DNA of 63,769 nt, counting the filler, from Hyphochytrium catenoides (lineage: Eukaryota; Protista; Hyphochytriomycota): assembly GCA_900088475.1 (NCBI GenBank). It is 11 parts of 11 records of this genome, joined end to end, with 100 filler letters (N's around TTAATTAATTAA, not from the genome) between each part and the next. Parts side by side here need not be neighbours in the genome. Positions count along the whole stretch, not along the records: positions 31,264 to 52,032 come from FLMG01001972.1; 10 more parts are not named here. One strand, 5' to 3'. Within the stretch, counting starts at the first letter, position 1. Each line of letters opens with the position of its first letter. Below, in pieces: positions 1-63,769 of the stretch. The translations under genes were made by a program, and so were the position numbers. The notes below the pieces were generated by a model. That model saw only the letters and a list, made by a program, of their open reading frames with translations. It was not told where the DNA came from and did no database searches.

Positions 1-1397
1 GGCCGTAGAATTGCAAGTTCCATCATGAGAATTTCGGAGAATAGGAGGTAATGGGGGTGACCTCACATCCATGTAACCAAAGACTTGCCCCCATGAATTT
101 GCCAGACGAACAAGGAGCCAATGGTGGGGAGGGGATTCACTGGAGCTACCCCCGTGCCCAAAAATGACCAGGGAAGATAACTGTGCAGGAGAAACACCAA
201 CATAAATCTTTGGAGCCACTTTGCGACAATCCTAGGAAGAGGCTCCAAATAAAGCCGAAATAGTAAGGAAAGCGGGCTGTTCCTGTGCCAAGTCTCAAGT
301 AACGAATGAATAGAGTTCTTGTAAATACGACATTATTCGGATGGGTCCACGTACACCCGCAGCATATGGGTGCCAAATAATCAGAACGATGTTCAAGAGG
401 TTTATCTTCGGGTAGGTATTATTTGCGGAGGAGACGCCAATAGATGAGGAGTAGGGGTGTTAATGTATGGTAACGCTGCTGCTACTGACTGGGAAGAGCA
501 GGCACTTGTGGCATATTTTCGTTGGAATGATAGGGGGACGGCGGAATAGTTTTGGGCAGGCCAGAGAACCATCCAGGAGTCGCAGAACTTTTCTGTCCCA
601 AGAAAGAACTCCTGTTANNNNNNNNNNNNNNNNNNNNNNNNNNNNNNNNNNNNNNNNNNNNNNNNNNNNNNNNNNNNNNNNNNNNNNNCACTCTCTCTCT
701 CACTCTCACTCTCACTCTCTCTTTCGCTCTCTTTCTCTCTCTCTTTCGCTCTCTTTTTCTCTTTCTCTCTCTTTCTCTGTGTCTTTCACCAATCGCTCGC
801 TCCTTGAGACGTGTACTTTCTTGGGCGTGTCTCTCCCGTTTCTTGACAAGTTTGGCCCCTCGTCGTTTCACTCTTTCTCTTGGCTCTGTCTTGCGGGGCA
901 GGGCCAGCAATCATCTATCACCCATCTCAAACCTCTTTCTTCCCCTCGATCCTTCTATTCCAAGCGTCGCTCACTCAGTCTCTTTGATCCTCTGTCTCTC
1001 GACCACTGGGCCTCTCTTTTCCTGCTCTCGCCTGTCCTCGGAAAAAAAGAGAGAAAGAGAAAGAGAGAGAGAGAGAAAGAGAAAAAGAGAGAGAGAGAGA
1101 GAGAGANNNNNNNNNNNNNNNNNNNNNNNNNNNNNNNNNNNNNNNNNNNNNNNNNNNNNNNNNNNNNNNNNNNNNNNNNNNNNNNNNNNNNNGACTCTCC
1201 CATCGCGTTACTCTGCCAGGTTTCCTCGTCCTTCGTAGTGGTACCAGATAGAAAGTCCGATCTTCGAAGTCGTCCAACGAATCTCCGAGCGGCGTCAGGT
1301 CTGGTTAGTGCTGCTCACCCGCGCTCAAGAGCTTCATTCATAAGCTTTGCGGACAAGGTGAAGATGCAGATCTGCTAACTGGCCGCCGTGAGGCAAG

Positions 1398-4300
1398 ATG
1401 CAGTCATCTGCACCGATCTACCGCCTGGGGATACAGGTCCTTGCGCTGGTCCTGGTGCTTAGCGCTGGATGGAGCATCAAACATGCTGGGTTCTCATCGG
1501 AACATGGTAGATCCTCATTCTTGTTCTGTGGAGACTGCTGCTGTTCTTCCTGACTGATGTGTCGCTTGTGCGATCCAGTTCTCGCCCTTTGCCTCCTTCT
1601 ATCCCTCAACTTTCAGTCTGCAGTGCCTCTTCCTATTCTCTAAGCTAACTCCCTTTCCTGCGCCGCCGCACCCTGACTGACATCCCCTTCACTTTTGTTT
1701 GTTTTTTTTGCTTTCGCTCGCGTCCGCTGTTCCGGTCTTTCTGCTAGACGCAACCTCCATGCATCCATCCCACACCTCCACATCGCTTATGGACGCCATT
1801 GATCGTATCGTCATTGATCCTAATGAGATCTTGGCTTACGAGGAGCTCTCCCTCAGCAATATGTATGCCACTCTCGCAGACTACGAATTGCAGGAGGTAG
1901 AGCATCAGACAGGGCCTCCATTATCGAACGAAGACGGACTGCTTAGTACTGAAGACCACTCTGTAGCTCTCTCGGACAGTGCAGAGGATAATGACCCGGG
2001 AATAATCAGTGAGACCCTGAACTTCGGTACCACGGTTCTCTGCATTCCTGTCGTCAAGACCTTCCAACTCCTCTCTCACCAGCCAGACGGCTCTCCAATA
2101 GAGGTTATCTCAGCTAGAGCCACTACGTCACACTTCTACGTTGACATAACGGAGGGGGATGGTGCCATTTCTCTCCGTATCATCTTTCTGCCCATCACCA
2201 TAGGATATCTCACGGATCAAGTCATCCTTGAGTCGTCCATTGGAGTCTTTACGTTTCTCCTCCGGGGCTCGGCCACTGTCAATGAGTTTGGCCTCCTTCC
2301 TGTCATTCACCATGGTCTGGCTCTCGGGGAGACGCTGACTACGTCAATGTCTCTACATAATCCTCTTAAAGAGCCACTTTCTGTTCTGGATGTCTCAAGC
2401 ACGGACCCCAGATTAACTCTTTCCTTTCCTAATCCGTCAGAAGGGAATGCTCCCGGCCCATCTCTTTGGATGGCTCAGCCAGGGGAGAGTCTTCAGATGT
2501 TTAACCTGACCTTCACTGCAACGGAGTTAGGTCCGTATTCTGCCTATATCAATGTTAGGACTGAGACTATGGGGTTCGTGGTCCCTGTCATTCTACACGT
2601 GGCGGCGAGAGGGATATCTGCCCCTAGACAGGTCATTGATGTCGGCACTGTGGGTACAAATGAAGGAGAAGAAGGGAAAGATTTTGCGGTGGAGGTCTAC
2701 TCTTCTCATACACAACCCTTGCGACTGGAGAGGGTCGAGCTGCTCCATCGTCTCGAGAATGCCACCGCAAACGTTCTCTATAACAAGTCACAGATCATTG
2801 AGCCCTCAAAAACTTCCAAGCTGCATATGAAGATCTATTTCGATCCTCTAATTTCTCCCCAGCCATTCAACGCCTCCCTGACCATTCGGGGGGTGGATAG
2901 CGAAGGAGAGACAATGGAAGTAAAGGTAGAGCTTAGAGCTCACATCGTCCTTAGAGCAGTCAGCCCTTCCTCTGACGTGGTTGTAGATATCTCTGCTCTT
3001 CTAGAGCAGCCAGGACAGTGGGTAGTCCTTAGCAACATATCCTTCGTTAATGAGTTCTTGGAGCCCATAGAGCTCGTTAACGCCTCCTCGGACCTCGACT
3101 GGCTGAGGGTGGGCTCCTGGAGAGAGATTGAAGGAGAGAGGCCGGTTGCGGCTCCGAATGAACCGATGCCCAAGCTAAAGCTTGAGGGCCGAATGCCAGA
3201 AGATGAGGTGATTCCCAAGAGTGGGACAATTACTCTCACAACAAACGTCTCATCCCATAGCTTTTCTCTGCATATCATCTCCCAATATCTCTCGCTGGCA
3301 TCTGCGTTTCCCTACCATCTACAGAAGCAGGGAGCGGCGTCTGGATGCAAGTTCCATTGCAACAGCCTCCTGGCACGTTCGTCTAACTCCTCGTCCCCAA
3401 TTTCAGACTTCTCTCAACGGCAATGTGAAGAGTGCCAGGTCTTTCGGAAGTATACCATGGAGTATGGGCCTGTCGTACCCGAGAGCCAGCCAGTACTCTT
3501 CTTTAACCTCACGAACGAATATCCGAACAGTCTACTGGTAAATGGGCTGCTGCTCTCCAAGGTTCTTTCTGTCTCTCTGCTTGGAATATCACGTGGGGAA
3601 CAGTCCACTTTCAGGCAGTATCCCATTCCTCAAAACTTGTCCCACATTATCAACGCCTTCGCTGCCTCCCTAGACCACTGGAGTCGTCAGATAAGGGAGT
3701 CTACTGAGGAAGACTACTTACTGTTTGACACGTCAGAGTCTCCCCTTGTGATACCTCCCGGATTTGTCCTTATGCTCTCAGCTGAGCTAGGAAAGGATTG
3801 TCTGTACCCAATGGGAACAGGCTGTAAGGACACTCCCTCCTTTTCCTTCTTCACTTCAACCAAAGAAGTCTTACAAATAGAAGCATCCTTCTCTCTCCTG
3901 GATGGTTCTCTCGCTCTCTCTTCTGAGGCGCTTGAGTTTGAGCCTACGTTTCCCGGGAAATTTCAGCTTCGTAAGGTCTTTGTTCACAATTGTCTCAACG
4001 TCACAGTCAGGATATTAACTGCATCCTCCGACGACAGCAGAGTGCAGATGGTGGTGAAAAATCCTTTGATTAGTCCAGGTCAAACACTAGAGATTGGCTT
4101 TGCAGTCCTCTCTCCTGCTTACCTCTCTCTTTGCCATGACGTGTCCGCCTTTGCGGATTGCTGGGCTCCTGAAGTGGAACTGAAGGGCCTCCCTTACCTC
4201 TCATCTATGGAGGAGAACCTCACCGCGGAGGACATTGAGGCTTACAGAGTGAGGAGCAGGAGGTTCAGGGAGATGGTGGAAACAGGAAGCGACGCGCTAT

Positions 4301-7300
4301 CTGCCTCTATTCTCCTTGAAACCTCTGTTTACACCTCCTTACAGATTGTAGTCTCTTCGCGGATCATCTTACCGGAGCTCACCTCTCCATCCGTCATATC
4401 CTTCCCTGTCACTGGCACGCAGAGCCTCTCCAAGCGCTTCATAGAGGTGACAAATCCCAGCGACGTACCCATCGCGGTATCTCTCGATCCATTTCTTGAC
4501 GCTGCTGATATCGCCAGGTTCTCTTCTCTCGGAGGGATAAGTCCTTGCTCCGAAACTATAGGGAACAATGGATACCCTGTCTTCTATTTCTCCGGTGACG
4601 CGGTGCTAGAGGCTCGCTTAGAGCCAGAGCAGACGGTCGCACTAGGGCCGGTGATCTTTAGACCTGAGGCAGAAGGAAACTTCACCGCTACTCTGTGGCT
4701 GCGGAATGAGCTGACGCATTTGACGCCGATAAGATTGGAGGGCCTTGCCAAGGATCCAAAGCTCTCCATTTACATATCGGAGGAATCGTCACCGCTCGCG
4801 AATCAAGACCTTCAACGTTCTCTCTATGGAATGCCTGCACTTCCTCAGATGCAAGGCGTGTCCGAGGAGGCCGAGATCAGGGTAGGGAAACAGTGGAAGG
4901 AAGTCAAGAACGGTGAGGATCTTCGTTTCGAAGCCTCTATGGATCAAAGGAGGCACCAGGACAGCCCGAAGCTTTCAGCGACAATGCTAAGAGCCATAGA
5001 ACTACGAAACGAAGGACTTGTTCCGGTTAGTCTATTAAGTGTAGAGATTGTGGCCCTTTCCNNNNNNNNNNNNNNNNNNNNNNNNNNNNNNNNNNNNNNN
5101 NNNNNNNNNNNNNNNNNNNNNNNGTGGACTATACAATTAGAGGGTTTTCTGCCTTCGGAGTTGGCTGCTGACTGTCTTGCTATCCGCGAGGGAGACATAG
5201 TCTATTTGAAAATGGCAGCCATTGGAGCTGCCGCCCTTTTGCTTCTTACCCAGTTTCTCTCCCTTATGAAGCACTACATACTGCAGAGATCACAACCTCT
5301 TCGGACTTGGCGCCTTCCGATGCCCTCTAACTCTTCGGGCTCTCCCTGGGAGTTACCTTACTCGTCCTCCTCACGATATCCTGTTACCGTCAGCAGTCGA
5401 AACCAGTTTCAAGTGGCAGTGCCGAATTTGGCTGACAAGGAAGAAGGGCATAAGTCTATTAAAGCTCCAGTCTCTTGTGGCAGAGAAGACAAGGGTCTGA
5501 CAACCGGGAATAATTCAATGCATTCAGACATAGGAAGACCCGGGAAAGAAGAGATCTTGTACACCGAGCGGCAGAAAGAAGATGGTGGAAGACATGACAG
5601 AGGAGGTCCTAGGCCGGAGAGGCCAGACCAAGAGCTGAAGAAGGGAGATGATGTCCATGAAGACATGCCAAGCAATCGCGCCTTAGACATCCCCGATAAC
5701 CAGCCGCGAAGGAGAAAGAAGAGGGGAAAGACAGGGGAGAACAGACAGGAAAGAATGGCTGGACGTTTCTTGGTTGATGAGGGTAGTGAGGCAAACCTCA
5801 GCAACAAAGAGGTCTCTGAGAGGCACTTCTTAGTTGACGATAAGCATGAAGGGGAAGGATTCGTTCTAAACCGTCCGTCTTCTCCACCTATAGCAGTCAC
5901 AGCTCAAGCGCAGAGCAGGCCGGGCGAGAACAGGGAACCTGAACTGATGCAAGTGTTGACGGCCTCAGAAGTGATGACAATGGGGTCACCAGATGTTCCA
6001 ACCACAAAGCTCTTTAGCTTGATAAAGAAGGAAGAAAACGAAGATCCGGCAGGTAGAAGGGCTGCGAAGAGACGAGAGTTCGTCTCTGCGGTGCTGGACT
6101 CGCTTGCTCAACCCGCCTCTCCTCGCTCTCCCGCTCAACGTTCTTCTCCTCGTTCCTCGGACCACGAGAGGAAAGGGACGAGCTTACATGGTTCCCTTCC
6201 TCTTGCAAAGGAATTTGAAGATACCAATAGAAAGGACAGTCCTAAGGAAGCCACGAGCTCTACGTCTACGTACTCTTCCTCTCCCCGTGCCTCCTGGAAC
6301 TGTCCGCTAGAGACGTTGAAGTCACGCGTTGCTGGCCCTGACCTGCCAGCAGGCAAAGATAAGAAGGAGGATAGTGAAGAGAACGTGACAGAGCGCTTGC
6401 CAGAACGTGGCATACCGTCTACGCCGCTAGCACTGTATCCTATTCCCCTCCGATTACCAGACGAGTCCAGTACAACCAGAGAAAGTGACAGCAGGATAAG
6501 GTTGCCTGAGCAACAGCCGACGTCCTATGGCCGAGAGCATGAAGCGCCGTCGCAAAGGAGACGTAAGGGAGACAGGCCAAGACCTGACAAGAAGCCGCCA
6601 GAGACGAAGGCACAGGCCTCATTGCCTGTTCAACCAGCTCCTAATGAGAGGGAACTGAAAGAAAGGGAACAAGAGAGAAAGATAAAAGACATGGAACAGG
6701 ACGACAAGCTGGGAGGGACGAACGTCAGGAACAGCAATCCCGCTACCCAGTCAAAAGTACCTGCTACAAGCGCCTCACCTCTCATTCACGATAGGACTCT
6801 GGACAAAGAAGATGTTACCCACGGGCCAGACACACCAAGAGTTGGCTTAGAACACAAGTCTGAGGAGCGGGAGGAAAGGGGATTGATTAATATTCTGGGG
6901 TGCCCACAGCCTGAGACGGCCCTAACTGAGTCTTCGTCTCGACGGAGAGCTCCTGAGCTGATCTTTACGGGCAGAAGTGGCAATTCCTACTTCTCTACTC
7001 CGGCCTCTCCCCGGACTTCGCCTTCGGTGGTGCCGCTCGCTGGGAGTATTACTGAGCAAATGACAGAGCAGAGGGCCAAACGGGGCAGAGAAGAGAAACT
7101 AGAAGGCTCATCGGCACAGGCGTCCCTAACTTTCCCTATATCAAGACCAACCGGAAGGGTCCCAGCGCCACCTGGGTTTGAAGAGCTAGATGGCAGCGAC
7201 GTGGCCCCAACTCTCCCACCGTGTCCATCCAAGACAGCGGAAGTGGGGAGAGGGAGTGGTGTAGGCAGTGGATGGCCTTCCGCTCGTCAAGGCTCTTGGC

Positions 7301-7662
7301 TCAATGGTGGCCATAGGGAGGCAGAACTGGGAGGCGTTTTTGGGCCATCCTTCTTCTATGGTCCTTCTCTCTTCCCGCCTCTCCCTCCTCTAATTGACCA
7401 GGAGTTTGCTCCTCGTTCAAATTCCTCTCCAGCTTTTCCGCCCCCGCTGTTCCCTCCTGAGCCTGATCTGAACCCCAATCCCTCAAATAGGACGGAAACA
7501 GTTGGCGGTGTGGGAGGGAGTGCAGGAGGGGAAGAGTTCTACCCTTTGACGGACATTCCTGTGCACCTCAGGTTCGCGCTGGAACAGAGTGAAGAGAGAA
7601 AGATTGACCAAGAAGATCTGCCGACGGCTCTCTGTCTCTCCGCTCTAGCCCCATCCAAGTAG
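1398..7662 (+). CDS. TMEM131: TMEM131-like type I membrane protein (signal peptide, Ig-like/ASH repeats, one TM helix, long disordered tail)
   Basis: Exon 1 1398-1506 (MQSSAPIYRLGIQVLALVLVLSAG, signal-like) splices in phase 1 through a GT..AG intron 1507-1747 into the 1987-codon ORF. TMEM131-type motifs: FEPTFPGK, NPSDVPI, LWLRNELT, LRNEG. TM segment MAAIGAAALLLLTQFLSLM. A 62-N gap lies at 5062-5123. Confidence 0.8.
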
Positions 7663-8104
7663 TACCCCACGAATTCCTTTAGACTTTGTGGACGTAAGAG
7701 CTAATGCGATGAACTCAGTTCTCTGTCTCTCTGAACCTGCTTGCATTCTATCCCAATCCAGCATGTGGCCGCTTCCCTAGATATTAGGGACCTTTTGCAC
7801 TCAGGGTCTCTCCCACCCTGTCTTTGTATGTCCCCGCTACGTGTTCCCCTCCTTGGTGCTCACTTGATAGGGTTCGGAACGGGACGGTTGCCAGTCTTTT
7901 TAGCCTGTAAGAATGTTCCTGGTCATGCCATACAATGGAAGAGCGAGAGAAAGTCTTCAGCTTCGTTTATAGCTTTCTTGAAGCTTCACGCTCTTTCGCA
8001 CAACAATACAAGGGTAACTCTATCAAAATCCTACTAAGCGCTGACTAGGCTCAGCCCGATAGGAGAGAGGGACAGTGGCAAAAAAATGGATAAAGAGACT
8101 TCCT

Positions 8105-8595
8105 CTAGTCCTTGCGCAAGACAATAACTTGATACAGTCCCGCGATGGTCCACTCAGCATCTGAAATGGTGCCTCGGTGGTTTAGAACGTGCATCTCCTC
8201 CATTAAATCAAGGTTAAACCTGTGATAGTGGGGAAAGAGAACAAATAGACAGCAGCGTCAGGACCCGAAAGAAATCAAAAGAGAGGAGAGGCAAGGCTGT
8301 CTGCCAACAATCGAATTGTTAGTAGGAGGGGATTGCAGAGCCACGCATGAGAGTGAAAGGCTCATAGTGCAAGTGTCCGCCTTACTTCAGATTCTCCGTC
8401 ACAAAGGACTTGAAGTTGGCTCTGTAATAGATCTTCAGCCCGTAGTCATACGCGAGCTAGAAGAAGGGAGACAATAGTCACGCATTCTGAAGAGTTGGTG
8501 ATATACTTTCTCTCTCGCTCTCCTCTCGCTCTCTCTCTCTCCTCCCTCTCGCTCTCTCGCTCTCTCTCTCTCCCTCTCTCTTTCTTCCTTTCTCT

Positions 8596-8632
<37 letters not shown>

Positions 8633-11600
8633 TCTCTCTCTGTCAAACCCTTTCCTTCCCTCCCTGTGGGCTTCTTTCCAATCATCTATTCGCTGTTTGA
8701 GCGTTAAGCCGCAGCAATTCCACAACGCATACTTCTTCGTTCCTGCCGCTTTCAACTTAATGATCAGGGCCTTCTTTATCGTCTTCTGACTTTCGCCCCT
8801 TTCTCCAAGTATCTGTTTCCCCCCAATCATTGGTATGTTGGTAAGGCTCTCCTCTTTGTTACCTTCTCTATAAGGGGAGTTGGGATCATCCATTCCGGTG
8901 CGTCCACTGCTTCGGCCTCCTCTGCGTCCTTGAGGGTGAACCAATAGCGAAGTCCAAATCGCCCTAGAGACTCGTCCACACTGGACCGCTGTCGGGGATC
9001 TAAGAGAGCGCGCCTAATTCAGATAGGGAGGGGGAGAAAAAAGAGATTGGAGCCAGTTAGAATAAAGACGGCGCCCTACCATCTGTCACATGCCTGAGGG
9101 AAGCAATCAAGAAAGACCCTTGCTCTGGTAGTCAATAACGTTAGGTGAAACCAAAAAGTGAATAGCCAGCACCCTCATAGAGGAATCTGATATAAGGCAA
9201 TCGGCAAAAAAGGCATGTCATTTCCATCCTTAGGGACTAAGGTGGGGCGCAGGGCTGTGAGGTGTAGACTGGAAGAGAGAATGAGACGAGAAAGAACCAT
9301 CAACATGCAGACCTCGTCTCTGGGTCTAACTTAATGCTGACTAAGCATCTTCCTTTCTCGTCGACCACGTTCAATGGCTGATCCTTTCCGTCCTCGTCAT
9401 TCGGACCGGCTTCCACTGCATTTAGGTCTGTGATGTTTTCATCTGCCGGTGGATTGGCTGCAGGCGGCAGGATAGTCAGACCCTTCAGTTCTCTTCCTTC
9501 CTCGCCCCCACTCCCTGACTGTCTATGGTAGCAGTGGCTTTTACAAACGCTAGCCTGCTTCATTACGATGTCTGGTGCCATGATCATCTCCCCTATCCAC
9601 ATCTGAACAAGCTACTCTTCGGCAGTTTGTATGTTCGCTTAACTCCGTTGGGTCTTCCATCCTATAAAGCTAACTCCCGGATGAGGTCCACTACATGGCT
9701 TTCAGACCCTTGGGACTCTTTGGTCCGACCTCGTCCTTACCTTGTTGCAGCAGCAGGTTGATAATTGCATCAGGATCCACTGTGGTAGCCAGCAAATAGC
9801 CTCCACGATAAAGATGCTGCGCTGCTGCAGATAGAAAGTGGCGGGCCCGTTGCTAACAACAAAGGTAAGGGAAAGCCAGGATTGGCAAATGGAATAGGAA
9901 ACGAAGCGTTAGGGCCCATAATCGACGAATAGGAAGAAAGGAGAACGAACAAGCCATGGTTGAGCATGAACAAGCCCCAACTAGCTCTTTGCAGAGGACG
10001 TACCTCCGTCTGGAAAAAGTAATGAAGTGCGAACTGAACGCTAATAACCGAGTAGCGGTCCTGTGGATCAAGGGGTATCGCCTCGTGCCACCCAATTTCC
10101 GGAGTCCAGGATTCGAGGTGTTCCGTGGCAATGGACGCCTTGAGGACAAAGAGAAGTGTTAACGAAAGCGAGGGCGGAAACAGTTGTGGAAAAAGGGTCC
10201 CAGGCTTCCAAAGATTAAGTAGTAAATGAGGCGCCTAGTCCTGCCGCTATTGAAGAGCTGCGCAAGAAAAGGATAGGCAGAGTGTAAGCAGTAAGGTGGC
10301 AAACTAAAGCTACAAACATAGACGCAAAGACCGCTGCCCGCCCCTGGCTCTTCCTTACTTCGCCCAGATCCGCGCAGCTGAGCTTGATCTTTGGCAACTC
10401 CATCCTTCTTTTGCTCTTTGCATCTTCAATTCTGCTGACGAAGTCCCGCAAAGAGTTAATGGCAATGTCCAACCCTATGACATTCATCTCTTCAGTCATG
10501 TTTAGGTTGACATAACCAAAACGACTCGATACAAGATGAGCGAGTATAGGCGGGGCCATAACAAGTCAAGCCTTGGAACGGAGGAGACATGTAATATCCT
10601 CACCTGTATACCGATCTACGTTCAGCTTCTGCCACTTGAAAAAGTCTCCTCCTTTACCACAAGCCAGGTCTAGGACAGACTTCTCAGGCGTCTCGCCCAT
10701 GGATGAGGCGTGCTGTTCAAGATGATAGAAGGGGTGAAGAAAGGTATTTGAGAAAAGGATGTGACCGCGAGGGAGCGAATCAAGGACCAATGAGCAGTCT
10801 ATGGACAAAGAGGAAGCGGAGAAAAGGGCAATACCTGGCATTTATCTCCATATTGGTTGATGAGTATTGTCTTGACCCAGTTATTCAGAGTGCGCAGGTG
10901 ATAGACCAATGATGAAGCACGACCTCCTAGTGACCGATCAAGGCGATTATAATGTCCTGCGGCCTCCTCCTGGTCCTTACTAAGGGAAGAATGCGCGGTA
11001 AAACGGAGCGTGAGAATAACTATCCATAAAGGTTTTGTTGATGACACGCGTAGTTGGGCTCAGGTTGGGCTTGACTCAGGGGAGATGTGTATATACTCCG
11101 GCAAAGAAGTTTAAGAAGTGCTTCTTTCTTTCATTTCTCACCCAAACTGTTTCCCAGTCTTCTCTGCCACAGTTGTGAGGAAGACAGGCACGGTCCATTC
11201 ACTTTTCAAATCCTCGAGATCGAGAAAGGCGCAGTGAATGCCGTTGTTCTCCAGGTAATAGACGCTCTTCTCTCCTAGCCACACCGGGCTACGGGAGCCT
11301 TTCCCTTACAAATGGGAGAGGTCGTTACTGATAGTAGGCTGAATGGTGGTCTAACACCTCTCCTTACCCGCAAAAAGTGACAGTATTTCCTTTGTCTCTC
11401 TCTCTCTCCTATTCATCTCTTCCGTCCCACACCTGCCTGTTAAGGACTTCAGACTCACCTGAAGATTCATAATAGCTAAAGTTGTCTTCCACCGGAGGCT
11501 CTGGCAACCATCGTTCTGGACTTGGAGTGCGATACCCTAGCATAAGGGCCAATCCAAAAGATGAGGCACATCCTTTTTCGCCATAACAAGATGACCAGGG

Positions 11601-12690
11601 GTGACAGAAGCAAGCAGTTCTAAGCTAGGGAATAGCCGAAACCGTAGCACTTGTGCGTAGGCCTTTATCCCATAAACTAAAAGGAGAGTCGATCGTCGGC
11701 AGCCAACACTGTTCGAGAGACAAACAGGAGAGCGTCCTGTAGTGGAAGATGGTTAAAATAAGAGGGAGACACCAACCTAAGGTCTCTGCAGTCCAAACGG
11801 GGCTATTCATCCCATTCGCCGGTTCTTCCCACTGGCTGGACTGTCTCCCATCTATGCACAGCCCAAGCCGTTAGATGATTAGTAGATGGTACATGAGCTA
11901 AGCAATGATCAATAAACAGAAGTTGTGGCAAGCCTTCTCTGACCGGCGTCATTGGTGCTGTTCAACAGCGACTCAATCCGGTTCCTCTTCAGCGGCCGAG
12001 GTTGAGTGGATTCGGTAGGAGAGGGCTGACTTTGGGACGAAGATGAGAGAGAGACCGGTGGCGGAGGAGGTGGAGGTGGGGGTGACCCTTGAGGTCGCTG
12101 GGGCTTCTTCTCTGGCGGTCTAGAGTATGACTTGTGGGGCTCGGCGATGTGAACATATCGCTTATTGTTGTTCTTATCCCTGGGATTCACAGAGAATTGA
12201 TAAGACAGAAGCAGATTTTGAGCGACCACAGCCTGAAGACCAGAACAGCATCGGATCAGGCGCAAGACAGCGCTGAGAGAAAGTGAGTAAGAGAGCTAGA
12301 GACAAAATAGAGGTGGAAGCATAAGAGCTGTCATGGTTGGAGGTGTTGGCAGATTCTGATCGCCTCCTTACACTCTTTGGCTTACCGCACGATGGCCCAA
12401 CCCTTGGGAAGATCACTCAAGGTCCAGAGGTTCAGTTTCAGCTTCTGTTGGGGGCGAAGTGTTGACGGAGGCAAAGTGTAAGACTGAAGGCGAAGCTTGA
12501 TAGCGCAACGGGCATAAGAGCTCTATGGCCAGCATCTTAGTTTCTCTCTCAGCACCGCTTGACGTACCGCGTTATAATAGTAACCCATTTGCTTACTCTG
12601 TGAGAAAACCCAGCCCCACTCATGAGGAAGACCTCCAGTGCGGTGGTGATCCCACTCTCTGGGGATCTTTGGCTCCTTTCCTGCGCTCAT
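8105..12690 (-). CDS. RNMT: mRNA cap guanine-N7 methyltransferase (RNMT/Abd1 family) with two N-terminal WW-like domains; multi-exon
   Basis: Spliced motifs in order: AAGHYN, LRTLNNWVKTILI, VLDLACGKGGD, GLDIA, SVQFALHYFFQTE, GGYLLATT, FGLRYWFTL..AVDAPEW, EWTIAGLYQVIVLRKD-stop(8105). Upstream exons 12690-12568, 12444-12386, 12179-11944, one from 11851, 11536-11459 and one ending near 11142 join the core exon at 10979 with consistent phases. Confidence 0.88.
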
Positions 12691-12954
12691 GCTCTTGAGG
12701 TTGACGCACTTCTAGCAAAGCTAAGGCTGTAAGAGCTGAGGCAAGAGACCTCAGATAGCAGGGCGCTACTACCGCCTCAACCTGCGTGCCCAGTGTGACT
12801 CCTCTTCATATCATCTCGTGCTCTAAACAGGCCACGTCTCATGCCCGTCTTCAGAGGACAAGGGTCTTCTAAGGGAACTCTTGCTTGTCTCCATGCTTAT
12901 AGTTCTCATGCTCTTTGCCTCCCTTGTCTCGTTGTTCTATGATGACCTCTGCAG

Positions 12955-14235
12955 ACCGACGAGCTCTCAAAATTGGCGAAGCTGTTTCTGGAGACTCTGG
13001 CGCCTCCGTAAATTAGTGTCAACATCGAAAATAATGGTTAGCTACCCAAAGCTACCTCTTGGTCTCGGTCAGTGTCACAGCCTATAACAAACGAAAGTGC
13101 CAAAGACCGAATCCTAGAAACCTTCCTTACAAAAAATAACTCGCTACAGCTCTCGCTACCCCTCCTAATCTGCAGATTCTCCTCTCAAGTGCAGCAAGCA
13201 GCTCAGATTGCCAAGCTCCAGCCTTTAGATCTCTAAATTGCTCCTACAGATGGCAATGAGGGAGCTCACGCGCTTATCTGACCCCAATAATCTACGCTAG
13301 AGTAGGGATCCTTTCGCAGGTATGGAGGCCAGAGTCCACCAGTTCCATACGGAAGCGCTGACAGGCATTAGCTCAAAGACGCAAAAGGAGATCTCAACAT
13401 TGCGGCGGTTCTTGTTCCGCAATCAGAATCATAGATTCACTGAGAATGAGAAGAGCAAGCTCTTTGCTACTATCCAGACGTACTATGGACTGTACAAGGA
13501 TTCCAAAGGTCAAAACCGTGAGACCATGAATGACCGACTGTCTCCTATACCCATCGTATTGTTCAGCACTCCTGCCTGTCCTTTCTCCCGTCTCGGCTAA
13601 CTTCGTCTTGTCCAGACATAGACCTTGAAGACCATAGAGCCTCACGGATCGTCACCTTGACTCATTCTCATATCTCCGTTCTTCTCCTTCCCCGCCTCTA
13701 TGCTACTGACATCCTCAGACCCTCAGAACCCTACCTTGGGACTTATCGATGATGCGCTGAAGATGCCCTTCACGGTCTTTTCGACAAAGCAGAAGAAGAC
13801 GCTGCTGAAGTGGTATTCCGAGCTCTCTGGCACTGATGAGCAGCTCCTGGCCACGAGGGCGATGTCAGATGAGGGCGGAGCGGGACAAGCGAAGGAAGAA
13901 GTGCTACAGGTGCATCTCTACCGCTTCGCTGCAGAGTCCTTTACTTCAATCCTTCTCTCCACTTTCCTTGCAACTGACTGTTTGCCTGTCTCTCTTCTCC
14001 ATCTCCCTTCACCATTCGGTACATACGCCAGCTGCTAGACGTAGGGGACGATGGCTATCTCTCTTTGTTCGTGGAAGCTACCGGCGAGACGCGCGAAGAC
14101 GTGAAGGTGGAGGATAAGAAGATGCTCAAGAGGCTGAAGCAGAGGCTGGATGGAGGAGAAGAAGTCCAAGTGCGGATACACCAGGGATCAGATGGGACAA
14201 TATCCTTCCTAGGGATTGCATCTGACGAGGCTTGA
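12955..14235 (+). CDS. Unknown protein with a C-terminal eIF5A-like OB-fold domain; 5' end unresolved
   Basis: Phase-consistent exons give TDELSKLAKLFLETLAPP/DPFAGMEARVHQFH...YKDSK/DPQNPTLG...EEVLQ/LLDVGDDGYLSLFVEATGETREDVKV...GEEVQVRI-TGA(14235). The last exon (14032-14235) resembles the eIF5A C-domain (QLIGIQDGYLSLLQDSGEVREDLRL). Confidence 0.65.
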
Positions 14236-14796
14236 CACATTCCTCAGTCAACCACCTTGTCGAGGAGCGATGTTTGGAAAAACCTACCTACCAAGCCACA
14301 TCCTCTTCTCAGCCCATCTCTCTCTCCCATTTCCTCTCCCTCTCTTCTTGGCTACTTGTCCACATGTCTCTCTCTCCCTTCGCAGCTTCCGCTCTTTCTA
14401 GGCCTCCTACATAGAAATTGTCCAAAAGCTCTGTCCTTGTTGAGTCCATGACTGAGAAAGTTTATGAGAAAGGAACCACTGGGCTGCTCAAAAGGAAGCA
14501 AATGGCTTATTTTTCTATAGTCAGTAGGGTTGGATTTTTGCGCTCAACGTCGCCGCGTCTATCTCTGCTTCTCTCCCACTGAACCAGGAAAGCATGTGGA
14601 TGTGCTAGCAGGAAGAAGTACAGAAAGAAGCAGAGGAGAGAGCTCAGCAGCCACGTGGAGAAGGCTAGAATATGCAGCTCGGGAGAGAGCGCACTTCTTG
14701 CTCAGCTCCCAGGCTGAGAGAATAAATAGATGATCAGCTATCAGGCTGCGCTTCAAAGAGCACCTGCTGCACTGCATAAACAGAAGAACTGAAACC

Positions 14797-17634
14797 TTAT
14801 GTCGCCATCTTTGTCGCGGCTGCTGGCTGTTCATCGCCCGTCAGGGATGGTTGACTACTTTGGGGCGTTGGCTCTAGAGCTTCTTGATGTGGTGCTGGTG
14901 CTAGTGCTGATTGCGGGGTTGGACCTAGAGCCAGGGGCGGAGAAGTACTAGGCGAGAGCTGTGGTACCATAGGTTCTGCCGTGGGACTGATAAGCGGGAG
15001 CAGCAGAGGAGTTTGCAAGGTGGATGGCCTGTCCCTTGGAGTCACTGGCTCTTTGCCTCTTTCTTCCTTTCCGGAGGCGTTGTCTTCGGTCGTGCCCATG
15101 AGTACTTCCTTTANNNNNNNNNNNNNNNNNNNNNNNNNNNNNNNNNNNNNNNNNNNNNNNNNNNNNNNNNNNNGCTGCGCTTGCTGGATGAGAATCTTCT
15201 CCATTAATGCAGAGATCTCTTGCGCTTGCTTCATCTCTTGTTGCTTGGGCGTCAGTTCGTCCATTATGCTGCCCAAACCGCCTATGGAGGAACGACGTCG
15301 TCGACGAGAGAGAGAGAGAGTCTGTTAGTGACGTTTCAGTTATAGGCGAAATTCCTCCTGGCTAGCTATATGACGATATCACGCTGCGTATGGAAGAACA
15401 AGACGGGCTTGAAAGGTCACGGTTAAGGGAAGATGCCAATGGAGCTATTTTAGAAAAAGAGAGAAGGGGTGTCCTCACCGTAGGCCGCAGAGATGTCTTC
15501 ATCCACGAACCCGTACTTTGTCGCATAAGATGCCGCCCACTGCTCGATGAAGTTCTTTCGTCTAAGGATGATGGGCGGAGAATGCCATAGTTAATGCAGA
15601 TGATGAGTTCCCAATCCTTCTGTGTATCCATGGAGGACCTCTCCCTACTCAGCTGCAGGCCTACTGTTCTCTCTCTCTCTTTCTCTCTTCTTTAATGTCT
15701 TCTCGCACTCTCTTTCTCTCCTAGGACTGTCTACCCTTTCAATTCCATGCTATCTGGGTTACATCCAACCTGTGGGCGGAGTCATCAATGAACTTTGAAG
15801 TTCCCTTGTGGTTCCCTTTGGCGTCTTTGTTCTTTGACTTTGCCAGCTGCCGTGCCATCTGATCAATTCTTTCCTTCATCGAGGGATACTTGGCAAGCGC
15901 TCGAAGAATCTGCTCTCGCGAGAGAATACGCAGCTCGCAGAACTCTAACGTTCGAGCTGTAGCTGTACGCTTCACGTTTGGCTTGAGGACACTGACCTCA
16001 CCTAAGGACATTACGCAGATGCTGACGGAGTTAGAGCAGATCATATTGAGAGGTAATTAAGATAGTGTCAGAGTGACCTGGAAGAGCGACGAAGAGAGAA
16101 TATGATAGGGCCAGAGCGTGATGAGAATTTTAAGAAATGCGATAAATAGAAACTAGCCAAATAGGGCAGACAGGGCAAAGCATCGGTCCTCTGCATGAGG
16201 CGGAGACGACGCTTGATGAGCTCGGAGAGCTTCAGAGTCCTACCAAAGTATTGATCTTCCCCGAGGATGCACCACTGCTTGTTGTCACGTATAATCTCAA
16301 CAGCTCCGCGGAAGATAAAGAACATTTCTTCCCCCTGGTCTCCCTCACGAATGACCTCCTCAAACGGAGGATAGCAGACCATCCGAAGCGATAAGGAAAT
16401 CTCCATCAAGAACCCAGGATCACTGTCGATTAGCAAAAATGTGGCAGACAATGGTCAGCATGAAGGAACAATTTGACGCGATGGAGGTCAGACAATAGGC
16501 CGTACAGTCTTAAGTAGAAGGTAATGATGGTGATTGATATAAAAGCTACTTCAGACGGCTGGATAAAGATTGAAAACTGGCAAGTACGAGGCTCGAAAAC
16601 GAGGGAGAGAATGACAGACGGGAAGGGAAAAAGAGAGCCGTTCAGTAAGCTTCATTACCTGCCCGCAAAGTAAGGCATTCTTTTGAGGAAGTGATCATTG
16701 ATAGCAATCGCGACTTTGGACCTGCAGGTAGCAAATGAGGGTCAAAATGACTGTCTTTAGGTTCAAGGGTAGATGCAATCCGAAGAAACCCAGCGGCAGT
16801 GAGATTGGCTATAGTAAGAGGGTTATTACTTTCAGCAATGACAAGAGAAGTCTTAACGTCTACCTTAGCAACGAGGAGAGCTCCTCAAGAATGGACTGCT
16901 CATTCGCAAGTCTAGTTTCCTTGGACTCGCGTGCATGGTAGAAATAGTCTCGAATTTCCTGGCGCAAGCTTGGAGGTAGCTCCCTCGCTGGTTGAATAAA
17001 TGAAAGAGGAAGGTGGAAGAGAGTGGATCAGTGCTCTGTCCCCGTTCCATAAGATGGCCAGCTCTCGGTATAGCCTTACCTTCCATGTATGCATTCACCA
17101 TGTNNNNNNNNNNNNNNNNNNNNNNNNNNNNNNNNNNNNNNNNNNNNNNNNNNNNNNACCCATTTTTTGCTTGAACTCTGTCTCGGCCAAATGAAGGTTG
17201 GACACAAGCTCCACGACCTGAGAGCCCATTTTTAGATGACTAAGATAACAGACTGAAAGGAGCTTAAAGCTCGTAAGCAAGAAAGAGATAGTGATACGCT
17301 CACAAGCAGGGCAGAGACTAGAGAGAGAGAAAAGGGAAAGGAAGAAAGAGGAGGGAGACCTGAGGCAGATGCTATGAGAGAGATGCTCTCGAACCGCCAG
17401 GAAACAAAGACTTACGTTCGTGATACCGTAAGCGAAAATGCCTGCGCCGATGATCATTGCAAATATAGAGAAGAGACGACCAGGAGTGCCCACCGGAGTG
17501 ACTGCGCAATGCAGAAGGATAGGAGTTAGGGAGAGTAAGGAGAAGAAGGAGAAGACGAAGGGAGAGAGGGGTCAAGCAGAGCAGGATTCAGGGGAAGTAG
17601 CTACCGCTCACCATCACCATATCCGACAGTGGCC
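14797..17634 (-). CDS. Cyclic-nucleotide-binding-domain K+ channel (HCN/EAG-like), pore to C-terminus; 5' part missing at the scaffold end
   Basis: Exons encode the ATVGYGD selectivity filter, S6 (FSIFAMIIGAGIFAYGITN), C-linker (LPPSLRQEIRDYF) and CNBD (EVIREGDQGEEMFFIFRGAVEI, YFGEVSVL, RTATARTLEFCEL). The region contains N gaps. Confidence 0.85.
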
Positions 17635-17809
17635 CTGAGGTACACCAGAGAGAAGCAGATGTTAGTCTGCTACAGCCACTAATGGAGGTAGAAGGGCTAT
17701 GAAAGCATTAACCAACAAGGTTAAGAGGACACAGAGGGAGGGAGAGGGAAACGGAGAGAGAGAGAGAGAGAGAGACTAGAAAGGTAGAAGAGAGAGAGAG
17801 AGAGAGAGA

Positions 17810-17909
17810 NNNNNNNNNNNNNNNNNNNNNNNNNNNNNNNNNNNNNNNNNNNNTTAATTAATTAANNNNNNNNNNNNNNNNNNNNNNNNNNNNNNNNNNN
17901 NNNNNNNNN
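17810..17909. other. Artificial scaffold-joining linker (44N-TTAATTAATTAA-44N); also at 21343, 27732, 29437, 31164, 52033, 53275, 56511, 58101, 62484
   Basis: Ten identical 100-bp units with stop codons in all six frames. Genes are truncated and base composition changes abruptly across them. Confidence 0.97.
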
Positions 17910-17940
<31 letters not shown>

Positions 17941-20255
17941 CCTCTAATAAAGGCACTTTACCAGAAGGCAGGCCAGTATTACTACTCTCGGAGCCACGGT
18001 TATTATCAATACCTTAGACCTCGATTGAACCTCCTATTGCTACAAACTAGGCTGACGCAATGGTGGTCAAACTCCCCTATCCAGGGTTATATGTTACCCC
18101 ATGAGGTGGCCTTGGTACCAGGACACACTGGCACAGCCTCAACTGCCCAGGGGATACCATAAAGCCCTGGGATAGGATGATTGAGACAGAGCGTAGTAAT
18201 GCTACAGCGTCACACAGTTTAGTTAGTGGCTATTTCAGGTAGTAGTAATATGTGTCTATTTTTGTGATAAGTCTGGCCAATACCGCTTTGCAAGGAAGGT
18301 GAAGCAAACGGACAATAACAGAAGAAATTTCCTAAGTCCACTCCGAAAGCTCGCTACCCATACCTAGCCTCCGGGTACAGACAAAAGCTAAAGGGATGGC
18401 AGAAGCCGACCAGTAGTAAGGCACGATATTGCGGAGTCTGGTCTTGGGTTGAACTTGGTGGTGAGTGCACTTGCGTGTCTTGTCTGGTCAGTGACATGGT
18501 GATGATGGATTGTTGAAGAGTCAACCTGCTTCGTCTGTCTCTTTCTTCCTCTCTCTCCACACCGTCAGCTTCTCACGAGGGCAGTGGATAGGATGATGAT
18601 GAGGCGCTAGTGTGTCCCTTGGAGGCGCCCGTTATGTGAGGATGAAGTTGAGAAACACAGGCTGGTCTTCAGGCCCAGTCCACTGGTGGTCAAGAGGAAG
18701 CACATTATGACTTACTTGGGAAGAGAGAAAGAGTAGGGGGAGGGGGGAGAGGAAAGCAGAATGAGGGGACAGAAGAGAGAGAAGAGAAGAGGGTAAGAGA
18801 GATTGGTCTCTGCAGTCCTAAAGTAACGGCTTTGCGTAGATTGAAGGGGGAGATGGTAGGGTAGCTTGGGGAGAGCTTCATGCTCTTTTCCTTTTCATCA
18901 TAAATGAGGCTAGTAGGCTTGACAACAGGAAGGCTTGGCAGCGTGAGATGGTGGTCGTGCCATGATTCCCATCATTCGTAGCCACCCAGTAGCTAACTGG
19001 TGAATCTATTTATAGAGAAGTGGAAGATGGTAGGCTGGGGTGGGTGGCCGCTCTATCTGTTAGGTGCAGCACGGAAGACTAGGGGTAGTAAGAGACACCC
19101 ATCAGCACCAAGAAGGTTGATCACGAGCGTCGCACGGAGTGACATGGGAGAGGTGTATTCAGGACCTCGGAAGTGCTGCTGCTAACTTGTTAGCAAATTA
19201 CTACCGCGTGCTTGCTCTTCCCTCTATACTTCTGGCTGAAGATCTGTTCATCAGCACAGCTGAATGCGAGGAAATATAGGAGACAAAGATTCTGGTTGAA
19301 TAAGCAATCGGCCACTAGGATCAATTTTATCTTCCGCTAATGCTTTAGTCCATTCTAGCGAAACATAAGCCTGCTCACTTTTTCTGCCCGATGATCTCAC
19401 TAAGGTCGAACTCTCTTCCAACAGTCCGGCCGCTGTCATCTTTGACGATGCACTATCGTCCTCAGTGGTAGCCTTTGCTAAGTTAGCAAAAGAGGGTAAA
19501 GGGATTGGTTGCATTATTTACCATGCGCACCTCACAGTTAAAACCGCAAGGATAGGGTGGCGGTAATTGAATAGTAGCTTTATCACTGTGGAGTCTTGAG
19601 AGTACGAGCCCTTTCTGTCCTGCCACTTGAGCTTGACCGTGTTTTCTTGGTACATCTTAGCAATATGTATGCTTCGTTCAATCTTCTTCTACATTCCAGC
19701 TATGTCACCCCATAAAAAAGAATATGTACTATTCTCTGAAACATACATTACTCTGTACATCATCAACCAATGTCCCTGAAGGTAGTCTTGTTGAGGACTA
19801 TAGAGCTAAAGATAGGCTATCATCAAGGATAGGCGTTTGCCACCGCCAAAGGAGATAAGAGAGACGTTCTAGGATGCGGTAGGAAGGAGCTCTTTTCAAG
19901 CAAAACGCTAGACAATCTACATTATGTACAGATAATTATGGACTATGGAAGACTATGGGACACGAGAATACTTGCCGCCAGCATGTCCACCATCGAGACG
20001 AGAGCTAATTACTAAGCCGGCGGCCCGAGTTGGCGGGAAGGGGAGATCACTATGTACACATCACTTTGTACACTCGCACTCAAAATTCCAAAATCCTGCT
20101 GTCAATACAGTTCCGCATCTCTTTCTTCTATGTCCTAAAGGTCTTTACAGAGAGATAACTCGCCATCTCCTTATCCTGACAGAAATCTGAGGGTAACAGC
20201 TTATTAGGGACCGTCCAGGAATACCTCGCGCTAACAGAAGACTACCTCTTCTAGC

Positions 20256-20912
20256 TTAGATATCATCCATGAGAAAAAGGCAGTCCTCTTGCTCTTTGCC
20301 ATCTGGCGCTGAGTCATCCTCCTCTCGAGTGTGGCCGTGCCGGACTGTGGTATGCACTGTGGCAGAATGCCGGACTAAGCGCCTCCTGTCCCTTAACTGC
20401 GGAGGAAAAAGCGCAGCTTCCTCCGCTGCCGTTGATGGACTCCATTCACTTTTCAGTAACCTTCGCTCATAGAGACTCTTGCTAGCGTTAGGGATAGACA
20501 AGGGAGGAGAGCGAGGAAGATGGGACGACTGGACTCTCTGAAGTTCCAGATTATCTTTCTGCCAAGTACTGGGAGACTTGTCTTCCTCTCTCCCTAATGC
20601 TAAGGAGTTAAAGCCCGGTTCGTCCTCCTCTTCGAAGGAGGAGCAGTACCATCCAAAATCATCATCCTTCCTTCGGCCTTCAAAGTGCAGTGCTACAATC
20701 ATCTCCACCATCTTTCCTTGCGATGCATCCACCATAGCGCCCCTAGTGCCTAGCTCCCGTCTATTACCCGGACGCAGGTGCGGAGCCATTTCTGGTCCTA
20801 ATTGTGCTTGGTAGTAGTTTGGCTTGACCGCCGTCATGTGGACTGCTAAGCGTTGTCTAGTTTGTCTGGAGAGTAGAGCTGCAGCTCGGCTATTCGTCGT
20901 AAATGTAGCCAT
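20256..20912 (-). CDS. Hypothetical 218-aa low-complexity protein with a C-terminal FLMDDI motif
   Basis: Single ATG-to-stop ORF that does not arise from microsatellite sequence. No globular domain recognised. Confidence 0.5.
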   Translation of the reverse strand: MATFTTNSRAAALLSRQTRQRLAVHMTAVKPNYYQAQLGPEMAPHLRPGNRRELGTRGAMVDASQGKMVEMIVALHFEGRRKDDDFGWYCSSFEEEDEPGFNSLALGREEDKSPSTWQKDNLELQRVQSSHLPRSPPLSIPNASKSLYERRLLKSEWSPSTAAEEAALFPPQLRDRRRLVRHSATVHTTVRHGHTREEDDSAPDGKEQEDCLFLMDDI

Positions 20913-22893
20913 CGTTGCATTATGCAGCTGTTGATTGCTGGCCGCAGTGACTTCGTGGAGGTTAGTTGACCTGCTCCATGATGCATTCGTCGAAAAGGAT
21001 GACTAAGATTGCCTTCAGAGATCCGTGGAAGTTTAGAGAATGAGCAACGAAGTTGGATTGAGGCAGGAGAGAGAAGATGAAATGGCCTCCATAAAACACT
21101 GCAAGCGGCACGTTAATGGCCTCTCTTCTTCTCCCCATCGTCTTCCTGTCTTTGCTAGCTAGAGAAAAACGCATGGTGAGCAGTTTCTGCCAACCATTTA
21201 GGGCTCATTCCCTAGCTGTCCTTTGCGGTGCCTCTGTCAGCGTGAGCTTGTTTTCCTATTGGACACAGAGGGCGTTGCTCTGTCTCTTCTTCGTCTTGTC
21301 ACACAGTCCGTTTACTTCTGTGTCACGATGTCACCCTGCTCTNNNNNNNNNNNNNNNNNNNNNNNNNNNNNNNNNNNNNNNNNNNNTTAATTAATTAANN
21401 NNNNNNNNNNNNNNNNNNNNNNNNNNNNNNNNNNNNNNNNNNGTGTTTAGGTCCGCCACCCGTTCGATATACGACGAAAGTGCGTTTCGATCCACCTCGT
21501 TAAGGTCCTCAATCAAAGCTTCTGTCAGGGTTTGCCAGTCCAGGAACTAAGTCTGCAAGGACCATCCTATCTGGTCCGTTCAAGGACATCTTAGGGCTCG
21601 CAGTAGCATCTGCTCATCGTACTCGTTGTGGTCCGCGAACTCCTCAAGCACCTTGATGTGTTCCTCAAATGTCATCCTGGAGGAGTCATACATGGGGAGC
21701 TGTTTTCCATTAGGCAGGTTAATCAATCGTCTCTGTGAATTGTCTCCAGAGGCATCGGTGCGGCTCCTAGCTCTTGCCCTGGCTACTGCAGACGCCGGTA
21801 CCAGGCTCGGTCTGGAGGCTCGAGTAGGAGTCTGTGGATCCGCATCGGTCATCCTGGCCACATTAGTGGCATTGGTCCCGTCACGTTGCTCTCCTGCGCC
21901 CGATAGAGCTGGGGTGTGATTCGCCGCTGTGATCACCTGAGATCGCGTTTCCCTCGTTATTATTGCCTGGTAGGAGGAGAAGGTGGCGGAGGAGGTTGAT
22001 TCCCGGCTTGCATCTCCGGAGATGGAGGAGGAGGAGGAGGAGGATAAATGGCTTGCGTCCCCGGTTGAGGAGGAGGTGGAGGTGGCCTCACGGCTGATGT
22101 CCCCCGTGACCTGTCCTGCCCGTTGTGCTCTGCAGGTGGCGCTTGAGTCGGTTGTAAACCCAGCCGAGAGGCAATAGTCTGGCTCATGACTATTTGTTGT
22201 GCCATGAACTCGTGAATAACTGCAAGCTGGGCTCTCATGTGGCTTTCGAGCCCAGAGATGAGTTCCCTAAGGGGTAGCAGCATGGCGTCTGCTTGCATCT
22301 CACGCGGCTGTGCTGCGGGTCGTTCTCCATGTCTGTCTCAATGGAATGGACTTGTAATATGAGAGACTGATGCAGCGCTCAAAAGAGAGAGGGAGAGAGA
22401 AAAGGTGCGCTGTCTGTACCTTGGCTGGCCGGGCTTCAGTTCAGACAAGCACCACCACGCAGAGGAAGACTTCGCGGGAACACGCGCAAATAGCAAAAGG
22501 TCTTCTACTTCCAGAAGTTTATTAACTGAGATATAGAGGGTAAGAGGGAATCTCCCTTGCGAGAGAGTCAGTCTACCTGAGAATGCAAAGATAAAAGAGC
22601 AACGCAAGAGAAGTAAAGTTAACAGGCTATCCTAATAACATGCAAAGAGACAGAGGGGAGAAAGAGAAAAGGAAGAGAGCATCGTTCGTCAGAGCCATCC
22701 GTTGCCAACTCTAGTCGGGACTACCCGTCCAGAGAGTACTCTCAAAGAGGAGAGGCTACCTCCCATACACCGGTCCATCTGTGTCCAGTGTGCAGTCAGG
22801 TGGTTAGCAGCCGTCAGAGGAGATATACATATAACACCCTTTCGCTTTGAAAATCTTGGCTCAGTGAAGAAGCTTGACTATCGTGGCTGCTGC

Positions 22894-24137
22894 CTAAACT
22901 CTCCGTCTGGTGCCTCGTTTTGCTCTCGTCGACCGCCAAGGCGGCGGGGTGGTCGCGCTCTTCGTCGACCGCCGAGGCGGCGGGGTGGTCGCGCTCTTCG
23001 ACTTGGCGTGGAAAGCATCCGTCAATGGTTTCCCGACATCGTATTCAGGCACCCAGGAGGCCCCCGCCAGGTCGAAACCTTTCCATTTAACCAGGTACTC
23101 CACGCCGGTCCTAGGGAGACGTATGTCCAACAGCTCTTCTGCATCGTACGCTAGGGCTTGGGTGGCGGGTTCCACTATCGGAGATGGGGTTGGAGGCGTT
23201 CGAGAAGCAAACTCTTTCGGGTTCGGGTGATAAGGCTTCAGCAGGCTGACATGAAAGTCTGGGTGTTGTCTCGCCATCGCCGGGGGGAGATCCAATGTGT
23301 ATGTATCAAAATCCTTAGCTGCTATCACCTTGTAGGGTCCACTGTACCGCGGCAGCAGCTTCGTTTTGGGCCGAAGCCGATCCACTTCGTCCAGGTTATA
23401 GTCGGTAGCTAACATGACCTTGTCTCCCACCTTGGACCGCAATACCGTGCGATGCGGGTTGTGAAGTGCCTCCATGTAATCCTGGCTAGCGTCCAGATGG
23501 TCCTGAGCGACGAGGAGTGATACTCTGATGTTCTCGAGCGTGTCTGCTACGTCCGAGAGCAATCCATCCTTCTCTACCTGTTGGTGAGAGTTAGTTGTGA
23601 CGGCAGCGAATGCCGCCATCAGGGGTGTCATTGGTAAGTAGCCGGTAAGTAGCCGTAGGCCCAATAGAAGGGAGCGAAGCCAGTAGCGGCGTGCTTCCTG
23701 CTCTTATACGCAAACTCGATGAGTTGGAGGTCGCGTTCCCAGTTCGTCATCTTGTAGTCCACATAGCAGCGTAAGGCAATTAATTTAACATTGCCTTGTT
23801 CACGATCTCCGTCTGGCCATCAGTCTGGGGTCTGTGTGGCGTAGACATGGCTAGATGGTGCCTAACCGTTTCTGAAGCTCGGTCCAGAATGCACTTGTGA
23901 ACTTGCTGTCTCTGTCTGAGAAGATGACTTGTGGGATCCCATGGTGCTTCACCACTTCCTTGAGGTAGAGTAGCGCCGCCTGCTCGGCTGTCATTGACTT
24001 CCTGCAGGGGATGAAGTGCGCGTGTTTAGTAAGTTTGTCAATGACGACCATCACAGCGTCAAACCCTTCTACCGTGCGGGGCAGGTCCACAATAAAATCG
24101 ATCGACACCGTGTGCCACTTGCTCGCAGGGCTCTTGA
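22894..24137 (-). pseudogene. Chromovirus integrase (core, GPY/F motif, chromodomain), frameshifted
   Basis: WHTVSIDFIVDLP, IFSDRDSKFTSAFW, HRPQTDGQTEIVN, KLLPRYSGPYKV, YLVKWKGFDLAGASWVPE. Frameshifts near 23850, near 23785 and at a duplicated GGCTACTTAC near 23640. Confidence 0.92.
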
Positions 24138-24707
24138 TGTACCAGAAGCACCATGGGATCCCACAAGTCATCATCTCAGACAGAGACAGCAAGTTCACGA
24201 GTCCATTCTGGACCGAGCTTCAGAAACGGTTAGGCACCATCTAGCCATGTCTACGTCACACAGACCCCAGACTGATGGCCAGACGGAGATCGTGAACAAG
24301 GCAATGTTGATTGCCTTACGCTGCTATGTGGACTACAAGATGACGAACTGGGAACGCGACCTCCAACTCATCGAGTTTGCGTATAAGAGCAGGAAGCACG
24401 CCGCTACTGGCTTCGCTCCCTTCTATTGGGCCTACGGCTACTTACCGGCTACTTACCAGTGACACCCCTGATGGCGGCATTCGCTGCCATCACAACTAAC
24501 TCTCACCAACAGGTAGAGAAGGATGGATTGCCCTCGGGCGTAGCAGACACGCTCGAGAACATCAGAGTATCACTCCTCGTCGCTCAGGACCGTCTGGACG
24601 CTAGCCAGGATTACATGGAGGCACTTCACAACCCACATCGCACGGTATTGCAGTCCAAGGTGGGAGACAAGGTCATGTTCGCTACCGACTATAACCTGGA
24701 CGAAGTG
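23383..24707. repeat. Long inverted repeat of integrase sequence: arms 23383-23950 and 24145-24707, 194-bp spacer
   Basis: Manual comparison gives about 12 substitutions and one 5-bp indel over ~565 bp. Confidence 0.93.
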
Positions 24708-25904
24708 TCCAGTGTGCAGTCAGGTGGTTAGCAGCCGTCAGAGGAGATATACATATAACAGGACTCCACAAAGGTCTGGGCGGTCTTTCGCGGTCGTTCT
24801 GCTAGCGGTGGTCCGAATGCAGGAAGTGGCTTTAGTGAAGCAGGCAAATTCAGAACTCCCCACCTCAGCTGTGTGCTCGCACGCACGTTTTCCATTTTTC
24901 GTCGAGCTGGCTAAAGAGCGGTCCCGACACTCTCACGCACCCTGGAGGGGAACTTCCTCTGCCTGCAGCACAAGCAGCTGGCCTTCCAGGCGGACGCCTT
25001 TGCCGCTGCTTGCCCGCAGGTAACCTCTCCGCTGCCTCATCCCGCAGCCTCCCCCCCCCCATCCCCATCCAGGTGCTTCGAGTCCCGCCGCTAATTTTAG
25101 CCCTCTTTTCGCCGACCTCCATCAGCGCAGCGTCGGCGCTAATCAGACTCGCCGTCCGTTACATTTCACGCTGTCCCATAGATAATAATCGTCTATCGGT
25201 TCCTCACAAGTCAAAGTGTTCGTGCGCCGATGTTACCCCTAATCGAGGTAACAACTGACCGTTAACGGCGCTCAGCTACCATGTTACAGTGGAACGTAGT
25301 GGGCACCACAGAATCGACTTGCGTATGTATTGAGGTGGAAATTGGTAACTGACGTTATCTAGGGCTTAGGATCCCTATAGTTATGCCTAACTACAGTACC
25401 AGAGGCAGAGGTCACGTCTGATGATAATGTTCCTGGTACCTCTGAGCTCTCTATAACATAAGCATCAACCTGCTTGGGCGGAATTGCAATAGTCCGATAA
25501 ACGAGTCTGGACAGAAATAAGGAACATAGATGCTTTCGTCTTCGTCGTCTTCTTCAATTTGCTGCGGTCCCTCGTGAGGCTGCTATAACTCTCTACTAGG
25601 TAGGCTCTTCTTTTTGTCCTCTTCATCAATATAATCTTGGAATCATATTAACCTGTAGGCTGTAGAGTTCTGCGTGGCTCAATGAGAAACAAGATCTCTT
25701 CTTCACGCACGGAGATGAAAGAGGAAAAAAGCTTGTCTAAGAAGACGCCGCACTGCTACGACGACTATTTGTGCTTTTCGTACTAGCGACATTGTTGTTG
25801 TAATTAACTCGTCGTTGAGGAAGTCATGATGCCATGGCAGTCGATGATGATGATCGTAGGACGAAATAATGGAGCAGACCGTAGTAGGTCTGAGGCACTG
25901 GCGA

Positions 25905-26228
25905 GAGCTAGTAACTATCAAGCAGGTAGAAGAAGCAGCGCGGCTATTTATTAACCCAAGTGGTGGAGAAAGAGAAGGAGAACGAATAGATCACCGAGAA
26001 GAAGAAGCAGCAACACAGCTCCTCTGCCAAAGAATTATCCACAAAATCCTTCCGAATAGAGGATCTTCTTCTAGTATTTGTTCTACTATAGGAAAAACAA
26101 AATCCTATCGACGTTGAGCCCGTTGGCAGGCTACCTAACAAGCATGGCCTTTAGCGCTATGTCGTGTACTACGTGCATATGTCCAAAGACTGCGCTGCTG
26201 CTTCTACCTGCCTGATAGTTACTAGCTC
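25905..26228. repeat. 37-bp inverted repeat pair (25905-25941 / 26192-26228), possible decayed MITE
   Basis: GAGCTAGTAACTATCAAGCAGGTAGAAGAAGCAGCGC matches its reverse-complement partner at 35/37. No clear TSD. Confidence 0.6.
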
Positions 26229-28085
26229 CCCAAAGTGTAGTTGACATCTCTCTTGATTCCGACTAGTAGCTGGACTTACTAGAAGGTGACGTGAAGATGC
26301 AGCAAAAAAAAGGAAAGGAGATCAAGCATCAGTCCCAGTCCCATCATGTGGACTGTTCTTACTTCATCAAAGAATGGTGAGGGCCAAGAGAGCATCATTA
26401 CCTCTTCTTGTCTCCCAGACGAATCACATTTCTTCGTCTTCTATTCTTCTCTGTCGAGCTATATCAGCGGCAGCGGTGATAGCATGATAAAGAAGAAGAG
26501 CCTTTATTTTCTTGTTTAACTTCATTACAGCAGTGCATGATTCGTAACTAGCAGCAGAATCGATGGAAGGAGAAGGAGTCCTAGTAGCACAGTAAAGAGC
26601 TACAGGTTACAGCGATAAAGGATGAGGGAGCATCAACTTCCAGCTGCGCGAGTGCAAGCAAGTCTCCCGTCCGCAGAGTGAAGAGATGATCCTCTGGAAA
26701 CCTTTTCTATGAAGGTTGCCAAGAAAGCAAACCTGGAATCGTCAGAAGATAATGATGGAGGAAGAAGCTCAGGTAGATTGTAACGACCATCTTCCTCAAC
26801 CCCGAGAACACGAGCATATAACCCTTTAACCGCACCCAGGATCACAGAAGAGTCCCCTGATAGCTCATCCTGCCATGGTTAGCGGCTTCTTCCAGAGGAT
26901 CAATAAATAGAATTGGGGCGGACTTTCGGACACACATAGGTTTTGCTGAGGTTGATGAAACAGACTGGAACTCTAGTAGACGTAGTATATTCTTACAGTA
27001 GATGTTATTAGGGTAACGTGGCAAAGAATAGAATTATCAATACAGCAGGCAAGCCTCAGGGCTCGCCCTTTTAGATAGGGGTAATTCAGCCTTGACCGGG
27101 TCCGTTATTCTTAGATTAGAGCATCTTTTAGAGATTTATTCGCAGCAAATTGAGATTTGATGATGAATAATAACCGAGTATATTTGTCTTTTATTTGGAA
27201 TAGTAACCGGGTAAGTTTGTTTTATAACAATAGCCGGTAGGTCTAATAACAGCTATATAATTACAACTACAACAGGGAGGAGTTGGAGTGGATTTGGTTC
27301 CTCAGTATAGTATGGGGAATAGGGAAAAGCGGAACAACGACTACAGAGTACAGCGTCACAAAGAAACAGTCCCAAAACCTGCCCCCCTCTCGTGCAACAG
27401 ATACACCCTTTGGCATGTTTTGAGAATGAACTAATGAACCCAGAGACGAACAATATGCTTTCGATGAATTGATTATTTGGTGATTACAAAAACTGACCAA
27501 TCACAGAATTAACGACGTTTGCATTTGTTTTCAAAGTCCTTTTGGCTTCTTTTCCCCCCCTTTCATGTTCCTATTTACGTAAGCACTTACATTTATTCGG
27601 ACCAAGAATGCTTATCTAAATGGTGATTGGAAACAAATCATGAATTAACGTCAACCTCAGAATTGTGATGGTCCTGGGGTACGATTTATCAATAGCTTTA
27701 GGCTTCGCCTAGGGCTCGCCCGACGTTACTANNNNNNNNNNNNNNNNNNNNNNNNNNNNNNNNNNNNNNNNNNNNTTAATTAATTAANNNNNNNNNNNNN
27801 NNNNNNNNNNNNNNNNNNNNNNNNNNNNNNNAAGCAGCCATTCAGAGTTAGGATTGATGTCCACTTTCTAGAGATCAGCAAGAAAGTAAGGCCACCCGAG
27901 GGCGAGAAAGTTTTGGGAAGGAGAGTTATGTGGACCACAAGAGGGCGGGGGCCAGGAGGACCCGTGAAAGTAAGAAAAGGTTGAGACCCAAGTGGCTGAT
28001 GAGGAAGAGCCGAAGCATAGAAGAACAACGGAAGTATAACAGAGAAGTAAAGAAGAGAGAACGAGAAGAGGCCTCCTCCTCCTTA

Positions 28086-29436
28086 CCTGAGGCAAGAAGG
28101 CAACAAGCCCCAAAATCTGGCTGAACTCTGAGTGACGGCTACACCGTCAAAAGGACAGCATTAGCAGAGGATTCCCTCTATCGTCTCTCTTATCTTTTGA
28201 CCTCTGTTGATATGTACTTACTTGAGGTAGAGACTGTAGAAATAGACTGAGAAATTGTGCCGGTTGTCCCGGCGGACAACGTGGTAGAGATATGTCTCAA
28301 ATAGGAACTCGAAGCCGTACCTGTCCGGCGAATAAGAGGAAGGTAAGGAGAGAATGAGCATGGAGAAGGAGAAGACGCAGAAACAAAGCCAAGAAAGAGT
28401 CCCCGGGAAAGAGAGAGAAGGTATGTCTAGAAAGAGTAACGCTTTAGCAAAGAAGCATGAGTGGTTAGAGATCCAGGTCTAGGTGAGCCCGAGAGGGGCT
28501 ATCTCTACCTGCCAGATGTGGAAGAAGACATCGTTGAAGAAGGTACTCGCAGGAAGGAAAATGGAAGAGAAGCAATGGCAGCAGAAGTAGGCAAAGAGTG
28601 TCACCTACAAATGGTAGAATAGCGCTCCTAGTAGTAGAAAGATGCCTCCGCTGCTGAGGGCGAACTTAACCCGGTTTCTGTTGACCATTGAGATGCTTTG
28701 ACGCCAAAGAGATGCTGAGGTGTTGACCGCACATTGCGGGTCATAGTCGTTATCCAAAAACTGGCAGATGAAGCGGAGAGAGAGAGAGGAGAAAGATCGA
28801 GGAAAGAGATGTGAGAGAAAGGATTGTGGGACAGAGAGAGAGAGACACAGAGAGAGAGAGAGTGCGAGAGAGAGAGAAGAGAATGAGAAAGTGAGTAGGA
28901 GAATAAAAGGTTAGAGAACGGGATTGCCCTCCCAACCTAGAAGCAGAGATAGGATCAAAGAGGACACGTTAGAGCTTCCATAGGGCTTCAAGAGAACAAG
29001 ATGGGACAGCAAGAAGGTCACGCGGCTTGTCCTTCGACGAGACGAGGGGCTATAGCGTCATGGGACACCCTTACCAGCATGAGTGTAAGCGTAAATACGA
29101 TGGGATAAATCTTGAAGTGCACCGCTAGGCCGTAGCTATCGGGCAGCAAGAGGAAGAGGGTGCACGAACAAGAAGAGATGATTGTGGCGTCAAGGCAAAG
29201 ATAAGCATCGGCAGCGGGTCCGGAGCAATAGACAGCATCATGAGCATCGGTCAGGTAGTAACGTTAAGTGATCAGCGGTACCATGAAAGTGAGAAGGAAA
29301 GAGAGCCAAAGTGGTGCAGAGCAGAGTGAGGGAGGATTGAAGTGACAGCGGAGAAGAGAGAGAGAAAGAGAGACAGAACGGAAGAGCGGTAGCCGTTGAC
29401 AAGAGATACTGAAGAGTGCATACCTACCACAGGCCG
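28086..29436 (-). CDS. PIGM: GPI mannosyltransferase I (PIG-M/Gpi14), internal exons only
   Basis: Exons [46 protein letters not shown] and GLVAFLPQ with GT/AG borders. Confidence 0.88.
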
Positions 29437-30028
29437 NNNNNNNNNNNNNNNNNNNNNNNNNNNNNNNNNNNNNNNNNNNNTTAATTAATTAANNNNNNNN
29501 NNNNNNNNNNNNNNNNNNNNNNNNNNNNNNNNNNNNGCAGCTTTAGGGTCAGGCATGGAGAGACAATCGCCGTCTGTGCTTTCATCATAGCCAAAGCTAG
29601 CCCCAAACCACTCTTCCGCTTCTTCTGGGTCCACAGGATCTCCAGCCATCTCTCTCAGCTTTGGAGTCTGCACCCGCAGGCCGAAACAGCCCTCGCTGGT
29701 CCTCCTCCCTCTTCTCCAGGAAGTACTGGATGGCCTGCCTGAAGCAGTGCTTGCGATCAAGGACAGACTCTCTCTCTCACTCTCTCTCTCTCTACTCTCC
29801 GTTTGATGGGACACCACCCACCCAAGGTCGTCGCGCTGCTGCACTGCGTCTCGCTACTGACGGTGTCTCTTTCCTTCCTGTCGCAGGAGTGGACGCTTTG
29901 GTGCTCAGAAGCCTATGGTGACCTGCTGCTCTCGGCTCTGAGGATGGCCTTGGACCCAGTTGGTTGAGGAGGCAGCTTGACTGTGTTTGTTCTCTCTCCC
30001 GTGGGCCTTCTGAGTGCTGGGCGCTGGC

Positions 30029-30161
30029 CTGCTGCTGCTGCTGCTGCTGCTGCTGTCCCTGGTGCTGCCACCACACCAATTGAAGAAGGGAGGACAATTC
30101 ATGCTGCCGCTGGGTGCTGTCTGTCAAAAAATCATCAAAGAGAGAGAGACGAGAGAAAAAA

Positions 30162-30223
<62 letters not shown>

Positions 30224-30705
30224 CAAGCATCATCATCATCATCGGGTTTCTCTTCAGAAAGCATCCAGACTCCGGTTGGCCCACATCAACAACAGATTAT
30301 TATTACGGTTATATACACACAGTCTGTGGGCTCTTGAATGTATTACTACGTAGTGGATAACTAATGCTCGAAAGCCCAATGATAATCATTATAGTGATCT
30401 CTTCCCTCATTATGGTGAATCAGATTCGTATCAAGAGGACAGTGCATACAACCACAGCACCGGAACTCGCACACACATCGACTACAGTGGAGGCCTCCCC
30501 ATTCCGAATAGACTCAGCAATATTAGCTTCATTGGGAACAAAAGTATTTCTGCTCACATTATTCGATATATGTCTAGGGCGGTATGGCCTTGATGGGGCT
30601 TGGGGGAGGAACCGTTACATTACCTCTCTTCCTTGGCGTTTCACCTTCCATGGGCACCGTTACCATACATAATATTAGGAGAAAGAGGGAGAGAAGAAGA
30701 GGACG

Positions 30706-30768
<63 letters not shown>

Positions 30769-30790
30769 CTCTCGCTCTCTCCCTCTCTCT
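30029..30790. repeat. Microsatellites: (CTG)n near 30029, (GA)n near 30168-30220, (TC)n near 30709-30790; representative of many GA/TC tracts in the window
   Basis: Directly visible. Such tracts produce the spurious ERER/SLSL ORFs and border many assembly gaps. Confidence 0.9.
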
Positions 30791-31263
30791 CCCTCACTTT
30801 CCTTAACTCATCAAAAACTTCCTCTTCGGTCTCTCCTCGCCCACCCTCTCATTTCTTCTCTCTCCTCCTCTCTTCCTCTCCTCCTGTCTCTCCTCCATCC
30901 GCGGGCGGGGCAGACTCTCTCTACGCTGAGTCCATGGCTCTAGAAAAGGGCTATATAATGATCTTGTTACTTGTTCTATTCTTCCTTCCTCAGTCTTCCT
31001 CTGTCCAACACTTTCCTTCCCGCAAAGTCTTGTGTCTTCTTTCCACTTCTTCTATGGTGCTGCTGCCGCTGCGGAGTAACGAAGAAGAGGAGAAGAAGGA
31101 CAGGAAGGGATGGGGTCTCGGCCTAGAGAATAACCATCGCGACGAGGGAGAGTGCCGCCAGCGNNNNNNNNNNNNNNNNNNNNNNNNNNNNNNNNNNNNN
31201 NNNNNNNTTAATTAATTAANNNNNNNNNNNNNNNNNNNNNNNNNNNNNNNNNNNNNNNNNNNN

Positions 31264-31938
31264 GCCATCAGCACCGACTATGAAGTCTGTCGTGATAGAA
31301 TTGCCATTGCTGAAATGCATGCGGTATTGACGGAGTCCGGAGCCTCGGTTCCTCTCCCGCTCCTCGCTTTCTCCTTCCATTGCTGTTTCCTTTGTCCTCA
31401 TGGGCGATGTCCCCTTTCCTTCTTCCTTGGCCTCCTGCGACGTTTCGTTAACTTCATCAGGTCCTGAAATGCTCACTAGCTTGTGGTCCCATTCTACTGT
31501 TCCGGGCAGTAAAGACTCGAGGAGAATCCTTTGCAAATCCGCGCGATCACTCTCAGGATTATATGCTTGTTCACAACCTTTTTCTTCTCCCTTGCTATGG
31601 TTTCTTTTCCCTTCTTCTTCTTCACTAGTTCTGTCGTCCCCGCCACCGCCAGCTTGCCAAAGACATTGAGCGTGTTTGCCATAGATACGCGTGTCGTCAC
31701 CTTCGAGGCGCGAGAGCCTGAGAAACTCCTCATAAAGTCCGGCTTTCCTCAAGACATCTTGTCCTGAATCTGCCTTGATATCAAGGCTTCCACCTTGTTG
31801 TCTGGCCGTAGGAGATGGGTCAGCCTCATAGATTTTCACCGAGCAGAACGCGTGATGGCGCTGAATGATGCGAGCGAGAGCGAGAGCAAGTCCGCCTGAG
31901 CCGACCCCCACTATGGCGATGTTGGGTCGTTCAATCAT
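31264..31938 (-). CDS. FAD-dependent monooxygenase, Tet(X)-like family (N-terminal half; truncated at the linker)
   Basis: IAIVGVGSGG Rossmann motif, ARQQGGSLDI, SGQDVLRKAGL, NPESDRADLQRILLESL, VEWDHKL, DFIVGADG. No introns in the visible part. Confidence 0.8.
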
Positions 31939-34636
31939 GCTCCCGTGGAGTTTCGCGTTGCAGTGAAAATCTCAAATGACGATGAGGAAACGTTTTGTAC
32001 ATGGATGGATAGTGCTACGTAGATGGTATAAATAAGACTAGGAAAGAGCTTTCAGAAGAGGCGCACCGCATCATACATCACAGAAGAATTCATCCAGGTA
32101 GCGACGGCCCGGTACGCTTGAGTGCGAGGACTATTGGCCCTTTATTATTGTTTGTTACTGATCATAGGGTCTTGGAAGAAGGTCTACTGCCCCGCCGTTG
32201 TGCCACAACATGCTACAGTCCCGGGTATAAGAGCAGCCTGGAGTGGTCCACTTCGCGTCCAAATTTGGAGCTGCGTTCAAACCCTCTTCTTCTTCTTCTT
32301 CGGGTCTCTTGTGGCCGAATAACCAGCAATAGAGAGAAGAACTTCACAGTCTAGAAACCTGGTGGTCGGTGATGATGGGCAACAACTCGACGATGCCTCA
32401 TGTCGTCTCCCACACAGTTCTTGTCCGTCTGTGGTGAACCAAAAAAAAACTAATAATGTCTACCCAACACGGAATAGGACTCGGAGGCCCTCTTGCTCAC
32501 AGTTGTACCATCGCCGCTTCTTCAGCCATCCTTTTTCTAAAGAAAACTCGAGAAGAAGGGAAGAGGTGGGCATCACTCAACAATCGAAACAGCATCGCTC
32601 ACGGTTGAGGGTCAGAGGAGCCACGTCGACCATAACGCCACAGTGCTCGCTTCAGTACCCCCCAACCCGCCCTGCAAGAATGTCGGAATGAAGAAGGTAG
32701 TAGTAGGCTTTTTTTATTTATCGCTGCAGACGAAATGACCAACACTCCTCTCAGTCCCGGCGGAGTGACCCCTGCCCTACAGAGTAGAGAGGGTTGTTCC
32801 CTCACCCACGATATATTGGGTGAAGGTTGGCTAGCAGAGGTGCGGACTTGGAACGAATCTCTGTCGACTGAATCTTCTTGAGATTCCACCAGTCCCCAAT
32901 CCAATCTATGCAATTTCAGAGACTGTCCTTCGTTCGCTCTTCCTCCAGATAAAATTGGCCACCACCACCTGACATCATGTCATTAACAAGACTACATTGT
33001 GATAAGATCCAAAGCCGAAACGAACCAAAACGCTTGTCGGCCCTTCCCCCACCAAATGCCGTCGTCCCTGTCGCCGCAAGTGCTCGTCGAGCGAACTTGC
33101 ATTCAATCACAGTCTAGAAAGCTGCTGCACAATGGCGGCACTGAAGAGCTTGAGGACAGGACTACTATTGGCAATTACTCCCACACCAGAGAATCTGGTG
33201 GTTGAAGTAGTAGTAGTACCACGAGTAGTCGCCGAGGAGATGCCGACGTTCGTCGTCCCAACCTTCTTTAAGATGGCATGTATATTATCATTGCTAGACA
33301 AAGGGTCAGCTGTCAAGCATAGGTGTGATGTTTCGTCGTTTGGGAAAGGTGGCCCTTCTATTTGGAAAAGAGCAAGGGGCGGGGGTCAACAATAAGAAGA
33401 TGTGATGATGATTGATGGTGATGAGTCGGTCGTGGGATGAGGAGGAGGAGGAGGAGGAGGAGGGAGAGGATGGTGGTCGCAGGGAGTATGGATGCAATGA
33501 TGTACATTGTTGACTGTTGGGAGAGAGGAGGTTCAATTTAGAGGTCCATCTATCCATCATCGTTGCTTAGTCGCTGGTCGGTGCACTAGAAGGAAGAAAC
33601 AGACGGATGGACATGTCGGATAGCTAGGTAGAGCGAGAATAAGGGGAACTACCGGGCTTTAGAAAGAAGGTTGAAAGGGTGATAGCGAGTGGTGAGGAGG
33701 CCAAACTATTGATGGAAATCCTCAAGGCTTCACCTGTGAAGCGAACCAACTTCAACTGGGGGAGACTCCGGACTCCATTTATCTAAAGAAAGTATAAACT
33801 GTAAGGCAATGGGTATGGGACAATCACCCCATTGGAAACGCGAATAGGTAGATGGTTTGTGAGTTTGTGAGGGTGAGTACCCGCGGCTACCTTGGGCAGT
33901 AACTCCAGTGTTCAAGAAGTGGAACGGATAGCCTCTAACGTACAGTACGCAAGAAGGTTTGTCCACACCTCTGTCATTTAGAATGAGGGGAACTGAATAA
34001 TAGCTTTCGTTTCAAAAATCTTGCAAACTCAAGGTCTAAAGGTGTTTTGTACAGTGCCGTAACAATGTTCAAAATTGCGAAGCCTTCAAGTCTAACGATT
34101 TTAAATATCATGCGTTTTTATCCAGGACGTCCTTGCAAGGGTCAGTTCTTCCCCATGACAGAGAAAAGGGAGTGGGAAAGAAAGAGTGGCTTGTCTGTTC
34201 AGGTTCTACTGTAGTAAGGAAGGGGCAGAGGGAGGAAACCATCACTGGCGCACAGAGGAGAAGAAAAGTGCGTTTCTGATCTGCGAACGATGTTTCGAGC
34301 GCCGGGCGCCGGGCGGCTTGCCCCTTGGCCAGAGGCGCGGCGGCAGCAAAGGCCAGACAGCTCCTCGGCTGGTGATGGATACAGGGCACTGCTGATAGAC
34401 GGCACTCAGGAAAGAAAGATTTTGCGCGCGTCTATGAAGATTTGAATTCGGGCGGGAGTGATAGAGACCAGAACCAAGACTACCTGCCCTCTCTCTGGCT
34501 GCCCAAGTATCGGGCTGGAGTTTGTTGGGAAGCGAATCATTTCGGCTCTGTGAAACTCTACAGGCTGCTTGAGGACGGTAGTAGCTCTCTGGTGAGGCAG
34601 CCCAGCGATAGAGCCGCTCCAATTGTGCTAAAGACT

Positions 34637-37600
34637 ATGTTTCGAGGAGCCGCCGCTTCTGGTCGGCTGAGAGCTGCGCAGCTTGCTCGAGGGAGCCCAG
34701 GACGAACCCTCCTCAGATCACGATTTACAGCCGTCCCCACAAGTTACAGAGCAGCAGGCAGACACAGACAAGAATTTGCAAACAAATTTATCACTGGCAG
34801 CAGGATGTTTCGTTCTACCGCTTACACCAACAACGCTGCGGCGTCCTCTACCTCTTATGAGTTTATTGATGACGAGTATTATGACGATGACGACTACGAT
34901 GATGAGGATGACTACAACTTCCCGGTAAGGCCATAATAGGATAGGCTTCTCTATTAGTTGCTGGAGCTGACCATGCTGAACGCAGCCCAATGGAGATGAG
35001 ACCAAGCGTACCTCATCTCCCGACTATCCGCCTCTTTTTGGCTCTAAGCCGGACACGAGACAGCGAGCTTTCAAGTTGTCGCCAAAGTTTATTTCGCAGG
35101 TCTGATAACTATTAGCTCCATTATTCTCCACTTATATAACCCATTTACGCTTACTTCTGACATCATCTCAGTTCAAAGAGAAGAAAGCCCCCTTTGGCTT
35201 CAATGGGCTGGGCGAGATGGTCTACCAAAGGACATATTCCCGGGTGAAACCGGATAACACAAAGGAGCAGTGGTGGGAGACCGTTGAGCGGGTGGTCAAT
35301 GGGACATACAACATGCAAAAGGAATGGATTGAGCAGCATGGCTTAGGTAAGAGAGGAAATGCCGGTACCATCTTCTTTCATGAAGGCGTTCTCTCACACG
35401 GCGGTGACATTGTACGATGAACAGGATGGAACCCTCGTAAAGCTCAACGTAGTGCAAAACAGATGTATAAGCGTATTTTTGAGATGAAGTTCCTTCCTCC
35501 CGGTCGAGGTCTATGGGCCATGGGGTCGCCAATTACCGAAGAGAAGGTAACATAGGTGCATGCTACTTTTTGAGAACTTTGAGCTAACAATAGTTTGCGG
35601 GCAGCGGTTATATGCCGCACTGAACAACTGTGCCTTTGTCAGTACGGAAGACATCTCGAAAGGATCTCCCGCACAGCCCTTTTGCTTTCTAATGGATGCT
35701 GCAATGCTTGGCGTCGGTGTGGGGTTCGACACAAAGGTTTGTCCTTGCTGCATGTGTCCGTCGTTACAGTGGCTCTTGAGCATAAACTTGCGGCTAACAG
35801 TCCCGCCGGATGCCTTGTTCCACCAGGGTGCAGGCAAGATTACGGTCAAGGGCTTTGACGAGAGCAAAAAGACTGAGATGTACACCATCAAAGATTCTAG
35901 AGAGGGCTGGGTAGAATCTGTACGTCTTCTTCTAGACGGGTTGCTACTACGGACAGCGCCTGTAGAGTTTGATTATTCAGAAATCCGGCCAGCAGGAGAA
36001 CCGATCAAGGGCTTTGGGGGTGTCAGTGCTGGACCAGAGACGTTGGAGAAACTGCATAAGGCAAGTTTGAGGTAACTATCCCTGTCGTTATGTGCTAACG
36101 CCTTTTCACCTATCGATTAGGACATTCTGGGCGTACTCAATCCTCTTATCGGTTCTCCCATAACCGTCACAGCCATTGTAGATATCATGAATTTGGTAGG
36201 TGAACTGAACTGAATGCCCTCCTCAACTCTCCCTATCTGCTTATTAGAGCTTCTACGACCTTCGTTTGTCTCATAACCATCAGATTGGCGTCTGTGTCGT
36301 CGCTGGAAACGTGAGAAGAACAGCGGAGATTGCCTTCGGTGACCCATCCGACTCTGAATATGTGGATCTGAAGAACTACGAAGCAAATCCAGGACGCGTG
36401 GCTCACGGCTGGACGAGCAACAATAGCGTTTTCGCTCAACTCGGTAAGGAACTGTAGATTCATTATCTCCTTTCTGCCAGTCAGTGACCTTCGCCTTTGC
36501 CCGTTAATGCGTTTCAGGCATGAACTACGGACCTGTCTGCGAGCGTATCATAAAGAACGGGGAGCCTGGGTTCGCGTGGCTGCAAAACATGCAGGAGTAC
36601 AGTCGGATGGACGGGGAAAGGGATGGCAAGGATAAAAGAGCCCAAGGAGGGAATCCATGTCTTGAGCAGGTTAGAGCTCGATCACTTTTATCTCTCTTCG
36701 TTTCCTTCCGTTGGTGAGATTTGTTTAACTTTTGCCATCCTCTGAGCTATTCGCACTCACTCTATTTTTGCGACAATGTATTCCTGAAGACGCTGGAGTC
36801 ATATGAGCTCTGTTGTCTCGTGGAGACCCTTCCCAACAACCATACAGATCTCAATGATTATCTCAAGACCTTAAAGTAAGTTCCAACTTCATCTGCGTCG
36901 CGCTGCTTCCCATTGCGAGGGCTTACTCGGTGAACTCTTCCTCTCACTGACGCGCAATCTCTCAACCTCCGCAGATACGCCTTCCTCTATGCCAAAACCG
37001 TTACGCTAGGCAAAACGCACTGGCCTCTTACAAATCGCGTGATGCTGAGAAACCGCAGAATCGGATGCAGTATGTCTGGGCTCGCTCAGTTTGTGGGCTC
37101 AAGGGTTAGTTGCCACTCTTTATCCCTTCCTGGACGCAAAAAAGCATTAGAGTTAAGTGACACGGCGCAGGGGTTGCACGAGCTTAAGGTATGGTGTGAA
37201 GAGGGGTACCGAGCCATCCAGCAGTACGACAAGCAGATGTCCGACTGGCTTGTCATTCCTCGTTCAATCAAGACTACGTGCATTAAACCAAGGTAGGGCT
37301 TACTGGCGGTAGTCCAGGCTATTGGTGACGCAAGCGTCTAACTGTACGTTCGTTTCTGAACATCTTAGTGGCACAGTATCACTCCTAGCGGGCGCTACGC
37401 CTGGCATGCACTATCCAGAAGGTCGATACTATATCCGGCGAGTACGACTTGACCACAAGTCGGAGTTAGTGCCAGCTCTGAGAGCGGTAAGGGTACAATA
37501 TACCTCTTTTCTGATGGCCCGGATACCTTCCGTGGCTTTTGCACACCGGGACGGCGGCCAGTGTCAAACTCTTCGCCCCTCGTGTTTGTTGCTCTTTTGT

Positions 37601-38541
37601 CTGGGAGTCGCTAAGAGTGAAAGCTGACAGTGGTAATGCTTCCAAGGCAAACTATCCAGTGGAAGAGTCAGTAGTCGATCCGTCCACTCTCGTTGTATCT
37701 ATCCCGGTAGATGTTGGGCCCGGTATCCGTACTGCTAAAGAGATGTCCATGTGGGAGCAGCTCTCCTTCGCCGCTTTTCTTCAGCGCTACTGGGCAGACA
37801 ACCAGGTATTTGCATAGCTTCCATCATAAATCATAGGACGCACTTACTATAACTTCGCACGTCCTCTCACTGGGCAGGTTAGCTGCACTGTCACCTTTGA
37901 TCCGGTAACCGAAGGGCCCCAGCTGAAACATGCGCTTGACTTCTTCCAGTACCAGTTGAAGGTATTTATTTATTTGCCTTCTGTGTCTCAGCTCTAGCTT
38001 GGGGTGGTCCTTTCCGCGTGATCTCTCTCACGTGGAGCCTTATGCCTCTGCTGAGCCGCCTCCGCGCTGGTCTGTTCTGTTATTGTGGACGTTCTGCCAC
38101 GGATACTCCTTCGGCTCTAACAGACCGTATTTGCTATCTGAAGGGGATCAGTTTCTTACCCCGAATGGACCTTGGGGCATACCCTCAAATGCCCTATGAG
38201 GAAATTACTGAGGAGCAGTACAATGAGATGGTGGGATGTACCGTTCTGAGCAAGGCGGCAAAGGTTCCGTACTTACTCATTCCTTCCTCCATGATTTGAA
38301 TCTTCAGAAGTCGAAGCTTGGAGAGCTAAACCTCTCGCACCTCGTCTCAACCAGGATGACCACAGGTAGGTTGCGTACTGACCCTGCCCTCTTGTCGAGT
38401 CTGATTGCCTGCTGCTCCTCGATCGCAGATGTGCCTGATAAATTCTGCGAGGCCGACCAGTGCGAGTTTGTCCCTGAGGTCAAGGTCCCCAGCACTTTTG
38501 AAGACGATGGTCCAGTACCTCCTACTACTGGCGCCATCTAA
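34637..38541 (+). CDS. nrdJ: Class II adenosylcobalamin-dependent ribonucleotide reductase (monomeric RTPR-type NrdJ), 18 exons, 802 aa, with N-terminal presequence
   Basis: Exons 34637-34924, 34986-35099, 35172-35346, 35425-35546, 35605-35736, 35827-36060, 36121-36195, 36284-36443, 36518-36669, 36790-36875, 36975-37104, 37171-37292, 37369-37486, 37647-37805, 37878-37961, 38144-38230, 38308-38365, 38429-38541 sum to 2409 nt in one open frame. Motifs: [58 protein letters not shown]-terminal CEADQC. Confidence 0.95.
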
Positions 38542-38752
38542 AGCCCTGAAGTACGGATGTGCAAGAACGAGACGCTTTTATATTTAATTTGACTACATAG
38601 CTAGCCGCCTAATGTAATGAATAGGCAGCTCTTTAACGCCACGTTAAGGTCTTCTTTGCTTTTCAATCTCTGTCCAGCTTCTCCTCACGGTGTCTTTTTG
38701 CCCAAACGTTCTTCTCTATGTTAGCCGCATTCTTCTCACCTCCAACTATAGC

Positions 38753-40345
38753 TCACTGCTGCTGCAGCTGCTGCTGTACTCGTCTGATGGCGGCATCCCA
38801 TCCGTGAGCTCCATAGTCTGTATCAGAAAAGTGATAGTTTCTAGTCGGCGTACAAATGTCAAACGTGTGCTGATTTTTCATCTGGACATGGAGGGAAGGT
38901 GACCAGGGTACCTCACCCTTCTTCTTCATTGTCTGGGGGTCGATGTACACTAGACGTGGCGTTGATGTCAGTAGTAGCTGTCGCTTCTTCGAGAACAACC
39001 CTCGCCTCTTACTAACCAGATTACTAAACAGAATGCACTCGTTTGGAAGCAGGAACTGGTTCCACACAGAGTCAGAGGATTGACCAGATAGCCCATTACC
39101 GCTGAGGCCATTCGCAGGGAAGTCCTGCTGCTGTTGGGGAAGGAAGAGGCGCTGCACTTGTGGATCACTGGGCAAGTGCTCGGCATCCTGCCACTGACGC
39201 TGTACAGGCACCGGTCGCCGGTGGGGAGAGCGATTGGGCACTCCTTCCTCGAGCATCTGCCGAGGAGATAAGCTCCCTCTGTCGTCAATCAGCTCAGTCG
39301 CCAGACCGGCATACATCCAATCATCCCGCGCACCATCAGCATTGGGCTCTGGCAGTGGCTTCAGCCTAGGTTGATACGGACTTTCGGCCTGCAGCAGCTT
39401 GTCCCACTGAATGCCTTCAAAAAATGGATGGGCCATAAGAGCTGGATAGTCATTGGCGTCATTATTACCGGCTCCCAGTCGGGAGGCGGCGTCTTGGACG
39501 AGTAATCTAGAGATAAGATCCTGTGCTTCAGGCGGGATGGTGGTAGGGTATGTGAAGCCCGCAGCAGGGTGCTCGAGAATCATCTGAAAAGTCAGGTACT
39601 CGCTCTCACCTCTAAACAGTGGTCGGCCTACCAGCATCTGGTAGATCATACACCCTACCGCCCATAGATCGCAAGCCTTCCCCACCTCGCCGTCTTTTAG
39701 CACTTCAGGAGACACATACTCAGCCGTACCGACAAAAGTATTACTTCTTCCGTCTTTCTCAATCTTAGCAGTGCCAAAGTCGGCTAACTTGATGTGTCCT
39801 TTGTCTGTCAACAAGATGTTTTCTGGCTTGAGATCCCTGTGGATGATACCGCGCGAGTGAAGGAATCTGAGTGCCAATACTACCTCTGCTATAAAGAATT
39901 TTGTGACAGTGATGGAGCAGGCGCTATCTGGGATGCCAGCCCTTGACTGTATGTCTCGGTACTTCATGATAACATCAAGCAGCTCTCCACCTCGACAGAG
40001 CTCCATCACGAAATAAAGATAGGAGCGATCTCTAAAGGTATAGTGCAGCTTGATGACCAAGGGATGCGTGATCATTGACAGGACGTTCTTTTCCATCATC
40101 ACGAACTTCACCTTGTTCTCCTTCCTAATGAATCTTTGCTCAATAATCTTCACCGCGAACTCTGCGTTCGTGCCCTTCCTCTTCGCATGCACGACACGCG
40201 CGTAAGCTCCTTCTCCTAGAGTGACTCCGAACATAAAGTCTGCAGGCGAGAGCTTTTTGCGTCCGCTCTCCGAGGACGTTTCCTGTTGACCTGCTCTCCC
40301 ATTCGTAAGGCCTGAGCGTCCGTTAATTGAGTGCTCGGAAGTCAT
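38753..40345 (-). CDS. PDPK1: 3-phosphoinositide-dependent protein kinase 1 (AGC kinase plus C-terminal PH domain), intronless
   Basis: GEGAYA, HRDLKPEN, DFGTAK, activation loop RSNTFVGTAEYVSPE, EYLTFQ; PH-type KRRGLFSKKRQLLLT..PRLVYIDP..KKGEVPW. Confidence 0.92.
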   Translation of the reverse strand: MTSEHSINGRSGLTNGRAGQQETSSESGRKKLSPADFMFGVTLGEGAYARVVHAKRKGTNAEFAVKIIEQRFIRKENKVKFVMMEKNVLSMITHPLVIKLHYTFRDRSYLYFVMELCRGGELLDVIMKYRDIQSRAGIPDSACSITVTKFFIAEVVLALRFLHSRGIIHRDLKPENILLTDKGHIKLADFGTAKIEKDGRSNTFVGTAEYVSPEVLKDGEVGKACDLWAVGCMIYQMLVGRPLFRGESEYLTFQMILEHPAAGFTYPTTIPPEAQDLISRLLVQDAASRLGAGNNDANDYPALMAHPFFEGIQWDKLLQAESPYQPRLKPLPEPNADGARDDWMYAGLATELIDDRGSLSPRQMLEEGVPNRSPHRRPVPVQRQWQDAEHLPSDPQVQRLFLPQQQQDFPANGLSGNGLSGQSSDSVWNQFLLPNECILFSNLVSKRRGLFSKKRQLLLTSTPRLVYIDPQTMKKKGEVPWSPSLHVQMKNQHTFDICTPTRNYHFSDTDYGAHGWDAAIRRVQQQLQQQ

Positions 40346-41393
40346 AGCTACAGGTATCCGTAAGATGCAAGCTCCGCCAAGAATGCGAAGTTCTTTGCTT
40401 CTAGATGGCCAAACTCATAGCCAAAGAGAGCAGCCGTAGTCCGCCTCGTGACCCTACAGGGCTGCGCAAAAGAAAAGCAGTTGTTGCTGCTCTGATGACG
40501 ATGTTTGCTCCTCTTCTGCAGCTTCTGGCTCGGGAATCCAGATTCTTCCCTAGGTATCCTTCACACGGTGGTGAGCGCAGAATTTGCTCCCAGTAGCGTT
40601 CGCCGCTGTGCTTTGAGCCTCGAGCTCTAGGCGAGAAGCCACCAGTTAGGTGGAAGGCTTCGCGTGTTTATAATATCTCAGTCAAGCGCTGCTACAACTT
40701 GGATGCACACTTTGCCCAGAACAGGTGGGCCGTCTCACATGATCCAATGGCGCTGGAGTCTCTCTGACGTTGGGTCCGCGATCTCCTCTATCATCATAAA
40801 GAGCTATCGGCTATCCTCTGAAGCTCAATCGAAGCTTCATTGCCCTTCGTGGCGCCTGTGAAGATTGGAAAAGCGGGAGCAACAGGAAGCAAAGGCGAGA
40901 GACAGAGCCCAAAAGCAAAGGGAAAGAGACAGTTATGCGAACCACGAGAAGCCGAGTGAGAGAGGAGAGGAACGGGAAAAGTTGGCGCTTAAGATGAGAC
41001 AGAGAGAGCGAGAGATACATCTGAAGATAAGTGGAGGAGGAGTGGAATGGAAGAAGAAAGAGTGGGGCGAGAAAGGCCCAAGACACCCCATTCATACAGG
41101 AGAGGCGACACCGACAAATGGCATGGTCTGTGGGAAGAACCCGTACATCATTGACAGAGCGAATTCATTCCTAAAAAGTGCCGTTTGACCACACTTTTGG
41201 GTTGTGTAGGCTCGTGGGAAAAGCCGATTTTTCCACTGAGCATGGGGAAAGGCAATAGTAAAACTTCGGTGGTTCCAGGGGGAAGCCTGAGATCTTGGAT
41301 CCTTCAGTGGTCTGCATCAGCAAAAAATCATCATCATCGCCACCTCCTCAACATCTCATCCTCAGACCGTGATCATGATCAATCACTCGCCTC

Positions 41394-41683
41394 ATCAACA
41401 AGCACTCATCAGAGATGGCAAGCTAGGAACTAATCATTTCATTGCTTTCTTGAGGCTCGACTGAGGCCCATCTTCTTCAGAAGAACCAGATCAACAAGCA
41501 GTCATCAGAGATGGCAAGCTAGGTATACTAATCATTTCATTGCTTTCTTGAGGCTCAACTGAGGTCCATCTTCTTCAGAAGAACCAGATCAACAAGCACT
41601 CATCAGAGATGGCAAGCTAGGAACTAATCATGTCAATGCATTCTTGAGGCTCGACTGAGGCCTATCTTCTTCAGAAGAACCAG
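41394..41683 (+). repeat. Tandem repeat, 3 copies of a 96-98-bp unit
   Basis: Units start at 41394, 41490 and 41588 (ATCAACAAGCA...CAGAAGAACCAG) with few differences and no unique spacers. Confidence 0.92.
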
Positions 41684-42442
41684 TGGTACTAATAGAGGTG
41701 TGAGAGAGGAAGACTAGTGATCAAGTAGCAAGAAGAAGTTCCACCCTCTCTCGCTTGGGGCGTGATGAAAGGATCTCTCTTGCCTTATGACTGAGAAGAA
41801 AAGCACTACGATGTCCCCACCTCCATCGAACCTTCAGCCTTCGCTCTAAACATTTAGTCTTATATAACTTCATGACGGTCACTGTACGCGATGACGGGGC
41901 CGGCTACTGAGTGACCAATGTCCTTGAATGTTCACTGCCCAGAATAACCGATCCAATTGATACAAAAAGAACTGACGGTCGGAGGCAGGTATAAGGCAGC
42001 CAACCGTCGACAGATAATGACGGAATGCCTACATTGCCGCATCAGATCTTGTTCATGGAGCTACTTGTGTGCTCCCGTCAGCCCCCCAAATCTCGCTTCA
42101 TCTCGTGCCGTTAGCCTAATGTAAGTCGAAGGGTTTGTCCATCTCCTTCCAAGAGGATTGCCAAGGGTTAAGCTGCTGCGTGATTTCACAGCCTCTCCGT
42201 GAACAAAGACAGCAAGAAGACCCGGGTGGATATGTAGCTTGCGACAGGCATAGAGGAAAGAGTTTGTTTCTTGACTGTGTATCACTGTTAATGGCATAGG
42301 TTTAGAAAAGCTCTCTTACGTTTTGCAAAAGAAGGACGAGCCAAGGTCTATCGCGCTTTGGCCTCATCATCAATCAGATAAAAAGCTAGTAGGAAGAACT
42401 GACAAAATGACCGGAAAGCCAGCTTCGGCGGCATTAAGCACC

Positions 42443-43627
42443 TTATGGGCAAACCACGTTGTTCTCTGGATCAAAGCCAGCTAGCTTGGCAGCCTTGCAC
42501 ACGTTCACGAGACCGTTGCCAAAGCTGTCATCGCGGCCAGGGGTACCGAGATCCTCAGCAGTGGCCTCAAGAGCTTGGCGTACGTCCTGGTTAGTCCAAT
42601 CATTGGGCAGACCGTAACTCCACACCACAGCAGCCGCGCCCACGACATGAGGACAAGCCATGGAAGTGCCGGACAGCTCTCTGAAGCCATTGTTCCGGAA
42701 GGCGCTGTAAACGTTGACACCTGGAGCTGCGATATCCACTTCCCTGTTCCTCTGCGAGAAAGAAGCAAGCCCCTTGCGAGAGTCAATGGCAGCCACTGAC
42801 ATGACAGACGGATAGGATGCCGGGTATGAAAAGCGGGTGTTGCCAGAGTTGCCCGCGGCAGCAATGCTCAAGACACCACTCTGGTTGAGACGCGCAAAGC
42901 CCTGTTCCTCAGCCGTTGAGGAGAGAGATCCTCCAAGAGACATATTGATGATAATCTTAGCTCCTTTGGCAGCTTTGACACAAAGCTGCGTGGCTGCTAA
43001 GATATCAGAGGCGAAAGAGTACTGGCATGAAGTCCCGTCGAAAACCTTCACGTTGTACACGAAGACTCCTGGTGCCACGCCAAAGCCTCCCTTAGCTGCA
43101 ATGGTGCCAGTGACGTGAGTTCCGTGGCCACAAGTGTCAGGAGAAAAGTCTGGCTCGCCCTCAAGTCCAGCAGAGACGAGGCCAGGATGATCTTGTTGCG
43201 CTCCTGAATCGATGACACATACCATCAATTCATCCCTAGTGACATTAGCGAGCGGAGTAACATCCGCGCCAACCATTTTAAGGCCGTAAGTAGGCAGAGA
43301 CTGTAAATGGCGTCCCCGGAAGGCGTTGAATTCCTCTACGGTTGGGATGACTGAGCGAACAACGTCTTTTTCCATATGTGAGACCCAAGGCTGGCTCATG
43401 ACCTTGTCGAGAGCCAAGGTGTCGCTAACCTCAACGGCCATAGCGTCAATGAGCTCGAGCTCATGAACAAGCTTCACGTTTTCGGCTAACTCGAAGAACC
43501 TCATCACCTCTGGATCTACCGTTAGGCCGGCTTTTGGGTAGACAATGTAACGCAGAGGCTCGGAAGCCCTGACAAGGGCACAGGCAGCTGCCAGCAAACC
43601 TGAGGTAAGCGCAACAGTAAGCTTCAT
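42443..43627 (-). CDS. Secreted subtilisin-like serine protease (S8A) with signal peptide and I9-type propeptide, intronless
   Basis: Signal peptide MKLTVALTSGLLAAACALVRA (ATG 43627). Catalytic motifs VIDSG, HGTHVTG and GTSMACP; oxyanion AAGN. Confidence 0.92.
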   Translation of the reverse strand: MKLTVALTSGLLAAACALVRASEPLRYIVYPKAGLTVDPEVMRFFELAENVKLVHELELIDAMAVEVSDTLALDKVMSQPWVSHMEKDVVRSVIPTVEEFNAFRGRHLQSLPTYGLKMVGADVTPLANVTRDELMVCVIDSGAQQDHPGLVSAGLEGEPDFSPDTCGHGTHVTGTIAAKGGFGVAPGVFVYNVKVFDGTSCQYSFASDILAATQLCVKAAKGAKIIINMSLGGSLSSTAEEQGFARLNQSGVLSIAAAGNSGNTRFSYPASYPSVMSVAAIDSRKGLASFSQRNREVDIAAPGVNVYSAFRNNGFRELSGTSMACPHVVGAAAVVWSYGLPNDWTNQDVRQALEATAEDLGTPGRDDSFGNGLVNVCKAAKLAGFDPENNVVCP

Positions 43628-45364
43628 TTTGACGTTGGTTGACTGCAATGGAGTCTGGCTGGAGATATCCCGGTTCTTCTGATGGCTTAGTAGAAAGTTT
43701 GATAATGAGGATTGGGGTCCAATGCGGCCCTGAGCGGAATGGGACGCCCCATGGACCTGATAGGCAGCGACTGCCAATAGTGGTTAGCCCATAGGTCTGG
43801 CCATCAGAGAAGATATGGAGACTCATGGTCAATTCTTGTTCCGCGGTATTGGACAATCCCGTCCTATATCACTCTCGTTAATAGCTTGGACCCTTTTCCA
43901 AAACACTGTCCTCCCCTCCTCCCTACCAGCATAAGGAGATGTCTAGAGTGGTAGCCGGCCCTTATTATTCAAGGCCAGGCGGCGTAGCCTACAACCATCC
44001 TGCCTAAGAAATACGTAGATGATTAGCGTCTGATGCGAAGAGGAATGTATTAGGTTGACCCTCTGCTTTCAATCGTCATCACTGAGCTAGGGGGCCATCA
44101 GCCAAAACTAATCAAGAGCAGTCACGACGTAGGCTAGAGCTTCAATTTCTTAGGTATACTACGGATAGGGCAGACATTGGGATGACGGCACCTCCTCTGC
44201 CCAATGAAAGAACGCTTTCCCATGATCCGGTCTAGTACCTCGCCCTACTCTCCCATGAAGAACAGCCAATCTCAGCCATGCCATCGGCGGGTACAGATAG
44301 CAGCCCTAAACCTTGTCAACACCTTGGCAGCTCTACTGTTTTCCCTCGATCATGGTACGAGGCGCCGGAGGTACCTGGAGATATCCGATGTGAGCGGTTT
44401 GAAGAGCAATCGTCATTATAGTAGTTGACAAGAAGAATATCGTTTCTAGAAGGTCCACATCGCAGAGAAGAACTAGTAGAACTAGTTCAGGCGGCGCACT
44501 TACTGCTGCTGCCGCTATGCCGCCCACATCCTCTCCTACGGACTCTAAAAATCACGTTTAACTGGTGGTTTTATAAGGAGGAGAGAGACAACGGCAGAGA
44601 TCGGGATAAAGTAGAACGACCTGCCCTTAGAAGCTGTTTATAACTACTGATTAGCCCCAGAACGGGATGGAAGTTGACGGTAAACAGTAGTTCTATTAGT
44701 AGGAACGACAACCTTCCTATGATATTCCCTGGAGAGCTTGTGGTCGCCCATTCTGCTGAGATATTTATCAGAGAATAGTACCAGGAGAGGTGCTCTAAAT
44801 TGCTCTCATCATGCTTGTCCGTTCCTCAACTCTTCGCTCCTTTGTCGGGTCAACCACCGACTGGTTGTTCTCCAGTGGACAGAGTACAGCGCGCGCCGCG
44901 ATCGCGTGCTCTCTACTCTCTACGAAGCAGAATAAACTCTCTGGATGGAACCTAAGATAGACCCACAAAAGGTGTTCATTGTCACCTTGTAGCCGCCGCC
45001 CAAGCCAGAGGTGGGAGGAAATCTGCTTTAACAGTTCCTGTCGACGAAGGTTTCTAGCGCACAACAATACCGAGTCTGCGGGACTCTATCCCAGAAGTTG
45101 TGGCTCCTACTTTATTAGAGAGGTTTATCCTCCGACAGCCGAGAAAGTACCCCGAAGGTGTGACCACAGTGCAAGCACGCGCCTCTTTTTGTTTATCCCA
45201 CTTCTTCCCACCTTTATTATGGATTACTAGTTACTAGGGCTTCTCTCTGAGGAGAATGTCTCTCTTCTACTTGTACAGTATCGGAGAGATGACGGAGGAG
45301 ATTGATGCGTGAAGACCTGTTGAGGTCTCCAGTTGACAAGTCAGAAATGACATGGATAAGCAAT

Positions 45365-45535
45365 CGAGAGGAATGACGTCCTCCAGCTGATGTCATTCTT
45401 TCTTCCCGGTCAGCACATTGTCAAGACAGTTCCAGCTCACCACCCGCGAAAGATCTCCACCATGATGATGAGGACTCGTTCGTCTTGTCAGGAAGACGAC
45501 CAAAATGGTGTCTCCCTGCTGTGTTTTTTAATAAA
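45365..45535 (-). pseudogene. Decayed copy of the first exon/5' region of the neighbouring alpha/beta hydrolase (48269-48428)
   Basis: Shared CTCCAGCTGATGTCATTC..TTCCCGGTCAGCAC..TGTCAAGAC..GTTCCAGCTCACCA..AAAGATCTCCA with several indels. Confidence 0.7.
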
Positions 45536-46532
45536 TAGAAAGAGGTTCGTTCCAGGCTTCAGAGTGATAGTCTGTTCCGCCGCTGTGAGAAGACTAGACT
45601 TATTAGAAGCTGCTGTTCTTTATATAGGAACAAGCGTAAGTTATACCTTAGGATGAGGCTGATGGTAAGTGCCAATAGGCTTCAAGTGTGAGTGATAAGG
45701 AGTACGACACAGAACGGGGAGGAATCGATAAATGTTGTTGAAGGCAAGTAGTTAGAAGCTTGGATGGATCGACGCTACGATTCAAGAATACTCCGTAGTT
45801 ACTCGGATCAGCTCTTGTACGACTCAGGGAGCAAGCAGTACGTAGCAAGCCCCAAACGGTACCTGCAGACCTGGACCCTGAGCCCATCAATCAAAATGCT
45901 CCATTAACTGACCGGTGTGACACCACGGCTTTACTGTTTCACTGATTGTACCCTTTACGGATTATCTAATCCGTATAAACTCGAGAACGTCAAAAGCCAT
46001 GAGGAACCGCTGACTGCTCAATCCTGACGGGCCCATCTATTCAGCTGATGATGCTCATAGAACTATTACTCGCCCTCTCATGCGAGGAGGGCGTAGGCGA
46101 TAGAATTCAAAAGAGCACGATCATGAACGCAAAGAAGAAGAACCGACCCACACAAAGAAGAAGAACCGACAAACCGTAAATGAGTCAGGACGTCAGGAGG
46201 CCTGGTTTTGTTGTCCAGCCTGCCTTCTAGGACGAGTGGAGGAGGAAGAGGTAATGGCTGTGTCAGTTTTAAAAAAAGAGCAATACTAAGAGCACTTCTC
46301 AGAACGACAGATAGACAGCGGCCACAGCCTGCCCTCAGCTGTAGATATATCATAAGAACATCACCTCATCCGAGTGGCGCAGTTGATGATGTTTTGCTTT
46401 AGATTGATCAAGCGCTCTCGTGTCCAAGGAAAGTAGAGCATGGAGAAAAAGACGGGTAGGTGACATCGAGGATTCTGTGAGGTTTGGCATGTTAATATTA
46501 TTAGCAGTCTTTGAAGCTGCGGACTGCTCTTA

Positions 46533-48359
46533 TTAATGCAGCCGCAGTGATTCGGAGCTCTGGCAATGGAGTGGAAGATGGGACCTCAGAAATGCAACCA
46601 CAATCTCTTCCATAGCGCTACTTTTGCCAGCAGCAGCAGATAGTTCTCCAGGAGGAGCTTGAGCGCGTGCCCTGCCATCCAGTCTGACACACTCTTTTGG
46701 CCCTAGATATGCTCTTGCCAGTCGCTCCGTGTCCTCCGGCGCAACGATCAACGACTCGTCACGGATGATAAAAAGTGCTGGGAGCTCCCCTCCCAGATCC
46801 TTCACCGCGGCCACATTGTCCATGCGCTTCAAGTCGCAACCGGTGTCCTTCCTTTTTACTTCGCGGCAGAAAATGTCCAGCCCCAGAGTCAGGGCCATTT
46901 GGGGAATGAAGGGCTTGCCATTTGCGACGGTGGGCATTTCTTTTGTTGGAGTCGAGGGTGACTGAAAATCACTCTCCATCCGCCGTGCCAAGTGAATCGA
47001 CGCTGATGCGAAGCTGCTGAAAGGGCTGTCAAGAATCAAAGCCAACACCTCGATCTCATTATTATCCGTCTCTTGTTGCTGATCTTTGTCCCCAAGCCTT
47101 CTCCCCTGCCGCCCGCTGTCTCTGCTGGAATCACCTGGCAAAGTCTCCGTAACCTTCTCGGTGATGCTGGACTGCGGTGTTATCGGCCTCGAGGAACTGT
47201 GGGGGTGAATGCTCTCTGGAGACGTCTTCCTCCTTCGCCATCTATTTGGACCACTGAGAGGCCTCTTGTGGGAATCATCCTCTTCTCCTGGTTGGCCTTC
47301 GCTGTGAGGCGCAACCTTCAACCAGGCGAAGAAGCCATTGCTCAGTCCACTGAGTAATCCTGGACCTGCCTCCTTTCTTCTCCTTTGCAACCCGGCTGCA
47401 TAGCGAATAGCTGCTACAGCTCCAAAATCACTTCCAAGTAGTATCACGCGTTTGACCCCGAAACGTGCATGCAATTCCTGCAGAACGCAGGCCACATCTT
47501 CGGCTTCCTTCTCTCCGTAGGAGCAAAACGAGCCTTCAGACTGACCATGGCAGCGGAAGTCGAAGGCTGCATATGTGAGGCCGCTAGCGGCAGCGATAGG
47601 GAGAAATGGGAGAGCTTGAGTTAGGCTACCTCCTAATCCTTCAAATGTAGGTTCACTGATTCCGTGGCAAAAGAGAAGGCAAGTGCTGGAGAACTCTGAA
47701 GGGACGTCTGAAGTCTTTCCTCCTTCATTAGGGCCACTAAGGTCAAGGGTCTCCCAGTATGCTGCTTCTTCCTCCTGTGACTGAGCTTTAGAGCTTTCCA
47801 AGACATCTGTCTGCTGCCGAGCGGTAAAAGAAGAAGCAGAGACAAAAGAGGACAGTGACAGAGAAGAGGAGGTAGTGGAAAGCGTCGACAGAGAGATGGT
47901 CCTAGAGTTCACATCCTCGGCACTAGTCAAACTAGAAGCCGTAGGAAGGCATTGGTTCTCTTGAGAGCACAAGCACGGCCGCCATATGTATCCTTGCAAC
48001 TTGAAACCTTCCTCTGTCCTTGCCTCGAAGAGCTCCCTAGAGTAACGCATCACGGAAGGCAAAGGACCGACATAAAAAAAGGCAACTATTAGGTGATAAG
48101 TCTATATCGCCGGCCTTCGCGCCTTCTTGAGAAGCTACCTTTTATAGTTTAGCGTTATCTGCTTAGGGTCTTCTGAACTGAAGACCGCGATAGCGGAACC
48201 CAGGTCTTTCTCCGTATAAAGCTGACGTTGAGGCTGAAGTACGGCGTCTGCATATAGTCGATACGCGGTTGAGAGGAGTGACCTCCAGCTGATGTCATTC
48301 TTCCCGGTCAGCACGCTGTCAAGACTCTGTTCCAGCTCACCATCAGCAAAGATCTCCAT
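46533..48359 (-). CDS. Alpha/beta-fold hydrolase (YqkD/ABHD13-like) with a degenerate catalytic triad; 2 exons
   Basis: Exon 1 48359-48139 (AVLQPQRQLYTEKDLG) joins exon 2 48036-46533 in phase 2. Motifs LLFCHG, AFDFRCHGQSEG..SYGEKEAEDV, ILLGSDFGA, LILDSPFSS. Confidence 0.75.
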
Positions 48360-51300
48360 AGTAAGACTCTTCGTGCTGCCAGAAAGACCAATAATCGGCG
48401 TCTTCCCAGTTCTGTCTGTTTTAAGCAGAGCTTTAAGACTTCGCACTGAAAGAACTCTGCTGTTTGCTGATCTCTACGGAGGGGGGAGCATACGGCCCAT
48501 CATCTGATCGGTCTGATGAAGAGCAAGACGCTTTCACTGTGGCTGATAACTCGTAGTCCCAAGTGCCGAGCGAGGCAGAACTGATAGGCGGATGGAAGGC
48601 GAGCTGATTGCAAGTCTAGAAGCGTTAATTGAGCGCCACTATTATAAACTAATCAGCACAAGCAAGAAACGGATTCTATGATGGCGGTGGTAGTAGGAGC
48701 CTCTTAGGTCAGCCAAGGTGAATAGTGCATGGGCAAGAAGGAGAAGAAGCAGAACGGAGGTCTGTTAATTGAGGGTGTCCATAGTTAAGAAGGAACGCGG
48801 CCATCCTTAAGCATCATGGTACCTCCAAGGAGGCTTCCAACTAAGCCCTGGATCGTTCTCTTCCTATGGCTTCAAAGGAGCGAGGAGAAGGGGCAGCAGG
48901 ACTAGGATGATGGTGATCGTCGAGACGAGGATCCATGCTGCCCTGCCTCTTCCTGCTGCTGCTGATAGGCTGAACGGACGCCCACCAGCGGAGCAAGAGA
49001 AAGGCGGAGGAGGGAGGAGTGACTCAGGGTAGGAGGCACAGCAGCCGTGGACCAGTGCACCAACACTCAAACCTTTAAGCCTGTCTATTGACCTGTGGGG
49101 GGCCGTTACTATAGCGGGTAACGGCGATACTTCGACTGTTGCAGGAGCTGTTGGCAGGTTGGATGACTTACAGGTTTCAGAGATCCCAGGAGGGAAGTGA
49201 GAAGGGGAGGGCGGAGACAGCCTTCGTAGTCGTCCAGACCTGGGGAGCAAGCTCTACCTTTAGCTTCTATTGGCTTTGCTAGCCTATCTGATAGGGGAGG
49301 AAGAGCGGGCAGCACTTCCTTACATACCAGGGACTCGGATAGATATCCAAAGAGTAGTAGTGGATGGAGCTCTTCTCACGACGGTAGGATGCCGCCTCCA
49401 CCACCAGTACTCCTGGCTCTCAATCATCCTCCAGCGGCGGCTACCACCGACCAACCGAATCGCAACAGCGCCAAGGATATTTCTATTTAGCTTTATTTCG
49501 GCCAACGCCTCTGCTCATGGACTTGTACGGCTCTCCCGACCGACTGGATATAGACTTTCGCTAGCAATGATAAGGCCTTGTCACCGCCGGATAGAGGAGT
49601 GTATCGATTGCGATTGCAAGGAGAGGTTTAAAGGGGAATAGGTGAAGGCGCGTGGCTATGTTCCTATCTGCCTTTCTCATAGTTGAAGACCATCTTGCGC
49701 TCTATCGTCGGGTCAGTCTTAACCTTTGGAAGAGGTAGTACCTAGCCTCAATCAGCCAACTCGCGGTAAGGCCGATTAATAGCTGCATAATAGAGTAAAA
49801 GCTCGGTCTAAGCTAGTAGAATGGGGCTTCATCTGCGGGCAGACATTGCGAGTCATTCATAATAAGCAGACTGGAAGAGCAGGTACAGAAGAGCTCCTGT
49901 CCATGCTTCTTGACTCATCGACGAAATAGTTCTCTGCCTCAAGGACCCAACCTCGTCAACGAACTCTTCCTATCTTCACATGACGATCGCAAGCGGCACA
50001 GCTCCGGCTGCCGAGTAGTACGAGACCCCTACTCTCACCGCAACCTCCCCACCCGGTGACCTACTTCTCTTCTGTTGTTACTAGAGTTTGTCAACAAAGG
50101 CTTCTGCTGTTGGCCCTACTAGAAGAGTCCTCGCTCTGGAGGAAATCTCCGTCAAAAGCAGCAAGGAGGTGGATACAATTACTGACGCTACTACCGGCTA
50201 CTAGTGAGTCCATTCCTTACGCGAACCAATCTGAAAGAAAGTAGTAGCTTCCTGGGCCGCTCCTACCTCATACGCTGGCCTGCGCTGCCTTCCTCCCTCT
50301 CAAGATAGTAACGTTGAGATGATGACAGTGTCGCCTTCATTGAGAAGCAGATTCTTAGTGGTTAACAAGGGGCCATTCTCCTGTTACTGTCATTAGAAGG
50401 AATAGCTGCTATTTAGCTGGAGCATGAGCAGCAAGGGCCACCACTCCGATATGGCGACTTTGTAAGTTGTGCACGAGAAGTTGCTGTTAGTTGCAGGTGC
50501 AATTGCAGGTGTCCTTGCTTTCGTCAAATCTATTGTTCCTCGACCATCCCTCCTTGCTACTAATGGCAGCCCTCCAAAGCTAGGGAAGTACTATCGAGAC
50601 GCAAGCAAGGATCCCCGAGAAACGTCTCCCTAGCGCTGATATCACCAGCAGAAGAGGAGAGCACCTACAAGCCACCATCCTCCTGATGTTATTGGTACCA
50701 CCAGGTCCTGGGCTATCACCTCGTCCATTCGTCCTCTCTTCTCCCACTTCATCATGAGGAGGAAAAGGATTGCGAAGGAGGCGGGCAGGCAGGCAAACAA
50801 GGGCGAAGGAGATGGCGGAGGCGGAGGCTCTTGCCTCCGTCCGCAGCAGCAGCGCCGCACGATAGTCGAAGTATTGAGAGCGAAAGGGGAAGCAGCAGCT
50901 GTTCGAGGGACAAAGGAAAGCGGCCAACCAAACTTCAAGGTTTCGGCACACCTGCACGGGCTTCCGTTTCCAACCGGCGCGGCACAGGATGAGGACATAA
51001 CCCCAGTGTAGCCATTTCCTGATGCCCTTGGTCGATGAAGACAAGAAGGAGCATTAGGCAACGTATAAAGTTAGCTGTAAGATCGAGCACCAGGGGGAGA
51101 CGAAGAGATGGGGAACATATCGGAGTATTTATAGGTCTACAGAATCATTCTGGCTGTTGTGTAAACCTAAAGGCGGCGAATACTAAGGATAAGACTATAT
51201 GGATGCTTTCTAATGGAGTAAATCATGGCCCCGGCGGACGATTAGGAGGGAAAACTCTTGGGAGCCAAGACAACTGTCATTATTACGATGGGAGCCTCTC

Positions 51301-52370
51301 TCTCTCTGTCTGTCTCTTTTCCGCTGTCTCTCTCTCTTTCTCGCTCTTTCTCTCTCTCTCTCTCCTCTGTCTCCCCGTTTATGCTTTCTCTCACGTTTGC
51401 TCTGTTTCGCTCTCAGGCTATCAACCTCGCCCTTTACTTTTGGCCTTTCCTCATTCCTTGCCTCTGACGGCTTCTCTCTCTCTCCCTTCTTCTCGCTTGT
51501 TCTCACTACGACGTCTCTTCCTCTCCTCTCCTCATCATTCAATGTGTTTGATAACAAGTCATTGCACCCATCGCTCTGGTGCCTTCCTCGCACCTGAGTC
51601 ACCCTTCTGCTTCCCTCCTCTTCCTCGACTGGTTGAAGCTGGGCCGCTCATGACCGTTGTGCATCGGCAGGTCCTCCTGCTTGACGGCTCAGCCTCAGCA
51701 GCTTTGCTCTCCTAGCTGCTGAGCCTGCAGACGACAAGGCGAAGAGAGCGACACGAGGCGACTCAGACTGGAAGAGGAGGACTGTCAGGGAAGAGGTTGA
51801 GGCTAAGGTGACCTCTTCTCGGTCTTCAAAAAGAGATTGAAGCCCCAAATCAAATTATCATCCACAGACCATTGCTGTCCCTTGTCTAGCTAGACAGCGG
51901 CGTGGGTAGCGGACTGTGAAGCAACTGGCCGCTGATGGGAGCTGTCTACTAGAGGAAACGAGAGAGAGAGGGAGAGAGGAAGCTCTGCCAGTGGCTGCCG
52001 TCGCTTACTCTAAGGAAAAATGAGGTTTGAGANNNNNNNNNNNNNNNNNNNNNNNNNNNNNNNNNNNNNNNNNNNNTTAATTAATTAANNNNNNNNNNNN
52101 NNNNNNNNNNNNNNNNNNNNNNNNNNNNNNNNAGGCATCCGAGTCCTCGGATGCGGATAAGGCCGCATCTTCTGGTCCAGGCGCCACTTCATTCTAATCT
52201 CACTTTCCAATTTCCCAAGTACCCCACAAGTCAACATCTAAGAGGTTATCGGGCTCCACACAACGCAAGCAAGGCCAACCGGCCAACCTGCCAACCTTCT
52301 GGGACTTGCGAATTGAATCGAATCGATTCGAACTGGAAAGTCAACCCACCATATCAACGACTGTGGTTAA

Positions 52371-53100
52371 GAGTGACTTCGCGAGAGACGCGAAGATTTG
52401 CATACAAAGTTTGGCAATCTGCCCGTCAGCCTAATTCTAAATCTGCGGCAGAGAATGACAATACCAAATGTACTGCATGGTAATAGACGCGGTTAATTTG
52501 GAATATCAACAATTCAAGGCAATGGTATCAAGTAGATATCGAAGTGGCTTCTGCAGGCAAGGGACTTCCTACGGTTGTAGTCGTTGTTACTGAGATGTTT
52601 GTAGTACATTTCAAAGGACTAGGCGAATATATGAGGGAATTGAGTAGAGTTTTGGGCCTATATATGTCATCTAGAAAATACCGAGCTAGTAGTGTAACCC
52701 CATTTATCTTGGTCGTGATGGGCTAACAACATGCTCTGAAAAGCTTAGGACGAGCCCCAGAATAGTGTGAGAACAAAAAGACCGGCTTTTACTCTTCGTC
52801 TCCCACAACGAAACCTGCACGAACAGAATCTAACGTCGTCGTCGGCACTTTAGGTAAGTATTGATTCATCAAAAATCTTAGTCTGGCTGTCCCTTGGAAG
52901 AGGGGAGGTCGGTCACAGCCCCCAGGAGTGGCAGTCCAGCTCCAGTACAGGGGATCACAGACCTGAATGGGCTGGAGTGTCCCCATACAAACTCCAAGTA
53001 TACGCTCGGCACTCTTGGTAAGTGGGTCTAAACAGTAAATGTTAGGCACTCGGCACTTCAGGGTTGCACGTTTTTCTTCGCGTCTCTCGCGAAGTCACTC
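52371..53100. mobile_element. 730-bp non-autonomous DNA transposon (MITE) with 26-bp perfect TIRs and TTAA TSD; Sola3/Kolobok-like ends
   Basis: TTAA(52367-70)-GAGTGACTTCGCGAGAGACGCGAAGA ... TCTTCGCGTCTCTCGCGAAGTCACTC-TTAA(53101-04). No transposase ORF. Confidence 0.85.
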
Positions 53101-53374
53101 TTAAACATCAGGTGAATCGCAAAGTCTTGGAATTGCAACATGTTGGATTAGTATGGGATGATTGAACAATGTCATTAGATGAGAGTGCTCTACTTATAAG
53201 CCCAACTGGGGTCCCATAAACTAGAGCGATATTGACTATGCCAACTATTCCTAATAAACCCTAAGATATGGAGTNNNNNNNNNNNNNNNNNNNNNNNNNN
53301 NNNNNNNNNNNNNNNNNNTTAATTAATTAANNNNNNNNNNNNNNNNNNNNNNNNNNNNNNNNNNNNNNNNNNNN

Positions 53375-53750
53375 CATGTGCTACAATGGTAATGACAAAG
53401 GGAGGCAATAAAGAATTAAAGATCATTTGGAGCAAATCCTTAAACATTACCTTAGTTCGGATTGTCGGCTGCAATTCGCCGGCATGAAGTTGGAATCGCT
53501 AGTAATCGTGGATCAGCATGCCACGGTGAATACTGGAAATAGGCTTTGTACACACCGCCCGTCACATTCCGGAAATTCATTTCTCTCCAAAGTTTTGTAT
53601 TAACGTATGAAAACAATGTAAGATTCCGATGGTTTTTCGGAAACCCGCATTGATAAAAGAAATACGAGATATGTTCCGAAAGAGAGGTGGGTAACCAGAG
53701 TGAAGTCGTAACAAGGTAGCCGTAAGGGAACTTGCGGCTGAAGACAACTT
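53375..53750 (+). rRNA. rns: Mitochondrial small-subunit rRNA, 3' part
   Basis: Conserved GCTACAATGG, GGAATCGCTAGTAATCG, TTGTACACACCGCCCGTCAC and GAAGTCGTAACAAGGTAGCCGTA. No anti-SD CCTCC directly after helix 45. Linked to nad5. The 3' end is approximate. Confidence 0.93.
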
Positions 53751-53954
53751 TAAAATCTCCCATATCTCCTATATTCCCCAATCATCTCTAAAAGAGAAAC
53801 GTCAAAGTGTCCAAAGTGTCTCTTTTTTTATGATGATTCTTGTATTTGATTGTATTTGAAGATTGAAAAGTCGAAAAGTGTTTGAGATACACTTTAAAAT
53901 TTTAGAAACACCTATATAAAATATATAAACAATTTAAACATTAAAATGAAGAGA

Positions 53955-54026
53955 TGCGGGATAGAGCAGTGGTAGCTCAACAGGCTCATGATCTGGATGT
54001 CGTAGGTTCGAATCCTACTCCCGCGA
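53955..54026 (+). tRNA. trnM: tRNA-Met(CAU), initiator-like
   Basis: Acceptor TGCGGGA/TCCCGCG with a non-Watson-Crick 1:72 pair, anticodon loop CT-CAT-GA, T-loop GGTTCGAATCC. Confidence 0.88.
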
Positions 54027-54067
54027 CATGTCACATTTCTTAATCCATCTAACGGTTCAACTTGATA

Positions 54068-54448
54068 ATGCCAACTTTCTCACAACTTTTAAAAAATCCA
54101 AGACGACGTCCAAAAAACCGAACAAAAACTCCAGCATTACAATCTTGTCCACAAAAAAAAGGGACTTGTTTTAAAGTGTTTACCCGAACACCAAAAAAAC
54201 CCAACTCAGGTGTTCGAAAAGTTGCACGAATTCGTTTAACTAATCGAAAACGTATTACAGGATATATCCCAGGAATTGGCCATTCTTTGATGGAACATTC
54301 CATTGTTCTTGTTCGTGGGGGTCGTGTTAAAGACTTGCCTGGAGTCAAATACCATCTGATTCGCGGCAAATATGATTTTGATAACAAAACATTATTATCT
54401 CGAATTCACGCGCGTTCGAAATATGGTGTCAAAAAACGAAGAATATAA
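54068..54448 (+). CDS. rps12: Mitochondrial ribosomal protein S12
   Basis: [51 protein letters not shown]. Confidence 0.97.
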
Positions 54449-54521
54449 AAAAAGGTTTGAAATCTTTTTGAAAAGTTTTTGGACACGATTTTCTTATTTT
54501 TTCTATTCTTATATTCTTCGT

Positions 54522-54593
54522 AGGGATATAATTTAGTGGTTAGAAGCGGTTTCTCCAAAAAACTGAACCCCAGTTCGAATCTGGGTATCCCTG
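54522..54593 (+). tRNA. trnW: tRNA-Trp(CCA)
   Basis: Acceptor AGGGATA/TATCCCT, anticodon arm GGTTT-CTCCAAA-AAACT, T arm CCCAG-TTCGAAT-CTGGG. Confidence 0.88.
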
Positions 54594-54613
54594 GTCTTTG
54601 GTTTGTTGAAAGA

Positions 54614-54687
54614 TCCCCAATAGCTAAGTGGTTTAAGGCGGTAGACTGTTAATCTAATGATCACAGGTTCGAATCCTGTTTGGGGAG
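54614..54687 (+). tRNA. trnN: tRNA-Asn(GUU)
   Basis: Acceptor TCCCCAA/TTGGGGA, anticodon loop CT-GTT-AA, T arm ACAGG-TTCGAAT-CCTGT. Confidence 0.93.
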
Positions 54688-54875
54688 CTTTTTAATTGCA
54701 ACGGCACACGAGCGAATACACGCCCACAAAGATTCCAACGATTTTTTTGGTGTTTTTAATATTTTCAAGAATTGCTGTCTAATCTTTTATAACATTTCTT
54801 TAAGTTAGACATTGAGAATGAAAACCTTTAAACACTTTAAAACAAGTTGGAATCTTCCCCGCTTTTAAAACCATT

Positions 54876-54925
54876 TCCTTTTGGTCTTTTTCACTTCTTA
54901 TAACAAACCAAAAGACCAAAAAGGA
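54876..54925. terminator. Imperfect 15-bp hairpin between convergent mitochondrial transcription units
   Basis: TCCTTTTGGTCTTTT ... AAAAGACCAAAAAGGA between trnN(+) and nad5(-). The function is inferred only. Confidence 0.35.
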
Positions 54926-55103
54926 TGAACACAGAAACAATCCAGTCAAATCAAAAGATTCTTTCCCAGTTTCCCACTTTTAAATGGTTTTAAAAGCACA
55001 CCCAAAGAACTTTTCTTTTTTATGTGACCTTTTTATACCGTTGTCACTTGAAAAAAGAAAAAAACCGCTGCCCCGTTGCCGAACACTCTTTTTTCAAAGA
55101 AAG

Positions 55104-56510
55104 TTAAAAAAAATGCCAATCTTCTCCATAATGAGGTCGACGTTGTTCCCAAGGAATCTCTTCTTCTGGGAAATCAATAATATGACGTGTATAATTATGT
55201 AAAACGAGACCGAGAAATAAAATGAAAGCTAATTTAAAATTTACATATACACCAAAAGAAATGGGTAATGCGGAAAGAACGGTTAACATAGTTGCACCTA
55301 ATAAAATGATAAAACTTGAATGATAAATGAAACCTGTTGATAATTTTGCTACTTTTTCCATATAATAGTATAAAGTATGTGAAATTCCTAAAGGACCAAA
55401 AAGTTCAAAATAACCTTTATCTAAAATTCGGTAAGTTGTCATATAAGAAACCCGCATCATACGTTGTGAAACAAAATCATTCATCAACTTATCAAAAAAC
55501 CATTTTCGATTTAAAAAATTATAAAGACTTAAACCCCAAGGAGACATTTTCCAATGATATAAGACACCAAAAAAAAAGGTATATAAATAATATGCCGTTA
55601 AAGCTCCATAAAGACTACACATTAAAATCATTTGTTTAGGAGCATCCGGAATAAATTCCGCATCCATTAAGACTAAATGTTTTGGGTGTACAAAAATAGA
55701 GTTTCCCCAAAAATCAGTTCCAAAACCAACAAACATATCTTTTAACAAATAGCCAGAAAAAATACTTAAAAGAGCTAAAAGACCTAATGGGAATGCCATG
55801 ACAAATGGAGCTTCGTGAACCTGTTCCATGATTTTTTTATAACCATTAGGTTCGGTTAAAAAAACAAGAAATAACAGTCGTGTTGAATAAAAAGAAGTCA
55901 AAAAAGCTGCCGTGGTTCCTAAAATATAAGCAAAATATCCACTAAAACTATAAGTTGCATAAGCACTTTCTAAAATCAAATCTTTTGAATAAAACCCTGA
56001 TAAAAAAGGAAATCCAATTAAGGCCAAATTTCCAATTAAGAACATACTATATGTATAAGGTAATAAAGTTCTTAATCCACCCATACGACGCATATCTTGT
56101 TCATCACCCATAGCATGAATGACACACCCTGCACTTAAAAACAATAACGCTTTAAAAAACGCATGATTCGTTAAATGAAACATTCCGGCGGCATAATTAG
56201 AAACACCGCAAGAAAACATCATATATCCTAATTGACTACATGTAGAATACGCAATAACTTTTTTAATATCATTTTGTACCAAAGCGACGGTTGAAGCAAA
56301 AAAAGCTGTTGATGCTCCGACTATGGTCACAACGGTTAAAGCTGTAGGCGAATATTCAAAAAGTGGTGAACATCTTGTAATTAAAAAGACACCTGCGGTC
56401 ACCATGGTTGCCGCATGGATCAGTGCAGAAACAGGTGTCGGTCCTTCCATGGCATCAGGCAACCATAAATGTAAACCAAGTTGTGCGGATTTTCCCATTG
56501 CTCCAAGAAA
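55104..56510 (-). CDS. nad5: NADH dehydrogenase subunit 5 (5'-truncated)
   Basis: GKSAQLGLHLWLPDAMEGPTPVSALIHAATMVTAG, DIKKVIAYSTCSQLGYM, HAFFKALLFL, GFYSKDLILE. AT-rich and open in the standard code. Confidence 0.97.
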   Translation of the reverse strand, partial: FLGAMGKSAQLGLHLWLPDAMEGPTPVSALIHAATMVTAGVFLITRCSPLFEYSPTALTVVTIVGASTAFFASTVALVQNDIKKVIAYSTCSQLGYMMFSCGVSNYAAGMFHLTNHAFFKALLFLSAGCVIHAMGDEQDMRRMGGLRTLLPYTYSMFLIGNLALIGFPFLSGFYSKDLILESAYATYSFSGYFAYILGTTAAFLTSFYSTRLLFLVFLTEPNGYKKIMEQVHEAPFVMAFPLGLLALLSIFSGYLLKDMFVGFGTDFWGNSIFVHPKHLVLMDAEFIPDAPKQMILMCSLYGALTAYYLYTFFFGVLYHWKMSPWGLSLYNFLNRKWFFDKLMNDFVSQRMMRVSYMTTYRILDKGYFELFGPLGISHTLYYYMEKVAKLSTGFIYHSSFIILLGATMLTVLSALPISFGVYVNFKLAFILFLGLVLHNYTRHIIDFPEEEIPWEQRRPHYGEDWHFF

Positions 56511-56802
56511 NNNNNNNNNNNNNNNNNNNNNNNNNNNNNNNNNNNNNNNNNNNNTTAATTAATTAANNNNNNNNNNNNNNNNNNNNNNNNNNNNNNNNNN
56601 NNNNNNNNNNAGAGAGAGAGAGAGAGAGAGAGTGGGAAGCGTGGGAGAGAGATGAGAAAGCAGACTAGAAGCGGAAAAGGGACGGGCGGAGTCAGAGAGA
56701 GAGAGGCAAGCGTGGGGGGAGAGAAAAATATGGAGAAACGAGATAGGGAGAGAAGGCGCAAGACAGACAAAATGAGAGAGAGAGAGAGAGAAGAAACATT
56801 CA

Positions 56803-57111
56803 CCTTTCCAAACTTCCCGATGTCTCCCTGGAGTTTGAGGCCGGTGAAGGTGGAAGCCATCCTCCAGAATCGGATGTGTCCCTGGCCACTGGTGCAGAGC
56901 CTGCCCTCGGAGAGAGAGGGAGAGAGAGAGAAGCGCACATTGAACACTTCTTGGCCAAATGCTTTGGTTCCTAGGACGACTCTCTCTCTCTCCCAGTCCC
57001 ACACCGTCAGCCAATAATCAGGAGCGCTGCTGACAGACGCGAGCTGGGCGCCAGTGAGACTGAGATTGAAAAGAATAAGAGAGAGGGAGACAGAGAGAGA
57101 GAGAAAAGGCC

Positions 57112-57158
<47 letters not shown>

Positions 57159-57611
57159 GGTCGGTTAGGAAGAGGAAGGGTGGAAAGAGAGAACGAGAGA
57201 GATGATAATGTCTTCAGAACTTGAAAAAGAAAGATTCAAACCCAGCAAAAGAAGTAGGGAGAGGGAGAAAGATGCAGGAGATGGTGAACGGGAATGAGGA
57301 GAAGAGAGAAGAGTATCAACCTGAGAAGGAAGAGAGAGAAAAAGAGGAAAGAGGAAACAGAGTCAAAACAGAGAGAGAGAGGGACACAGAGAGAGACGCG
57401 TGCACCTGAAGCAAAGATCGCTATATCCTCTCTCTGCTCCTCCTTTGAGCACCCGAAAAAGAGAGAGAGAGGGCAATTCATAGATATAAATGTTAGGCTT
57501 CAGTCCTTTCTCTCCCACGGCCAGCCAGCGGCCCGAGGGATGAACCCGCACGGCGCCAATTCCTCTCCCATCGATGCCAAAGACATAGCGGACAGCGAGA
57601 GAACGGAGATC
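56803..57611 (-). CDS. CFAP44: Cilia- and flagella-associated protein 44 (WDR52), two internal exons
   Basis: [39 protein letters not shown]; [58 protein letters not shown]. Confidence 0.88.
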
Positions 57612-58200
57612 TGATGAAACAGAGAGAGAGACAGAGAGACACACACACAGAGGGAGAGAGAGAGAGAGAGAGAGGAGAGAAAGAGAGACAGATGGAGTCA
57701 ACAATTGATCATGGTAAGAGAGAAAGAGAAAGAGAGCCAATGTTAGAGTGGCGGATGTGATAAAAAGAGAGAGGAAAAGAAAAGAGTCAACGGTGGATAA
57801 TGAAGAGAGAACGAGAGAGGGTATAGGAGTATGAGAGAGAGAGAGCCAGAAAGGGAGAGAACCGAGAAGGAAGAGAGAGTCGAGAGCAAGCATGCACAGA
57901 GCAAGTAAACCTAACAGAAGAGGAGCACAGCGGCGGAATGGAACACCGGCAATTTTGCCGGGAGCCGAACTCTAGCGTGAGCGTGTATGAGAAGAGAGAC
58001 AGCGATTGAAAGAGAGAGCAAACGAAGAGAGAGAAAGGGAAAAGGAATGAGAAAAAAGCGCAAGGGAAAGTGAATGTGAAAAGAGAGAGAGAGAGAGAGA
58101 NNNNNNNNNNNNNNNNNNNNNNNNNNNNNNNNNNNNNNNNNNNNTTAATTAATTAANNNNNNNNNNNNNNNNNNNNNNNNNNNNNNNNNNNNNNNNNNNN

Positions 58201-58463
58201 ATAGGGGCACTGCCTTGTAAGTAGTTCCCAGCAGATAATAGCAAAAGAGAAGATGTCAGCCTTCTCCGTGTACCGCTGAGCTGCCAGCACCTCCGGGCTG
58301 AGTGGCATAGAAGGATTAGGGGGAGAGAGAGACATGGAGAGAAGTGAAAAAAGAAAAAGAGAAGAAAGATGAGGAGAGCGAAAGGGGTCAACAGAGAGAG
58401 AGAGACGCACAGAAGAGAGAAAGTGAACGATGTGTGTGTGTGTGAGAGAGACTGAGAGAGACA

Positions 58464-58521
<58 letters not shown>

Positions 58522-59560
58522 AGTTCGGGCTAGAGAAGAGGAAAGCAAGGGGGAGAGCAAACGTGACCATTGAAAGGGCGAAGAGCATTGAAGCGAGAGA
58601 AAGATAGAGCGGGAGATCCGCAGCGAGAAAAAAGAGCGGAGAGATCGGCAGGGAAGGGAGAGAAAGAGAGCACAAAAGAGGCAGAGTTGGAGAGAGAGAG
58701 AGAGAGAGAGAGAGAAAGTCTTACGCCATCCACTGCAAGGTCCCCACATTCCCGGTCATCGTAGCTGTCTGCGCCTTCAATCGCGCCAGGCCGAAGTCTG
58801 AGATTTTGACTTTGTAGCCCGCGTCCACCAGCAGATTTGGCGTCTTGAGATCCCGCTAAGAGGAAGAGAGAAGGACAGCAGGAGAGAGAGAGAGAGAGAA
58901 TCAGAGCCAAAGAGAGAGCCAGAGAGAGAGAGAAAAAAGAGAGAGAGAAAAGAGAGAAGGATGGGAGGAGGAGAGATGAGAGAATGACAGAAAGAGAAAG
59001 AGGGACGGAGGAGAGAAACTAGAATGACTTAAGAAAACGGGGGACAGAGGAGAGAGAGACAGAAAGAGAGAAAGAGCAGAGAAAACGAGGAGAGAGAGAA
59101 AGAGTGAGAGAACGAAAGAAAGAGAGTGAAAGAGAGACGGAGAACTTACGTGAAGTATAGGAGGATTTAATGTGTGAAGATAATTCATCCCCATCGCTGT
59201 GTCTCTGATCATCCTATAAAGACACGAAAGTGAAGAAAACGGGGAAAGGAAGGGAGAGACAGAGAGAGAAAGAGACAAAGATGTGGGAGAACCAAAAGAT
59301 TGAGAGAGAAAAGGGAGAGATGTGTGTGCCAACGAGCAAGCTGGAAAGATAATAAGATGGACAAGAAGCATAATGCACACTGGTTCTGGAGAGAGTGCGA
59401 GAGAGAGAGAGAGGACAAGAGAAAGGAAGTAAATGGCAAGAGAGAGAAGCGTAAGAGACAAGAAAGCAAGAAAGAGTGAAAGGAGAAAGGTAACATAGGA
59501 GAGGGTAGCAAGGGAAACTAGCCAATGAATAAAAAGGGAAGAGAACGAAGAGAAGAGAGA

Positions 59561-59608
<48 letters not shown>

Positions 59609-60766
59609 CTGCTCGGCCCTGTTCCACTCACTGTGTGATCAGCTGCAAGGGGAAGGGAAGAGGCTGCCGGAGGAGGTGCCAGAGCGAACCGAGAGAGTAG
59701 AATTCTGTCACGAGACAGAAGTGAGGAGGACGCGTGGAAGCGCCCATGAAGAGACAGATGTTCGGGTGCCTGTGACAGGAAGAGAGAGGAAAGAGAGAGA
59801 GAGAGACAAAGAAAGAGAGAAAGAGAGAAGGAAGAGGAAGGTATAGTTACGTTTCTGCTAGCATGAGAGCCGGAGACCACAGAAAGAAAAAGTGAGAGAG
59901 ACGGAAGAGAGAACCAGAAAGAGAGGACGAAAGACAAGAGAAAACGTGAGAGATAAAAATAATGGGAGAAAGAAATCTGCATGAGAGAGAGAGAAGAGAA
60001 AACTAGAGCAGAAGCGCGAGTGAGTGAGCAATCAAGAGAGTGATGAAAAGAGAGAAACACAAAGAGAGACGGGAAAACAAAAAATTAACGGTGTCACACA
60101 AAATGAGGAAGCTGAGAATGGAAAGGAAGAGGAGAAGAAAGAAGAAAAGATAAAAGAAGCTACCGAGACAGGAGAAACAAGAAAGAGAGAGAGGGAGAGA
60201 AAGGAGGGGAAAATAAGAGAGCGAAGAGGGACAGAATAGAGAAGGAAGAGAGAGAAGAAAGGGACCAGAGATAAGAAAGGGAAGAGAGAGAGAAAAAGAA
60301 GCAGAGGAGAACAACGATTGAAAGAGAGGAAACCCATAAAATGAGGGCCGAAGACAGACCAAGAGAGGAAAAGGTAGCAACCAGAAGAGAGAGAAATGGT
60401 GGGGTGGAGCAGCGGAGAAAACGATAGAAACGAGGGAGAGAGCGAGAGAGAGAGGGAGAGAGAGAGAGACCTCAGGGATCTCATGATGGCGACTTCCTCC
60501 AAGAAGTCTTGCATACAGTCCTCAGAGAGCCGCTGGCAAAGCAACATCTTCACCGCCACCGGAGTTCCGTGGTAGGTCGCCTGGTAGACCACGCCAAAGG
60601 CCTAAAGCGCGAAGAGAGAAACAGAGAAAGAGAGAGGAGGAGAGAGATTAAGAGAGACAAAGAAAGAGGGAGAGAAAGAGAGAAGAAAACGGGAGAGAGA
60701 AAAAGAAAGAAAGGAAGATTGCGCGAAAGGAAAAAAGAAAGAGAGAGGGAATCACTAATGGACCAT

Positions 60767-60817
<51 letters not shown>

Positions 60818-61981
60818 AAAGAGAGAGAGTCCCCCAGAACTAGGTAGGAGAAAGAGCCTTACCCCTTGACCAATGACTCTTCCCATTATCAGCTGTTGAG
60901 GATTGATTTCATAGTCTCTCTCTTTACTATTCGGTGGACTTCTCTCTCTCTCTGAGGGAGAAAGAGGCTGGCCTAGATTGCCCTGTGGAGGCGGAGGAGG
61001 TGGAGGAGATAGAGGAGGAGGGAGAGACGGAGACAGAGGGAGAAGAGGAACAGGCTTCTCTCTTCTCTCTTCTTTGATTGTTGGATTCTGGTTAACTTTC
61101 TCTTTGTCCTCTTTCCCTCTCCTCTCTCCGGAACCTTTCTCTCCTGAAGGCGGTGTGTTCTTTCTCTTAAAGAGAGGAGACTGACTGAAGAGAGGAATCT
61201 TTGCCGCCTGAGCGACCTGAAGCTGGACAATGGAAGGCCCGCGGTGAAATCCTCGAGGAAGAGTGGGAGCATTTTCAGGGTCAGTCTCTCGAGGAGAGAA
61301 AGGTGGAGAGGGGTCAGGAGAGAGGGGCATAGATTGTCTCTCTCCTCTTCTGTTGTCAGGGGAAAGGACAGGAGAAAGACCAGGAGAGGGAGAGAGTAAA
61401 GGGCGAGGAGAGAGAGAAGAGTTTGTCTCTCCTTCTCGCAGAGGAGGTTGGGATGGCGACAGTGCTCTTATAGCTGGGAGAGGGGCCACCGGCGCGGCGG
61501 CATAGGGAGAAGGAAGAGGAGAAAAAGGAAGATTGTAAGGTGAGGGTGAGAGAAGACTTTCTCTTTCTCTCTCTCTTGCTAGTCCCGTCTGCTGCTGCTG
61601 TTGAGGCCTTGGCCCTATCGCATAAAACTGAACAGGAGGGGGAGGGAGGGGAGGAGAAAGGAGTGGAGGAGGAGGAGGAAGAGCAGGAGAAGGAGAGGGA
61701 GAGAAAGGGAGGATGTTATTCTTTGAAGGTCCTGTGGGGCGAGGAAGGTGAGCGATGTGTGTCGCTTGAGGAGGAAACAGCCGAGACGTGTCGGGGTTGA
61801 GATACTTTCTTCCCTCCGGATAGGGGAGAGAGGCGTCTCTCTCTTCTCCTCTCTCTTCTCTCTCTATTTTCCACTGCTTGCTCTTCACTCCTGTCCTCGT
61901 ACATAACTTATAATAGAGGAAGATGGCAAGAGAGACTGCCCCGGTGGCTTGCACCAGAAGAAAGGCGCTGTCTCCCTCCAT
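58201..61981 (-). CDS. TKL (Raf-like/MAP3K) protein kinase with an N-terminal TM helix and Pro-rich linker; 3'-truncated
   Basis: Exons: IGQG/AFGVVY..VAVK, RHPNICLFMGA, GMNYLH..PPILH/RDLKTPNLLVD..DFGLAR..VGTLQWM/SPEVL..YTEKADIFSFAII. Confidence 0.88.
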
Positions 61982-62171
61982 CCCTTTCCTGCTAGACTCT
62001 TTCTTTCCCTGCTAGCCGGCTGCTGGGGCCATTGTCCTGTCCTTTCTCCTCTACGAAAGAGAAGAGAGAAGGCAGCGGATCTACTTGGCAGCTAGCAGAC
62101 TCAAGTAGGAAGACCTCTCGTAGAGCGTCAGCAGTCTGATTGTCTTGGACTCTCTCTCTTTCTCCTTTTCT

Positions 62172-62210
<39 letters not shown>

Positions 62211-63055
62211 TCTCTCCTTTCTATTCTTGGGGGCCTGAAGTGGTCCTGGCCTTTCTAATAAAGAACCCCTAGAGCTGAAGGTTGCCAGGTCACCAACAGT
62301 TTTTCCCTTCCTGCCACTGAGTCGATCAACATGAGCCGAACGGGTCCACCACGCTTCCTTCTTCGTTCCTCTCTCTCTCTCTCTCAACCCCCTCGATCTC
62401 TACTCTTCCATTTGCTGCAGGAGAGAGAAAGCGAGAGGAGAGAAAAAGGTAAAAACGCAGAGAGAGAGAGAGAGAGAGAGAGANNNNNNNNNNNNNNNNN
62501 NNNNNNNNNNNNNNNNNNNNNNNNNNNTTAATTAATTAANNNNNNNNNNNNNNNNNNNNNNNNNNNNNNNNNNNNNNNNNNNNAGAAGTAAAGGCGTATC
62601 CTACGTCACAGACAGGCAGAGATGAGAATTAGGAGATCAGGGAGAAGAAAGTAAGCTAGGAGCCAGCAACGCAGATAATGTTGCAGAGCTTTGTGAAGGG
62701 AGGGTGCTAACAGAGACCCAAATGGCACCGACAAAGACAGCCGAGGACAAAAACAAGCACGAGGAGGATATGCTCCGCAAAAAAGAGCAAAGGCCCTGCT
62801 TCAGGAGCTGCCATTAAGAGAGACGAGAGGAGATCAAGTACAAGAGAAATAAGATAAAGTCAAAAGCTTAGTTTGCCGCGGTGCCAAGCATTCAGAGAGA
62901 GATTATCGGTACCGGTAGTGCCTCATTGAATAAGTAGGCGTTAAAGATCTGAGGAAGACGGGTCTCTCTCTTTGACTCTTCCTCTAAACCGTCCAGATAA
63001 TGACAGGTCATAAGAGCAGGTAGGAGGAGGGATGAGGTCAGTCCTTGTCTCATAC

Positions 63056-63378
63056 TTCGGAATAGCACTCCGGCCCACTACCTAGTTGTAAAGGTCTCCA
63101 CACTAGAGATGAGATAGCCAGCATCTTGGAGAGCAGAAGGGAGCAGCTCGTGATGAATTGGTGCATTGGACCATGGACGCTCCTGGGGTCCACTTCCCAT
63201 CTCGCAGCTCTCAACGCCTGCGATAAGCGAGGGAGCATTAGCTTACAATTACAAGAGCTTAAGCCTTGGTGATTTTTTAAGCAGAGGAGGAAGACATCGA
63301 GGCAAAAGCTGAAGGAACACCTAACCTTCTGAGAGAAAGAGACGGAGAGCAGTGCGTAAGCGTGAGTACGGAGAAAGT

Positions 63379-63444
<66 letters not shown>

Positions 63445-63626
63445 GAGAGAGAGAGAGAGCAGCAGACCTTGTATTCTTCGCTGTTAGCGATTAGACCCCA
63501 GAGACGGGGTACCCCAACTCTCTGGAAACGCTGCACAAGGCGTTCGCTGAACCATTCAGCGACAACGGTCTGGAAGACGAGGGAAATAGACACGAGATAA
63601 ATAATAGCTTTTGGAGTATCCATAGA
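63056..63626 (-). CDS. Internal exons of an unidentified, probably membrane, protein
   Basis: Two hydrophobic open segments (MDTPKAIIYLVSISLVF...SEEYK; MLPRLSQAL...ECYSE), each ending at a GT donor and separated by a TC-rich intron. Boundaries are approximate. Confidence 0.4.
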
Positions 63627-63769
63627 CCGGTAAGGAACAATGTGCAAAAGTTAGCTGACAGGTACCAGCCGAAGAAGGGCAAGGGTAAGTTGGATCTCTG
63701 TCTTTCCGCGCTCTCTCTATCCCGGGGCAGAGCGCCAGCGTCGACGAGGGGATCTACCTGTAAGCCCTG

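Follow-up and report, generated by a model that had tools for sequence, protein, structure and literature searches.

Eukaryotic mitochondria are generally held to obtain their dNTPs through import or salvage. Animal mitochondria rely on salvage kinases together with import, and reports of class I ribonucleotide reductase (RNR) in the organelle are disputed. Monomeric class II RNRs (NrdJ), the prototype of which is the RTPR of L. leichmannii (PDB entry 1L1L), occur in the eukaryotes Phytophthora, Dictyostelium discoideum, and Euglena gracilis, where they are attributed to bacterial transfer; the Euglena enzyme was reportedly the subject of a 2006 study by Torrents et al. Class II and class I RNR coexist in Phytophthora and Dictyostelium (PMC3019208, PMC3605638, PMC8085122). 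For the Dictyostelium enzyme, hypoxia tolerance has been proposed as a function, but its role has been called enigmatic and no location was stated (Crona et al. 2013, PMC3605638).

A mitochondrial location has a precedent in Acanthamoeba castellanii. Table S2 of Gawryluk et al. (2014) lists NrdJ (entry N296) among the proteins identified by MS/MS in purified mitochondria, with a MitoProt score of 0.818 and a TargetP score of 0.754 (reliability class 3), and gives an RNAseq-verified N-terminus that reaches upstream of the GenBank start; that MS set also includes a cobalamin adenosyltransferase (N486). The ORF upstream of the GenBank start was also seen independently in the present analysis. NrdJ goes unmentioned in the main texts of the mitochondrial proteome papers on Euglena, on Andalucia, and, from 2026, on Acanthamoeba. 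A sequence-only reading of the locus described below had named no characterized example of a mitochondrial NrdJ; the 2014 detection contradicts this, and a mitochondrial NrdJ, likely here, would not be new in kind.

We analyzed a window of 63,769 nucleotides (the whole stretch of DNA under study, filler included) from Hyphochytrium catenoides, which contains an NrdJ gene (Table 1). Rebuilt by hand and by script, the coding region runs on the + strand from the ATG at 34637 to the TAA at 38539-38541, giving a 2409-nt coding sequence of 802 amino acids in 18 exons. The 17 introns are 58-182 nt long; 16/17 are GT-AG, and one is GC-AG. All 16 core splice junctions were gap-free when aligned with five homologues (three of them single ORFs from genomic contigs), and the 17 introns and 802-aa frame originally claimed are borne out. 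Junction 1 falls in the variable N-terminal region, and the spacing from the acidic block to D[FY].PLF is the same as in relatives. Homologues were sought with a stop-free piece covering exon 5, intron 5, and exon 6 and afterwards with the identifiers of the homologues; the 802-aa protein itself was absent among the matches listed in the database searches, and no record matched the ORF of the neighboring kinase exactly. Among sequencing runs, a search for the locus matched only DNA data, from two haplotypes, and a single contig from a rhizosphere metagenome; the matches included no spliced joint.

Table 1. Features of the H. catenoides NrdJ locus, with positions counted along the window
Feature	Position	Strand	Basis or remark
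NrdJ exons 1-6	34637-34924, 34986-35099, 35172-35346, 35425-35546, 35605-35736, 35827-36060	+	Rebuilt model
NrdJ exons 7-12	36121-36195, 36284-36443, 36518-36669, 36790-36875, 36975-37104, 37171-37292	+	Rebuilt model
NrdJ exons 13-18	37369-37486, 37647-37805, 37878-37961, 38144-38230, 38308-38365, 38429-38541	+	Rebuilt model
Intron 6, sole GC-AG intron	36061..36120	+	Usual AAG/GCAAGT donor
Upstream ORF, 51 codons, other frame	34290..34445	+	Relevant only if transcription starts upstream of the ORF
Presequence-like N-terminus, residues 1-44	34637..34768	+	10 Arg, 9 Ala, 7 Ser/Thr, 4 Leu, no Asp/Glu
Met57, second in-frame ATG, possible alternative start	34805..34807	+	
Acidic Asp/Tyr block, residues 75-93, 13 D/E and 4 Tyr in 19	34859..34915	+	Matches DDDY.DED of Aphanomyces and three further relatives
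DYPPLF motif, residues 109-114, exon 2	35022..35039	+	Aligned with D-F-[IP]-P-L-F of closest relatives
Core start FKLSPKF, residues 125-131	35070..35090	+	Prokaryote-like homologues start 1-4 residues earlier
RNR_Alpha domain PF17975, exons 3-4	35172..35546	+	Pfam, E 4e-24 and 4e-12
NNC, residues 240-242; Cys242 = C119 of L. leichmannii RTPR (active-site redox pair)	35623..35631	+	
PF21995 insertion domain of monomeric class II RNR, exon 6	35827..36060	+	Pfam, E 4e-11
NPCLEQ, residues 479-484; Asn479/Cys481/Glu483 = N406/C408 (thiyl radical)/E410	36652..36669	+	
ELCC, residues 490-493; Cys492 = C419, partner of C119	36805..36816	+	
C-terminal CEADQC (CX4C), Cys772/Cys777, tail cysteines taking electrons from thioredoxin	38446..38463	+	Motif, alignment

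By sequence, the product is a monomeric class II (adenosylcobalamin) ribonucleotide reductase of the NrdJ/RTPR type, with predicted AdoCbl-dependent activity. Its best PDB match is 1L1L, which was also the sole PDB match for the exon 5-6 piece, and in the PDB search a 70%-identical orthologue reached 9.5e-94 against the same entry. The exon 6 insertion domain aligned with 1L1L residues 146-277; this insertion replaces the dimer interface and separates monomeric from dimeric NrdJ. Exon 9 aligned with 1L1L residues 362-410, ending at E410, and neither exon 10 alone nor exon 18 alone gave a PDB match. Catalytic residue equivalences were assigned by residue-by-residue mapping onto 1L1L via the orthologue P0428, and the RTPR cysteines claimed from the sequence (NNC, NPCLEQ, ELCC, and CX4C) are all present where they had been placed. 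The equivalence of Cys772/Cys777 to C731/C736 is based on pattern and position; in a 70-sequence alignment, one of these two cysteines is invariant and the other occurs in at least 90% of rows. The L. leichmannii and H. catenoides enzymes share C119, N406, C408, E410, C419, and the C-terminal CX4C (RTPR numbering), together with RNR_Alpha, the insertion domain mimicking the dimer interface, and the barrel core. The bacterial enzyme, in contrast, is encoded without introns and has no N-terminal extension, and H. catenoides NrdJ is far closer to the eukaryotic clade (65-70% identity) than to it. The H. catenoides NrdJ is an intact, intron-rich nuclear gene with a complete catalytic apparatus.

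In our tree, this NrdJ is sister to the oomycete clade (node value 98, starred), and both the NrdJ tree and the gene neighboring NrdJ put this stramenopile next to the oomycetes, as their sister lineage. NrdJ has descended vertically with the oomycete genes. The closest relatives (Aphanomyces stellatus, A. invadans, P0442, P0435, and P0412) are 65-70% identical to the H. catenoides protein, and the two Aphanomyces sequences, from saprolegnian oomycetes, rank highest among named orthologues at 68-70%. Their annotation reads only hypothetical protein or reductase, and a literature search found no studies of their location. One intron position is exactly common to A. invadans and H. catenoides, although the former has 10 introns rather than 17 and carries its extension wholly in exon 1. 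The A. castellanii NrdJ (XP_004354021) belongs to the same eukaryotic clade, with a core 65% identical to that of H. catenoides; it is amoebozoan, and none of its 10 introns lies at an H. catenoides position.

About 124 residues precede the conserved core, close to the ~120 first reported, and the acid-free, Arg/Ala/Ser-rich character claimed for the first ~44 was confirmed: residues 1-45 hold 10 Arg and no Asp or Glu, the first acidic residue being E46. Given the composition of the core, the probability of finding no Asp/Glu in 45 residues is 0.003, and that of at least 10 Arg in 44 is 7e-5. Other presequence hallmarks are less marked. The Eisenberg moment (100 degrees, 18-residue windows) reaches a modest maximum of 0.29-0.43, and a scan for cleavage motifs returned several candidates with Arg at −2 (e.g. 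after F30 and A39) and one R-10-type pattern from R23, all weak matches to patterns so short that they are common.

The order of elements in this extension is common to the closest relatives: a basic acid-free start, a DDDY.DED block, D[FY][IP]PLF, and the core, with a K/R-rich link between the motif and the core in Aphanomyces as in H. catenoides. The sequence of the basic segment itself is not conserved among them, as expected for a targeting peptide. A point against this reading is that the segment preceding the acidic block is 74 aa long in H. catenoides compared with 36-57 aa in relatives, the Aphanomyces basic segments included among the shorter ones. A. invadans encodes the basic start, the acidic block, and the beginning of the core within a single exon that contains no internal Met; translation of the conserved block there requires translation of the basic part. 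The A. castellanii protein likewise has an acid-free, basic N-terminal extension, which its GenBank model omits, but lacks the acidic Asp/Tyr block and DYPPLF. As modeled by AF2, the A. stellatus orthologue has disordered residues 1-78 (pLDDT <50) and a core exceeding a pLDDT of 90; neither the acidic block nor DFIPLF docks on the core in this model, which gives no clue to their role.

The survey of eukaryotic NrdJ N-termini with a phylogeny that the sequence-only reading had proposed was carried out on NrdJs with an extension of at least 25 aa. A start was scored as presequence-like if it began with Met and had no Asp/Glu and at least three Arg/Lys within the first 25 residues. Such starts were found in 27/83 extended NrdJs and in 2/115 PDK1 kinases taken as controls from similar taxa (Fisher p 7e-10); collapsing at 80% identity left an NrdJ count of 22/67. 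All of them fall within one starred eukaryotic clade of 54 rows in the tree and none in the prokaryote-like sister groups, and they are spread across stramenopiles, Amoebozoa, Diphylleia, and others. Transcript-derived sequences encode them in Filamoeba (MMETSP) and Diphylleia (EukProt). In Phytophthora, on the other hand, NrdJ begins with MAPTTS, followed through ~50 residues by non-basic sequence, with no upstream ORF; these orthologues truly lack a basic start, which implies that location differs between lineages. The tree suggests an old presequence within the eukaryotic NrdJ clade that was lost in some lines such as Phytophthora. In the RNR papers searched, the prevalence of NrdJs with presequence-like starts is not discussed.

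Because the basic segment depends on where translation begins, we inspected the start region closely. The ATG at 34637 is the first in-frame ATG downstream of the preceding stop. It lies 168 nt from the ATG of Met57, the intervening sequence being free of ATG in all frames (~2.6 expected), and both starts read Met-Phe-Arg; the context of Met57 is as good as that of Met1 (A at −3). One gene could supply two locations, with the Met1 form mitochondrial and the Met57 form cytosolic through leaky scanning or a second transcription start. A Met just ahead of the acidic block is also present in P0435 and A. stellatus, and the A. euteiches model starts there. About half of all sequences, however, would be expected to have an internal Met there by chance, and A. 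invadans and P0412 have none; judged from these sequences, dual location appears improbable.

The 5' end of the model might also be incomplete. An unseen upstream exon is conceivable because the exon-1 frame stays open, and coding-like, upstream of Met1: it runs for 87 codons without an ATG and scores as coding in this frame only (0.28 versus −0.15 and −0.40 per codon). If such an exon joined the open frame ahead of 34637, the true N-terminus would be different. An open stretch of 87 codons nevertheless arises by chance in ~1.5% of cases, which is unusual but possible. Hundreds of in-frame GT-AG joins from upstream ATGs are formally possible, but their donors are weak and no candidate is supported by homology, and the relatives start directly with the basic segment. 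We regard a missing exon as very unlikely, and translation most likely starts at the ATG at 34637, as far as the sequence can tell. Two further signals in this region were discarded. The likeness of the upstream ORF start (34290) to that of exon 1 is treated as chance, as 54/1000 shuffles reach the same DNA score, and the oomycete-type initiator-like heptamer found at 34537 recurs too often, with 17 in 20.8 kb, to serve as evidence.

The presence of Met57 also bears on whether the enzyme reaches mitochondria at all. It could be cytosolic, either starting at Met57 after transcription from downstream of 34637 or carrying its basic N-terminus as a disordered, non-targeting extension, and would then be an oxygen-independent back-up for class I RNR, as suggested for Dictyostelium. 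The in-frame Met57 in its equally good context would permit this, and the coding scores over codons 1-56 barely separate the three frames (0.29, 0.23, and 0.09). The non-basic Phytophthora N-terminus, the lack of any N-terminal extension in P0149 (Dictyostelium-like, a tentative assignment from composition), and the proposed function in hypoxia tolerance point the same way. Against these stand the improbability by chance of an acid-free, Arg-rich stretch over residues 1-45 and the presence of a basic start at the equivalent position in the nearest orthologues, among them A. invadans, which has no alternative Met. The Acanthamoeba orthologue, moreover, is entered in the supplementary table as detected in mitochondria; proteomes of purified mitochondria include some contaminants. 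We consider a purely cytosolic enzyme unlikely.

It is probable, in our view, that the H. catenoides NrdJ is mitochondrial and makes dNTPs within the organelle; we infer Met1 use, import, cleavage, activity, and role. Synthesis inside the organelle is probable because relatives share the design and one of them was found in purified mitochondria. Residues 1-30 to 1-70 would be cleaved off as a presequence upon import into the matrix, where the mature form would keep a flexible N-terminal region with the acidic block and DYPPLF. There it would convert NTPs directly to dNTPs with AdoCbl produced locally by cobalamin adenosyltransferase, while a thioredoxin-type reductant would feed electrons to the C-terminal CX4C tail. 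The mitochondrial targeting proposed in the sequence-only reading is strengthened by the Aphanomyces layout, the clade-wide starts, and the Acanthamoeba MS/MS data; the tree, however, suggests an old presequence rather than a retargeting confined to this organism. Nor does the claimed B12 requirement follow, because class I RNR is reported to be kept by oomycetes and other NrdJ-bearing eukaryotes (PMC8085122, PMC3019208).

If the mitochondrial reading is correct, a matrix reductase acting on NTPs with local AdoCbl and mitochondrial thioredoxin would supply mtDNA synthesis with dNTPs in a self-contained way, relying on neither oxygen nor class I RNR. Animal mitochondria have the same need for mtDNA dNTPs outside S phase, but meet it through salvage and transport, with no dedicated matrix reductase and no B12. 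More tentatively, and with the balance leaning slightly against it, monomeric NrdJ may have worked in the mitochondrial matrix throughout the eukaryotic clade ever since the clade arose. In that case, mtDNA dNTPs would be made inside the organelle from NTPs with local AdoCbl, without oxygen or cytosolic class I RNR, in stramenopiles, Amoebozoa, Diphylleia, and some early-branching fungi, and the presequence would have been lost later in Phytophthora-like lineages. If true, this would account for a role that RNR specialists call enigmatic and would tie mtDNA maintenance across many protists to the supply of B12.

Major pathogens of plants and of fish are found among the oomycetes, and an organellar B12-dependent step in their DNA precursor supply would be of interest as basic biology. 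The H. catenoides gene adds a further, clean case, with its 17 introns and a vertical descent in common with oomycete genes, and the comparison with relatives shows that the design with a presequence-like start is widespread. It also joins the mitochondrial proteome published for Acanthamoeba in 2014 to studies of RNR evolution and of B12 use in fungi, two literatures between which we found no mutual citation in the papers searched. Finally, some annotated NrdJ starts are probably too short, that of Acanthamoeba in GenBank and probably that of [Pythium] brassicae.

The class II ribonucleotide reductase gene (NrdJ) is divided by 17 introns of 58–182 nt (phases 0/1/2 = 12/3/2) into 18 exons, and its spliced frame of 2409 nt contains 802 codons from an ATG to a TAA (38539–38541). 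Sixteen of the introns are GT-AG, and intron 6 is GC-AG with a standard donor (AAG/GCAAGT). In an alignment with five homologues (three encoded by uninterrupted ORFs of genomic contigs), the product showed no gap at any of the 16 splice junctions within the conserved core, indicating that the model is correct in detail across the core. Junction 1 lies in the variable N-terminal part, where the spacing from the acidic block to the D[FY].PLF motif matches that of the relatives. The sequencing runs matching the locus were DNA runs only. The analysis bore out in every detail what had been described at the outset, namely the 17 introns, the 802-aa frame, the cysteines, and a basic N-terminus free of acidic residues.

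Pfam assigned exons 3 and 4 to RNR_Alpha (PF17975) and exon 6 to the insertion domain PF21995, which is typical of monomeric B12-dependent reductases. The sole solved structure matched was the Lactobacillus leichmannii ribonucleoside-triphosphate reductase (1L1L), to which we mapped the catalytic residues via a 70%-identical orthologue. Cys242 corresponds to C119 of the L. leichmannii enzyme, Asn-479, Cys-481, and Glu-483 to N406, C408, and E410, and Cys-492 to C419. The C-terminal tail carries a CX4C pair (residues 772–777); across an alignment of 70 sequences, one cysteine of the pair is invariant and the other is present in at least 90% of rows. As every catalytic residue is in place and the CX4C pair is conserved, the enzyme looks fully functional, judging from its sequence. 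Among longer homologues of about 1000 aa or more, many (P0016, P0040, P0405, P0443, P0446, and others) show alignment breaks just past the catalytic NPC (residue 482 of the window protein) or near residue 240, and several, e.g. P0405, P0443, and P0446, contain intein and LAGLIDADG Pfam domains, suggesting that inteins adjoin the catalytic cysteines.

Ahead of the FKLS motif, the window protein has 124 residues, compared with 1–4 in prokaryote-like homologues. Residues 1–45 include 10 Arg and lack Asp and Glu altogether; with the core composition as background, the probability is 0.003 for a complete lack of acidic residues and 7e-5 for at least 10 Arg. The hydrophobic moment calculated for a helix is modest, and matches to processing motifs are only loose. 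Beyond this basic start, a Ser/Thr/Ala-rich link leads to an extremely acidic Asp/Tyr block (residues 75–93), and exon 2 encodes a DYPPLF motif (residues 109–114) followed by a basic link to the core. The acidic block and the D[FY][IP]PLF motif are restricted to the window gene and saprolegnian-type orthologues (P0428, P0447, P0417, P0442, P0435, and P0412), where both separate the presequence-like part from the core.

Past the upstream stop, the first in-frame ATG encodes Met1 and the second Met57, with no ATG in any frame between them. Use of both starts, yielding one mitochondrial and one cytosolic form, is improbable. That the model lacks an upstream exon is very improbable: the exon-1 frame is open and ATG-free for 87 codons upstream of Met1, and this stretch is coding-like in that frame only (0.28 per codon versus −0.15 and −0.40), but a credible upstream splice was not found. 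Another ORF, of 51 codons in a different frame, begins with MFRAPGAGRL and resembles the start of the main ORF; the resemblance is probably due to chance, because the DNA similarity spans 13 nt and was reached by 54 of 1000 shuffles. It would be relevant to translation only with an mRNA start upstream of it.

The chief new evidence came from the N-termini of relatives. In all five nearest relatives (A. stellatus, A. invadans, P0442, P0435, and P0412), a basic, acid-free start is followed by a DDDY.DED-type block, D-F-[IP]-P-L-F, a Lys/Arg-rich link, and the core. The block and motif are conserved; the start, 36–57 residues long, is unconserved in sequence. Its position and composition are conserved and its sequence is not, and it thus resembles a targeting peptide. 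The A. stellatus orthologue is disordered over residues 1–78 in its AF2 model, acidic block and motif included. In A. invadans, the basic start, acidic block, motif, and start of the core all lie within exon 1, which has no internal Met, so that translation of the conserved acidic block would entail translation of the basic start. A cytosolic window enzyme, either initiated at Met57 or bearing a disordered extension with no targeting role, seems unlikely.

As a presequence rule, we required a Met start, no Asp or Glu, and at least three Arg or Lys within the first 25 residues. Among NrdJs with an extension of at least 25 residues, 27/83 passed (22/67 clusters when collapsed at 80% identity), compared with 2/115 PDK1 kinases from similar taxa, taken as a cytosolic control (27/83 versus 2/115, Fisher's exact test, p = 7e-10). 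All qualifying NrdJs in the tree fell inside a single starred clade of 54 eukaryote-type rows, with none in the prokaryote-like sister groups, and they spread across stramenopiles, Amoebozoa (Filamoeba), and several further branches. Diphylleia rotans, left out of the tree because the listed sequence was too short, also passed; this sequence and that of Filamoeba are transcriptome-derived. Presequence-like starts therefore recur in, and are confined to, the eukaryotic clade. The presequence seems ancestral to that clade and not, as the sequence-only reading had proposed, the product of local retargeting.

Judged by their open frames, some apparent exceptions to the basic start are annotation errors. 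In Acanthamoeba castellanii (L003; GCA_000313135.1, KB007831.1), the open frame extends 167 codons upstream of the GenBank start (locus position 1501) and includes two Mets with basic sequence lacking acidic residues after them, and the GenBank start is too far downstream. In [Pythium] brassicae (L006; GCA_008271595.1), 181 open in-frame codons precede the annotated start (locus position 1201) and include a typical MLSRA...RR start, its Met leading into an Arg-rich, acid-free stretch of ~44 residues; the annotated protein is probably too short, the long open frame being weaker evidence here because the genome is GC-rich. Inspection of the Phytophthora capsici locus revealed no upstream open frame of this kind, so its missing basic start is real.

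Gawryluk et al. (2014) list Acanthamoeba NrdJ (N296) in the N series of their supplementary table, which comprises nuclear-encoded proteins that MS/MS identified in purified A. castellanii mitochondria; it scores 0.8184 with MitoProt and 0.754 with TargetP (reliability class 3), and, as verified by RNAseq, begins at an upstream Met. We found the same Met independently from the genomic locus. The table also lists a cobalamin adenosyltransferase (N486) and a methylmalonyl-CoA epimerase (N350) in the MS-identified set. Acanthamoeba NrdJ is 65% identical to the window core and falls in the same clade, so that a mitochondrial NrdJ was already on record in this table when the sequence-only reading knew of no characterised example; the window gene would be a further instance. 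Crona et al. (2013, PMC3605638) called the role of eukaryotic class II reductases enigmatic, and Orlowska et al. (2021) addressed the use of B12 by early fungi and by oomycetes. Location or targeting of these enzymes is unmentioned in those two papers and in Lundin et al. (2010), and our full-text literature search found no paper linking them with the Acanthamoeba mitochondrial proteome.

Together, the layout common to orthologues and the mitochondrial Acanthamoeba protein lend further support to the targeting first proposed from the sequence, although it is unproven for this gene. We consider a matrix location in this organism plausible and fairly likely. NrdJ would be translated from Met1 and imported by the presequence pathway, losing its first few dozen residues and retaining the acidic block and DYPPLF. 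In the matrix, it would convert NTPs directly to dNTPs with adenosylcobalamin from a local adenosyltransferase; the active-site pair would be re-reduced by the CX4C tail, and the tail by mitochondrial thioredoxin. If so, mtDNA synthesis would have a precursor supply independent of oxygen and of the cell-cycle-controlled class I enzyme. The suggested B12 requirement does not follow, because class I reductases are reported in all related groups (PMC8085122, PMC3019208).

The neighbouring PDK1-type kinase shares 49–55% identity with oomycete kinases, all orders included, and ~42% with kinases from other stramenopiles. An Aphanomyces/Achlya/Pythium/Globisporangium/Phytophthora clade forms the sister group of the window protein in the NrdJ tree (starred support), followed by Cafeteria and other stramenopile-type sequences. 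Kinase and tree both point to a position beside the oomycetes, with a hyphochytrid as a plausible identity. Gene and species trees agree here, so NrdJ was, on phylogenetic grounds, inherited vertically within the stramenopile/oomycete group, and its 17 introns likewise suggest an old resident. Intron 10, a phase-2 intron preceding residue 513, shares alignment column and phase with an A. invadans (L002) intron, one exact coincidence where ~0.09 are expected by chance; two more are offset from A. invadans introns by 1 and 5 nt, and one A. invadans intron is common to Acanthamoeba. NrdJ is intron-free in Coemansia and in the oomycete-side relatives from genomic contigs (P0154, P0442, and P0435).

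Positions of features in the window
Feature	Position	Strand	Remark
ORF cut by the edge of its piece	31264–31938	-	N-terminal dinucleotide-binding-like motif; no Pfam matches
(GAG)n microsatellite, G-rich intergenic stretch	~33440
Upstream ORF	34290–34445
Open exon-1 frame upstream of Met1	34376–34636	+
NrdJ coding region, from Met1	34637–38541	+
Met57 ATG	34805	+
Acidic Asp/Tyr block	34859–34915	+
DYPPLF motif	35022–35039	+
Intron 6	36061–36120	+
Intron 10	36876–36974	+
PDK1-type kinase	38756–40345	-	intron-less; PH domain
Secreted subtilase (S8)	42446–43627	-
Alpha/beta-hydrolase-fold protein	46536–48062	-

A large group of ~660-aa metagenomic NrdJs (P0203, P0233, and similar) has no extension and branches beside the eukaryotic clade; at 66–67%, their identity to the window protein equals that of most eukaryotic relatives, and the donor lineage of the NrdJ transfer may lie within this group. 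Logan contigs of DNA runs showed two haplotypes at 34000–39000, which diverge by up to ~7% over 220 nt spanning intron 10 (36813–37032; 15 substitutions, 2 indels), with far less divergence in exons. A fragment from a rhizosphere metagenome matches 37195–37581 with one mismatch.
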